DNA of 64,000 nt from Pseudogymnoascus verrucosus (lineage: Eukaryota), in the NCBI GenBank assembly GCA_001662655.1, contig KV460219.1; one strand, 5' to 3'. Below the pieces are notes generated by a model, which saw only the letters and a program-made list of their open reading frames with translations, was not told where the DNA came from and searched no databases. A program made the position numbers and the translations under genes. Numbering within the stretch: the first letter of the stretch is position 1; each line of letters opens with the position of its first letter. Of the stretch, positions 1-64,000 are shown in pieces.

Positions 1-2489
1 GTGACTTCGACGGGACTATCCGAGTCGTCGAGTTCGAGGCGCGCTTTCGCCTTCTTGAGGCGCTCGGGCTTGGGTTCAGAGTCGCTGCGCGAGCGGAGGA
101 TCTTGGTGATTGCGCCAACGGCCGTGGTTTTCGGTGTGTCATTGGCGCCCTTGGGCGCGTCGCTCGTGATGGTCGTGGTGGTTGTGGCGGTGGGCGCGAG
201 GACGGTGGCGCCCTCGGGTTGGACGAGGCGCATTGTCTCTTTGCCGGCTGCGCTGGCGGAGCGCTCAAGTGTTGCTTGGGGCTCGGTCTGCGAGATGTCT
301 TCGTTTTCGTGCTTGCCGAGCTTCGAGGGCGCTTCGGCGCGCATCTTCTGCAGTTTGCTTGGGTTACGCTGTGGGGAGCCGTTGCGACCGCGTGCCGATG
401 CCGTGTCATCAATAGTCGCAGCTGTAACCTCTTCCGAGTCTCTGCTTGGCGCGGGTGAGGTGGTGCGCTCGCTCGAGGCTTTGCCGGGGCCGATGATGAG
501 GTCGTCGGGGTCTTCGTCTGCGGACTTCGATTTCTTGTCCTTGCGCTTGAAGAGACCACTGAGCATGCCTGGCTTCTTGTCCTTGTCCTTTTTATCCTTC
601 TTATCCTTCTTGTCCTTGGCCTTGTCCGATGTCGAATCTTTCTCCAGCTTGTCCAGGCTGCGGCGCTCGCGGATCTCTTTGGACTCGTTCGACGTCCTCG
701 CCGTCGATGCGCTCGAGTCGTCTCGGAGAAGGTTAGGGGTAATGGTGATCTTGCGCGTCTCTACCGTATCGTCCTTGAAGAACGAATCGGTGTTCCGGAC
801 CGTGCCGTTGCGCGACTTCGACGTGCCCTCGGGCCGTCCCTCGAATATCTCGTCGCTCGTCCGCGTGACCTCTCCACTCGGATCTGCATCATCGTCGGAG
901 TCGTCGCCGTCGTCTGTAGTTCCAGCCTTAACCTCGCGTGTTGCCGCCTTCTCGGAGTCTGGCTCCGTAGACGTGGCATCCTCTTCCTTCGCCGCTGCGT
1001 TCTCCTCTTCCGTCTTCTCGTCGTGGTAAGCGAAGTAGGCGTTCTCGCCATCCTCTTCGTCGCTGGAGTATTCGACGTCAGACGCCTCAACATATGTGTG
1101 AGTCTGGTTGAAAGTGACGTTCTTTGCGTTACGTCTGCGGATAGCCTTCTTCAATGGATTCTTGGGCTTATCGGCTTGATCACCTAGCATGGTTGCAGAG
1201 AGCTGCAGTTGTCAGTACGAGGTCATGTGAGAGGTAGATTGTCATACATCAATGTTTCTGTGCTTATTTAATCGTGCCAGTCGTTCTGTCGGGGTTTCGA
1301 TATGTTCTGCTGGTAAGTAGCCTAGAGAAGTGTGAGAAATTGTAATTCCAATAGATGCCAATTAACTCACCAATGCTGCTGTCCTTGACGACCCTGACCA
1401 GCCACCAGTAGCTGTTGCTGTCATCCAGAAGCACCATCGTATCGCCCTTTGTCGCATTTGCTTGTCCCTCGACCGTCGCCACGAAAGTGTGTAAGGCGTA
1501 AACGAATTCGAAATCGATGTCCTCTGTATCTTGTAAGCATTCTGCGCCCCACCCAGAATCAATGAACCTCGGATCTTCAGGATAGGGGAACTCATCGTCT
1601 CCCTCATCCGAACTTTCGCAGGGGAAACACAAGTTATCGTCGTAGGAATCTTCGCTGCCCTCGGAACTGTCCGAGGCAGACTCGGGATGCACTGCAAACA
1701 CGTCGTCGGAATTGTAGGGATCGTAGTCATCATCGTAGGCTTCAATTTCGCCCGGGTCAGAGGCCTCATAGCTGCTCTCTTCTTCCCAGACACGAGCGAT
1801 CGCTGTCAAACTGTTGACTGACACTTGTAGATGGCTGTCGCCAAGGCGATGCGCAAATGATGGCTCGATGAATAACGGAACGGAAGGTAGAAACGCAGGG
1901 TGGTCCTGGTATGGCGAAGAAGAAACCATGCTGGTCTCGTCGGCCAGGGAAGAGTAGCTCATGGAGGTGGTTGTAGAATTGTTATATCCGAGGGGCCAGG
2001 AGCTGAGAGGAGAAGAATACCCACCATCGTCAATGGAAGGGGAGCTCGAGATCTTGTCCATCATATCGTCCTCGTCCATGCTGTCGTCGCCCTCCGCATC
2101 CGCCATATCTGCATCCTCTGCATTGGATCCGCCATTCTGCGACCCATGTGCGCCGTGCTGGTTGTGGTATCCCCCATTCGCAACGGGCTCGATCGCGTCC
2201 GAATCGTCGTACTCCGAGTCGTCGGCATTGGCCCAATTGGACGAGGTATCAGGGTGCTGTCGTCTCTCGTTCTCCTCGACCACGCTCCGAATGGCACCTG
2301 CCTGGTGCGGCGCGGGCGGTCCAGCTCCAATCGCGGATGGATGTGTGGGTTGTCGGGTGTGGTCTTTCGCAGAGGGCGCGTCCTGATCCTGGAGGTCAAT
2401 TGTGTCTGTAGAGGTCTCGTTAGCCATTGAGGGTATAATCCGTGATCGCGCCAATACGAACCCGCACGAATGATTTGTGGTCGCGTCAT
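1..2489 (-). CDS. tea4: SH3-domain cell-polarity protein, Tea4/Bud14/TeaC-like; multi-exon, 3' end runs off the left edge of the window
   Basis: Splicing the ATG at 2489 over intron 2461-2406 (GTTCGT..GCTAAC..CAG) gives MTRPQIIRADTIDLQ. SH3 domain: FVYALHTFVATVEGQANATKGDTMVLLDDSNSYWWLVRVVKDSSIG|YLPAEHIETPTERLARLNKHRNID. A KNVTF RVxF-type PP1-docking motif follows near 1110-1125, then an acidic low-complexity region. Confidence 0.88.
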
Positions 2490-3456
2490 TGTTGGACGTG
2501 GGAGGGTCGTGAGTCGCTCGGAAAGTCGTCAGGAGTCTTTGAGGGTTCGGTCGAAGGAATCTTGGTGCGGGACCCCGTCGCGACGTTTGGCGCCGATGTC
2601 ATGTGCATAGAAGGGTTCGCAGACAGACGAAGAAGTGATCGGATTGCGCAGCGTCGTAAGGTCCAGCGATAATTTTCCTCAGGAGGGTTCGCCTTTGTCG
2701 TTTTGGGGCGATGGGCGGTGGTTGGGAAAGAGGGTCGCGATAGAGTCGGGTAATTCGAAAGCCGGGGGGGTCTCTTGACAGCGGGAGCGATAGCCAGATG
2801 GACTTTTTTAAATTTTTGTTACAGCGGCACGCACAGCGGACCGCGGAGATCACGATGAAACTTGTTTGGACTGTGAAGCAGCGAATATCGCCAGCGTTTG
2901 TCGCTATGTTTTGGTGAAATCAAGAGAGCGTGGTGTTGTTGAAATGGTCGATGCTGTTGGAAGATTGTTGGAGGTGGAGGGTGAAATGTGGAGGGCGGGA
3001 GTTGAATGAAACGAGAGATTGACAGGGACAAAAATGTCCCAGGCGGGAATGGCTGACTCCTGAGATTCAACAAGTACACTACAGGTGTGTTTTGCATACA
3101 AATGGTACTTCTATGCAATGCAAGACAACACAACGCGACAGCACAACACACGATATCTGTGTATATTATTAGATATTATTGGGGTATTGGGGATGTTATG
3201 ATATTATTTAGTAAATGGAATTTTGTTGTATTTTATTTCAATTTATTACGTGCATTTATTGCAGAGTACAGCATATTGTAATTTTAGACCACTGTGGTGT
3301 AGGAATACTGTACCCTACCGCGACTGCGTAATACGCGTATGCTGTGTGTGGGTTAGAAGTACTATACGAGTACCTTTTCTCTAACTTTTCAAGCGACAGA
3401 GACATACAACACTGCTCTGTGCTAGTAGTCAACATCACCACTATGGTGCAATACAG

Positions 3457-3487
3457 CAAATATATAACAAATATATAACAATATAAC
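3457..3487. repeat. Short tandem repeat of CAAATATATAA (about 2.7 copies) in an AT-rich intergenic tract
   Basis: Directly visible: caaatatataa-caaatatataa-caatataa. Confidence 0.6.
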
Positions 3488-3860
3488 CCTAAATGTAAAG
3501 AACTAGCATCAATTATCAGTTATGAGCTTTAACTGAATGATCACGAATTCTTATTTAAAACCAGACTTTAGTTACCATTAACAGCGACGACCAGAACTTA
3601 TAAAAAGTCACCCCCCTTCCCTCGTATAGTATTCCACTTCGCGCCCGCGTACTATTACATTACACCCCTTTTCTCTTTTCTACTTATAATAGTAGTACAT
3701 ACAAACAGAGTACAGTTTTAAATATCTACTTACTAACTTCCTGCTGTACTGTCACTCCTAAACATGCATACTACGCTGCTAGACAGACTCTAATCATCCT
3801 TTAATCCTCCTCTAACAACCTCCCAAGTGCTTTCCAAGTGTCTTGTGCTGGTGGCAGCTC

Positions 3861-3886
3861 CTTGGCTACCTCGACTCTTGGCCACC
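3861..3886 (-). promoter_or_regulatory. Two tandem PacC/Rim101 consensus sites (GCCAAG) upstream of palH
   Basis: CTTGGC (reverse complement GCCAAG, fits GCCARG) at 3861-3866 and 3877-3882, each within a repeated CTTGGCYACC. Confidence 0.4.
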
Positions 3887-4644
3887 TTCCACCCAAAAAA
3901 GCTTGGTTTAGGGACCGAGAATGGGTAAGCTTTCTCCCCCATCTAATCCCACCATCTAGAACACTTCTCCGCCGAAACCCTATATCTACGATAAATCGTC
4001 TAATTGCCTATTTATTGTCTATTTATTATATAGAATCACTAGTTGACATGATCTGAAATCCCAAATCCTTCCAAAAGACCGAGTCATCAACGGCCATTCG
4101 CTGGGTCGTGCTCGGCCGGCCAAAAGTCCACACTAGGGTAAACTTTACTGGTGGTAAGATTGCCCCGCGGGTCGGATACCACCAAGTCAGGGCCAGAAGT
4201 GGCTAATGCTAATGCTTGAGTGTTGAAGGAAGGACATCTCTTCCTCATCCCGCCTCCACCAATACACACTACCCATCGAACATCAAAGCCTCGACGACCG
4301 CGATACCCTCACTCGACACACTCTCCAACGAATACGACGACGCCGACTGTCCCATCCACTGCGGTCAACCCGCCACGTCCTCCCGACTCAATAGCGACAA
4401 TCCGCGACCTCACATATTGAAACCCTCCCACAACACGCGAAAGACCCTGATTTATGCCCGCCATCAACCTCCACCACCCCAAGCACCGCGGGAGATAGGC
4501 TGCGTCAAACAAACGCTGCTGCCAGCAATCATCCGCGCCATGAGATGGCCGACCGCGACCACATAACTGCGGCTCAGACATAATCTTCGTCAACGGTTGC
4601 GCCACGACTGTTGCGCCGCGACTTCCTACCCCCACCGCCTCACC

Positions 4645-6957
4645 ATGGAGGTTCGCGCCTTCTGGGACCAGGCCCACCAGCCCACACCTACCTCGTCCTC
4701 GTCCACGACGGTGTCGGTGTCGAGTTGCACACCGTTTGTCCTACCATCGAATGGCATCATCGAGTTCAACAGCACTGTAGACGTGCTGACCCAGGTCACC
4801 CTCGGTGCCGACGCGCACTTCTACCCCAACTGCACCGGCGCCATAGCCCCAGACGTTACTGTGATCAATGGAAATGTACCGGAGGCAGATACTGCAGAGC
4901 GAGACCCGTTTTATGCCTCGTCGCTGTCCGTAATATACGCCCTGGCCTCTACGACAGTGACGGCATATATGCTTGTCATCCTTCTGTGTATCACACCGCG
5001 CTCGTTCGTATCGGGCGGGACAGTCGTCCTCGGCAGCCGGGGAGGCTTCACCGGCAGCACTTCTGTGCGAGAAACAGGCGTTGGCATTGGAGGTCGCCCT
5101 CTGCTACAAAAAGTGGCAGCCATAAGCGTGGCCATCTCGCTCAGCATCGCTACCGCGAATACCTTCAATATCGCCGAGCAACAATATAATGCCGGATATA
5201 TGGACGCTGTGATGCTGCAGACAGAGGTGCTTGGCAGCCGCGAACTCAAGGTCATCATGGTCATCTCGGACACCTTCCTCTGGCTGGCACAGGCGCAGAC
5301 GCTCATCCGTCTTTTCCCCAGGCAAAGGGAGAAGGTCATTATCAAGTGGACAGCCCTAGCTCTCATCACCCTCTCCGTCATCTTCAGCATCCTCGACGAC
5401 TTCGTCTACGCAGGCTACACCCGCCCCGCCGCCTTCGTCGACGCCATCCCGGCACTCAGCTACCTCTTCCAGATCGCCCTCAGCCTCCTCTACTCCGCCT
5501 GGGTCATCTACTACGCGCTCACCAAAAAACAATACGCCTTCTACCACCCCCGCATGCGCAACATGTGCCTCGTAGCACTCATCTCCCTCGTCTCCATCCT
5601 CGTCCCCGTCGTCTTCTTCGTCGTCGACATCTCCATGCCTGACGTCGCCAGCTGGGGAGACTACGTCCGCTGGGTCGGCGCCGCAGCCGCCAGCGCGGTA
5701 GTCTGGGAATGGGTCGAGCGCATCGAAGCCCTCGAGCGCAACGAGAAGAAAGACGGCGTCCTCGGCCGTGAAGTCTTCGACGGCGACGAAATGCTCGAAG
5801 TCACCCCCTCCACCGTCCTCACCACCGACCACCGCGGCGGCGGCGGAGGCGGAGGAGCCGGGGGTGGAGGTAGAGGCGGTGACCGCGACGGCTCTGGCGC
5901 AGCAACCAAAGCCTCCGGTGCAGGAGACCGCTGGCCAGGCCTAGGCGCCACAGCCCGTCACCGCATTCCCCACCCCCCTCGTCGACGCGCAACATCCAAC
6001 CCCATCCCCCCACAAACACCATCCACAACAACAAACCCACAAAACCACCCCACCTGGCCCGCCCGCCCCCAGCCCGCCGCCACACCCGGCCCGCGCACCG
6101 ACACCGCAAGCGCTGAGAGTACCGTCTACGCCATTCGATACCATCCCATCGGCGATGCGCGCTCCGTGCGCGGTGCCAGCTTCGATGTTGAAGCACAGCA
6201 TGAAGCGGTCCCTGTGGTCACCGGGAACGAAGATTCCACCTCCGTCTCGACCTCAAAATCCGAAGGTGCTACCAGCGCACCACGGCCACAGCAGCAACAG
6301 CCGCCACAAGGAACATGGCGCATCTGGTCCGCGATCGAAGCACTAAACCCCTTCGCGCGCTCCCGCCAGCGTCCACCACCGGAAGTCTCAGCAATGACAG
6401 TCCGTCGTCTCCCCCCGCCCTCGCGCCGCCGTCCTGAACCCACAGAAGAGGGAGGAGGGAAGTGGGACTGGGACGTCCTCGGCAAGCTTGAGGATTTCGC
6501 GAGTAAGCGCGCCGAGAGGGTTCGGGAGATTAGAGGCGGTGGTGGGGGACCGGAGAAGTTACCGGTTATGCGAATCCCAGCGCCGGCTACGAGGAGGGTT
6601 GTCCCGGAGTCGGTGGCCGTGCCGGATGGTGAATCGGAGGCGGTAGCGTCGACGTGGCCGTTGCCTTCGCCGGCGCCGTTACCGCCTGATCCGAATCCGA
6701 CATCGCCGGTCATAGATCCAGATGTGCAGCCCCCCTCACCAGCTCCGTCGCCTGTGCAGCGCGTGAGAGAGGCGCATGAGCAGGCGATGGCGAGGAATGT
6801 TACTATGGGTGGGGGATCTGTTACGAGCGGGGAGAGATCGGCGACGACGACGGTTGATAGATCGTCTACTACGCGGTCGGGGAGTAGTGGAACGGGGGGT
6901 TTGCCAGTTTTGAGAATCCCGGCACCGCCTTTGAGGGGGAGTGGGGGGGTGAGTTGA
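4645..6957 (+). CDS. palH: Ambient pH sensor PalH/Rim21 (7-TM protein with long cytosolic tail), intronless
   Basis: ATG 4645 in CACCATGG context. Motifs CTPFVLPSNG, RDPFYAS, GGRPLLQKVAA, FLWLAQAQTLIRLFPRQREK and WEWVERIEALERNEKKDGVLGREVFDGDEM; several hydrophobic helices followed by a Pro/Ser-rich tail. Confidence 0.93.
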   Translation: MEVRAFWDQAHQPTPTSSSSTTVSVSSCTPFVLPSNGIIEFNSTVDVLTQVTLGADAHFYPNCTGAIAPDVTVINGNVPEADTAERDPFYASSLSVIYALASTTVTAYMLVILLCITPRSFVSGGTVVLGSRGGFTGSTSVRETGVGIGGRPLLQKVAAISVAISLSIATANTFNIAEQQYNAGYMDAVMLQTEVLGSRELKVIMVISDTFLWLAQAQTLIRLFPRQREKVIIKWTALALITLSVIFSILDDFVYAGYTRPAAFVDAIPALSYLFQIALSLLYSAWVIYYALTKKQYAFYHPRMRNMCLVALISLVSILVPVVFFVVDISMPDVASWGDYVRWVGAAAASAVVWEWVERIEALERNEKKDGVLGREVFDGDEMLEVTPSTVLTTDHRGGGGGGGAGGGGRGGDRDGSGAATKASGAGDRWPGLGATARHRIPHPPRRRATSNPIPPQTPSTTTNPQNHPTWPARPQPAATPGPRTDTASAESTVYAIRYHPIGDARSVRGASFDVEAQHEAVPVVTGNEDSTSVSTSKSEGATSAPRPQQQQPPQGTWRIWSAIEALNPFARSRQRPPPEVSAMTVRRLPPPSRRRPEPTEEGGGKWDWDVLGKLEDFASKRAERVREIRGGGGGPEKLPVMRIPAPATRRVVPESVAVPDGESEAVASTWPLPSPAPLPPDPNPTSPVIDPDVQPPSPAPSPVQRVREAHEQAMARNVTMGGGSVTSGERSATTTVDRSSTTRSGSSGTGGLPVLRIPAPPLRGSGGVS

Positions 6958-7709
6958 GTAGAGAGCGTCTGCGCGGAGTTTTTTGGTTTGACTTGAGCAT
7001 GGTTGAATTGGGCGGCGGAGTGTATAACCTATTACTAACTACTATTACTGTGACGAACTTTCCTTTTTGTTCTGTTCTGCTTTTTTGGAAGGCATAGCGC
7101 GGCGTTTGGGAAAGGGAAAATCTTGGGGGTGAGGGGATGGGAGATGGGGCGCTCTGGTGGTGATGGGAGAGCGTTGGCGTTTTTGGGGAACCGGGGTGGG
7201 TGTGGGGGCATATATATACCACAAGTTACGGACAGATATTATGGAGGGATATATCTATGCTATTATCTATCTTGGCTTTTGTGATTTTGGGGATTCACGT
7301 GCTGTTTATCTGAGTTGATCTCTGGCACTGTTTTTGGGTAGATGAGTGATGGTGGTAATGTAGAATGAGAACAGGTTTTGAAATGCAGTTTCTCAGAGTT
7401 GAACGCTAATACTGGAGTTTTGTTAGATGGGTGATGATGCAAATGTAGAATGAGATTGGTTCCTGAGAAATGAATCACTCATGATAGTAGCTGTAATGCC
7501 AAAAGCTAATAGTTAGCCACGGAGCCGAATAGATGCTAGATTGGTGCCTTTACTCTAACTTGTACGCTAAAATGGCGGGGGAGTATCGTACGGCGGCAGT
7601 GACTCCACGAAGGCAATAAAGCCAGCTAATTATTATAAGATGATCCCATATTCACAGATCCCATCTTGCACAACTACGGTTTCAATCACGCACCTCATCC
7701 TCAACTAAT

Positions 7710-8612
7710 ATGGCATCTCACAGTGCCACAGCGGCTTCAGAGCACATCACCCTCCCCTTCGACCTCCGAACTCACCCTAGAGCGTTATACAAACCAGAGA
7801 ACACAAAGTTGCTAGAAAACTTATTCCCGGGGACCTATGAGCTATCGACGGATGGCATGTTCATTTACTTCCTCCAGACAGAGATGCCACCGAAGCCGTG
7901 GCCAAAATCAGTTGCCGGACTCACCCCTTACTTCGCGCTGAGGATGAGTCGGCAATATACGCCTTGTCTCATTGGATTTCAAGTACCGATGAGAAATAGA
8001 GCGATTGCTGAGAGTGTGGTGGAAGGGAGGGATATGGCGGACTGGGAACTGCTGTTTATTATCATCCGGAACTACTTTCGACAGGTAGAGATATCGATTA
8101 CGGAGGTTATGTACTGGAGCAATTCTGTGGTTGTTATACTTCAGCACAGGGATATTAATATAAGGAAGCTTCCCTGGAAAGTGTCGAATATAGGGGTATT
8201 CTACCGCTATGAAGATGAGATGGACAGGCCATCCACGCCTCAATCTCGCTGTGAAACCGACACAAGGCTAGAGAACCAGGTCCTGCTCCAGAGACTAACT
8301 CCTGCTAAGGGTCGACGAACTGGCGAATTCCTTTTCTTGGTCGCATCTGATACAGATCTCATAGAGGGAAGCTTCAAGGTCACCTCGTTCCAGCGAGTTG
8401 AGGAACAGTGGGTATTCACGATTTGGTTGTACATGGGACAGGATTCGTCAGATACCGTGTCTCCGGTATATGGGACTGCTATTTGGACATCTGATGGGGA
8501 TGTTCTGGGCTTCGTTCGATACGCCCCAACAGTGGGGTTGATGAAAGATTGGTGCGCGGGGATCGCGGCTGATGAATTTATTGATAGAGAAGGGTTGCTT
8601 CACAATTATTGA
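7710..8612 (+). CDS. Hypothetical fungal protein, 300 aa, intronless; C-terminus may be a degenerate trypsin-like half-domain
   Basis: Uninterrupted ATG-to-stop ORF with globular composition and an upstream TATA-like element (ttataa near 7633). The C-terminal WLYMGQD..VYGTAIWTSDGDVLGFVRY is recalled as resembling a fungal hypothetical family. Confidence 0.7.
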   Translation: MASHSATAASEHITLPFDLRTHPRALYKPENTKLLENLFPGTYELSTDGMFIYFLQTEMPPKPWPKSVAGLTPYFALRMSRQYTPCLIGFQVPMRNRAIAESVVEGRDMADWELLFIIIRNYFRQVEISITEVMYWSNSVVVILQHRDINIRKLPWKVSNIGVFYRYEDEMDRPSTPQSRCETDTRLENQVLLQRLTPAKGRRTGEFLFLVASDTDLIEGSFKVTSFQRVEEQWVFTIWLYMGQDSSDTVSPVYGTAIWTSDGDVLGFVRYAPTVGLMKDWCAGIAADEFIDREGLLHNY

Positions 8613-8686
8613 TACAGCTAACTGATAAAAAACTAAATATAACACGGGCATAGCAGAAACAACAACTCCGCACACAGAAGACCGTT

Positions 8687-9551
8687 TCATTCCCACTTTT
8701 TATAATCCGAAAAGTACTCCTCATGCACCCTCTCCGCATACCCCATCAAATTCGGCAGCCCCTGAATTATCGCCTTCGTCTCGGGGTTCCTATATATGTA
8801 TCATGTTAGAAATCTAAAACTAGTTTACTCATTCCACAGGGCAAAGACTCACGCAGAAGCAGTCAAAGACGAGACTAAAAACCCAAACAAACACGCATCT
8901 ACATCCGTCGGCCCCTCACCCCCTAATACCCACCCCTCCCCCACCATCCCATCAAGCACCGTCCACGTCTCCAGCCTCAGTGCCGCGATCTCAGCAGGCG
9001 AGTAGCGTCCTGTGCCTTGCCCGTGGAGGGTGCGTATTGTTTTGCTATACACGATTTGGCCGATGATCAGGCGGGGGAGGTAGGGGATTGTGGAGAGGGG
9101 GCCGATGTCGCGCATGGTGTAGAAATTGGTGATCCAGCGTTCGTGGGCCTGGTGGCGGTTAGTGGGTGTGGGGGCGAGGGGGGAGGGGGGGTGGAAGGCT
9201 CACATTTAGGAAGTAGAGTTTATCTTCTAGTAGGGCGCGGATGGCTAGGTCAGTCGCTGCTTGTGCGGGGGATAGGCCTGCATTCAGGTCTGTGATGGTT
9301 CCGGATTTGATCAATGATTTTGTGATCAGTGCGGAGTCGCTGAGGAGAGAGGACTGCCCATCGCTCTCTTCTATCCGCACATATGGCAGTTTCCCCTTCG
9401 GCGACGCTGAGGGCGTCCCTGCCTGTGTGGTGTATGGTAGGTGAGAAAAGCGAAGGCGCGCTTCGAGCTTGACGACGAAGGGGGACCAGGTGTATGCACC
9501 TGGATCGTCGCGGTCGCGGAAGATGGTCAGGGTTGGGGATTTGGAGGGCAT
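8687..9551 (-). CDS. Metaxin/failed-axon-connections (FAX)-like glutathione S-transferase family protein, 3 exons
   Basis: WSPFVVKLEARLRF..SPKGKLPYV..LSDSALI (thioredoxin-like N-domain); WVLGGEGPTDVDACLFGFL (GST C-domain); last exon NPETKAIIQGLPNLMGYAERVHEEYFSDYKKWE*. Confidence 0.85.
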
Positions 9552-10347
9552 GGTTTTGTTTGGGGGGGCTGAAAAGAGGTTTGGGATGGAGGGTGTGGGG
9601 TAATGGTTGTTAGAGATGTTCACCTACATTGGATATGACATCGTGGGATATGTTCACTTTATAGACGGAGCTGAGTCGTCAAATACGGAATTCGGCCTGT
9701 AGGTATAAACCCGGTTGGCCGATCTGGAATCCTTTGCGCTTGATTTAGAAGGCGGTGAAGGCGACTTGTAAGTCACGGAAACTGGCAAGCTGATTGGCTA
9801 AATTGACGTTCATGGATGCGGTAATAAATATTGCTTGCCAGAGGAATAGTACAGTAAACAAATTAGAGATGTCCTATAGTCTAAGATTTTAATTTGTAGG
9901 GATTTCTCTTGCAAAGGGTTCATTTTCATTTAATCACATAAAAATTTAGAAACATATTACCAACTATTTGTTTGGGATTCTTATATTAAGGTTGTTTGAC
10001 CCCCTTTATGACCAGCCAGAACAATCAATTCACGTGACTGTTCATTAAGATTTTAGAACACTGAGCGAAGCCGAACAGGGAGGTGGGGGAGGCCTTGGCG
10101 CGTCGGCCGGGAGTCATACTCGCAGTGCGGGGTGGCCAAGTTATCCCAGTGGCCGCTCGGCTGGACCGGATCGCCGAGGTGAAGGATATATATATATATT
10201 TCTTGTTTCGTTCGCCTTGAATTATTTATTCTCTAATTTTTCCTCCGTTTAAACCTTGCGCTAAGTGATTTCTTTTGACCAGTTCAGAAATTCTGCAAAG
10301 CCTATAACTTTTTGCCTCGGCCCCTGACTTACCCCACCACATCCATA

Positions 10348-11273
10348 ATGGCAACATCAGACCTTCCCCCACAGACCCTGAAGATTGGGGAATACACGTT
10401 TACCATCTCCGAAGGAAAAGATGAGGATATCCCTGGCTTCGTCGACGCTTTCGATGCCGCTTTCGCGGATAATTTGCTTTTTAGTACTATGAGTGGGACT
10501 GCTGACCGCGCAGTGTTGAGGGAGAAAGATATTGCATTCTGGAAGGGACAGTGGACGATGAGCGGGCGGAAGCACTTCAAGGTTGTTGATGAGGCGAATG
10601 GGTAGGGTTATTTTTGTCTCTCACTCCCCAGTTTTATTCGTTTCCGTGATTTCTTCCCTTATCTGGATTCCAATTGCGGGTTTCGACTTTATTTTTGGTG
10701 CCCTTGAGACGCGATGTGATAGGTCTAACGTGTGACCAGCAAAATTGCAGCTATTACCCGCTGGTGGTTCCCACACACCCTGACGTCTGAGGAGGTAGCC
10801 AAAGCTGAGGAGGCCAAGAACGGCCCCCAGCCGGAGCCTGTGCCAGGGACGAATGCCGGGGCGACGAAGGAGTTCGTGAAGCAGTTAGTTGACTACCGGG
10901 ATAAGTGGGTGAAGAATGATGATATGTACAGTACGTTTCCCCCCTCAATTGTTGATTTCCGGCCGACCCGTGTTTGCTGTAATAGGGGTATCAGCTAACC
11001 GTCTGTGTAGTGATGAACATTCTCGCCGTCGTCCCCGCGTACCAGCGGCTGGGTTTGGGGAAGGCGCTGCTGGTGCCCGTGCTAAAGATGGCCGATAAGG
11101 AGGGCAAGAAGACGTACATTGAAGCGTCTGCAGCAGGCGAGAAGCTGTATCGCAGGCTTGGCTGGGTGGAGACTGGAGATACGATTAGCCTTGATTTTAC
11201 AAAGTATGGTGCGAAGGGGGGGGTTGATGTCAATCTTATGATGAGGGAACCAGGGGCAGGGATTGCGCTATGA
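10348..11273 (+). CDS. GNAT-family N-acetyltransferase (copy 1), 3 exons
   Basis: Acetyl-CoA binding motif LAVVPAYQRLGLGKALL, then YIEASAAGEKLYRRLGW. Introns follow DEANG and DMY. A (TA)n/TATA run lies at about 10186-10199. Confidence 0.88.
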
Positions 11274-11665
11274 GTTGTGACGAGTGGGAGCGATGAGAAT
11301 AGGGGAAATATGAAGACTGCGTGAATATAGCGAGGAGACAAGTTGGATGGTTATTTACTGCATATATTTATTGTGATAGACAGTCTTATAAAATGAGATT
11401 ATTAGCAGCCCCCTATATTCACCACGTTTGTCAGAGTTTCATAGCCACCAGCCCACTAATTAAGTTCCTCATGGTAGATTGATAGAATTTACGAAAAAGA
11501 AAAAATGAGGTCCTATCTCACACATAGACTATTATGAAATCGTTAAAATGCCGTTAAATGGTGTCGTTAAGATGAAACTGGGTGCGAAGCTTGATCTCTT
11601 AGTCGGCATATTGATGTCTTAGGTGGGATGCTCGAAACAGAGGATTTAGTTAGAACGTTTCTTCG

Positions 11666-13414
11666 TTACCGCTGGGCCGGTTGGCTCTCCCCGCTCTCGC
11701 TTCCCGTCGACATCCTTAGCAATGTCGAATTGTCTCCATATGCTACTACTCGGTGGTAATAAGTCTTCACCTATACCGTGATATTAGCGACGAGCTATGG
11801 TAAGTACTAGCTCAGAAAAGTGTTTCGTACCTGGGTTTCCGTCTTGTTAGTCATAAACGTTGCTATCTCGCTCCAATCTGTTCCAAAGTGCCGCAATAAA
11901 GCAGGGAAAATGCTCTGCTCCTGCAGACTCCAATAGCTACTCGTGGGATTCGGATCGGTGTTACGAAAGTCCTTGGAGGGGGGTGTAATCGAAGTTTTAA
12001 TACGAACACGGCGAAATAAAGCCATTTCTTCATCGCCGTCGTCGATAGTTCTCGTCCTCTTCAGCCCAGTTGGCCCTATTTGCTCCCGCTCGACTTCGCC
12101 GGAAGAGAGGGTGTGATCCGTCGTCGAAAAGCTAGATAAAGGTTTAGGCGATATATTAGAGACAAAAGAGTGTCTATAAATCATTTTGCACTTGTGACAT
12201 TCAATGTCCTTGTCCGTTGCAGAATCGCCTTTTAGGGGTTCGCGGCATTTTGGACAATACCAAGTCGAGCGGTAGGTAGAATCGAAAACCAGGCTCATTG
12301 CCACATACTGTCCAGGATAGAAGCACGTTTCCCAAGCCGAGCCAAGATTCACATCTCTATTTGATGCTACATCTGCAATGGCGAATTCGCCCCTTCCGAT
12401 TTTTGCTGCGCCTGTTCCGATGTTCTTAAAATTGTCTTGGAGAACATAGGTAAAAGACTAGACATATTATCTTAGACAAACACTAGCAGACTGAAATATG
12501 GTATAAACGAACCTCTACTGATGTGATGAATTCTAGGAAAAATGGCATTTCCCTTCCTAAAGCGTCAATTAAATACACTGGCTGCTGACGCTCAATCTGC
12601 CCGGGTATTCTAGTAACAATGCTCTGGATATTAAGGACGACCTGGAAGATCCGCACGTTGGTTCTCCTATTACTAAGTTAGAACATAAAGAATATAAATC
12701 ATCTGTTATAAAAACGCACAGGGTTTCTGATGTCATCTCTAGTAACTCTCTCCCCTGCCGTAAGCCACTAAAGATAGATTAGCTGGTGTTGCAAAGAAGC
12801 ACAAGGAGCCCACCTACCTCGAAACATGCTCTAGAACGAGAGATAATCTCTGCATGCACCCAGAATGCAAGTCCTGTACCTTGCCTATTAACGTGCGATG
12901 GTTACCTTCATTCCTCGTGCTACTGATTCTCGTCGCACCCCTAAAATATTAGAACCTTGGCTAGCATAAACATACAAGCAACTCACATTTGCACTGCCAT
13001 TAATAGCATTTCGATACTCTCGGTATGAGCCATCAAATCAGTCTTGAATCTTACTAAGTCCTCCTTCTGGCATAACGCCCATTTGACCTTCCTCCATGCA
13101 TCCTTGATTGTCCTACCACTTCCTCCTGCCCTTAAACTCGGCTGATACTTCGTTATCTTCTCCAAAAATCCATCTATTGTCCTCTGGCACTGTGACGCTG
13201 CCTGCCGCAATGCGATAACCTCTGAGTGCTGCATATCATCTAGTTCGAGTCGTTTTACACGGAGGAGAGCAGTCTCAAGCGTATAAAGCTGTGATATAAG
13301 AGTCTGGTACTCGGTCGAGGAGTTCCCGCTTTCGCGCAAAGCACCAACTACTGTGGATACAAGCTCGACGGCTGCGATAAAATCGCCTGTAGAGAAGCCG
13401 AATCCGACAGACAT
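11666..13414 (-). CDS. Multi-exon chimeric protein: HeLo-like/SesA-type fungal N-terminal domain, fungal ubiquitin-like domain, CxxC/CxxC Zn motif and C-terminal SANT/Myb domain
   Basis: N-terminus MSVGFGFSTGDFIAAVELV..WRKVKWAL is typical of fungal STAND N-terminal domains. Then QQPVYLIDALGREMPFFLEFI..KIGRGEFAI..WETCFYPGQYVAMSLVF, CPKC..CHKC, and SYWSLQEQSIFPALLRHFGTDWSEIATFMTNKTETQ|VKTYY. All introns have canonical splice sites. Confidence 0.8.
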
Positions 13415-13946
13415 GGCAGTTGGCGGCAGGTCAGGATACTGAAGTAGTTTTGCGATTGTAAAGGTCTGTTGTCGGTGAGGCTGTGCGAAGTTCCCTACAC
13501 GAGGCTGGCTGATGGCCTTTGTCAGGCATTAAAGATCATTTTCACGCCTCACCACCCCCAGCCACAGTTTGCATGCAGCTTCACTTTGTTTAATTGGACA
13601 AGTGCCAGTTATGTAAGTTTCCAAGCGATTGACCATCTAACATCTCCATTTATGGTAAAAATGTACGTTTACATCTTTGAACCATGTGCGCTGTCGTATT
13701 ATTGACTAGTACAACTGCTAAGCTATTATATTAAATATTATACGAAATATTATTTGGCACGAGGAAGTAGAATCAATAATTGAGCAAAATGCTTATATCT
13801 AATAATGTTATTGATATGGGTCGGATCCTAACGTATTTTTGCCGTGGATCCCTCAACTACTATTTGTATACCGTCTACCCATCGCATCTGAGCGAATGCC
13901 ATAAATTCTCATAAACATACTGTAGTAATGACTAACACATCCGTTT

Positions 13947-14929
13947 TTATTCCACCTTGTTCTCCTTGCCATCTCCCTTGGGCTTGACATGTTTCCGCAC
14001 AGTCGCCACCATCTTGCTGAACCAGAAGATGCTCAGAGACATGACTACCGTGTGGGTGCACATGAAGGCGACAGCGACCCACCATGGAGCGCGGTGCTCA
14101 AGCGCCAGAGGTGACTCCGAGAGGGAGTAGTCGTATAGCGTGAATGACGGTCTATCTGCTTGAACCGCAGTAAACACGTCGCCGAAGAAGGTGAAGGTCA
14201 TGTAGGAACCCCAGAGCAGGCGACAGGAGGCAAAGGTGACCATGAGCACGATGCCGTTGACCATCTGGATCTTAGACCCAGCCAGACCCATCTTGCCGAG
14301 GAACCAATGGATGTTTACAAATGGCGTTGATAGCTCTACCAGGCCGTACTGGATGCCATAGTATGGACCGAAAGGCCGCTGTGGGGACAATAATGTATTA
14401 GCATGTGATAACACGAGGAAGCCAAGGAAAGGAAAGAGCGAAGACCACGCACGAATCCCAAAATGGAGATGCAGAACCCGACAACAGCGTGAAGCAGGTC
14501 CAAAGCACCTAGTGTGCTGGCGTTGGAAGCGCAAGTACCCAGGTCCCACATAAAGTAACCGGCGGTGAGAGCATGCACGAGCCCGCCGGCACCCGTGTAT
14601 CCCCATATCCGGTCCTCCCAGGTGGCATTGGCACGTTCCTGGTCAGCCAGGATCACGTATGTCAAGGCGATGGAGAGAAAAGTCGAATTTACAAAGGATG
14701 TGACGTGCATGTCCCATTGAAGCTGTGTCCGCCGGGGTAGGCCACGGTATGTGGCTGGAAACAGACGCGCAGACAGGAACGGTGCTAACACGGAGTTGAC
14801 GGTCGTGTAGAATACGAAACCGAAGAGCACCTCGTGCGCGTGGAGCGGGAGAGTGTTGAGGTGTAGTAGTTCGCACATAGGCTCGAGGGCTGTGCGAAGC
14901 CATAGCGGCGGAGCGAAAGGGTCTAACAT
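13947..14929 (-). CDS. TLC (TRAM/LAG1/CLN8) domain membrane protein, TMEM56/Tda4-like, 2 exons
   Basis: Motifs LPLHAHEVL, WDMHVTSFV, WEDRIWGYTG, GYFMWDL, ELSTPFVNIHWF and RLLWG; multiple TM helices; one intron at about 14379-14452. Confidence 0.88.
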
Positions 14930-15753
14930 CGCGTTCTGTATAGTGTTTCTGTTGTTGTAAGAATAAAGATGTGAAGGCTGGGAGATTAGGTTTCCCGTCC
15001 AGCCACGATCGTCGATTTAGGGATTTGCGACAGGGGTAGTTGACTGGTAAAAGCCTAACTGAACTTCATTTACGCGCTAAATTTTGTTGAAAACCCCTGG
15101 ATCAGGGGCCGCAATCTGTTATCATTGATTGTTTGAATATGGGGTTTCACAAAAGAACAAAGCACGTGATCCAGGCTATACTATGACCGAGACCCCTACA
15201 AAGAGGTTGTGATCACCTCCCAAGGAATACTCGTCATATATCTCTAAAGGCCTATACTTTCTTCTCCGCCCAGAGTTGGAGATTACATGTAGTGTCAGAT
15301 TCCTAGTCTCATTAGCGACGCTGTTGATCGGAAGTTTCGATAGCTAATACTGAGCCATGATAGTCGGTGAATGAATTATCACGACACCGAATTCGTTGTT
15401 GCATCCAATGGACCAAGCCGTTGTTTTCCCTTTAAGGTCGAGGCTGTCAGACGGAGAGTTATTATGCCTGTCTGCCGCCAAGAATGTGGATCAAAGATCC
15501 CGACGCAACCCCGCTTCTACTGTCACGGAAGAATGACAGTTGTACAAAAAATTGAAACGACTCTGTTGAGCTATAAATCACCTTTATTCTTGTCCAGGCC
15601 ATAAAGGTGTACTACCGCCGTTGTCGCCGATTATCGTGACTGCGTTGGCTCTTCATAATTTCTCAGGTGCTACATCAGACTCCGCTCTAACGACGCCGAC
15701 TCCGCTGGCTGGAACCTACTCCGCATTTTGTATACAGGCAATTTCCTTACAAC

Positions 15754-18581
15754 ATGGTGTCTCTTCAAGCTGGTCACGATACTAGACCTCCGGCCGATGC
15801 ATGTAAGATCCACTTTCCCGCATATATTTCATGATATAGAATGGTCAACGTGCATTGCAAAATATGGATGGGTATCTCTCCCAATTCCGAGAATATCATA
15901 CCATTATTTATCATTGGCACCGGGGGCGGGCTGAACTAAGTATATTAAGAGAGTATCTTCGATTTTGTTTTACTCGCAATCGAATACTGATATGTCAATC
16001 AATTTCAGACGAGCATATGATAACTACGTTGTTGCCCATGGACCCAGACCTTGAGATCGAACAACAGACTAGTCAGACCTGGCAGATACAGGACTGGAAG
16101 AAACTGGAAAAGAGAGTATATTGGCCAACCTTCGAATGTGGTGGATCAACATGGTGCGTCATAAATATTACATCCTGATTTGAGCTATGATCATTTATCT
16201 AACTATGCACAGGCGAGTACTAATGTATCCGTCGGGAAACAATGTGGAATTCGTGTCGATGTATCTTGAAGCTGGGCCCAAAATAGACAAAGAAGAAGAC
16301 GATTGGTATGCCTGTGCCGAGTTTGCAATAGTCCTGTGGAACCCGAGCCAGCCATCGAAATATGTTTCAAATGGTAAGCCTCTTCCCATGGCTCGCTATG
16401 ACAAGTTTCATTTGCCTGACGCATATCCAGTTGCCAAGCACCGTTTCCACACGGCGGAAAAAGATTGGGGGTTTACAAGATTCTCACAACTGAAGAGTCT
16501 ATTTGGGGAGCCCGGGGGAGACCCCGAGTCGTTCCTCCTGCAGAACGGAGAAGCCAACATTACGGCCTATGTCCGCGTCTACAAGGACCCTACTGGGGTA
16601 TTGTGGGAAAATTTCTTGAAGTACGTGCACTGTAATGTTACCAGAATCGTTCTGACTTAATATCTAGCTATGACTCAAAGAAGGCGACTGGAATGGTTGG
16701 CTTAAGAAACCAGGGCTCAACCGGCTATCTCAATGTGGTTTTGCAAGCGCTATACTTCATAACTGCCATCCGCAAGGTATACTTTATCACATAATATGAT
16801 CTTTCTTGGGAACTAAACAATATAACTAGGTTGTGTATGAGATACCAACACGGGAGGGTGCAACGACCGACGTGGCGTGGGCACTTCAGCGTCTGTTCTA
16901 CTCTTTACAGACAAGTGAGACGTTTGCTACGACGAAAGAACTCACCAATTCATTTGGCTGGAGCCCAATGATGGTCTTTCAACAGCAAGATGTTGTAGAG
17001 ATGCTTCAAATACTAATATCTCAGCTCATGACAAGGGCAGAAGGGACCCGATCAGAAGACTTGCTGCTAGATCTATTCATAGGCAGGCAACGGTTTTTAA
17101 CATCTAGCGCCAACGATGACCGTGTGACTTCCCGATCTGAAGATCTTTATATTCTATCATTGAACATCCATGGCCAGCGGACTCTCCAAGAAAGCTTAGC
17201 AGAATATGTGAAAGTTGACACATTTAATGCAGGAGCGCAAGATGGACCCCAAGAGATGAAACGCGGCATGATTGTCGACAAGTTCCCACCCATTCTTCAT
17301 CTCCAGTTAAAGCGATTCCAGTACGATATCAGCGAAGATGCCATGGTAAAACTTGACGACTTCTTCGAGTTTCCAGACGAGATAGACCTCAGTCCGTACC
17401 TTGCTGCCAATGCCGACCGATCGGAACCATGGACATATGTTATCTATGGTGTTGTTGCACACAGTGGTGGAATAGCCGGAGGGCAGTACAGTGCGTTCTT
17501 GCGACCGGCCAAAGATGGCCAGTTTTACAAGTTTGATGATGAGAGGGTTACAAAAGCGACATTGAAAGAGGCAATCCACAATAACTTCGGAACAGAAGAT
17601 GGACAGCCATCTAAGAAGCCTACCGCATACTTGCTGATATATATTCGGAAGTCGAGGTTAGGTGACCTGCTTGGAAATTTCACAAAGGATGACGTGCCAC
17701 AACGTATCAGTATGGAGCATCTGAAGCTTTGAGATCGGAAGATGCTAACTGAGACGAAGTGCAAGAACTGACCATAGAAAGCGCGGAAAAGGCCCGTAAA
17801 GCAGAAGAAGAAGAAAAACGGCAGCTCTACGTGGAAATCAGCCTCATTTCAGATGAGACATTTCAACACCACCGCGGCCTCGACTTGTCGACCACCATCT
17901 CAAGCCCAACTGACCTTGCTTCTCCCAAGGCGTATAGTATTCTTGGTGCCGCGACGCTTGCCGAGTTTATCTTGAAGATTGCCGCAGAGAAAGGATTGAA
18001 GTCTAAGAAGATCCGATTCTGGTTGATGGCGAACCGTCAAAATAAGACGATTAGGCCGCAGTACCCTCTCGAAAACCACACTGAGACTTTTGACCAGATC
18101 ATAAAGAAACAGAATATCAACGATCGTAAAATTCGCTTGTATGCCGAGGAAATGGAACCGGAGAAATCCATTTGGCCTCTGAGAGAGGGTTTGAATGGCG
18201 AAATTTTACTATTCCTGAAGCACTATAATCCACTGCAGGAACAGGTACTAGAAGAGCCGATGAGAGGGGTCTGCCATATCTACGTCCGCAAGAATGACAA
18301 AGCTAGCGAACTGTCTGCGCGCATTAATAGGATAATGAATTGGCCGGCCGCGGTGCAAATGATACTATTCGAGGTATTTGTTTGAATCCAAATGCAACGT
18401 CGAAATGCTAATATGCGTTTAATAGGAAATAAAACCAGGGATGACCACGATGATGGATCCCTCTGAAACCTTCCAAGGCTTGGAACTTCAGGACGGGGAT
18501 ATCGTTCGGTTCCAGAGGACTACTGAGTCATTGATACTGTCTTCATCACTGGCCGACAATGTGGCTGAGATCCGTATTTAA
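15754..18581 (+). CDS. USP7/Ubp15-like protein (MATH + USP domain + partial UBL region); catalytic Cys and His substituted, C-terminally truncated
   Basis: MATH domain: FECGGSTW|RVLMYPSGNNVEFVSMYLE..DWGFTRF. Cys box reads GMVGLRNQGSTGYLN and His box reads GVVAHSGGIAGGQYSAFLRP..FYKFDDERV. The UBL region ends ELQDGDIVRFQ. The frame stays open across all canonical introns I traced. Confidence 0.9.
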
Positions 18582-18830
18582 GTACAGGCCGCTGCATTTT
18601 ACCGTTCGATTATTATATTTCATATAACACGGGTTTAAATGTTATGTAACCTCTATATACTACTCACTGATTGAAGATACACCGAAGCCGCTCTCAATGC
18701 TACGCACCCTCTAATTGACAAAAAGTCCCCTAAAATCTAAGCGCAGCACTTCCGCAAGAAGAAGAACGTGAAGAAGTATGGCCTTGATCTGATTTACGCT
18801 TGAGATCTGCTGCTAACCTGTCTGTTTCCT

Positions 18831-20997
18831 TCAATTGTTTCCCCATACCCCGTGGAAACCAAAACCAGCAACAAGTGGCATCCTATGTAAAGGATTAGTA
18901 GGTAATACGTAATACGGGGTGCTGGAATGGACACTTACTCGGCGCGTGCAATCTCCTTCATGTTCTTTGCGTCAATTACAACTAGAACACTTTGTTTGCG
19001 ATTGGCATCAAGTGCCATAGTTAGGAGAACACCGTCATCCTCGCATGTACCTTTTGGGTTGGCAACAAAGACTGGCTCGGAGGGCAGATGGGGTGTGCGG
19101 GGCTTCCAGATAGTTGTCCGTCTTGTGTGTGTATCAACTTTTACGAGGGAATCGGTGAAGAATCCTCGCTCCTTGATGTGGATCCCATAACTAAAGAAGT
19201 CAAGGTTAGCAATGGCCCTAAAAGAAAATTAAATAATTTCACTTACGCATAACGGTAGGGCTTTCCATGGTACGCTTGGTTGAGGCGAGGTAGCTCGATG
19301 TTCCCAGACTTGAAGTCCAATTCAAAGTCGGTAACAGCTGGGCGGGTGATCAACGTGCCATTTGCTAGAGTTCCATGTGCGTAATCTTGAAGCCTGAAGC
19401 GGCGGAAGGTACCTGCAAGGTCATGAGGCGCAGTGGCGTTGTGATGACCAACATATGTACGAAGATTCTTGATCCGAGCGGCTTCAAGGAACGCGTTGGT
19501 CTTCATGACAGGAAGGTCAATGACGATAGACCCATCACTATCCTCAAACGAGTTGATCTATATTCAGTGAGCCATTATCTTTGCCATTGCAGTGATGAAT
19601 GCGATTTACCTCGTGGAATGCAAAAAATGTTTCCGAAGTGTATTTTGCTACAACTCCACCTTTGACTTTGTCGATAACGTCTAGAATAATATTAGCTGGA
19701 AATTAGAATAGGATTTCTGTTTTGGACTCACAAAACAGTGTTTTCCGTTCTGGGTCCCAATCTTTTATGTTGTCCAAGACGTTGTAGTAAGGCTTTGATG
19801 TAACTTTTCCAAAGTCGGATTGCCAGACAATGAGAATGACATAGTTTGCGGTGCTGAACATGGAGTGGATATATGCCGCCGGAGCATCGGTGATAGTTGC
19901 CAAGATGTTACCCTTCCCCGAGGAATTGATTTCAAATACGTTATACTCAGGAGGCGTCACCTCGGTATTCAACATGTAGTTGTAAAGCTCGCCAGACTTG
20001 CCACTAAAAGGGTTAAAGTTAACAAGGGCTGTTTATTAGGTGGCGCCAAGATACGAGTTAGTACATACTGAGCAGGATGCGCACAGGTCTTATCGCCTGT
20101 GATGTTGGTGCTTGTTGCTTGGTAAGTAAACAGTTCAATAGGCTCGAGAGAGACAGGATCTAGTTGCTGGAGAGTACTACCCAGGGGTTAACATCGAAAT
20201 ACTCAAAAAAAGGCCAAGTGCGATGCTTACTTTCCATCTGTGGTCTTAACCAGTGTCACAAATGGCCCGTGTTCAGTCCCTGATACGTTTCTATCCAACC
20301 CTGGGAAATTGGTAATGAAAGATACGGTGACACTGTCAGTGCTGGCATCGCCGACAGGGTTAACCCCATCGCGGTAAGTAGCTATAGCCAGAAGTTAGGC
20401 TCGATACTTTACGAGTATAAAAGCAGCACGTACTCTGAAAGGCACCAAAGATAACTTTGCATGGATCGCCCCCGAAAGATCCACCGGGAAAGAGTCCCGT
20501 TTCCCTGACAACTAAGCAAGTTAGGTCTGAAGCTCTTGGAATTTTGGAACAGACTTACAGTCTTGGAGTTCGTCAGATGCATTGCGGCTATGATAACTGA
20601 CTTTGCCATCTGAAACCTCAAAACGATGGTTTCGACTGAACCCATCAAACCAATGTTCTGCCGTGTAGTTTCCATTATCCCATGTGGCTGCTGCCCCACG
20701 ATACAACGACCCGCTATGGTATGTAAGCTATAAAATCAATTTTAAAAATGGTGCAGAACGTACGAGACCCAGCGAGGAATCTAATAGATGTTAGTATCTT
20801 TAGTATGTTCTTACAGAAACAAAATGATTGAACCTTACCTTTCCTTTAACCTTCAGGTTGACCGACTGCCTTATTTCTGGCGTTCCAAAAAATCCAAGGG
20901 TGAAGGGGTTTGCTGGCGAGTGTTGATGTAGATCAACTGCAGTGCCACTTATTCCCAAGGCAATGGAGGACAATATCAGGAAGGTAGATGTAACCAT
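18831..20997 (-). CDS. Carotenoid cleavage oxygenase (RPE65/CCD family) with an N-terminal hydrophobic, signal-peptide-like segment; multi-exon
   Basis: Motifs HWFDG, ELPRLN and PSEPVFV..EDDGVLL. All four Fe-ligand His motifs are present: TCAHP, YIHSM, FAFHE and GFGFHG. Ends WGNN*. Confidence 0.9.
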
Positions 20998-21865
20998 GAT
21001 GGCGGGTGCAACGATGATACTAGATATCCGTGGTTCAAGAAAGGGCAGTGGAAACCAATTGAGCAACTGATTGTGGCGACTAAAAAAATACTGGGAATTG
21101 CCTTCACATTTATATGTATCGGGGGACTTCCCCAATTTGAAGCCCACTCCGTATAATACTAGACGTTGGCTTGAATGATGCCTCTGGTCTCATATTGACC
21201 TGACCGCCTTTGTCATTAAGCTGTCGCATAATGATTCTCAAAACGTATGTGAACTGCGTTATTGTGATGGCGGAGTAGTAAGACCTATTGTTAATCAAGT
21301 AATTTACCAAGTCATAGTTTCCTTTTAGAAGCCAAGGCGTTTTATGGTTTGGTTGTTTATACGGCTGGGGTGGAAAGCGTTAGTGTGCTAGGCCCGATTA
21401 GGGAAGTTACCATTCTGTCAACGAAGATCGGCTGGTAAGCGCGCAGGATCCAACGAATTGAAAGATTCCAGCTAAGCCACGAAGGGTCAAGTTGCTCCGC
21501 TGGGGAAGGGATGATTCACAACACATCAACACAGCCTTCCGTCGCCAAGAAAATATTAAGAATCAACATCATCCCGACCATGCACTAGACGCGCGTAATG
21601 GCTCTCCTTGAGTACTAGACGGGTACTCTGAGCCAAAATAATGACCAGCCTCAATTCTGATCTAACGTCACAAATACCGGAGTTTCCTTTCGTCTGGGAT
21701 TAGCGCACAGACAAGGTGTCTCGATGTTACGCAAGCTTACGAATGGCCAGGCTCCCATTTGAAGATATAACGGATGGTGAATCAAGTCTTAAAGTAGTAA
21801 CATACCAACCTCCTGTCTGTCACTGGTAATATCCGAATATAAGCCGGGTACCATTCGGCACCACG

Positions 21866-23437
21866 ATGTCCTCCAGCGCCAGAGCTGCTACCAAAGGAAA
21901 GGAGACGCGGATTCGGAAATCACTTGGGAAGTCCCAGCGGGCATGCTCAGCTTGCCTGAAAAAGCACACAAAGGTAGTTATAACCAGCCGCCGGAATCCA
22001 CGGCGAAATCTATCATACTAGCGGTGCGTTCCACTCAAATTTCATGCTTATGCTAAGTACCAGCGTTTAGTGCGATGAATCCCGCCCCCAGTGTTTAAAA
22101 TGCATCAAGTACTCGCGGGTATGTACTTACGGCGAAACGGATCCTTCGAAAGAATGGCAGCGGAATATTCTTACTTTTAATACGCGCGATCTTTCGGGTG
22201 AATCGAGCAAAAAGGCTTCCGAGAAATCAAAACATGGTACTCACTCAACCACTGACAGCGATTCTTCGGAAGCTACAACAGTCAGTAGACGACAAGAAAC
22301 ATCCTGTGTACCTCGTGGCGTCCCTGCGCTGGCTGGAGAAGGATACAGTGGACGGGATGTTCAAGCCTTGTCTCATTTTGCCGCTGTAACTGCCGGAGAC
22401 CTTATTGGCGGCGAGCGGATTTGGACCCAAGAGGGCATACAGCTCGCATTCACAGTATGAAATTGTGTGTTCCAGTATAATATGACAGCTAACACTAATA
22501 ATAGAATGATTTCCTCATGCACGCCATCCTTATGACAGGTACTTCACATCTTCAACGCCTCAACCCAGAAACCCATCAGGATTATAACGCCCTATCAACC
22601 AAGCACCTCCACCACTCCCTTCGCGCCTTTCGGATTGCACTCAGCAGCCCCACCTACGTGGCGAACAATTTCGAAGCCGTTGTAGCCACCACCATGCTCT
22701 TCATGATGCAGGCGTACAACAACCCAATTTTCGATCCAGAGAACCCCAGCGTCGATGCCTTGCTCCAACACTGCAGCGGACTCTTTGATATCATTCGGTT
22801 CCATCCTAACCAGGCACCCTTTACCATTTTTCAGCCAATTTGCTTGCCCAGACTCGTTCGTGCTGCAATGCCAGACTCTGGCCCGGCTCGTGGCCTGGTC
22901 GAAATGATTGAGAGTCATGCTCTGGACTATGGCATTCCAGATCCTAATGGAAAGTTTTACATGGGGGTTATTAAAAGCTTAGCGCCTGTTATAGACGCTG
23001 TGATATCGCGGCCACCATTTGGAGGGGCACCGCCAAACGCACTGCTGCTCTACTTTGTTCGTTGGCTCGCATTTCTACCCACCGAGTTTGTCATGCTAGT
23101 CAACTCTTACGATCCGAAGGCCCTGATTATCATGGCCCATTATTATGCGGTAGTGGCATTTGTCTTGTCGAATTGGAAGAACGGGTGGTGGTGGCTGCGA
23201 GATCGGCCGGAGTATATGATTAAGAATATAGCGGCGTTTGTGGATTCTCGTGGATGGGGAGTTTGGATGAAATGGCCATTACTGTTGCTACAATTTTGCC
23301 AAAAGAGCGATGGAAGCTTGGGGCAATGGTCCTCTTTGAGCAAGACCCATTCTGATGATACTGGTGCGGCTGAAACGGAGATGGGAATATTGGCTACGGT
23401 GGAGAGGCACGCGAGAAAGATCGCGGCTGAGGAGTGA
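21866..23437 (+). CDS. Zn(II)2Cys6 transcription factor (Upc2/Ecm22-like C-terminal region), 3 exons
   Basis: After splicing: CSACLKKHTK|CDESRPQCLKCIKYSRVC. C-terminal motifs FLMHAIL and PKALIIMAHYY..WGVWMKWP. Confidence 0.88.
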
Positions 23438-24364
23438 TCATATACGCCTTTCCGTTGCATCCCACACACATTTCATGATCACTTATCCGTATGGATTTGA
23501 ATATATAAACACCGAAATAAAGAGATGGTAAAGGAGCTAATCTAGATGTTAGAGTAACAAGATCAGAGCTGGTGCTCAAATCCAGAGATACGAAAGGATC
23601 TAGAGAAAAGGTGTTGGCATATAAATAGGTCGCGTGGTCTAATGGTTATGACGTTTCGCTCACAAAGTATCATAAAATATGATATCCGAAAAGGTTCCGA
23701 GTTCGATCCTCGGCGTGACCTCGAAATAAATCTTTTGGCAACATGAATATCAGAAACAACTACAGTGCTTCCGATAGAGAGACTAACGTACAGAGACTCT
23801 ATCGTGGTGGTGTCCAGAAACGTGAGAGCAGAGTAGGAATTAAATAACAAGATTTATATCAAATATATTTTTACATCTAATTTACCGTATAAACGTGTGT
23901 ACCTTTTTGCTTTGAGCGAATTGAACTCCTGGTCTAACTGTAAACGAATCGAATAGGACGATCTGACGACGACGAGCATTTCAACAATCCCATATTAAGG
24001 TCAGCTATGTGTTCCTGATGTTACATGATAAAGGATCGCGGGTCGACCCGACTTACCCCACCATGTAAGACCTACTATCACAATGAACCAAACACCGATG
24101 GAACCATCCCGACCCCCCATTAAGGAAGGTAGAAATGGTATTCCTTTGGCATTGAGACATAGCGTGAGCCCCTACAGCTAGTTGTCCGTCCCGGCATTTG
24201 GGAATGTCTTCCGGGCCTCCGGGTTATAACGAGTCTATCGTCACCAATAATATGCTTTATCCTCAGCTTACGACCCTGACTATATAAGAATCAGCTCTGT
24301 CCGCACGCCTGCATCACACAATCATCAGGAGTGAAAACAGCAATATCCCCTATAAACAGCAACA

Positions 24365-25212
24365 ATGGCACATCCCCCCTTCAACCCACCTCTCACCCTC
24401 ACAACTCCATCCCATACCCTCATCCTCAGCGAAGGAACCCCCGCCGACATCCCCTCATTATGCACCATCTGCTATGACGCCTACGCTACCGACCCCATGC
24501 TCCACGCCACCTACGGCACCGCCTCTCCCGCCGCCATCATCGCCTCCAACGTCAAAAGATGGGAACTCGACTGGCCGCGCCCCAGCCGGCACGTTTACAA
24601 AGCCGTCGACGCAGCTACTGGGTACTATACCACATAAGCCCCAGTCCCCCATCTCCCGGTGAGAGAAAGTGGCTAAAATAGACCCAGCGAGATCGTCGCG
24701 GTCGCAAAATGGGTCTTCCCGCATACGCCAACCCCGCCGCCTGAAGCGTTGGCAAAGGTCGGGTTTCCAGAGGGCGTGAATATGGCGCTTCTAGGGGCGT
24801 TTTTTGGGAGGTCGCTTGAGAAGCGCGAGAGGTGGATGGAGTGGGAGGATATGTACCGTGCGTCTTTATTCACCATCGAAGGAAGTTTAGGGGAGATTTT
24901 ACGGAGAGGGCGAAGGAGATAGTGCTGACGCTCTAAGTAGAAATGAACGTCCTCGCCGTTCTACCAGCATATCAGCGCCTGGGGATCGGACAGGCGATGC
25001 TGGCGTCTGTGCTGAAGCTGGTGGATGAGGAGGGGCGGAGAGTGTTTGTCGAGGCGACTCCCGAGGGGGGGAGCTTATACCGGAAGTTCGGGTGGGTGGA
25101 GTGCGATGAGCGTCTGAGGTTTGATTTGGCAGAGTTTAAGGCGGGGCAGGGCGTGCTGGAGACGACGCTGTTTTTGATGCGGGAGCCAGGTGCGGGGGGG
25201 CCGGGGATGTGA
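24365..25212 (+). CDS. GNAT-family N-acetyltransferase (copy 2), 3 exons
   Basis: LAVLPAYQRLGIGQAML..FVEATPEGGSLYRKFGW..LMREPG; same intron positions as the GNAT at 10348; TATA (tatataa) at about 24281. Confidence 0.88.
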
Positions 25213-25430
25213 TGTGAAGATCGGGGATGGCCTGGATGACGCCATATAGAGGCGCATATATAGTGGGCAGCTATTTGATAAAACTTCTAATTTAAGCTCT
25301 GGGCACGTACGGTGGAATAAGAAACCATGGTAGGATCTAAAATCATGTACATTTTTATCGCTGCTGCCAAAAAAAGTCAGCGTAGTCTATGTTGTTGTAT
25401 CTAGTCAATATCCATCCCATCCACCGTCGT

Positions 25431-26540
25431 CTACAACAGCGGGTTCGGCCTGTACTCTGGGGCCGCATCGGTCACGCCCTTCTTCGCGCCCTTCTCCTCG
25501 TCCTCTAACGGGAGGTGCTCTCCATCCTCGAGCTCACTGATGTACTTTTCCGCCTCCAGCGCTGCGATGCATCCACTTCCCGCGCTCGTAATGGCCTGTC
25601 TGTAGCGCTTATCCTGGACGTCACCAGCCGCGAACACGCCAACCTTGTTGGTATAACTCGTTCCTGGCTTGGTCACTAGGTAACCCTCCGCATCCGTCTC
25701 GAGCTGTCCCTTGATCAGCGCAGTCGCTGGGTCGTGGCCAACAGCGTAGAAAAGTCCGTTCGCCTCCATCTTCTCCTCCTTGCCAGTCACCACGTTCTTG
25801 ACAATCATATGCGACATCAGTCCACGGTCATCACCAGTCACCTCACCACCAACGCTGTTAAAGCGCACAGTAACCTTCTTGTTTGACAACAGCCTCTTCG
25901 CCATTGTCTTGCTCGCGCGCAGGTAGTCCTTGCGAACCAGCACGGTAACATGGCTACCGTACTTGGTCAGGAAGAGCGCCTCCTCAGCAGCCGAATCTCC
26001 ACCGCCAATCACGACCAGCGGCTTGTTGCGGAAGATAGGCACGGCACCATCGCACACTGCGCATGCCGAGATACCGTTCTGCCAGTACTTGTCCTCTCCA
26101 GGGAGATCGAGACGGCGCGCTGACGCACCGGTTGCGATGATCAGGGCGTCGGCGGTATGGGGCTCGGCGTCCTCTGCGTATTCGAGCCAGTATTTGAATG
26201 GGCGCGAAGAGAGGTCGACCTTGGCGACGGTTTCGGAGACGACTTCTGTGCCGAAGCGCTCGGATTGCTTGCGCATGTCCTCCTGCGATCGATAGGTTAG
26301 CTTATATCCTGGTACAACGAGGGGTAGGGGACCACGAACCATCAATGCCATGCCGCCAATACCGTTAGGGAAACCGGGAAAGTTCTCGACATCGGTAGTG
26401 GTGGTAAGCTGGCCTCCAGCAGCAATACCGTTCGCCATCATACCCTCATACAGCACGGGCTTGAGCTCCGCGCGCGCGAGGTAGATAGCCGCTGTGTGAG
26501 CGGCGGGGCCGGAGCCGATGATGACGACCTTGCTGTGCAT
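25431..26540 (-). CDS. TRR1: NADPH thioredoxin reductase (low-molecular-weight type), 1 intron at 26339-26283
   Basis: [37 protein letters not shown], redox motif CAVC, GGGDSA and [24 protein letters not shown]. Confidence 0.97.
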
Positions 26541-26740
26541 CGTTCGCGAGCGAGCGAAGACGGGCGCGGGCGCGGCGGTGGAGTTCTGTTTCGTGAGGGA
26601 AGCTGCGGCGACGAGAGGGAGTCCCGAGCTACTTCTGAGGAGATTGGCGGAGCGGCGGAAGGCGGAGGAAAACAGTTTGGCTGATTTTTCGTGGGTGAGG
26701 AGGTTTTGAGGCGGGGTTCGGCGATGTGTCGAGATCGTGA

Positions 26741-26776
26741 GGTGGGTGGTGGTGGTGGTGGTGGTTGGGGGGGGGG
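26741..26776. repeat. (GGT)n microsatellite followed by a poly-G run, upstream of TRR1
   Basis: ggtgggtggtggtggtggtggtggttgggggggggg seen directly. Confidence 0.7.
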
Positions 26777-27419
26777 AGGAAAGTTTTTGGTGGGGGTTAG
26801 AGGTCAATTAGTGAGGTCACTTGGTGATTTGACGAGAAGTAAAAGTAGAGCGCGTTGGCGGGTAACTTATAGAAAGTATGGGTAAGGCTGGTTTATAATA
26901 ATTTATCTGGGCAACTCTATGTGGAAACAAACAGTCGCGAAACCGGCGGGTACTTTTCGAGCGTCTCGGCCTTTGACACGTGACACATTTTCCATTGTGC
27001 TGACATACCAGCTTTGATAAAATTGTCCATCGAATTCTCGAATGCGGTTTTGCAAATGCCGCGGCATCTGATAATTTGAAATACTGAGTCTAGCCTCCAA
27101 ACTCGGGAATTGCGCAGCTTTATAGCGTGTATTATTTTAATTTTAATATCCGAGCACAGCTACTTGACAAATCCAGCTATTTACACGTCTCTCCGACAAA
27201 TACTCTTTTCCTCATATACTCGTAACATGCCAGGAAGTGTTTTCATACCCCAGGGTACCCCTCAGTGCTTTCCCTTCTCGCCAGACCCATCGACCAGCAT
27301 AAGCTGATGCACCGCTATTAGACCTCGGCTTCTGGTTATTATACAGTAGATTGTATTTCCAACTCCGACCCAAGAACGCCCAAAGAACCTTAAAACTCCG
27401 AATAATAACACTGAGCTTA

Positions 27420-28211
27420 TCAGACCAGTATTATCGCCGCCAATATCGCTCCAGCCAGGCTCATCATCAGACCGCTTTGTCGGTGTACTGCTCCACCATC
27501 CGCAACAATGTTATCGAATGGGCTCCCTCCACCTGAGAATCTATTGGCGTCGATTTGTTGCTGCTCTCTTGATCGGCCAGGCTCGCCCTGCTTATTCGAA
27601 TTTGTAGTCTGTGGCGCCTGTACCTCGGAGGTTGTTGACTCTGGTGTTGGCTCCGGTGTCGACTGTGGTGTGGACACTGTCGTTGACTCTGATGTTGATT
27701 CTGATGTTGGATCGGGATCGCCAATTCCAAGAACCGAGGACTTTGGTGCCTGAGACGTAGTAGTAGTCGGTTCCTCGACAGTTGTACTTTGCGGAGGTTC
27801 TTGCGACGTCGTTACTGGCGCAGGTGTATCCGTCGGCTTTGTAGCAACTTCAGTCGGTGCCGCTGACTGCGTTGGCACCTCGACTCCGTTACAGACGGAT
27901 GCGATGAGCATGTTCTGGAAGATACGGCCAAGGAGCGTGCGACTGTCAACTATGACACCAGGACAGACGGTATTGAGGGTGCTGGATATGCTCTCGAGCG
28001 ATGCAACGCATCCTACAGAACATGCGCCGCCGGCCTGAAAATCTCGTGCGCTGCAGCCCTCAATCGGGCGGTTGTATATCGTTCGACATTCACCAGTGAT
28101 TCCAAACGGTAGTGCTTGAAAATTGCCTCCCAGAGATATGGAAGACGCGGCCTGCGCAGTTGTGGCGAGAAAAAGAAGAGAGAGGCCGGTGGGGGAGAGA
28201 GGAGAAATCAT
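27420..28211 (-). CDS. Secreted, probably GPI-anchored cell-surface protein: 6-Cys N-terminal domain plus Ser/Thr/Pro-rich stalk
   Basis: Signal peptide MISPLSPTGLSLLFLATTAQA; six Cys in the first ~110 aa; S/T/P/E-rich linker; GGGSPFD motif; hydrophobic C-terminus SGLMMSLAGAILAAIILV. Confidence 0.82.
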   Translation of the reverse strand: MISPLSPTGLSLLFLATTAQAASSISLGGNFQALPFGITGECRTIYNRPIEGCSARDFQAGGACSVGCVASLESISSTLNTVCPGVIVDSRTLLGRIFQNMLIASVCNGVEVPTQSAAPTEVATKPTDTPAPVTTSQEPPQSTTVEEPTTTTSQAPKSSVLGIGDPDPTSESTSESTTVSTPQSTPEPTPESTTSEVQAPQTTNSNKQGEPGRSREQQQIDANRFSGGGSPFDNIVADGGAVHRQSGLMMSLAGAILAAIILV

Positions 28212-29592
28212 GTTGCGCCACGCGCTGATCAACAGCGCTGTGAGAAGTGAAGTGAGGCCAAGAGGAAAGATAGTCAAGAGCAATGAACTTGGTCCCGACG
28301 GCGAGCACAGGTCGCTTGCTGACAAGCTTGATTTTAGCGGGCGTTACCAGATGGGATGATGATGGTGGTGTTCGTCGCAGGGGTTGTCGGTTGTTGCAGT
28401 ATCTTGAGACAGTTGATGTTTGAGGGTGCCTTCTGGCTCACAATTTGTGAGACAGTTGAAGTCAGGAATGAGCCCCTGCCGCCGTTGAACCGGTGCGTTC
28501 TTGCGATAAATCGCACCAGTAGTACTAATCCGTAAGATTCCCCGTGGTAAAATCAAGAATGCCGTCTGTCTCTGACGGAGATGTCTGAGTTAGTGTATGC
28601 GATTTGTTGACCGAGATATGACAAAGAGCCCTCGAACTCGACACGCAACGCGCGGTATTTGTCGCGACAGTTGGCTTTGCGCCGGAGAGAATAGCAGCCG
28701 GCCGAGGATAGAGAAAATAGGGAATCACGAATTACTTCGTAATATCCACAGTCTGATTTTGTGTGAATGTGTAACTATGTGCTGGTGCTGAGAAACGCAA
28801 CGAGAGCGATGGGAAAGATATCCGTTTATGAGACGCGGGGAAGTAGGAAACATATAGGCCTACATATAGAGACCTTCTCCAGCTCTGAATAAGAAAGCGG
28901 ATAGATTCATACTTATCGTTCCTTGGGGAAGAGGGGCCTCTCCCATTCAATCACTGCCAATCGTCACTGGAGACCCAATGCAGCCTGTGGTGCGAATGAA
29001 GCCGCCAGGAACAGTCAGTTCAGGAGTAATAACATGCAACGCGGAGACTCTCCGACCCCGTTCGAGCTAGGCTGGGCCGCCAAGGGTGACAAGATGTCCA
29101 TAATATACCTATCAAATTCCTACGCCGAGACAAAGTGACGCCCATAGCGAGTTTCGTTGAGTAGTAACAATTCGATTCGTGCAGAATGTTGAAACTCGAA
29201 ACACACAGATCTTGTTTCGAGAGGGTGACGGCCCTTTTTCGTCCTGTCCGCTCATTGGCTGACAAATGTTCCCAATCGCATTTGACAAGGCTGTCATGTA
29301 GGTAATATGGTCCGTGAGTCTCAGCTGTAATGTCAGCCTTGTGATTGGCTGGCCTTCTCAGCCTTCCCGCCGGGTGAGGCAACATCAACATCGCGGGAGC
29401 GACAGTACGTAGTTTGTCGTTCGTAGCTCTCAGTAATACTCAAGACAGCCTGGGCATCGGCGAATATGCGCATGGGAATTGCGCAAGGGCGACTTCACAC
29501 GACTGCGCCTGAGACGATATACCCCGAGTTTTCAACCGCGCTCTGATCGCACCAGATATGCCTCCGTGAGAGGTTAGACATGTTGCGCAACA

Positions 29593-32500
29593 ATGGTCCA
29601 GGGGAAGATCATCAAGAGGCTCCTTGGTCAGCCTACGAATGACCACATCTCCGACCCAACCATCACGTATGATGCGCGTACCACCAGAGAATTGCAGAGG
29701 CCCACCTTCTCCCAGGATGCCACCCATTCTACCGGGTCGCCGCTTACCTGCGTCGACATCTCCCCATCTGGCAACTATGCCGTAATAGCGGGAGACAAGG
29801 TCTTCAAGACCCTAAAGATCGAGGGCCCGAAAATCGAGGAGCAGACAGATCTGCGCGCTGCGATAACCATCCCTGGCGATGGACTGAGCGACCAGCTGAA
29901 GATTGGAGCCGTGCGCTGGGGCCACGGCGAGATTGACAGCTCGATAGTGACGGCATCGGCAAATGGAAGGGTCACAATATACGATCTCAATCGCATAGGC
30001 AGCGGCTTCGAAGTTGGCCGCATAAAAGAGCATCAGCGCCAAGTCCATCAGCTGTCTATAAATCCCTTCAGAGCGAATCTGCTGCTCTCTGCCAGCCAGG
30101 ATGGAACGGTCAGGTTTTTCGATATAAAAGCTCCAACAGGGCGCAGCAACTTGACATTTATCAGCAGAGCCGTATTCAAATCTAATGCGGAGCCAGTACG
30201 AGATGTAAAGTGGAACCCAACCCGAGGATTTGAATTTGCATGCGCAACGGTGTCCGGGACAATACTCCATTGGGACACGCGCAACCAGAAGGCACCTCTT
30301 CTGAAGATCAATGCGCATGATGGCGCTTGCATGACACTTTCATGGCATTCCGATGGCGAACACATAGTTAGTGGTGGACTGGATCAGCAATGCTTTATAT
30401 GGGACCTATCAAGGAATGCCGAGAAGAGGCAAAAACCCAAGCATTCATTTGCAACTCCAGCACCAGTGTCCATTGTGTCCTGGAGGCCGCCGTCATGGTC
30501 ATCGACTGCGCAGGCTCAACGAGCTGCCCAAGTTGCAGTCGTCTACGACGATGTGAATTCTTTGAAGACCCAAAAGTCCACAGTACAAATATGGGACATT
30601 GCTCGCCCAGGACTACCGTTTAAGGAAATTTCAAGCTTTGAAACATCGCCCACAGCCTTGAAGTGGCAGCATACAGATATTCTCTGGACGGTGACCAGGG
30701 AAGGAGATTTCAGGCAGAGTGACATTGCATTCGCGCCAAAGGTTATTGACCGCCGAAGCTTGTCAACGTTCGATTTCTCTCCGTCAGGCGAAGTGTTGAT
30801 GTTGTTAGAAGAGCGGCGAGGCCGTTCAAGGCATGTTAATTTAGGGACGAACGACAAGCCGGTGAGAGCAAGGCTGTCAATGACGAGCCAAAGCCCTTCA
30901 GGTAAGCTCAGCATCAGCCGTAGTGACTCAGAAGAAGACACGGCAGGGAGCTTCTTAGGCCCGAAATCAAAGCCAAGCAAGAAGCATAAGCGCCATACCA
31001 ATACAAGGTCTGCCACACCGCTTAGTACTACCCCGCCGTCTGGAGGAGATATGGCGACTGTGATGAAGTTGGAAGAGTCTATCAAAGTTACAGGGCCGTA
31101 CAAGCCATCGCAAACGATGGCTATTGGCCATGCGCCGTCTGCTGTGCATCGAGATGTATTCAAATTTCTCTCAAGCGCTTATTTGCAACGGATAGCCAAG
31201 GATCTCCAAGATGCCGAGACCGCTGGCCTAAAGCGCGCTCCTATTCATGAGCGCATGGCCTCCATCATGGAGTCTTTTGCCCGAGCCGCAGAGTTAGTTG
31301 GCCAATACCGTCTATCTCAGACCTGGAAAGTTCTCTCCTATTCTATAAGTTTACTCCTTATTAGAAGAGCAAACTATCATCGAGAACTTCGCCTGGCTGA
31401 GGCTGAAAAAAACAAGGCTAGCCAGGCGACAATTGAAGAGCAACAGACGAAGGATAGGCAAACCTGGGGGCGACACAGGATACGTGTAGATAAGACACCG
31501 ACGAAACGGACACGGTCAAAGTCACCTGTGAACCGAAAGGAAGGTCACATTAGCTCTATAACAAGGAGTATAATGGCAGAGGAGGAGAGCACATCGACGA
31601 TGACTACTCCACTCGCGAGGCCAATGAGAGATTCGTTGATTTTAGATACTACGACACAGAAGCCGCTCCCAACTTTCGACTCGGAAGTGTTTAGCCTTCC
31701 GGAGGCAGCTCACTCCCCAGCCGATCAAAGTAATTTCTCGAGTAGGAAGTCTTCCGACGCATCCGCATATGAAGCGGGCTACGACTTCTACGATTTGGAT
31801 GCTATCGCGAACACGCCCCCCATAAGTATTATTGTCCCACCACGGAAAGCCCCACTACGTCTAGACGGTGGCTTTCCTCACGATGGCTCCACAGCACACC
31901 CTGGGGGAATGCTGCGTCATGATTCAAACGAGAGCTTCCAGATGTTTTCCACGTCTGGTGATTCGCAATTGAGGTCGTCGTTTGCCTCCGACTCAGTTGG
32001 CCGCCGGTTTAAACATAAGGAACCATCTGAGCAATATGCAAGTTGGGAGAGCAGCGACCCAGCGTCAGAGCGTCAGAATGCGGAGAGCTTTAATTCCCAG
32101 GGTAGCAGCATACCTGATGATAGCCTACGACCCAGAAGTGGGCACAGTAACCACCGGTCTCAAACTCCCACACCCTTCCCTATTGAACATCCGTCTTTGC
32201 CATCTACCGATGAAAGCAAGATCTCTGAAAACTCAGATACAGAGTCAGAACACGAAATTATGTCCATTCACTGGCAAGACCTCGATTCCGCCGCCGATTC
32301 CTTCGAAGCTGTCGATCTTTCATCTCCCGAGATCCTTGATATTGATTTCGTTCCCCAACGCAGCGACCCACCGTTCACCCCTGCTGCGATTGACCCTCAC
32401 CTACTAATCCCGCGCACTATCACTTTTGAAACTCAGACCTCATCCCTCAACGCGGCCGTCATGGTGCTCCTCCTGCTTCCCCACCTCCTCCCGGGCACTA

Positions 32501-33252
32501 TCGACGAGTTACAAGCTCCCGCCATCCTATGCCAGTATCAGAATCGCCTACAGAGCATGTTGCTCTTCACCGAGGCAGCGCTACTCCGCAAGCTATCATA
32601 CCCCACTTACCCAACCGTCTACGGTCAGGGTCAGGCCAAATGGGGCATGGACATTGGGTACTTCTGCCAGACGTGCCGGCGAGCGCTACGCAAAGACGAG
32701 AATCTCCAAGTTGGCAAGCGGCTGCTGCGCTGCGAGCGATGCAGAACTTACCTAGATGGATGCACGGTTTGCCGGCAGCAAGAGGAGCCGGAAGTGGCAG
32801 AATTGGAATTCGGTGGCGATGAAACGCCGCCGGGAGGCAGGAAGGAGGTCAAGGCGCAACCGGCTGGGAAGTTGTGGTGGTGGTGTCAGGGCTGTGGACA
32901 TGGTGGGCACAGTGTATGTCTGAGGGCGTGGCACTCGGGACCACCGACTCTGGAAGGCTCGGATGCCAGCGATGGGTGTTGTCCGATGGAGGGGTGCCTG
33001 CATCCCTGTCTACCAGGCCGCTGGCGTGATGAGTGGATGGTTGGTAAGGCTGTTGTGCGGGACACCGAGCTGAGTAAGCTTGTTAAGGAAGGGACGAGGG
33101 GGAAGAGGGCTAGTATCAGTGGTCTTGTGCGGCGCGATGATAAGGAGATAAGGATTAGTCGCGCGGTAGAGCAAGTGAGGGGAACGTTGGGGTCCGGAGG
33201 AGCTGTGGATAAGAAGAAGAGCGTTAAGGTTGTGGCTCCGGGCGAGGAGTAG
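29593..33252 (+). CDS. RTC1: SEACAT/GATOR2 subunit Sea2/Rtc1 (WDR24): N-terminal WD40 repeats and C-terminal Zn/RING
   Basis: WD40 repeats (EHQRQVHQLSINP..LLSASQDGTVRFFD, AEPVRDVKWNP, AHDGACMTLSWH..SGGLD). C-terminal FCQTC..CERC..CTVC..WCQGCGHGGHSVCLRAWH..CPMEGCLHPC. Single 1219-aa ORF. Confidence 0.9.
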   Translation: MVQGKIIKRLLGQPTNDHISDPTITYDARTTRELQRPTFSQDATHSTGSPLTCVDISPSGNYAVIAGDKVFKTLKIEGPKIEEQTDLRAAITIPGDGLSDQLKIGAVRWGHGEIDSSIVTASANGRVTIYDLNRIGSGFEVGRIKEHQRQVHQLSINPFRANLLLSASQDGTVRFFDIKAPTGRSNLTFISRAVFKSNAEPVRDVKWNPTRGFEFACATVSGTILHWDTRNQKAPLLKINAHDGACMTLSWHSDGEHIVSGGLDQQCFIWDLSRNAEKRQKPKHSFATPAPVSIVSWRPPSWSSTAQAQRAAQVAVVYDDVNSLKTQKSTVQIWDIARPGLPFKEISSFETSPTALKWQHTDILWTVTREGDFRQSDIAFAPKVIDRRSLSTFDFSPSGEVLMLLEERRGRSRHVNLGTNDKPVRARLSMTSQSPSGKLSISRSDSEEDTAGSFLGPKSKPSKKHKRHTNTRSATPLSTTPPSGGDMATVMKLEESIKVTGPYKPSQTMAIGHAPSAVHRDVFKFLSSAYLQRIAKDLQDAETAGLKRAPIHERMASIMESFARAAELVGQYRLSQTWKVLSYSISLLLIRRANYHRELRLAEAEKNKASQATIEEQQTKDRQTWGRHRIRVDKTPTKRTRSKSPVNRKEGHISSITRSIMAEEESTSTMTTPLARPMRDSLILDTTTQKPLPTFDSEVFSLPEAAHSPADQSNFSSRKSSDASAYEAGYDFYDLDAIANTPPISIIVPPRKAPLRLDGGFPHDGSTAHPGGMLRHDSNESFQMFSTSGDSQLRSSFASDSVGRRFKHKEPSEQYASWESSDPASERQNAESFNSQGSSIPDDSLRPRSGHSNHRSQTPTPFPIEHPSLPSTDESKISENSDTESEHEIMSIHWQDLDSAADSFEAVDLSSPEILDIDFVPQRSDPPFTPAAIDPHLLIPRTITFETQTSSLNAAVMVLLLLPHLLPGTIDELQAPAILCQYQNRLQSMLLFTEAALLRKLSYPTYPTVYGQGQAKWGMDIGYFCQTCRRALRKDENLQVGKRLLRCERCRTYLDGCTVCRQQEEPEVAELEFGGDETPPGGRKEVKAQPAGKLWWWCQGCGHGGHSVCLRAWHSGPPTLEGSDASDGCCPMEGCLHPCLPGRWRDEWMVGKAVVRDTELSKLVKEGTRGKRASISGLVRRDDKEIRISRAVEQVRGTLGSGGAVDKKKSVKVVAPGEE

Positions 33253-33647
33253 GGGGGTTTATGGGTAGGTGTTGGTTGGCTTGGTAGGTGTATATCTGGG
33301 CTCCACCAAATGTGTTTGAACTGGTTAGATGTTATAATGTATTATTAATGGGTAATGGGTAATGTGTGGATGGGAAGGGATTAAACCTCCAGGAATAAAA
33401 TCTTTATCATTACGCCCTACGCGATTGCTGTGAGCCTTGCTTGGGATCTACATCTACGTGATGGGTGCACGGTTACTCGAAATGAGGATGAGGAGATTGG
33501 CCCGAGCTTACTCTTCACAATCTGGGGTTGAGATTCGGTTAAATTGATCGCGAATTATAAAGTTTGGACAGACGACAAGTATTTTTATGCTGGAGTCAGA
33601 AGCCCCTGAGCACCAACTGAATATTCGGGGTACGTGAAGGATCGACC

Positions 33648-35198
33648 ATGTCTCCTATGGTATCAGCTTCACGTATTTCCAAACTTTTTGGCTGGCTAGT
33701 AAACGCCGCCAAATCCCAGGGCGATGAACCACAGGCCTCGACCCCCTCAACTGATGACCAGTCTCAGAGACCTGGCGCAGTAAATCGTCCTTGGGTACGA
33801 TAATTGGATTACAAAGCGACAGTTCAGCTAATAGATCCAGGTCCTGTCCCCGTTAGAGAAGCTACCTCTAGAGCTACAGGTTCTTATTTTGGTATCCGTT
33901 CCGGACAGTGACACGTTGCGAGGTCTCATTGATGCCTCCCTGGTCTATCATAGAGCTTATGTATCATCCAAGAAAAAAATCCTCTCGGCACTGATCGAGA
34001 AGCAGCAACTTCCTGGCACGGAAGTTGATGCGTTGGCAGCGTTATTATCACTTGATTACGCCGATGGTATGCAGGATCACCCGGATGAAGTGATTGCCTT
34101 CCTTGATAGGTACCGCCACGCCAGAGGGAGGGGCAAATGGTTGAATAAGAAGAACCCTCCGCTCCCTGTCCGGTGGCGACCACCACAAACAGATGCCGAC
34201 GACCTGATTACCATGGTTCGGTTTCACAACTATACCGAGCTCCTCACAGATCGAGTCTTGGAGTACATGGAAAAGACAAATGAGAGGTATAAGTTTGCTA
34301 AGGTGGACGGGTTCATCACCATTTCTACACAGGAAAGAGTGCGCATCTATAGGGCTATCTATCGTCTCCAGATATACTACAATTTATTCGGCATGGCAGA
34401 GTCAACCTCACGTATGCAGACTGACAATCTGTTTGTGGATCCAGAAGGGGATAATCCTCCTCAAAAACAAATCTGGGACTTATTCTTCAGGACCTTCACG
34501 GGCTGGGAACGAACGGAGATATATACGATAGAACACGTCGTGATTTCCTGCACCGTGGAATTAATCGACAAGCTGGTTCCAGACCCGGATAAGGATGTCC
34601 GATATATATTACCACCTGGTAAGTACATACATTAAATGGGTATGCTGATAACTTACTGGCAATTAATCTAGATGATTTCTATTATCTTCTCTTTGAATCT
34701 ATCGCCTGCGCTGGACCTCTATTTTTGGCAAAGGTCATTCGTCAAAAGACACTCGAGCAGCAATACTCGGTCGTTGCGGACAACTTTGACTGCCTCTTCA
34801 GTTCAAAGTCAAGCAAAATAGGATGTGGACCCATACATTCGAGCATTATGAACCTTTGCGCTGCGGAGGGTTTTCTACCGCACCACCTACTGTATCCAGT
34901 GGATAAAATTATTTTCGCCATAGCTACCATGGAAGGCGACGGAGATTTCGATCTATCACAGATGCCCTGGTATGAGATGCCCAGCGCAGGATATGAATAT
35001 TATTTCCGGTACTCCCAGTTTTGGTTACCCGTAGACGGTCGACACAACAATACGCAAGAGGAGGGTGGACATCCTATAATGGCGTCTAGGCTGAGAAGGG
35101 TTTTACAAGGTGGACCTTGGTCATTTGTGTTTTGGGACCGCGAGAGGCTGGTTCAAGTTGGAGTCATGAATGCATTACCCAATAATAGTTCTATATAA
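33648..35198 (+). CDS. F-box-like hypothetical protein, 3 exons
   Basis: LSPLEKLPLELQVLILVSVPDSDTLRGLIDAS (F-box-like); ERVRIYRAIYRLQIYYNLFG; C-terminal WSFVFWDRERL. The start codon and first intron donor are approximate. Confidence 0.72.
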
Positions 35199-35836
35199 TT
35201 CTTGGAGCTGCTTTGGGTATTGGTTTTGGCATGTACCAAATAGACGCTTCGCGTTCTATTTTCCGAGTATTCCCTGGGCGTTGTATGGCTGGACGGCCAC
35301 CTCGACTGGGACACCTAGTTTTGGTCAAGGAAAACAACATGTATATAGCTGTAGATCATGGCTTGACATGTACATAATATCTTCAGCTTATAAGTTGCAA
35401 CCCAGCATAATGCTACATAGGGAATAACAATCGTCCGTCTTATTTAATTTTCACGTTTTGTGAATTACAAAGAGCTCCGTCAAGCTTAGTAAATGGTTAC
35501 ATTAGGTTGGTAAGCTCAGCTCCGGGAGTTACCAGCCCTACGGAGCTGAATTATAGAACTTAGAAATCTTGGATGTGTAGTTTAAAGCCACAGCTTACCC
35601 AGGTACCGGCTACGCTTGCTATATTGGGACATAATTTAGCATCTGACATTCCGGGGTTTTATACCTTATTTTGTCATATTTTGCACTGATGGGATCAACC
35701 ACAACTGGGGGTTGACTAGGGCTAGATTTCCTAGATTTCCCAACACTACCGCACAGCAGGTAAACTAAAGTATTTTACCCCTCAGCCACCTCATCAGCCA
35801 GTCCTATTAAACGGTAAAAAGAAGCAAAAAAAGAAA

Positions 35837-35928
35837 CTCCCTCGGGTGGGGTCGAACCACCAACCTCTCGATTGCAAGCAGAATTACTATTTAACAGTCG
35901 AACGCGCTAGCCATTGCGCCACGAGGGA
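35837..35928 (-). tRNA. tRNA-Asn(GTT) with a 19-nt intron
   Basis: Minus strand: TCCCTCG TG GCGC-AATGGCTA-GCGC G TTCGA CT GTT A [AATAGTAATTCTGCTTGCA] A TCGAG AGGTT GGTGG-TTCGACC-CCACC CGAGGGA G. It folds as a cloverleaf and is followed by an oligo-T Pol III terminator. Confidence 0.95.
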
Positions 35929-36789
35929 TTCTTAACCACTGAGCTAAAGACCCTGGATTGATGGGTGCTGAGATGCTATGATTTGTTTAACACAACGCAT
36001 TGCTTCGCCGCATAGTATATTTGACGGGTCTCAAAGTCGCGAGGCAGCTGTTTCATTATACGAAAACCCAGAGTACCCACCGGCCTATGACAATGTAACC
36101 GCAACTTAAGGTCACTCGGGGGGGTTGTTTAACCCACCGTATTTCTAGTTCAACCAACCGGAATTTCCCGCAGTTCCACCTGCCCGTTGACTCTACGAAG
36201 GTGATGATAGCCCATATCTTGGCCGAAAGCTGAATATCAAAGAATAAGACGGGATGATTATTAAAACGGCCAAGAATCGCTGATAGTTCTTTTGCGATGC
36301 GTTTATACTGTTGGAAACCCTGATTGGATCTCTACCCCAAAGGCACTTTGATTTTGTGATAGTCGCAGAGTCATTTTTGCTGGCTGTTGCACAGCCGCAT
36401 GCTTTGGCCGGTTTACATGGAGTATATCCAAAAGCTCAGCTTACATTGCCAGGATATGTTATTTGTGACCCGAATATGGGTTTATTCCTCGAGTTTCGTC
36501 CATTCAGTGCTAGTTTTTCGTCATTGACTGTAGAGATCACATCGAGTCAGCGCAAAATGGACAGAGGTGAGCCTTGAGAGACGAATAGTCTCATAATAAT
36601 ATAAATAGGAAGACAATATCCAGTTTACATGCGCACTCCTCACAAGACATCAAATCGTCAGATTCATACAAAAACGTAGGCGTTTAATCTTTCCAAATAT
36701 TTATTAATAAAATATTATCCATCCTATTTGAACTTCACTAATCAGACCTAGAATACAACCACAAAGCCACCAATACAAAATAATCCAAC

Positions 36790-37110
36790 ATGCACTTCTC
36801 CACTATCCTCGCCGCCGCCTCCAGCCTCCTCGTATCAGTTTCCGCCGTAGGCGTCCGAATCTGCTACAACTCTCCCTTCCAGGAGTGCACAACCGTCACA
36901 GGCGGCTCAGGCCAATGCATATATGTCGGCGCTCCGTACAATGACCACGTCTTTTCAGCAAATGCATTGTCTGATACCAGCTACTGCGACTCCTACAGAG
37001 ATATCAACAATGGTGCTTGCAGTGGACCATTAGTGGGGGGCATTGATCAATCCGGATACTCGGGGCTGCCATACGGGTCGGACACGAGCGGGTTTGTTTG
37101 CTACGCTTAA
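36790..37110 (+). CDS. Small secreted cysteine-rich protein (106 aa, 6 Cys), beta/gamma-crystallin-like pattern
   Basis: Signal peptide MHFSTILAAASSLLVSVSA; mature domain C..C..C.YNDHVFS..C..C..SGFVC. TATAAATA at 36600 and a likely 5'-UTR intron at about 36676-36751. Confidence 0.85.
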   Translation: MHFSTILAAASSLLVSVSAVGVRICYNSPFQECTTVTGGSGQCIYVGAPYNDHVFSANALSDTSYCDSYRDINNGACSGPLVGGIDQSGYSGLPYGSDTSGFVCYA

Positions 37111-37316
37111 AGTGTGCAGAAAATCATGTGAATGGGTGCGCTGAAATAGAAAGTGAGGGAAACGTGGACGCGGAGGAAGAAAAGTGATGAGATAGGCTCT
37201 TTGTCAAAATGAAACCCGTCTTTGCCATCTGTGAAAATGTGCATTGGCTGGTTTGTAGCTGTAGTTACCGCTATTTTAATGTCACTTTCAAGTTTTCCCA
37301 CTTCCTATCACGCCCC

Positions 37317-39244
37317 CTAAATCGTCATAAACCAATACCGAGTCGGGGAATCCCACTCCATAAACACCTCAGCCTCCATAGCGTCAACCGCAACCTGCTT
37401 CGGCATTTCCATACCTAGATTATACGCATCCGCCATCACAGCGTCCACGACTGGCGCACAGATATATACCCTTTTAGCCATAACCTCTTCTCGGCTCTTC
37501 GCATCCTTTTCAAACGCCCCATCGGGGCTTAGGATCATGTAGTACTTTGTATAACCCCCAAATCCCGGCTTCATTCGTACCACCATCCCTGGTCGCAGAC
37601 GGTCCTGAAAAGGCACATCTGACTTCGTAGCCGGCGCATCTCCGGGCAATACGGCAGGAGCTGACTCGGAGGCGGCACTACGGGCGCTGCGTGAGTCAAT
37701 GTGCAGACGCCATAGCTTATCGTAGAAGGCACGGGCATGTTCAGGGGAGATATCAGGGGATTTGAGGCAGCGGGCGACAAACTCGCCTTTAGGGAGTTTA
37801 CATAGTTGGGTTCCTGTTTCGGTGGGGGCGACGATGGCGTGAGAGATGGCTGGGGTGCCGGACTAAAGGGTCTGTGTGAGAAAGGGAGCGCTAGGTCTGA
37901 GACGGGACGACTTACGTTCTTCTCGATCCATTCGGTGAGGGCTTCGTGGGACCAGGTGCTTGGTATATTGACATTGTAGGCTGCGGGCTTGGTCTTTGGG
38001 ACCGGCACACGGAGAAGCTCGGCGTACCGCAGGGTGTTTTTACTTGGTCCGGCATCTGCTGCGTTGGGTTTAACGCAGGCCAGAATAGCGGTTTTGCAGT
38101 AACGGTCGCCCTTTACGTCGAAGACATGCTTTAGCACTTTCGTCAGGACGCTGCTCCGGAATGGAACGTGGACATTCATCGCTCTCTTGTTTGAGGCCAC
38201 ACCATCCGTCATATTCCACATTGCTCTGCCTCGGATGCAATCCTTTAGCGTTGATAGAGACATATTGATATCTCGAGTCTCTTTCATCCGGTCTTTGGAA
38301 TGCTCCTTGACGTCTCTATCTACCTCACTTCCAGCGAGATCAACAAGGAATAGAAGACCATCTGGCGCATCGGTGACATCTCTGTTCACAATCCTGATAC
38401 GGCAAACCGCATGAGAGCGGGAAGAACTGTCGTTCTTGACAGTGGCTGCTGTCTTTCGGAAAGACATACTGCGCTCAATATGCGAAAGAAGTTCTTCGGC
38501 AGTGGCCGGCTTTTCCTCAATAGCACCTACGAGTTGGGATTCGCCAAAGGCATCTTCCATGACAACAATCTTTCGGCGGTCATTTAAGAGGTCTGCTGTG
38601 CGTTAGTATCCGAGGCCTTTGAGTGCGTATCTGCCCACATGATAATGAGCTGGTTGACTGGGGATTTACCAAACGCTTCTTTTCCAACTAACTCAAATGC
38701 GCATATATATATATCGCGGCTGCCCTCAAGTTTGCCATTCATAAGCTCGGCAGCGGCCAGTTTCTCCAACTCGCTTACACTGTGCGTCTTCCCGGATCCT
38801 GTCTGGCCATAGGCAAACAAAGTGCTGATCCCACCCCCCCATGCCCAGGGAACCAGTGGAGCTACAAGATCATGGTAGACATTTTCAGACGTCTGGTCTG
38901 GCCCGTACACTTTGTCGAGTCGGAAACTGGACGACTGCGAAGACTCATCAGCACCTTTGCGCCCTGAGGTAGGAATAAAGGGGCTCACATACGTTTAATG
39001 CTGGCTGGCCATTGACTTTTCGTCGTAACTCGTGGACATCTGCGAATCCTTCTTCAGAGCGTGCGTAGACGCCAGTAACTTCCTGATCCTCAATCTCTTT
39101 CGGGAGCAGCGGCCGGATACGTGCGCCTATGGATGTATCCCCACCCGACTCGGAGCCACCGCCGGCGGCTTGCCCAGGCGCAGGTTTGAAGGCAGCCACC
39201 TGCTTAATGTACGACTCTCTGTTTTCCTGAAAAAATGCTTCCAT
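37317..39244 (-). CDS. Kinesin motor protein, kinesin-13 (KIF2/KIF24)-like, 4 exons
   Basis: ARIRPLL; P-loop LFAYGQTGSGKT; switch I NDSSSRSHAV; switch II LVDLAGSE; HVPFRSSVLTKVLK. Confidence 0.9.
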
Positions 39245-40601
39245 GATGAATGTAAATAACCAAAATATTTATCTTGTTTGGGCTGATACAGCAAGATTGA
39301 ATAAAGGGGATGTTTGTTTATAAACAACTTCCCGCGTTGCTATCGGATATGTAACCGATTTCTAGGCACCCTTTTTTGGGCTTCCCCGTAGCGACTTGGC
39401 GGTGGAAATTGGTGTTTTCAGACTGCTGCCTTGGAGGTCTTTCTCGTGAAATGAAAACATTACCAAATTGAATTCAATAAAAATGAAAATACTTTCCTTG
39501 TAGGTTCAGTCCTTAGGAAGGTTCATGAGGCATCCAAAACGACAGTGATCGTTGAAGCGCTGAACCCTGGTGGGACGGAAACCACCGAGATAAGCTCCCG
39601 CCAATTACTTGGCAGGGTACCTTGACACTTGGCTTTCAACTACCGTACAAACAAGCTTTGAGGAAGACTCCTTGGGAATGCGACCTCATGATGGGTTACA
39701 CGATCCTGCGTCTCGCATGTAGAGATATATGAAAGCTAGGAAATGGTGTCACTGTAGAATCGTTATTTCCGTTGTAGCTGTCGGAGTCGTATGGCTGCGC
39801 AGCTTCCCGATTCGCCTGATTGCTTCGATTCTAGTTAGCCAAAGGCGCGGTGTTAGCCTTCAGCGTGCTGGCGCATCTTCTGCGATCCTACTTCCGTCTA
39901 AAAGTAAGGTCTTACATCCGCTTTCATATTATTTCGGCTGTTGTGTCGGAAGAAGAGGCCTATACCGAAACCGTTGTTAAAGCGGGTGGCGTTTGTGGGG
40001 CTATAGCCACTTCCGCTTATATAGTACAGCAGAATAATTACGACTAGCTACTGAGCACGAGGTTGGCAGTTTACTGCAGGATTAATATCCGCTGCTGACC
40101 GTGAGAGCGGCTATTGGTGCAGTTATTCCAATGGCCTGCTGTGGAACATATTACATCTCTGACCCAGCTCCGCCAACAGATGGGATCGAGACCCTGAGAT
40201 ACACTCAGCCAACAAAGCCCTCCATCCTTCCTCTTGCTACATGAGGTTACAGTAGACCCTAAGTCTCCAACAAAGACGGCGAGGCAGTAATCCGACTGGC
40301 CGCTTAAAGCACGTCATGACCGAAGAGTGTCGCTCTTTCCAAAATGGGCAGGTGGATTTGGCTAAGTGATGGGCGGTGGGGTTCCCGTGATGTTCCAGGG
40401 TCTAGCTTCTTCGTATACCAAGCACCTCAACATATGGATGCACGCACGCGATGCGATCCTTGCAATAGTTAGTAAAAAAGACAATGGGCTCGGCGGCACT
40501 TAAATGTTTGCTCTTCCCCTCCGGGGGATCTGCCTTCTGCATGTTCTGTTTATCACTCACGCCCTTTCAGCGAAATATTAGCTTACACGCGAGACTCTGC
40601 C

Positions 40602-43390
40602 ATGGCGTTCTCATCGCTGCGCAACAGATTTCTCGGTCGAAGTACCCCGAGCGCTGAGAATCCTATACCCGAGTCTGACAACCCGGTGCCCGTGTTTGAG
40701 AAATCGGGCGCGGCTACAACATCCGAGGCGGATGCCATTGGGAATGGTTCTACCTTGTCCAGCGGCGAGGTCATCTTTGACTCCGAGAAGGGACCCGTCA
40801 TTATTGGCCGAGAGGGCAGTGATAGTGACGAGCACTTTGCCGATGACGACCCGGCGCTCAGAGATATCCCACCGCAGGTGCGACGTATTGTCAGTTTGAC
40901 GGATGATCCGACCCTGCCTACTCTTACCTTCAGATACTTCATCTTAGCCATCTTCTTCGTGGCACCCGGTGCCTTTGTGTCGCAGCTGTCCAGTTACCGC
41001 ACGACGTATGCGCCCTACTCCGTGTTTTTCGTCCAGATTCTGTCAAACTATATGGGACTCTGGCTGGCTAAGATATTACCTGAAAAAACTATAAGGCTGC
41101 CATTCACAAAGTTCGGATTCAGTTTGAATCCCGGGCCGTGGAATTCAAAGGAGCATGTTCTTGTTACTATTTCGGCTGCGTCAGGAGCGACGTATAATCT
41201 TGCATAGTAGGTCTGCACACGTCTACGAACGATGGCCGCTAACTAGTATACAGTGGACCGATTTCAATGGCAGAGCTATATTTTGGTATCAGAATCAACC
41301 CTGCTGTTGCCATTTTCTTCATGTGGGCGGTCGTTTGGGTTGGTTATTCATATGCGGCCATTGCACGCCAGTTCTTGCTCTATGATCCACAATATCCGTG
41401 GTTCTCTGCGTAAGTTTTCCTAGGCAGATCGAGTAGCATATCGAGAGGCAAAGTGCTGACAGGACAGGTTGTGTCAAACGGCCCTATTCGAAACACAGAA
41501 AAAGCAAAACGCACATCCCACACGAGTCTCTAGGAAACAAATGAAAGTATTCTTTTTTGCTCTGGGGTTCGTCACCACATGGCAATTTCTCCCCGAGTTT
41601 ATCTTCCCAATGCTGGGTTCCATGGCATTCTTATGTTGGGTAGCCCCAAGAAATGCTACAGCAAACTTTCTCGGCTCTGGATTTGGTGGAATGGGCCTAT
41701 TGAATCTATCATTCGACTGGTCTAATTTGAGCAACCTCAGCAACAGTGGAAGTTTGTTCGTTACACCGTGGTGGACACAGGTTATTATTTTCCTTGCCTA
41801 CGTTGTCGCCTGTCTCATATTAATTCCGGCCGCAAAATGGGGAGGCCTCGGCCAGTGGGACCACAAACTTATGAGCAACAGACTATTCACAGGTGATATA
41901 CCTCCCCTACCAGTACGCTTTTGAGGCTAACATTTCCCAGTCGATGCCGAGCCATACCCTATTCTGGAGTTGATGACACCACAAGCGACCTTCAACGAAA
42001 CCGCTTATGCTGAACATGGCCAGATCTACGTTGGTACTCAAGTACTATGGACCATGTTTTTTGACTATGCAAGTTATTCCTCTGGCGTTGTGTGGCTGCT
42101 GTGCTTCGGATACCCAACAATCAAGGCCACGATCGAGAAGCTGCGAGCCCGACGACGCGCAGGTGGTAAAGAAACAATTAACCACCAGTACAATGATCAG
42201 CTGAACATTCTTCAGCGTTCATATGAAGAAGTTCCATGGTGGTGGTAAGTAATATGGTCATATAACATATTAGCCACTGACACTTCTCTAGGTATGCGCT
42301 ATTGTTTCTAGCCTCATTTGTGATTATTATTACCTGTGTTGCAACGGGACAGCTGTTTATACCAGTGTTCACTGTATTCGTAGCCCTGGCAACTGGTGCG
42401 GTAATGGTCATTGTAAGTAATGTATGACCTTGGAAGCTACCAACTTGCTAATGTCGAATTTCAGCCATTGGGATGGCTCTATGCTGTCTCTAATTACCAA
42501 CTAGTGAGTGCTTCTGAACTACGTTGACAACGCGGGCTCCATACTGACACATTTCAGGCGATCGGAACTACGAATGAACTTCTATACGGCTTGATGGTCA
42601 ATTCTATAAGTGGCAACCACAACCCATGTGGGGCAACTGTGTACAGCTCCATTGCAGGAGATGCATGGTACCGCGCCCAGCTCATGTTGCAAGATCAGAA
42701 AATTGGCCACTATATGCACGTACCACAACGAGCCGTGTTCTTCTCTCAGCTTTTCGGGTCCTTTATTGGTATCCCTATTAACTATGGCGTTATTCGCTGG
42801 GCCGTGAAGTCAAAGGCGGAGTACCTCAACGGGACTAAAACAGACCCAACGCATCAATGGACTGGTCAATCGCTCGCAAGTACCTTGACAACGAGCGTAC
42901 AATACGTCTTAATTGTAATTTTCAGTTCTCAACTATCTCCCAGGCCTTCACTGACACCAATCCACAGGGCCCCAAGCGTCTTTTCCAAGAATCTCTCTTC
43001 TACCCTGTCCCATACGGCTTCCTGGCCGGCGCCATAACCCCACTCATCCTCTTCGGCCTGCACAAGCTCTTCCCACGCGCGAAATTCCAGCTCTGGAACA
43101 GCACCATCTTCTTCGCGGGATTGTCGTACTTCTACGGCAATATCAGTACGGGCTACTTCAGCTCCATTATCGGTGGCTTCGTCGTCATGTTCTGGGCCTA
43201 CCGTTATCGCTATGACCTATGGGCGCGCTACAACTACCTACTCGCGGCAGCGTTTGATGCGGGGTACAATCTGAACCTTCTGCTCATCTTCTTATTTTTT
43301 GGCGCGGGGAAGGTGGTCACGATGCCGAATTGGTGGGGGAACAATGCGGATAGTAGTGATAGGTGTTTTGCGCTGGATAAGAGTGCTTAG
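40602..43390 (+). CDS. OPT-family oligopeptide transporter, multi-exon
   Basis: DDPTLPTLTFRYF, NPGPWNSKEHVL, LQDQKIGHYMHVPQRAVFFSQLFG, YNYLLAAAFDAG and MPNWWGN. Confidence 0.93.
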
Positions 43391-43656
43391 ATGGATGGGG
43401 GGGGTTGGGAATAAGGCCGTGGTAGGGCTGTCTTGTGTTATACCAGACCGATTTAATGTTGTGAATAACTGTTTATTGGAATTAGATGGGTGATAAGTTG
43501 GTCATTTTTCGCAAGAATATAGACCAATCATCAAACACATATAGTTTTGTATTGACTGATTTATATATATAGATTGAGTAGATTTTGTATTAATACGCAC
43601 ACGAAACAAACTTCTGAAGTGTCCGACATACAGCGAACAATCTTAGCAACCCTTCT

Positions 43657-45312
43657 CTAAGGGCAGTCTGCATCATACACGTCCGCCACCCCCGGATTCG
43701 GCCCAACGCCATTCTCCCACCCCAATCTTACCAGTGTCTCCCCCTTCACATCATATTTCGGCCACCCATACTTCACCAACCCCTCCGCTGGATCCCTGGC
43801 AAACATCCCCATCATACCCCTCAAATAAATCCCCATCCTCACCAAATCCCCCGACACCTCCGCACCCCCCGACCCCGCCCCCACCGTATCGAAAATCGGC
43901 AGCACCTCGCTGGCATGGTATGCCCCGCTGTCCGGGACCGTCGTCAGCGCGAGCTCTGGGAAGTTTCCGAAATAGCGGTACCGGAACGTTGGCAGTCCCG
44001 CCGCGACGCTGGCAGCGGAACGCGTCGCTGCGGGACACGTGAAGCTGACGAGATTGAAGCCGTCCCACTCTGCGTCGCTGAGGTACTGGTCAAAGACCGA
44101 GGCGATGGCACGGTGGTAGCCGGCTTCGTAATTGGTGTTTCCGATTAATAGGGGCACCTTGGCAAACTTCCCCGCAGCGAGGCGGGCGGGGTAGTCGGAG
44201 AAGGCGATCTCTTCGTCAATGGTGGGCCAGAAGAAGGCGGAGCCGTAGGCCTGGTTGACGAGCGGGATGGCGTTAGTTATGTTTTCGGAAGGCTTCGTGC
44301 GCATGCATGCCATCTGTGTAGCGGGAACGGTAGTATTGTCACCGCAGCCAAGCGTGGATGTTACAGTGTACCAGCTCTCGGCGGTCGTTTCGGCCGTGAA
44401 GGTGCCGATGGCTGTAGTTCCGGATTCCAAAACTAGGCCGGCGGCGATGGGGTCATCGGCATAGGCGAAGGAGTACATGTCGATTGAGCCGCCGCCAGCG
44501 GACTGGCCGAAGAGCGAGATGCGTTTTGGGTCGCCGCCAAAGGCGCGAATATTGTCGCGGACCCATTCGATGGCAAGGCGTTGGTCGAGGATGCCGAGGT
44601 TTTTGTGGTAGCCAGGGGCGCCAGGGAAACCGAAGATATTGAGGCGATAGCTGGGCTGCGGGTTAGCAAGGGAGTTCGGTTTCAGGGGTTAGCGGGGGCG
44701 TACTTGAAGGTTACAAGGACGACGTCTTCTTGGTCTGCGATATACTGCCCATCGTATATTGGGTCCGACGAGGAGCCAATTGTGTAACCACCTCCATAGA
44801 CCCAGATCAGGACAGCCTTACCCTTCTCGCCGAACTGCGGTTTCGTCCAGACGTTAAGGGTAAGGCAGTCCTCGCTTGAATCCGCGTAGCCGAAATTCAA
44901 GTCGACGAGGGCAGCAAGACCTGCCGCTGTGAGGTTCTTGCCCTTAGTATTTGGAGGCGTAGAGCCGCCGAAGACGTTGGCTTGAGGACATGAGTGGCCC
45001 TGGTTTGGAATTCTTAGTTCAGGGCATGCAAAAGCGGTGTGTGGGGGAGCATACGAATTTCGAGCCGTCGATCGGCTTGTGATTATAATATCCTTGGGGG
45101 GGAGCAAAACGAAGATCACCAATGGGAGGTTTGGCATAAGGAATTCCGAGATAGGTGGACACGTTCTTTGCGGATGATGCGGCGTGCCCAGAGACGGGGC
45201 CGCCCTGGGTGTAGACTGTCTGGCCGATAGTCCATGAGTGCTTAGCAGGCGTGCTGCTTGCTGGCGAGTAGAGGCAGAGGATGCCGGTGAGAAGAGCTTC
45301 ACGGAGTCTCAT
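43657..45312 (-). CDS. Secreted type-B carboxylesterase (cholinesterase-like), 3 exons
   Basis: Signal peptide; YLGIPYAKPPIGDLRFAPP; SEDCLTLNVW; WVYGGG; nucleophile FGQSAG; GNTNYE; AYHASE. Confidence 0.93.
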
Positions 45313-46618
45313 TGTAGTGGTCTATTGTTATTGAAGGTAAAAGATAAATTCAAAGGAGAGTCGGTGGTGACAAGAGATATCATTCATTTACGCTGCCTGG
45401 CGCCCATCTTGTTTTTTATATATGACAAACGAACTTCCAGTGACGACGCTCTGTTCACGAATCGGTAATGCTTACCCGACTCAATAAGATGTATATACAA
45501 AAACATATGTTGAACCCGACAAATGCGGTGTGGTTACGCTGGGTCCAAGAGCTCGATGTTACAAGGCGTCCAATACCAGGATGGTATTTAAGCTGTCATG
45601 TCTCACCGGGCCAGGGTGATGTGCAAAGGTTTAGCTGCAACGGTCTGCGTCACTTCGTATTGCGGATTCTTGGCTACCCGAACCCTAATATTCTCGCGGA
45701 TCATCAGCCTTTTAGGCCATGGGCTGAGGCTGTGGAGTGACCTGCTTACGTAGACTGTGAGATGTTTATAACTTTGTTCATCATGAATTCCATGGAGTAT
45801 GGATACCGTGTATACGTAAGACTTCTATTTGGTTTGGATTGAGAAGCAGCCACTCAACCAATGTGAGAACAAGTCCCCTTTCGGAAATCACGTAATATTG
45901 TGAGACGGCATCGCCGGATCCTACACGTTTCTCATTTTGATTGAATTTTTATGAATTTTATTAATTAGTTTAATGAGCCTATAATATGAGCTTCGAAATC
46001 TAATTCTGAAGCAACTCTAATGCAACAGACCTGCCATCAATCACGTGTGTATTTAAACAACTGTTTCGGCGTATCCGGCTACCCTGGTTGACCCTAGACA
46101 ATCAGGTACGGATACGAGGTACGACTAGCCTCCCTGTCGCTTCTCACGGCAAATACAACCCACTCTAACCATGCGTCTGTATATCCATCTCCTCAACCAC
46201 ACAACATCGTCTATCTATTCTATATTCGGCGAATCGGTCGTTCTTCGTTGGACTTGTCTTGGCGTCTATTGATCCTATCGACTTCTTTCCATACATGATT
46301 ACACTCTATACCCCTCCACGTGGGCGCTTGTTCCTGCGCTTGCATTTATCCAGGGATTTTAGTTCACAACTGGTGCTTTCAAGTGCTGATCATCAGCAAG
46401 GGCATTGCGAGCACGTGGGCTTCTACCCAAACGCGAGTCGATACCTTCAAAAAAACAAATCAAAGGAAGCTCGAAGCTATCAAGGTAGGAAGTTTGACGT
46501 TTTTTTAGACTAGGTCTCAGGTAAATATAAACCCTCTCGTCGCTCTTTTCTTTTCCAGTCAACCTGCCACCCGGTTGGCGTTTCTTCTCCAGTTCTTTTC
46601 AGCTTCGTGATCTTCACA

Positions 46619-48403
46619 ATGGCGCGCTTCCCAGCTGTCTTGGCTTCGGTCGTTTCCACCTTGCTCCAAGCTTTCCCCGCCAATGCCGCCGCCGCCACCG
46701 ATGCCGCAGCCGCCAATGCGACCATGAACTCCCAGATTCGCCTGGCGTATGCCGGTGATACTGGCATGTTCGTTAGCTGGAACACTTTTGACCACTTGTC
46801 GAACCCAACTGTGCACTACGGTCTTTCCCCAGATGCATTGACCGAGACAGCTTCGTCTGAGGTTTCGATAACATACCCTACTTCTCTGACATATAACAAC
46901 CATGTCAAGTTGACCGGCCTGAAGCCGGACACGCTGTACTACTATCTCCCAGGTCACCTTTTGACCGCTACCGACACGTCGGTCCCTTTTACTTTCAAGA
47001 CCAGCAGATCAGCTGGAGATGGCACACCTTACACCGTGGCCATGTTTGCTGATCTTGGCACCATGGGCCCGCTCGGTCTCACAACATCCGTTGGCAAGGG
47101 CGGGGATAGCTTCCTTGAAATTGGCGAGAGGAACACAATTGAGGCCCTGGAGGCTGATGCGAACACCTTCGATTTCATGTGGCACGGTATGATACGTTCG
47201 CCCTAATTCATCGCATTAACTAACGTTTAGCGTAGACGGAGATATTGCGTATGCCGACTACTGGTTGAAGGAGGAGATCCAGGGTTTCCTCCCTAACACC
47301 ACTATTGCTGAGGGATACAAGGTCTATGAGTCCATCCTGAACGCCTTTTACAACGATATGGCCTCAGTCACCGCGTTCAAGCCTTACATGGTTGGCCCCG
47401 GTAACCACGAGGCAAACTGCGACAACGCAGGGACAACCGATAAGGCAAAGAACATCACCTACGATTCCAGCATCTGCATGCCCGGCCAGACTAACTTCAC
47501 CGGTTTCCGCAACCACTTCCGCATGCCTAGCGCGGAGTCAGGTGGTGTCGAGAACTTCTGGTACTCTTTCGATCACGGGATGACGCATTACATCCAGCTC
47601 GATACCGAGACCGATCTCGGCCACGGCTACATTGGCCCCGATGAGGCCAATGGAACCGAGGGATTCTCGGAAGGCCCATTCGGAATCATGAATCAGCAGA
47701 CTACTTGGTTGGAGAACGACCTGAAGTCTGTGGACCGCACCAAGACCCCTTGGGTCATTGTCGGTACGTCTTCCCTACCCCTCTCATTAACCTTATAAAT
47801 CTAACCCTCAACCTAGCTGGCCACCGCCCGTGGTACCTCAGCGCCAAGAACGAGTCCGGCACCATCTGCTGGGGCTGCAAGGAGGTCTTCGAGCCCCTTC
47901 TGATCAAGTACAACGTTGACCTGGTCTACTCCGGCCACGCACACGTCTACGAGCGTCTCGCTCCCATGAACAACGGCGTCAGCGACCCTAACGAGCTCGA
48001 CAACCCTTCCGCACCATGGTACATCACCAACGGCGCCGCTGGCCACTACGACGGCCTCGACACTCTTGATGAGCACCACGACTACTCTCGCTTCGACCTT
48101 GACATCGAGGACCACGCGTACGGGTGGAGCAGAGTCACCTTCCACAACTGCACGCACATGACTCACGAGTACATTGCGAGCAGGAACGGCAGCGTGCTCG
48201 ACTCGGCGACGCTGATTAAGGACCGCAAGTGTGCGTTCTCGTCTGGCGGCGGTAGCGGCGGTAATGGCACCGGGGGTAACGGCACCGTGACCCCAACTGG
48301 ACCTTCTGCTGTCCCGACTGTCCCGACTGGTGATGCTTCCCGCTACGTCTTTGGCGGCGTGATTGCTGCTGTTTCGGGACTGGTTGCGTTTGCGCTTTTG
48401 TAG
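46619..48403 (+). CDS. Secreted purple acid phosphatase / metallophosphoesterase with probable GPI anchor, 3 exons
   Basis: Signal peptide; FN3-like N-domain (LTGLKPDTLYYY); metal motifs DLG, GDIAYAD, GNHE, GHRP and GHAH; Gly/Thr linker then hydrophobic C-terminus. Confidence 0.92.
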
Positions 48404-48610
48404 ATAATATTATGCCACGCCGCCTTTATGGCGAAGTTGATTGGTGTTGATATATTGCAAATAATAGAATTATCATTTAACAATAAACAATCAAGATAAT
48501 CTTGAGTAAGACCCCATGTACATAGCTCAGTGACATAGTATTTTTATGTCGTGCTTTTAATGTCGTGTACTTTTTATTTTTAAATTATTTTCCTTCCTAT
48601 CTATATATAT

Positions 48611-50836
48611 TCATACAATAGTAACTGTCGACTTTGTCCAAGCCTTTTCATACCGAGATAACGTACAATACATGCTTAAATATCCCACCCGCTCATAAAG
48701 CGGCATGTCGCCAGAGGCAGCCCGAAGAATTAATGCTCCATAGTGCGCATGTCTATTAAAATGGGGTGTATCCGTCTCCTCTGGGTCGGGAATCCTTTCT
48801 CCGGTATAGCCAATGGCCACTATCATGCGAACCAGGAAAAGAGTGAGAGACTCGGGTCTTATTTCTACGATCTCATCGGCTTTAGTCTCCTTCCAACCAC
48901 ATATGAATCTTTGGTTGGCCGTGTCGAAATATGCATCTGCCATATCGCCGCTATTTCCCTCGCTTGCAACATCAAAGATTGGGTGTCCAAAATACACATC
49001 ATGCTCGATATCGGCTTTGCTAATGTCCCCATCGATCTTTAGTAGTGGCCACGAGTATCCATTGAGCGTAATGTGACCGGATTCCACGCCCCCAAAAGGA
49101 TCCCTTCCGGCCATCTTCATATCCCAGCCAACAATTTCAGCATCATGCAATGTGCCACCCACATTGCGCTCACTATAACCAAGAGAAATTTCAGCATCCA
49201 GAGCCGCCCAGCTCCACGTCGGTGCCCGAAACTCTCGTGGCCGGCGAGAATTCTTGGGCTCTTCACAGCGCCATAACAATCCAACTCTCAAATCTCTCTC
49301 CCATAGACCAGCAACGTATTTATCACCCGTCAAATGGGCAAACTGCGCAGCGACCCCGGAAATGGCAGGGAGTTTGTCGCTTGCGACGGTTAAATTGCGC
49401 TTGCTGTATTGCTCGAGGATGCTATACCATGTGGAGCAGAACTCCATGTACTTGGATGGAGTAATGCCTGCTGCGGTTGAGTTTGGCGTCAACTTCTGGA
49501 TGTCTTGCGGACGGTTATGCCAGCGCCAGAACTGGTTTTCGTTGTATTTATCTGGCTCGTCGCCATCGGCGGCACAAAGAAGACCTCGGCATTCCCAGTA
49601 GAGCTGCCTCTTCCCGTAGTACAAGATGCGTTCTGACAGATACCGCTCCTGGAGTGCCCAACCACGCGTGGCAAGATGCGATTTGACAATTCCGTCTATC
49701 AGTTCGTCTTCATATTTCTCTTTTCGGCGTATGGAAACCGGCCTGTGAGAATCACCACTAGCATTTAATTTTAGAGAGTTGTGGAGAATGGGAACTGGTG
49801 GTTGTTCATAGACATGAATCAGATTCCCGTTGCTGCCAGTTGAGACTGCTGCGGCGATGGTGAGGGCCGAGTCCTTGTAGATGTCGCCCATTTTCACGGA
49901 GGCGGTCTCCCAGTCCGTTCGTGAGTCTTGCAGAATGCACAGTGAGTCAATCCAAAGATATCGATAACCAAGTTTTCGGGTAATGGTAACGGCATCTTGA
50001 AATGTATTTGGCATCGTCGTAAATTCGATGTGTTTTATCATTTGGGACAAGTTTTGCGTCGTGGTTTGGAGAACACCTGCTGGGTCTCCCCAGCTATGGC
50101 TGAGCGTCAAATAAACGCCTTGGGTGCCGCTTGTCTCTAGTAACTGGAGATCCTTGGAGACTTTTGAGTTCCCAACGTCAAGTACACGGTCGGGCAGAGT
50201 TGTGGGCTGGATTGGCACGCAGGTTTCCTGATGCTGTTCTTGACATGTAGAAAGCCAGCTCTTTGCTACGTTAAAGCTGGCGTCAGAACCCAAGTCAGGG
50301 GAAATATCATATCTTCCAATCCTGTAGCCACCGAATCGTAGATTTTCCTCTGTTGCAATTGTCAATGGCTGGATGGGACCACTATGAGCGCCTTAGGACT
50401 CACCACGAGGACAGGTAAGCTTGAATTCCACCACAAGGTCAAAACGCCCAACGCGGACAACCAACGTGTCCATACGCCTCTTTGACTCCACGGAAGCAAT
50501 ACGGGATGAAGTGATGCATACTTCTAATTGGGTGTTCCCAGAAACATCTTCGGGTTCCAGGGATTGGAGAACCTTTTCTACGCTGTCATAATCTCTCGTT
50601 TTTGCACCGTCTCCTTGTCTATAATGGTGCCTGGAAAGTTTGCAGGAAGCCCAGATCTCATTGCAGAATTCGCACCCATTTTTTGCTGAGGCGACTAGGT
50701 TTTTGTAAGATGAGTGATGGGGAAGCCAGGCGCCATCTGGAAGTCGATAGTAAGGCGCTGTACGTTTTGCATCACTGTCGATAAATAACCCCACAAGTTT
50801 TTCAACGGATAGTTGGTCGCATATCTCGCACAGCAT
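48611..50836 (-). CDS. HET-domain (heterokaryon incompatibility-type) protein, 2 exons
   Basis: N-terminal MLCEIC..HHSSYKNLVASAKNGCEFC. HET motifs LPDRVLDV, YLTLSHSWG, TFQDAVTITRKLGYRYLWIDSLCILQD, MGDIY and RGWALQE; also DKLPAISGVA and RAPTWSWAA. Confidence 0.93.
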
Positions 50837-51345
50837 GATGTTGACTATTATTCTGGAATTGGCGAAAAGGAATAGTGATCCCGAACAATTATACAAATGC
50901 TGATGGTTGAGTTACGATTTGTGGTTGGGGTTGAATAAAATGCTGCGCCACAGACATTAATCAAGATCACCAAGACACAGGATACTGAAATAAATCTGCC
51001 TTCCTGATTAAGCTTCGCCGACTTCCCAAATATTACAGAACTCGTGATTGTGTTTCTTTATTATTGCTTGTAACTATTACAGTGTGTTCTTCCTCATTAG
51101 CGACTGGTTTTGTTCTCCTCAAAGTAATTCGTAACCCCGGACCTAGAATAATATACTCCAGCCACAGAACTGTCTTAACCCCGCATCTGCCTAATAAGAA
51201 TGGGGAATAATTAGCCCGACTTCAACAACTAGTTCTTCGCCATAGTGGTACTTCCAAATTGAACACAATTCAAAACGATTTTAAACTCTCCGCATAACAA
51301 GAAATTACTACTCTTTTCAAGGATTTTCGCACATAGTGCGGTGCG

Positions 51346-53175
51346 ATGGGTATGTATTAGTAGAAGATCCGTAGCGGAAGCATACTGACAACTTTCTTTC
51401 AGGCTACTACGAGGTGGGAATTCTCCGCAAGCTTTCCATCCAATCTAAGTGATTTAATGGGAGCCCAGTGTTAATTTGGATGGCATGACTTAGATCTATT
51501 GCCAACTCTGCGGCGTGAGCTTTAATATCAACCGTATCAGGACCCGGGCTGAGCCAAGACATGCCGGCTGGTCTGATACGCAGTGTCCTAGAGACCAGTT
51601 GCGCTATCACCTGGGGTCCAAATATTTCAATTGTCCTACTGAGGGCAAGGAATGTTGTGTAGCTGTCGACCGCATGCATAGTCTGCCGGTTACTCTAGGC
51701 ACCCCCACAGTTAACCTCCCAGCGCCTCTTCAGTATGACACTGAATTTTTGCCACTGAGCGTACCCTATAAAATGGACCAAGACTATGAGGATTACGGTG
51801 GAGAGGCGGTAGATATGATTAAGCTTGGCCGCGAGGCGTATGAGCATATCGCCGGCCCAAGCTGTCGGCAACTTGATGGATATAACGGCCACAACATATC
51901 TGTCGAGGAGATGTTAGACTGTACGACTATGCAGTGTTTATATGCCAAACCTGAGAATTGGATACCAAATGCGGAAGATATGTACTTCGAAGGATATTCT
52001 AAGTACTACCTGAGCGGCTTATCAGACCATTCAAGCTCGGGAGGGTGGAAGCAGATGTTTGCTCCTATCCTCCATGGAAGAGTACAGGGAAGCATAGATA
52101 ACGACAACAATTCATGGATAGACGTAAGCTTTTATTCATGCAAGGCATGAGCGGTTTGTACTCCTTTTGTACAATTGCTAACATATATACCTTTCGGACA
52201 GAGGAGCTGCAGAGAGAGTCCGGTGTGGTATTCCACCCGGCATGCTTCGAACTCTATAGAATAGTTAGCGAGGATACCTTCGGAGCCGTCAATATGAACG
52301 GGTTAGTTCAGCTGCGAAACATCTGCTGTACGAGAAACAGAAATTTCTGCGACTGGGGGGATGACGTTGATCGCTGTAAAGAACAGTGCTGGCAGCACAT
52401 TCCTGGCACTGAGTATCTCGTTGCGAACCCTGTTTTCATTCCTGGCTTCAGAGATATATGTGAGAACGCTCTCCAAACCAACAAGGATTTTGACGTTCAA
52501 CAGAGTGCTTTCTCCCAAAGAGAGCGGCATCGAGAGCATTCGGTTTCCGCAGACCCGTTCCTCAAGCTACCTACGGAGATAGTTCAAAATGTTGTGAGCT
52601 TTCTTAATTCACAGGAAATCGCTTCTATGCGGCTTGCGTCTCATGCATTCGAGCACTTACCTATATCACTCTGGCATAGGCTCATTCTTGCGGAGATGCC
52701 CTTTATCTATGAGGCACGGCTTAAAGATGTTACGCCGTATACATGGGCTTCTCAAGACGTTAACATGCTGCAGAATCTCAGGAAAGAAGTAGAGGAGTGG
52801 CAATCGCAACGCCAGAGAAAGGCTAGAGACCTAGAGCATGATCCTGAATTGGAAGCCAAGTTTTTAGCTACGGAACCTGAAGTCCCTCCGTGGCATACCG
52901 AATCTAACCTTAAAAGGCTGAAAGAAAAGTCACTTAAGATAAAGAAAAGGCTGCAGCCGATTGCACTACCTCACGACAAAACCAATTGGTACCAGTTGTA
53001 CAGCGACATCATTCGCCATTGGAAGGATTTAAAGGGTCTGCAAAATCGTGAGAGGATATGGGAAACTGTTTACGACATCTGTGACGAAATTATCAATAAC
53101 GCAGTTGATGATATGATGAAGGATCAATATGCCGTACTCAGGCGGGATGAATCTGATGACATGGATGAGGCTTGA
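51346..53175 (+). CDS. F-box domain protein with Cys/His-rich N-terminus; begins with two micro-exons
   Basis: Exons ATGG (51346-51349), GCTACTACGAG (51403-51413) and from 51494 give MGYYEIYCQLCGVSFNINRIR. Motifs FHPACFELY and EYLVANP; F-box DPFLKLPTEIVQNVVSFLNSQEIASMRLAS; LKGLQNRERIW. Confidence 0.85.
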
Positions 53176-53318
53176 AGCAGAAAAATTAATTTAACTGGGC
53201 ATGACGGGTTAGGTTGCTGAATTAGATTTAATTTGTCACATTTTGGCGGAGGTTTCTACCACAAAGAGGCCAAACATTGGCATTAATCGGATTTCTCTGG
53301 TTCTCAACCAAAACAGCT

Positions 53319-55014
53319 CTAAAAACAGTTACTGAGATCTCTCAAAACATCAACAACCAGCTTGCTAAACATGCCGCTCAGTCTTGACCCCAAACGATCA
53401 TCAAATTCCACACCAAAACTCCCTTCCAAACAAGTTAACACAACCTTCTGATACTTCTCTCCAGTATAAAAAGCCAGCCTCCGTTTCGTATGCTTTAGTA
53501 ATCGGGCTTTTGTTGCTTCGGCGGTCTCAGCAATAGTGGTATTTGCTGGTGGGTTTACGAGTGCACCGCCATCGATTTGGGAGAGAGATTCCCAGAGACC
53601 GACTTCGAGCAGCATAGTCCCCAAAGCTACGAGCCGGTCAGTCTGGAATGAGAGTATTGGGTGGCGAGAAAAACATACCATAGATATCATGAATCTTGGA
53701 GAAGGTCTCGCTAGGCTGTCCCCACCGCTGGGGGTGCCGATATATATTTCGCTTGATATCATAATCTGGTCTCCCACTTGAAAAATCGGAATCGAGCCTG
53801 GAGTACTCAAAACCAAAGATCCTTGGCTGTTCTAGTATGGCTATTTCTGGAATTTCCGTGGGTTGGTCCGTCGCTGTTCCTGGGAGGAAAATGATGTTCT
53901 CACTGCGAAGGCTCTTGTGTACCCATCCCACCGAATGGAGGTGCCCCAATGATTCCGCCAATGCATAAGCTAACTTAATACGAGTTCCTAATGCAGGCTT
54001 CAGTTTTTTAGAAATGAGTTGGGTGTTTAGAGATGCCGGAACACTCTGTGGGGGGTATTCGAAGGCGAATCCGATGCGTTTTCCTGGAACGTCGTCGAAA
54101 AAATTGATGCAGCGAAGAACCCTGAATCGATCATTTTTTGTCTCGTGAAGCAATGCAACAAGTTGCAGTATCCTTCTAGAAACGATCTCATTTATGCTCC
54201 CGGTTCGATCCTGCTCATAGCTTTTATACTCGACAATCACCCCTCCTTTCCCAGTAATTTGCCCAACTTCTAATTCCTGGAATTTTATTGTCTCCTTGAA
54301 TTCGAGCCGCGAAATCTTTAGAGTTTTTGCCGTCTCAACTGGGATTTGAGATGATCCTGGTGCAAGCAATTTCCTCATTCCAATCCCTTCTAGCATTCCG
54401 GCCTGACCTGCATCTTTATCCTCCTCGAGTTTCTCCATTTGTGAGACGGTCGAGAAGAACGGCAAGGGCCACCATGCTAGTTCCAACAGTGATTTCACTC
54501 GTTCAGTCCACGTTTCAAACTCAGCCACAAGATCCTCGGCGCTCTTCTTGTCACTCATAACCCACCTAGCTTTCTTCGTCCAGCTAGTACCCTTGGATAA
54601 CTTCGCGTCTCCTGCTTTCCCAATACCCAACATGACAGACTTCCTCTCGTCAACCTCCAAGGCATCTATGCCCCCTGTCAACCAATCGTCGCCGCTCGCG
54701 TCTAAAGCATACCGTTTCTGCACGGCATAATACTTCTGCAACAACTCATATAGCTGCCTCAATAGATCTACAAAATTCTCGCGCACATTCTCCGGCAACT
54801 GATCGAATAATCTTCCCTGCACAAGAGGAAACTTATTTGCTTCAAATAGCACCCGTTCGAAGGCATCGAGACGTGTTATCTGTACAGAGAACCTCAGGCG
54901 GAATCGCTCAGCATCGGCGCCGAAGTTTTTGGTGTCAGACCAGAGTGTGGCGATGGCTTCCGCGGTGGGTTTGATGACTGCGATAACGCCGATGGCGAGG
55001 CCGGCGACTTCCAT
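53319..55014 (-). CDS. HeLo (prion-inhibition and propagation)-like domain fused to a protein-kinase-like (pseudokinase) domain, 2 exons
   Basis: N-terminal MEVAGLAIGVIAVI..NFGADAERFRLRFSVQITRL resembles HET-S HeLo; KKARWVMSDKK. Kinase-like motifs LHSVGWVHKSLRSENIIF, IFGFEYSR, YRHP and HDIY|ALGTMLLEVGLW. Confidence 0.88.
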
Positions 55015-55690
55015 GTTCAACGAGGGAAGGGAGGTTGCAAGGGAATGGAGAGTAATGAGGAAGTGAAGCAGGTTGCCTTGGGACTTCAGCCGTCTGTGTT
55101 GACGGTCACGTGCCATGCCAGGGGCGCACTTAATATCACGTGAATTGCCAGAGGGGGTTTGCTTTCTGGTATGTACGACGAGGGCGCCAAACGAGTTAAA
55201 GATTTTCTCGTAATTATTTAGGGAAAAGACTGTGGAAGTGTTCATACATATAATTTTCTGTATAATTAGGAATTTATGTTTACATCCTATGACTCTTTTT
55301 CCTATTATACATTATTTTGTTCTTCAAACGCTAATATTTGAATGCTAGTTTCTCTGATTCTCATATTTATATACCAGTTTCTCAGATGCGACGAACAGTC
55401 TTTGGCATACTACTGCGCGTCACTGCCAGAGAATTCGGATTATGCACAAAGGGCATTATGAGACACCTATCCGGATTCTCAACTATTTAGTAAACTAAAT
55501 TATTTACTTACTTACTTCCATTTCATCCCAGCGAACCAGAGGACAATAGGGGAGGTGGCAGCTGTCGGAAGGGAACGTTTTCACAGCATGCGCTCTGAAC
55601 ACTTCGAGTCCGTGGATTCGGTAATACGACGCAAATTTTGACTATTTGGTTATATTTATTTATTCTTATTACAAAGTATATAAAGTCCAC

Positions 55691-58600
55691 TCAATCCTTC
55701 TTTCCCTTTGAAGAACTCCCCTCCGAAGCCGTATTATTAACACTAGTATCTGACACTGAAACCGTGAACGAAAAATCTGTCTCGCCGACTAAATCTTTCA
55801 CATGCTCAATCAGCCTTGCTAGGTCATCCGTAATCAAACTACTCGCGACTTGAAGGCAAGCATATGCACTATAACCGGGCTCTTCTATATGTCGCATACT
55901 CAAAATACCGGTATCTAGGGCCTCCAAGCGCCTGTTCAAGTAGTAAGGTGGTGGTAGTTGGATGTAAGGGGGCAGGGTGGAGCCTTGTATGATGGATGCA
56001 GAGAGGAGGGAAAGCGTTGATGTGATTTGGTGGCTAGTTGGACCCACGTCCTCGATCAGGACACTTAGATCATTGAGCCAAGCCCTTTGTGTAGCGGTTT
56101 CCGGTTTGGTAGGTATGGAGCCTTCCTCCCTCGACCAGGTTTGAGTCGCATAGGAAATAAGAGAGAGGTAGTTCATGATGCTATTGTTTATTTAAATTAG
56201 CGTTCTGGTGCTGCCTGTGGGAGCGAAATATCTCGAACTAGGATACAAAAACTGCAAGACTTACTTTGTAGACCTGAGGATAATGGCTTCGTATGTCTCC
56301 CTAGGAAATTTACCTCCCACCGCCGGCTCCCACTTCTGCCACTCTGCATGCTGTTTTAAAGAAGGCAAAATCATCATGAGCTTGCCAAAAATCTTGTGGC
56401 GAGCTTTCTGTAACTGTCGATGAGGAGACGTCTTCGATCTCATGTCTCCTTCCGTATTGTTTAGTCGGACTCTAGTCGTTGAATTAACAACGCTGTAGTA
56501 ATTTGCGAGCAGGTAAAGCATGGAGCCGAGATCCTTTCGAAGCAAACTGCGGTCCGTGAGTTGGTACGGAAAAATTGTCCAAATAAACGCCACGAAAGAT
56601 CCTCCTGCTACACAAGCTAACCGATAAAAGGCGAGTTGGTAGGTGCTATGTGTGTGTTAGTTGCGTACGTAACTACCAAAATGGGGGTACTAACGGATAG
56701 TAAGTCTGGCCACTTGCAGATGCCGCTTTAATACCAATCTTCTTGACTTGAAGCTCATATCCTAGAAGTTCGGTCAGTCATCCGCACATTCATACTCCGG
56801 GGCAGGAAGTGGTACCAATTATCAAAACCTGTGTTACAATGGCAACTAGCCAGATTGGAACGAAGCGAGGGAATTTCAAGAAAAAATACATCTCGAGGAA
56901 TATGAATAACCAAAGGAAGACGAGTACTCCGGGCGTTTTTTCGCCAACAATATACCAGATGACAAGTGAAGAGATAGCCGCGATAAAAGTCCCTGCGATT
57001 CGTCCCAAAAAGCCAAAAATCGCTTGGCCGGAAGTCATGTTCATACCGATGGCAATAATAATCATAGCCCACACTAAACGTTGCTTGATAAAGAAGAGTT
57101 GCGTATCCTTTAAGAAAGCGACGATACCCACAGTTAAAGTAGCACAGGCTACACGGAATCCAAATGCAGACTCTGGTGACCCCAAAAACCTAGGAATTGT
57201 CCGAAGCGCATTGCCAAAATGCTGCCAGGCAGTCTGTGGCGGAAGATGTTCAGGGTCCTTACGTTTGTTGAAACCAGAGCCCATATATATGTTGCTCATG
57301 CCAGATTCAGTTGAATCCGGATAGTCAGCGTCGACGGTCGCGTCTTCGTGGCCCAGTCCCATGATCCATTTCTTAAGTCGACGTCGACCTGGGACGATCA
57401 GTCGATTCTTTTTCATTGCGCCATCTTCGACCTTCTTGTCTGCAAACTTAACGAAATTTAATATTGCTATACCGGTGGAGTAGAGCTGGGTTCTGTTAGT
57501 ACAGCGAATAATAATCTCAAGCCTATCGCAAAACAGTCTGCTCCAAGAGAAGGCAGCGGCAATAGACACATGATACACATGAATTAGAAAACACGTACCA
57601 GGTGTTCCATATATAGCATCAGATATAGCTGTTGTTGGTCTCGGCGGTGTTGGGCCTCATCCGGGGTGAGATTATTGCTGTCGCCGGGGGCGCTCTTTGC
57701 GTTGTCAAATTCGTCTTCAGACAAGCCCTTCTGTCGCGCCCATGCCTTTAAAGTTTCTCCTCGCTTACTGTGAAAGTCTACTACCTTCTGATTTAGGAAG
57801 CTAGTGAACTCCAAATCACCAGGCCTTGGATCGGTGCCGTTCTCCTCTACATCACCTTCCTTCTTCTTCTTCGGCTTGGGCAGAATCTCTAAAACAAGAC
57901 CAGCATGCTCCATTCCCTCATCCATGGCTGCTACGGCTATAGCAAATGGCTCGTGTAAGGCTTTCATGACTTCGTTCCAGACTTTCTTCTCTTCCGACTT
58001 AGACGCTTCGTCAAGATGTTCCCAGGACTCAGCGCGATCGAAACTGTTTTCATGAGGTTCAACCCATCCACGCCTCTCGGCAATCCGTTCGAATATATCT
58101 GTGATAGTGCTCATACCTATGAGAGGAATTAAGATACCACGAAATAATGTGAATATCTCATCCAAATCCTTGGCATCTAATTTTCCCCACGCATACTCTC
58201 TCTTCGCAAATGGCATGTCGCCGTACAATTTCCCATGCAAACCGGTTAGTGCTCCGATAGCACCTTTCAAATCCCTGGCTTGGGTTGTCTCCGCGGGACT
58301 AGATTTAGATTTGTCTTGATTTTTCCCTTTCTTTCTGTCATCAGTTTTCGGATCTGTCGCAGTCTCTGTTGTAGCAAACATATCGCTACTTTCCAAGCTC
58401 TGTATGTAGGCCGTTTGTGCCTATTGGAGAAGTTAGTGCCATTGATCCTGAATTAAAAGGGCCGGGGGCAGCAAAATGTGCCCCACAAATGGTTAAAAAC
58501 ACATGGAAACACCCACCTTCAGAACGCCTCTGATCGCCTGGACATATGCTGCCTGTCCCTTTTGCACTACTGCCCGAGAAGATACCGGAATGATGAACAG

Positions 58601-59399
58601 AGAAACGCCCGTTGAAATAGCAAAGGCGGCTAAGAACGCTATCAGAAGTTGTCGTATGAGAGCCTCGCCCTGTTCTATCGTCTGAAGATTGGGTCCGAAC
58701 GTGAATGCCACATTTGTGAAAATACTGTACATAATAGCCGGAAACTGCAAAGCCGGTATCTTCGCCCGCAAAGCGTTCACAAGGTAGATGTTCGCAAATA
58801 GCCATATGGCACAAACGGCTGCCTGACTTGAGTTGTATCTAGCTGTAGAGCCAGGTGGGGTTGTATGCACCCTAGCCTGTACTCCACTCCAAATACCCAA
58901 CAACGCCACAGCGCTTCCAAGGCAAATGCCAATGGTGTTGAGAATTAACGTTTGTATGTACTTAGCGCGAGGCATAATAGAAATCGAGAGTACAGTGATA
59001 ACAGGGACGAGGTAGCCTAAAGTGGTGAATATCCTTGCGATGTCGAGGGATTCATACCAGGCGACTGCTATGATGGGAGCGAGAGATCCTCTATTATAGT
59101 TTTAACCTCATGCAATCCCGCAATATGCCAATGGAGTATACCCACTTGAACATCATCATCAGAGTCCCTATATCGAGATCTATCTTTGCCCATATCCTCT
59201 TGAGTTTAGACGGTTTGGGTTCCTCCTCATCTTTTGTCCCATCGTTTTCGGCCTTTGCGTCTTTGGACTTCGATGCCTCGGCAGGCTTGTCCCTTACGTC
59301 ATTCTGCCCATCCTCAGTATCCTTTTCGGCATCTTCTGCTGGCAGTTCCCTGTTGTCCACCGGCTCCGGCCTATCTTCCACAGCGGCTGACATCTTCAT
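55691..59399 (-). CDS. Bre4-like membrane transporter (ER transporter 6TM N-terminal / FUSC-like / ArAE family), multi-exon
   Basis: LDIGTLMMMFK, MPRAKYIQTLILN, RYNSSQAAVCAIWLF, FAKREYAWGKL, DPEHLPP, SAFGFRVACAT, QRLVWAMIII, WEPAVGGKFPRETY and EPGYSAYACLQVAS. Confidence 0.88.
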
Positions 59400-60064
59400 A
59401 GGTCCATCAGTCGCTCAATTGATTTTCGACTGGTATATTTACGTCGTTTGGAAATATGGTGAAGCAATATGTAAACTAAGACATCGAGACCAAAATTACG
59501 CACTATACTGGTAAACGGTAGCGCGTAAACATTGTTCCGGCTTAATAAGGTTATTTTGCCCCACCCTAAGGTGATCTTTCAGGGGTACGGGGTTAGGGGT
59601 GAGTATAATCCATGACCGTTGTCCGCGATGCCGTTCGCTTAGTATTCGGACACCGCCGGTGTGTGTCTGTATACTGGAACTCGTTGAACCCTTACCAAAA
59701 CCTGCGTTGGCCAGGAGTGCTACAGACCAAACCAGGTACAGTGCCTCTGCGCTCTCACTGAAAGAGCAGGACGCCGGCATAGATTGTAGGCGTAAAAGCA
59801 GGATGGGTAAATCTGGTGATATGGCTGGCTTTTTGTACCCTGTGCATGATTGGAAACAATAAAGCGCAATGGTGGTTGCGAATTCACGATCGTTAACCAA
59901 ATAGGCTATAAACACATTCTCAACTTCGACCAGTACTCGGTGGCACAACGTTAGCAACGTTCACAATGCCGTCGACTATTCCGCTCAGCTTGCTAGGCTC
60001 CGGACCTCCGAACTCACAATCACGCCTGCCACCACCTTGTTTTTTCCCCCAATTCACACCCACC

Positions 60065-60961
60065 ATGACTTCCATATCTCCACCCTCCCGTCCGAAGTCA
60101 CTCCCTCCTCCCTCTTTTATCCCAACCAACTACACCATCCCCCTCCAGCCTCACCCTTCACATCTAGCCCACGTTTCACTCCCTACCCCAGGATACCATC
60201 ATCCTCCAACACGGCTTCGGCGAATACGCAGAACGCTACGTTACATGGCACCATACTCTGATCCCTGCGTTGCCTGACCACGGCTTTCATGTTTAGGTGC
60301 TGGGTCTAAGGGGGCATGGGGAGTCAGGTGGGGAGAGGGGCGTGGCGGATGTGGAGAAAGCGGCGGGGGAGGCGCTGCGGCTGCGGCTGCTGGGGGATGT
60401 GGAAGGAGCTGGAGCCGCCGGAGGGACAGGTAACACATTTCTGATTGTGCATTCGATGGGGGGTTTGGTGGCGATAGGGAGTGTGGCTGCGGATTCAACT
60501 GGTATAACGGGGGTGGTGCTGCTTAGCCCGGTTATTCCGTAGCCGGTAGCATGGTTGGGCATGCTGGCTGGTACCGCAGCGAGATTGGTGCCGGGGTGGA
60601 CTGTGCCGGGGCTTGGGGTCGGAGAGGGTGGAATGACGAAGGACGAAGGGAAGAGGAGGGGGATGGAGGGAGATAGGCGGACTGTAAGGAAGGGGTGTCG
60701 TTTTTGACGGCCGCGAGTGCTGCAAGGGTGGCAGAACGGGCGAGGGCGTGGTTGGAGGGGTGGAGGGTCCCGACGTTGGCGTTGCATGGAACGACCAATG
60801 TGTGGGCTTATGTGGCGGGGAATAGGGGGTTGATGGAGGGGATGGGGTCAGTGGATAAGGAGCTAGTAGAAGAGAAGGAGGGTTGGCATGAGTTACTTAA
60901 TGATCTGGATCGGGATGGGTTATTGACGCGAATACCCAGATGGCTGGACGATCATGTATGA
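60065..60961 (+). pseudogene. Disrupted alpha/beta-hydrolase (monoacylglycerol lipase/lysophospholipase, Hydrolase_4-type)
   Basis: Motifs IILQHGFGEYAERY, LRGHGES, HSMGG, PTLALHGT and GWHELLND. In-frame TAG stops at 60165, 60294 and 60540 and a frameshift near 60690. The start is uncertain. Confidence 0.85.
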
Positions 60962-61121
60962 AGGAGGATATATGGGAATGTTCCTCTCAGAGACCTTGTT
61001 GCTTAACTATATACATCCATTGTCAGGCTGCATTGTACTAATACCCGCCCTACTTGCTAACTGCATATCAAAAAAGCTGTACGAAAACGATCGATCTCAT
61101 CCTATACCTCAACTTCGGTAT

Positions 61122-61820
61122 TTAACAAACTGGGTAGGCGGGGTTGCTGCTAGTAACTCCATTACCATAGATAACTTGGTCTCCCGGATTCGCAAACACG
61201 GTCTGTTGCCACTCCACTGTTGCGCAGCCGTTGTTGACATTTGCCACAAAGATGTTAGGCCGAGCACTGAACTTGGCAGCATCGCCTGCGTTGTTGATGA
61301 CTTCAACATTTGCGCAGTTCATGTACATCTCACGGTTTCCAGTGAGGTTGAACCATGTCCATGCCAGGAGGGCCCGGCCATTAGGTGCTTCCGACGGGAT
61401 GACGAAGTCATATTTCGAAGTCAGAGGGCAGCCACCGAGCATTGACTTGATGACTTTGAAGGTGGCTCCATTGTCGTAGCTAAGGGATATCTGACATGAC
61501 CCGCCATTATGAGTAGCGGTTCCCGTAAGGGACATCTCATAGGTGCTTCCAGCGGAGTAGAATGCAGTTGCACGGAAGTTGTCGGTTTGGTATCCTTTGC
61601 AGGGGAAGTTTGAGCCTAGATAATGTTAACTGGTTACATTTAAAGGTATAGTATACGTACCATCTGCGAGGAGGGGCGAAGTCATAGAGTAGTCGATATG
61701 GGACCAGTCATTGGCAGGGTCAAATCTACTGCGAAGAGGATATGGCCAGTTTAGCTCCATGTGGGCCATTGCAGGGCCAACTGCAAGGAGAGCAGTAACG
61801 ATAGGAAGATAGCTAAGCAT
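61122..61820 (-). CDS. Secreted lytic polysaccharide monooxygenase, AA11-like, single domain, 2 exons
   Basis: Signal peptide ending AMA then His1 (HMELNWPYP); FPCKGY; second His in [20 protein letters not shown]; axial Tyr in NREMYMNCA. Confidence 0.9.
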
Positions 61821-64000
61821 TGTAGAGCTGAGGAGAGAACCGGTTCTTTCGTAATGTAAGAAGTAGTAATATGTGTTACTGTAGAGCCACCTAAATGTGT
61901 TAGGGGGATCTAAACCATCTTATATATGCTTTTTACAGTTCCATATAGAAGCACTGGGGTGTTATAGTAGTATGCACACAGAGTAGCATTCATAGGATTG
62001 TACGTAACGGTTGTATATAGAGCGCAAAGGCGTTTAAATTGATGTCAGAAGTAACCTTGCTATTTTAGAGTTTTAGGGCGGCTTGGTAGGACGCGGAATT
62101 AAGAAACGGCCCGACGAAGAAGATTAACAAGTTGGCCTTCGTCTAGGGGGTCAGTTAGCCGTCGTAGATTCTTTAAGTGGGTTCCTGAAATACCTTAATA
62201 TATAACATGACTGTGATATGGCTTAGTTATCAAACAAGTAGAGGCTCATGTGACTACATAATGGCCTTCCAAAATGATATTTCCTGACAGCATCTACATG
62301 GGACAGCTTGCCATAACATTTCCTAAAATCTAATTTGACCGCATCTTTACTATCTAGCTCGTTGAAGATTATGTTTCTCAAATCACCGAGCCCGAGGGCA
62401 GTAAACCAATTGTCTTAACGTTACCTGTAGGATGGTATATAGAGTGTGGTGTTCGCTCTCTATACCGTAGATTAGAATGTAACAGTTGTGGAACGTAACG
62501 GTCGCATAGCGTCTAGTCAAGGTACGTAAAGTCTTGGAATGTGGGGAAATAAGATTAGCTTAAATTTGACGTGGGAGACATATGGCAGTTGGTTGGCTTA
62601 AAAGATGGAAAGTAAGCATGTTTCGATTAGGTTACTGTAGGATCACAAACGTTGTAATATGGGAAAGACCGTGCCCAAGTATGAAACGTGGGGGTTCCTG
62701 GTAGAGACCTTGTGGGTATGGGGTGCAGGCCTCATCGCAAACTTAGGAAGGTGAGTCTATCCATTTGGCAGGAGGGTAGACATGCAGATCTTTAAACTAC
62801 TAATTAGTTGCAGCGTCCCCAAATCGTGGATTCGACTGTGGTTCAAAGCCCGTGTCTCGTTGGCGCCTCTGCCTATGAGACTTGACAGTGGTAATAAGCT
62901 GATAGAGATAAATAGCCTACTGTTTTAGAAATGACGGCGTACCGATTGATCGCTACCCCATGATACCGGTAATGACAGTGGCGTCAACTTAATATTCTGC
63001 TCCAAAGAGCCACCGTGCGTAAGTAAACTTCCTACTGCCACGTAAATATAACACCCCGCCTTTGACCGGCTTCGCCGGCTTGGCGGCGCTTTCTCTGTCA
63101 CAGACCCCCCAATTTGTCGATGTATAAATCGCTCACATACTTTTTGTTCTGGCCCCAACCTTGAGCTGTGCCTATTCATGAGCTGGCGGGAAATTATATA
63201 TCTATTATACACAACATGTTGGCGATTTCGCGACTGTTTACGGCTCCATATAGCGTTTCCGTTTTGGTACCTACTCTATCTATTCTAACTTTTATCCAAC
63301 ATAGATTCAGCTTACTGTCTTAAAGACAACTGCAATCATAATTGCGAGACCCCGAAATGTAATGGCTTATTTCCAAGGTAGAAATAACTGGAAAATGTAA
63401 CTTATTTCGTAACCTCCTACAGCAGAAAATGGATATCATCCCTCCATTTCGCACTGCACTCATTACTCTCTTTGGGTGCCCTTATATTATTCGCTCTGTC
63501 CTCAACTCAGTACTTTCAAGCAATCTGTTGGCTTACTTCGCTTTACCGTCTTTTGTCAACTGCCTTTACCTTTCAGCCCAGTCGATATGTTGGCCTGCCA
63601 GTCGATCGGTCCTATCCCCATTCATCATCACCAAAAGTCGCAATGGGCTACTGCGCCAAGGAAGCCTTTGAAGAGGCTTCCTGTCGGGAGACCCACGAAC
63701 ATACGACACCATGTCAAAACATAACCCCTCTTCCCCCCTCGTTGGAAAGTATTCTTGAGTTACAATAGCATACAAATTTAGCGGTTTCAAAATCTTTCTG
63801 CTCAAGTCTTTAGGTGCTTCTAAGCCTCATCATTATGTTCCATTTCTCGTTATTTCTACACACTTCCTCTGCGTCCTCTTCGCCACACATACCTCGCTGT
63901 ATATCAGCACCTATTTACCGAATATCAAAACTTAACCCACCCACACTTCTAAAGTAAGTATCGCTGGCAGTTGCTGGAGACAGATCAGGATGCTCGAATA

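What the first reader, a model, noticed from the sequence alone, without database searches (positions are those of the whole stretch)
15754..18581. Intact but catalytically dead USP7/Ubp15 paralog (pseudo-deubiquitinase)
Seen: the Cys box is NQGSTGYLN, with GGC (Gly) at 16723-16725 where USP7/Ubp15 has NQGATCY. The His box is HSGGIAGGQYSAF, with CAG (Gln) at 17484-17486 where the family has GHY. The protein stops soon after ELQDGDI, so the distal UBL domains and activating tail are missing. The MATH domain, splice sites and reading frame are intact. Two separate active-site losses without nonsense decay argue against a sequencing error. Inference: a substrate- or ubiquitin-binding scaffold, a dominant-negative regulator of Ubp15, or a decoy.
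Basis: partly seen in the sequence, partly recalled or inferred. Interest (0 to 1): 0.7.

Follow-up and report, generated by a model that had tools for sequence, protein, structure and literature searches.

The report
Conserved dead USP7/Ubp15 paralog in Pseudogymnoascus
This fungal gene encodes an intact, selectively maintained copy of the deubiquitinase Ubp15/USP7 that has lost its catalytic residues and its activating tail, and it belongs to a wider, undescribed group of such dead copies that may have crossed between fungal classes.

Summary
Window 15754-18581 (+) is an 8-exon, 767-aa gene, identical to Pseudogymnoascus verrucosus VE01_03889. Its architecture is MATH + USP + UBL1-2. It has Gly (GGC 16723-16725) where USP7 has Cys223 and Gln (CAG 17484-17486) where USP7 has His464. 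It lacks UBL3-5 and the C-terminal activating region.

It is not an error or a decaying gene:
- All 14 Pseudogymnoascus orthologs carry Gly at the Cys site; 12 have Gln and 2 have Arg at the His site.
- dN/dS against a metagenomic ortholog is 0.23.
- A contig from a run tentatively labelled RNA skips introns 4 and 5 exactly and carries the GGC codon.
- Congeneric strains also hold a canonical ~1185-aa Ubp15.

All form one clade (UFBoot 100) nested inside eurotiomycete Ubp15, away from Pseudogymnoascus' own Ubp15. AU tests reject both in-lineage duplication and an older paralog. This suggests transfer into Pseudogymnoascus, with a long-branch caveat.

The MATH DWGF groove and the UBL2 ELxDGD patch are conserved. 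The most likely role is a non-catalytic binder of Ubp15 clients. This is inferred, not tested.

The parts
15754..18581 (+). whole gene (ATG to TAA), 8 exons, 767 aa; VE01_03889 of Pseudogymnoascus verrucosus
15754..15802 (+). exon 1
   Evidence: followed by a 206-nt GT..AG intron whose interior (15850-15964) is too diverged to lay in relatives
16009..16153 (+). exon 2
16213..16373 (+). exon 3
16431..16620 (+). exon 4
   Evidence: its 3' junction is confirmed by the spliced contig of run X16
16668..16776 (+). exon 5 (Cys-box exon)
   Evidence: both junctions are confirmed by the spliced X16 contig, which shows 0 other letters in this exon
16830..17709 (+). exon 6 (most of the USP domain, including the His box)
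17760..18373 (+). exon 7 (coiled linker, UBL1, part of UBL2)
18426..18581 (+). exon 8 (end of UBL2 and stop codon)
16077..16504 (+). MATH/TRAF-like domain (residues 40-143; spans introns 2 and 3)
   Evidence: Pfam MATH_2 56.3 bits; Foldseek match to 2f1z, TRAF plus catalytic domain
16463..16474 (+). DWGF motif (residues 130-133), aligned to USP7 164-167 in the peptide-binding groove
   Evidence: alignment; invariant in 14 orthologs; at least 90% conserved in 61 dead and canonical sequences
16696..17642 (+). USP (peptidase C19) fold, residues 192-489
   Evidence: Pfam UCH 157.8 bits; Foldseek TMt about 0.9, rmsd about 2.4 A to USP7 catalytic domain
16723..16725 (+). GGC = Gly201 at the position of the catalytic Cys (USP7 C223)
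   Evidence: Gly in 14 of 14 orthologs
17484..17486 (+). CAG = Gln437 at the position of the catalytic His (USP7 H464)
   Evidence: Gln in 12 and Arg in 2 of 14 orthologs; CAG also in L001
17535..17537 (+). GAT = Asp454, retained third triad residue (USP7 D481)
   Evidence: invariant in A1
18011..18530 (+). USP7_ICP0_bdg match (UBL1-2), profile positions 1-149 of 241
   Evidence: Foldseek matches to 5fwi and 5j7t
18483..18503 (+). ELQDGDI (residues 736-742), aligned to USP7 759-765 in the UBL2 acidic patch
   Evidence: E736, G740, D741 and I742 conserved

Best explanation
The locus encodes a functional, selectively maintained pseudo-deubiquitinase derived from Ubp15/USP7.

Shown:
- The gene is intact and spliced, and the protein is predicted to fold like USP7 TRAF-CD-UBL1-2.
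- The nucleophile Cys and the general-base His are replaced, and the UBL3-5 plus C-terminal module is absent.
- These states are shared by all Pseudogymnoascus orthologs under purifying selection.
- A canonical Ubp15 co-exists in congeneric genomes.
- The protein belongs to a single clade of short dead paralogs that also includes Onygenales.

Inferred:
- Thiol-protease activity should be impossible without Cys and His.
- The MATH DWGF groove and the UBL2 ELxDGD patch are the best-kept canonical features, whereas many canonical USP positions are changed. The protein therefore most likely works by binding the same short-motif partners as Ubp15. It would act as a non-catalytic competitor or adaptor for Ubp15 clients, with the USP fold serving mainly as a structural core.
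- The Pseudogymnoascus copy was probably acquired from a eurotiomycete (Onygenales-like) donor after the paralog had already died.
For: - Gene model, codons and identity to the NCBI protein.
- Residue mapping to USP7 C223, H464 and D481, and the end at UBL2.
- Domain content against canonical P0303.
- AF2 model: mean pLDDT 85.1.
- Foldseek top hits are all human USP7: 5j7t, 5fwi, 2f1z; catalytic domain TMt about 0.9.
- 14 of 14 orthologs have Gly at the Cys site; 12 have Gln and 2 Arg at the His site.
- NG86 dN/dS is 0.23 over 355 codons against L001 (dN 0.167, dS 0.718).
- Relatives' contigs differ by 3.5% over 15964-18700, while the interior of intron 1 is too diverged to lay.
- Spliced contig in run X16: 16555-16620|16668-16774|16828-16918.
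- Canonical Ubp15 and the dead copy occur in the same strains: F-3557, F-3808, 23342-1-I1, F-4514, F-4515.
- Canonical-conserved columns kept by the dead Pseudogymnoascus proteins: MATH 41 of 53, USP 109 of 179.
- Dead clade of 12 rows: UFBoot 100 / SH-aLRT 99, nested in Eurotiomycetes (quick trees).
- AU tests: p = 0.00036, 0.0047, and 0.0023 after dropping the active-site columns.
- The Pseudogymnoascus dead clade still sits in Eurotiomycetes when the Onygenales dead rows are removed.
- USP7's need for UBL4-5 for full activity: passages of PMC10919355.
Against: - No biochemical data exist. Activity, ubiquitin binding and partners are all untested.
- Expression rests on two low-depth contigs (depth about 2) from a run whose RNA label is a guess, and from a close relative rather than the window's strain.
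- dN/dS comes from one pairwise comparison with dS 0.72.
- The protein evolves about three times faster than canonical Ubp15 (69.4% against 90.1% identity for the same strain pair), so constraint is relaxed.
- Many canonical-conserved positions at residues 304-326 are changed. These are the fingers subdomain by recalled USP7 structure, so ubiquitin binding may be lost.
- For the transfer: without the Onygenales dead rows, the AU test does not reject a leotiomycete origin (p = 0.145).
- All dead lineages sit on long branches, and the tested groups were named after a first tree had been seen.
- A basidiomycete dead paralog (Coprinopsis) shows the same GSTGY and GGQY motifs, so these motifs can arise convergently.
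Confidence: 0.7

Rival explanations
1. Same pseudo-deubiquitinase, but it arose by duplication of Pseudogymnoascus' own UBP15. Its resemblance to the Onygenales dead paralogs would then be convergence plus long-branch attraction, with no horizontal transfer.
For: - With the Onygenales dead rows left out, the AU test does not reject grouping with Leotiomycete/Sordariomycete Ubp15 (p = 0.145, dlnL 9.4).
- The stem branch is very long (1.36).
- Coprinopsis, which sits in a basidiomycete clade, carries the same GSTGY and GGQY motifs, so convergence at these sites does happen.
Against: - AU tests on the data set that includes the Onygenales dead rows reject it: p = 0.00036, and p = 0.0023 after removing 46 Cys-box and His-box columns.
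- Even alone, the clade is placed within Eurotiomycetes (SH-aLRT 99).
- In 18 diagnostic columns it matches the eurotiomycete consensus 8 times and the Leotiomycete/Sordariomycete consensus 2 times.
- The truncation falls in the same place of the USP7_ICP0_bdg profile: positions 149, 169 and 163 of 241 in the window protein, Histoplasma and Trichophyton.
Confidence: 0.3
2. The USP domain is still a ubiquitin binder. The protein would work chiefly as a ubiquitin reader or shield that protects ubiquitinated proteins from DUBs or the proteasome, rather than through its MATH and UBL docking sites.
For: - The USP fold is predicted with high confidence and superposes on ubiquitin-bound USP7 catalytic domains (5kye, 1nbf; TMt about 0.9).
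- N196 is invariant across all 61 aligned sequences and Y438 is at least 90% conserved there; D454 is invariant in the 14 orthologs and at least 90% conserved across the 61.
- 49% of USP positions are invariant in 12 orthologs.
Against: - The USP domain keeps fewer canonical-conserved columns (109 of 179) than the MATH domain (41 of 53).
- A run of canonical-conserved positions at 304-326 is replaced and is variable even among orthologs. The link of these positions to the ubiquitin-contacting fingers is recalled, not tested.
Confidence: 0.2
3. The protein keeps hydrolase activity through non-canonical residues, as has been argued for USP39 and USP52.
For: The review PMC10919355 (passages read) reports that USP52 and possibly USP39, first classed as pseudo-DUBs, have been reconsidered. 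Ser199, two residues before the lost Cys, is a shared derived residue.
Against: - Both the nucleophile and the general base are gone.
- The His position varies among dead paralogs (Gln, Arg, Ser, Thr), which does not fit a conserved alternative catalytic residue.
- The activating UBL4-5 and tail are absent.
Confidence: 0.05
4. A decaying pseudogene, an assembly error or a sequencing error.
For: Amino-acid evolution is faster than in canonical Ubp15.
Against: - The reading frame is open and the architecture is the same in 14 independently assembled orthologs.
- dN/dS is 0.23.
- A spliced contig carries the Gly codon.
- Contigs of other runs lay over the locus, and no difference at either codon is among the 40 of 355 difference rows that were printed.
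Confidence: 0.02

Closest known systems
Human USP7/HAUSP and fungal Ubp15 (canonical; e.g. Pseudogymnoascus V490_03572, P0303)
   Same: N-terminal MATH/TRAF domain with the DWGF groove, USP fold, coiled linker, and UBL1-2 with the ELxDGD patch. phmmer E = 4e-105 to USP7. Foldseek top hits are all USP7. About 42.5% identity to canonical Pseudogymnoascus Ubp15 over 783 columns.
   Different: Gly for the catalytic Cys and Gln for the catalytic His. No UBL3-5 and no C-terminal activating region (no USP7_C2). 767 aa against about 1100-1185 aa. About three times faster amino-acid divergence.
Short Cys-to-Gly USP7 paralogs of Ajellomycetaceae (e.g. Histoplasma capsulatum P0435, Emmonsia crescens P0153, Paracoccidioides brasiliensis PADG_00107 P0439)
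   Same: Same MATH-USP-UBL1-2 architecture, ending at the same part of the USP7_ICP0_bdg profile. Same GSTGYLNV Cys box with Gly. Eight shared derived residues at canonical-conserved columns. One clade with the window protein (UFBoot 100). Each species also has a canonical Ubp15.
   Different: Only about 41% identical to the window protein. The His site is Arg or Ser instead of Gln. They come from a different fungal class.
USP-family pseudo-DUBs USP39/Sad1 and USP52/PAN2
   Same: A USP fold kept without the catalytic residues and used non-catalytically as a scaffold in larger complexes (review PMC10919355, passages read).
   Different: Unrelated USP subfamilies with other accessory domains. 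They are ancient and universally conserved, whereas this paralog is USP7-derived and lineage-restricted. Their inactivity is itself debated.
Dead USP7-like paralogs of Agaricomycetes (Galerina marginata P0179, Coprinopsis cinerea P0294, Hydnomerulius P0201, Serendipita P0212, Auriculariales sp. P0178)
   Same: USP7-like proteins with the catalytic Cys replaced (Gly, Ser or Asp) and mostly the His as well (Gln, Tyr or Thr; kept in Auriculariales). Coprinopsis even shows GSTGY and GGQY.
   Different: They form a separate clade beside a presumed basidiomycete canonical sequence, so they are an independent origin. Galerina keeps a long C-terminus (1086 aa).

Membership tests
USP7/Ubp15 subfamily of ubiquitin-specific proteases (peptidase C19) | N-terminal MATH/TRAF-like domain | tested here: met
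   Pfam MATH_2 56.3 bits against a cut-off of 32; Foldseek match to 2f1z; DWGF aligned to USP7 164-167
USP7/Ubp15 subfamily of ubiquitin-specific proteases (peptidase C19) | USP catalytic-domain fold | tested here: met
   Pfam UCH 157.8 bits; TMt about 0.9, rmsd about 2.4 A to USP7 catalytic-domain structures
USP7/Ubp15 subfamily of ubiquitin-specific proteases (peptidase C19) | Catalytic triad Cys-His-Asp | tested here: not met
   Gly201 opposite C223, Gln437 opposite H464; only Asp454 (D481) is kept
USP7/Ubp15 subfamily of ubiquitin-specific proteases (peptidase C19) | Five C-terminal UBL domains with the activating UBL4-5 and C-terminal peptide | tested here: not met
   Only USP7_ICP0_bdg positions 1-149 of 241 and no USP7_C2; canonical P0303 has both; the alignment to USP7 ends at residue 771
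USP7/Ubp15 subfamily of ubiquitin-specific proteases (peptidase C19) | Descent from fungal Ubp15 (nested in its tree) | tested here: met
   Trees place it inside pezizomycotine Ubp15
Pseudo-DUB (catalytically dead deubiquitinase homolog kept for a non-catalytic role) | Lacks residues needed for catalysis | tested here: met
Pseudo-DUB (catalytically dead deubiquitinase homolog kept for a non-catalytic role) | Maintained by purifying selection across species | tested here: met
   14 intact orthologs; dN/dS 0.23 in one pairwise comparison
Pseudo-DUB (catalytically dead deubiquitinase homolog kept for a non-catalytic role) | Expressed | tested here: inconclusive
   One spliced 264-nt contig and one 248-nt contig, depth about 2, in run X16, which is only guessed to be RNA and comes from a close relative; no RNA holder on record
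Pseudo-DUB (catalytically dead deubiquitinase homolog kept for a non-catalytic role) | No hydrolase activity in vitro; a defined non-catalytic function | not testable with these tools
   Needs recombinant protein assays and genetics

The most novel reading that the evidence does not exclude
A USP7/Ubp15-derived pseudo-deubiquitinase family arose once in Eurotiomycetidae by loss of Cys, His and the activating C-terminus. It has been kept in every sampled genus of Ajellomycetaceae, which includes dimorphic human pathogens, with related forms in dermatophytes and Myotisia. It was horizontally transferred, already dead, into the leotiomycete genus Pseudogymnoascus, where it remains expressed and under purifying selection. 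There it would act as a non-catalytic competitor or adaptor that tunes which MATH- and UBL2-binding clients the real Ubp15 can reach.
Probability: 0.3. Interest if true: 0.65.

Novelty: new variant of a known kind. Interest (0 to 1): 0.5.

Why it matters
Pseudo-DUBs are a recognised class, but I found no USP7-derived one described. Four text searches returned nothing relevant: and the locus-tag search.

USP7/Ubp15 is a hub deubiquitinase whose specificity comes from its MATH and UBL docking sites. A natural variant that keeps those sites but cannot cut ubiquitin is effectively a substrate trap made by evolution. It could reveal Ubp15 client sets and a new layer of DUB regulation.

The family is conserved in medically important Onygenales and is annotated in databases as "ubiquitinyl hydrolase 1" or "ubiquitin carboxyl-terminal hydrolase". 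That label is probably wrong.

If the inter-class transfer holds, it would be an unusual case of horizontal transfer of a regulatory pseudoenzyme rather than a metabolic gene.

Tried and rejected
- No whole genome is held for the window. P. verrucosus' own canonical UBP15 and the state of the gene in P. destructans could therefore not be checked. No P. destructans ortholog appeared; this is weak evidence only.
- The first metagenome scan, with the single protein, found no relative. The second, with alignment A1, gave 7 loci, of which only L001 is an ortholog.
- The look-up of sequencing runs listed no RNA holder on record.
- Earlier-findings look-ups returned nothing.
- Literature searches found no description of a dead USP7/Ubp15 paralog and no paper naming VE01_03889, PADG_00107, EMCG_06855 or PAAG_11336.
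- The swainsonine-cluster paper PMC9030584 (passages read) was checked as a possible precedent for an Onygenales-Pseudogymnoascus link. It does not provide one: the Pseudogymnoascus cluster groups with other orders there.
- GC content of the gene (0.46) is not distinct from its surroundings (0.44-0.59), so composition gives no signal of foreign origin.
- Neighbouring genes are ordinary and no mobile element was seen: a TLC-domain protein upstream and an RPE65-type carotenoid oxygenase downstream.
The calculation was redone from stored files.
Full report
**Observation**

The region was read and spliced in a script. An ATG at 15754 opens a gene of 8 exons:
- 15754-15802
- 16009-16153
- 16213-16373
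- 16431-16620
- 16668-16776
- 16830-17709
- 17760-18373
- 18426-18581

The 7 introns all have GT..AG ends and are 47-206 nt long. The CDS is 2304 nt and gives 767 aa with no internal stop. The product is letter-for-letter the NCBI protein VE01_03889 of Pseudogymnoascus verrucosus (P0001).

GGC at 16723-16725 is Gly201 in GLRNQGSTGYLN. CAG at 17484-17486 is Gln437 in HSGGIAGGQYSAF. ELQDGDI lies at 18483-18503, 25 residues before the stop.

The phmmer alignment to full-length human USP7 (E = 4.4e-105) gives this mapping:

| Window protein | Human USP7 |
|---|---|
| Gly201 | Cys223 |
| Gln437 | His464 |
| Asp454 (retained) | Asp481 |
| DWGF 130-133 | 164-167 |

The alignment ends at USP7 residue 771, the end of UBL2. 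The residue numbers were counted on the printed alignment. Their catalytic roles are established knowledge that I recall.

Pfam on the whole protein finds MATH_2 (56.3 bits), UCH (157.8 bits) and USP7_ICP0_bdg profile positions 1-149 of 241. There is no USP7_C2. Canonical Pseudogymnoascus Ubp15 (P0303, 1185 aa) has the full 241 positions plus USP7_C2.

An AlphaFold2 model built on a 61-sequence alignment has mean pLDDT 85.1. Its best Foldseek matches in the PDB are all human USP7: 5j7t and 5fwi (catalytic domain plus UBL1-3), 2f1z (TRAF plus catalytic domain), and isolated catalytic domains at TMt about 0.9 and rmsd about 2.4 A.

**Not an error and not decay**

A word-indexed search with the 293-aa catalytic exon returned seven Pseudogymnoascus clusters at 68-100% identity. 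Identity then dropped abruptly to canonical ~1100-aa Ubp15 at 47% or less. Cluster look-ups added further strains.

- There are 14 full-length orthologs (702-786 aa). All 14 have Gly at the Cys site; 12 have Gln and 2 (P0005, P0130) have Arg at the His site. Gly201, Asn196, Tyr438 and Asp454 are invariant in their alignment.
- A metagenomic ortholog with DNA (L001, 72% aa identity, also CAG at the His site) gives Nei-Gojobori dN = 0.167, dS = 0.718 and dN/dS = 0.23 over 355 codons. The USP part gives 0.26 and the linker/UBL1 part 0.17.
- Contigs of related strains differ from the window by 96 letters in 2737 (3.5%) over 15964-18700. The interior of intron 1 (15850-15964) is too diverged to lay at 80% likeness.
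- Run X16 is only guessed to be RNA. It holds a 264-nt contig laid as 16555-16620|16668-16774|16828-16918. That skips introns 4 and 5 exactly at the GT..AG sites of the model, with no difference in the Cys-box exon. A second contig covers 17814-18061. Both have depth about 2. This is thin but direct evidence for a spliced transcript carrying the Gly codon in a close relative.
- A canonical Ubp15 exists in Pseudogymnoascus: P0303, P0417, P0416 and P0418 (1170-1201 aa), and partial or fused models in F-4514 and F-4515. It occurs in the same strains that carry the dead copy: F-3557, F-3808, 23342-1-I1, F-4514 and F-4515. P. verrucosus' own canonical copy was not among the 15 of 59 cluster members shown, and no genome is held.
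- The dead copy evolves faster. For strains F-3557 and 23342-1-I1 it is 69.4% identical, against 90.1% for canonical Ubp15.

**A wider family**

An exhaustive phmmer search of 1.84 billion representatives, followed by residue mapping onto P0001 by BLASTP, showed that non-Cys/non-His USP7-like proteins are not confined to this genus.

- Ajellomycetaceae: every sampled genus (Emmonsia, Blastomyces, Histoplasma, Emergomyces, Paracoccidioides, Helicocarpus, Emmonsiellopsis, and an Onygenales sp.) has a short paralog whose full-length models run 650-840 aa, without USP7_C2. Of 17 rows, 16 have Gly at the Cys site in the same GSTGYLNV motif; one fragment lacks the region. The His site is Arg in 13 rows and Ser in 4.
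- Canonical ~1125-1160-aa Ubp15 of Histoplasma, Paracoccidioides, Emmonsia and Blastomyces silverae appears in the same search.
- Myotisia (Asp/Thr) and Trichophyton rubrum (Asp at the Cys site, His kept) have related short forms.
- Histoplasma P0435 and Trichophyton P0295 end at USP7_ICP0_bdg profile positions 169 and 163, close to the window protein's 149.
- Agaricomycetes (Galerina, Coprinopsis, Hydnomerulius, Serendipita, an Auriculariales sp.) have their own dead USP7-like proteins.

**Phylogeny**

Trees were built with IQ-TREE under LG+C20+F+G4 (PMSF).

- In a 57-row tree the 16 ascomycete dead rows form one clade (SH-aLRT 99). That clade is nested within eurotiomycete canonical Ubp15. 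Canonical Pseudogymnoascus Ubp15 sits with Leotiomycetes and Sordariomycetes as expected. The basidiomycete dead rows form a separate clade.
- A 39-row careful search gives UFBoot 100 / SH-aLRT 99 for the dead clade. It gives 100/99 for the branch joining it with Eurotiales and Onygenales to the exclusion of Chaetothyriales.

AU tests on the 39-row data:

| Constraint tested | dlnL | p-AU |
|---|---|---|
| Dead Pseudogymnoascus rows held with Leotiomycete/Sordariomycete canonical Ubp15 | 60.4 | 0.00036 |
| All 23 canonical rows of the crown classes (all except Tuber, Morchella and the two outgroup rows) held as one clade, which would make the dead clade an older paralog | 42.7 | 0.0047 |
| First constraint again, after dropping 46 columns around the Cys and His boxes (dead clade still SH-aLRT 97) | 43.7 | 0.0023 |

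Evidence against the transfer reading, or limiting it:
- With all Onygenales dead rows removed, the Pseudogymnoascus dead clade (stem length 1.36) still falls in Eurotiomycetes (SH-aLRT 99). There, however, the AU test does not reject a leotiomycete position (dlnL 9.4, p = 0.145).
- The groups were named after a first tree had been seen.
- All dead lineages are long-branched.
- Coprinopsis shows the same Cys-box and His-box motifs by apparent convergence.

A tree-free count points towards a eurotiomycete affinity. Of 18 columns where the Leotiomycete/Sordariomycete and eurotiomycete consensus residues differ, the dead Pseudogymnoascus consensus matches the eurotiomycete one in 8, the other in 2, and neither in 8. 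At columns at least 90% conserved in canonical proteins, the Pseudogymnoascus and Ajellomycetaceae dead groups both differ in 10, with the same residue in 8: A199S, C201G, S205V, Q328S, L427V, D432G, A435G and V488I.

An LG+G4 tree of the N-terminal and USP part also draws short Talaromyces/Penicillium occitanis fragments and several unnamed metagenome fragments into the dead clade. That model is more prone to long-branch artefacts.

My reading is a single origin in Eurotiomycetidae followed by transfer into Pseudogymnoascus. I put this at about 0.55.

**Mechanism**

Shown: there is no nucleophile and no general base, no UBL3-5 and no C-terminal region. The review PMC10919355 (passages read) states that the USP7 catalytic domain alone has minimal activity and needs UBL4-5. 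It also states that the other UBLs mediate partner binding.

Retention of columns that are at least 90% conserved in 28 canonical ascomycete Ubp15 sequences:

| Domain | Dead Pseudogymnoascus | Dead Ajellomycetaceae |
|---|---|---|
| MATH | 41 of 53 | 41 of 53 |
| USP | 109 of 179 | 95 of 179 |
| UBL1 | 11 of 14 | 10 of 14 |
| UBL2 | 15 of 26 | 16 of 26 |

DWGF is invariant in the 14 orthologs and at least 90% conserved over 61 dead and canonical sequences. In ELQDGD, Gly740 and Asp741 are invariant and Glu736 is at least 90% conserved over all 61. In USP7 these two elements are, by my recollection of the structural literature, the P/A/E-x-x-S groove and the K-x-x-x-K-binding acidic patch.

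A run of canonical-conserved positions at 304-326 (the fingers, by recollection) is replaced and is variable even among orthologs.

The inference is that the protein is a non-catalytic binder that uses the MATH and UBL2 docking sites of Ubp15, either as a competitor or as an adaptor for Ubp15 clients. The USP fold would serve as a structural core. A role in ubiquitin binding is possible but less supported. None of this is tested.

**Surroundings**

The neighbours are ordinary: a TLC-domain gene on the minus strand upstream (13947-15016) and an RPE65-type carotenoid oxygenase downstream (18935-19557 and beyond). No mobile element was seen among the ORFs scanned, and the GC content is not distinct.

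**Novelty**

The gene is in public databases as a hypothetical protein or "ubiquitinyl hydrolase 1". I found no paper describing a dead USP7/Ubp15 paralog in fungi. Those searches cover only the held open-access library.

It is a new USP7-derived variant of the known pseudo-DUB kind.

Noticed in passing
related proteins P0432-P0444, P0153, P0156 (no window coordinates): Every sampled genus of Ajellomycetaceae (Histoplasma, Blastomyces, Paracoccidioides, Emergomyces, Emmonsia, Helicocarpus, Emmonsiellopsis) carries a short Cys-to-Gly, His-to-Arg/Ser USP7 paralog. In four species a canonical Ubp15 appeared in the same search. Databases label the short paralogs as ubiquitin hydrolases.
   Followed up: yes
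related proteins P0179, P0294, P0201, P0212, P0178: Agaricomycetes hold an apparently independent clade of USP7-like proteins with replaced catalytic residues. Coprinopsis cinerea shows the same GSTGY and GGQY motifs as the window protein, so these motifs can converge.
   Followed up: partly
related proteins P0232, P0424-P0427, P0245: Talaromyces pinophilus and Penicillium occitanis carry 269-367-aa USP-only proteins with Val at the His site. They fall in the dead clade in an LG+G4 tree. Whether they are fragments or a further reduced form is unclear.
   Followed up: partly
window 15969-18397, run X4: Run X4 holds two contigs over this gene. One is about 3.5% diverged, like X3. The second is about 20% diverged with replaced blocks. 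This means two strains or two copies in that sample.
   Followed up: no
protein P0144: An unnamed 3205-aa predicted protein matches the catalytic exon in 10 separate stretches (E = 2.6e-102, 29% identity). It may be a tandem array of USP7-like domains or a fused gene model.
   Followed up: no
window 15803-16008: Intron 1 is unusually long for this gene (206 nt against 47-59 nt for the others). Its interior is replaced by same-length diverged sequence in three related runs.
   Followed up: no
window 11807-12454 (-): An ORF piece combines a ubiquitin-like domain (ULD_2) and a Myb DNA-binding domain, about 3.3 kb upstream of the dead-DUB gene. It is probably a coincidental neighbour.
   Followed up: no
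cluster of P0303: The 90% cluster of canonical Pseudogymnoascus Ubp15 also contains Prp45-like and GOLD-domain proteins. They appear to be chained in through a 2048-aa fused gene model (P0421), which would be an annotation artefact in strain F-4515.
   Followed up: no
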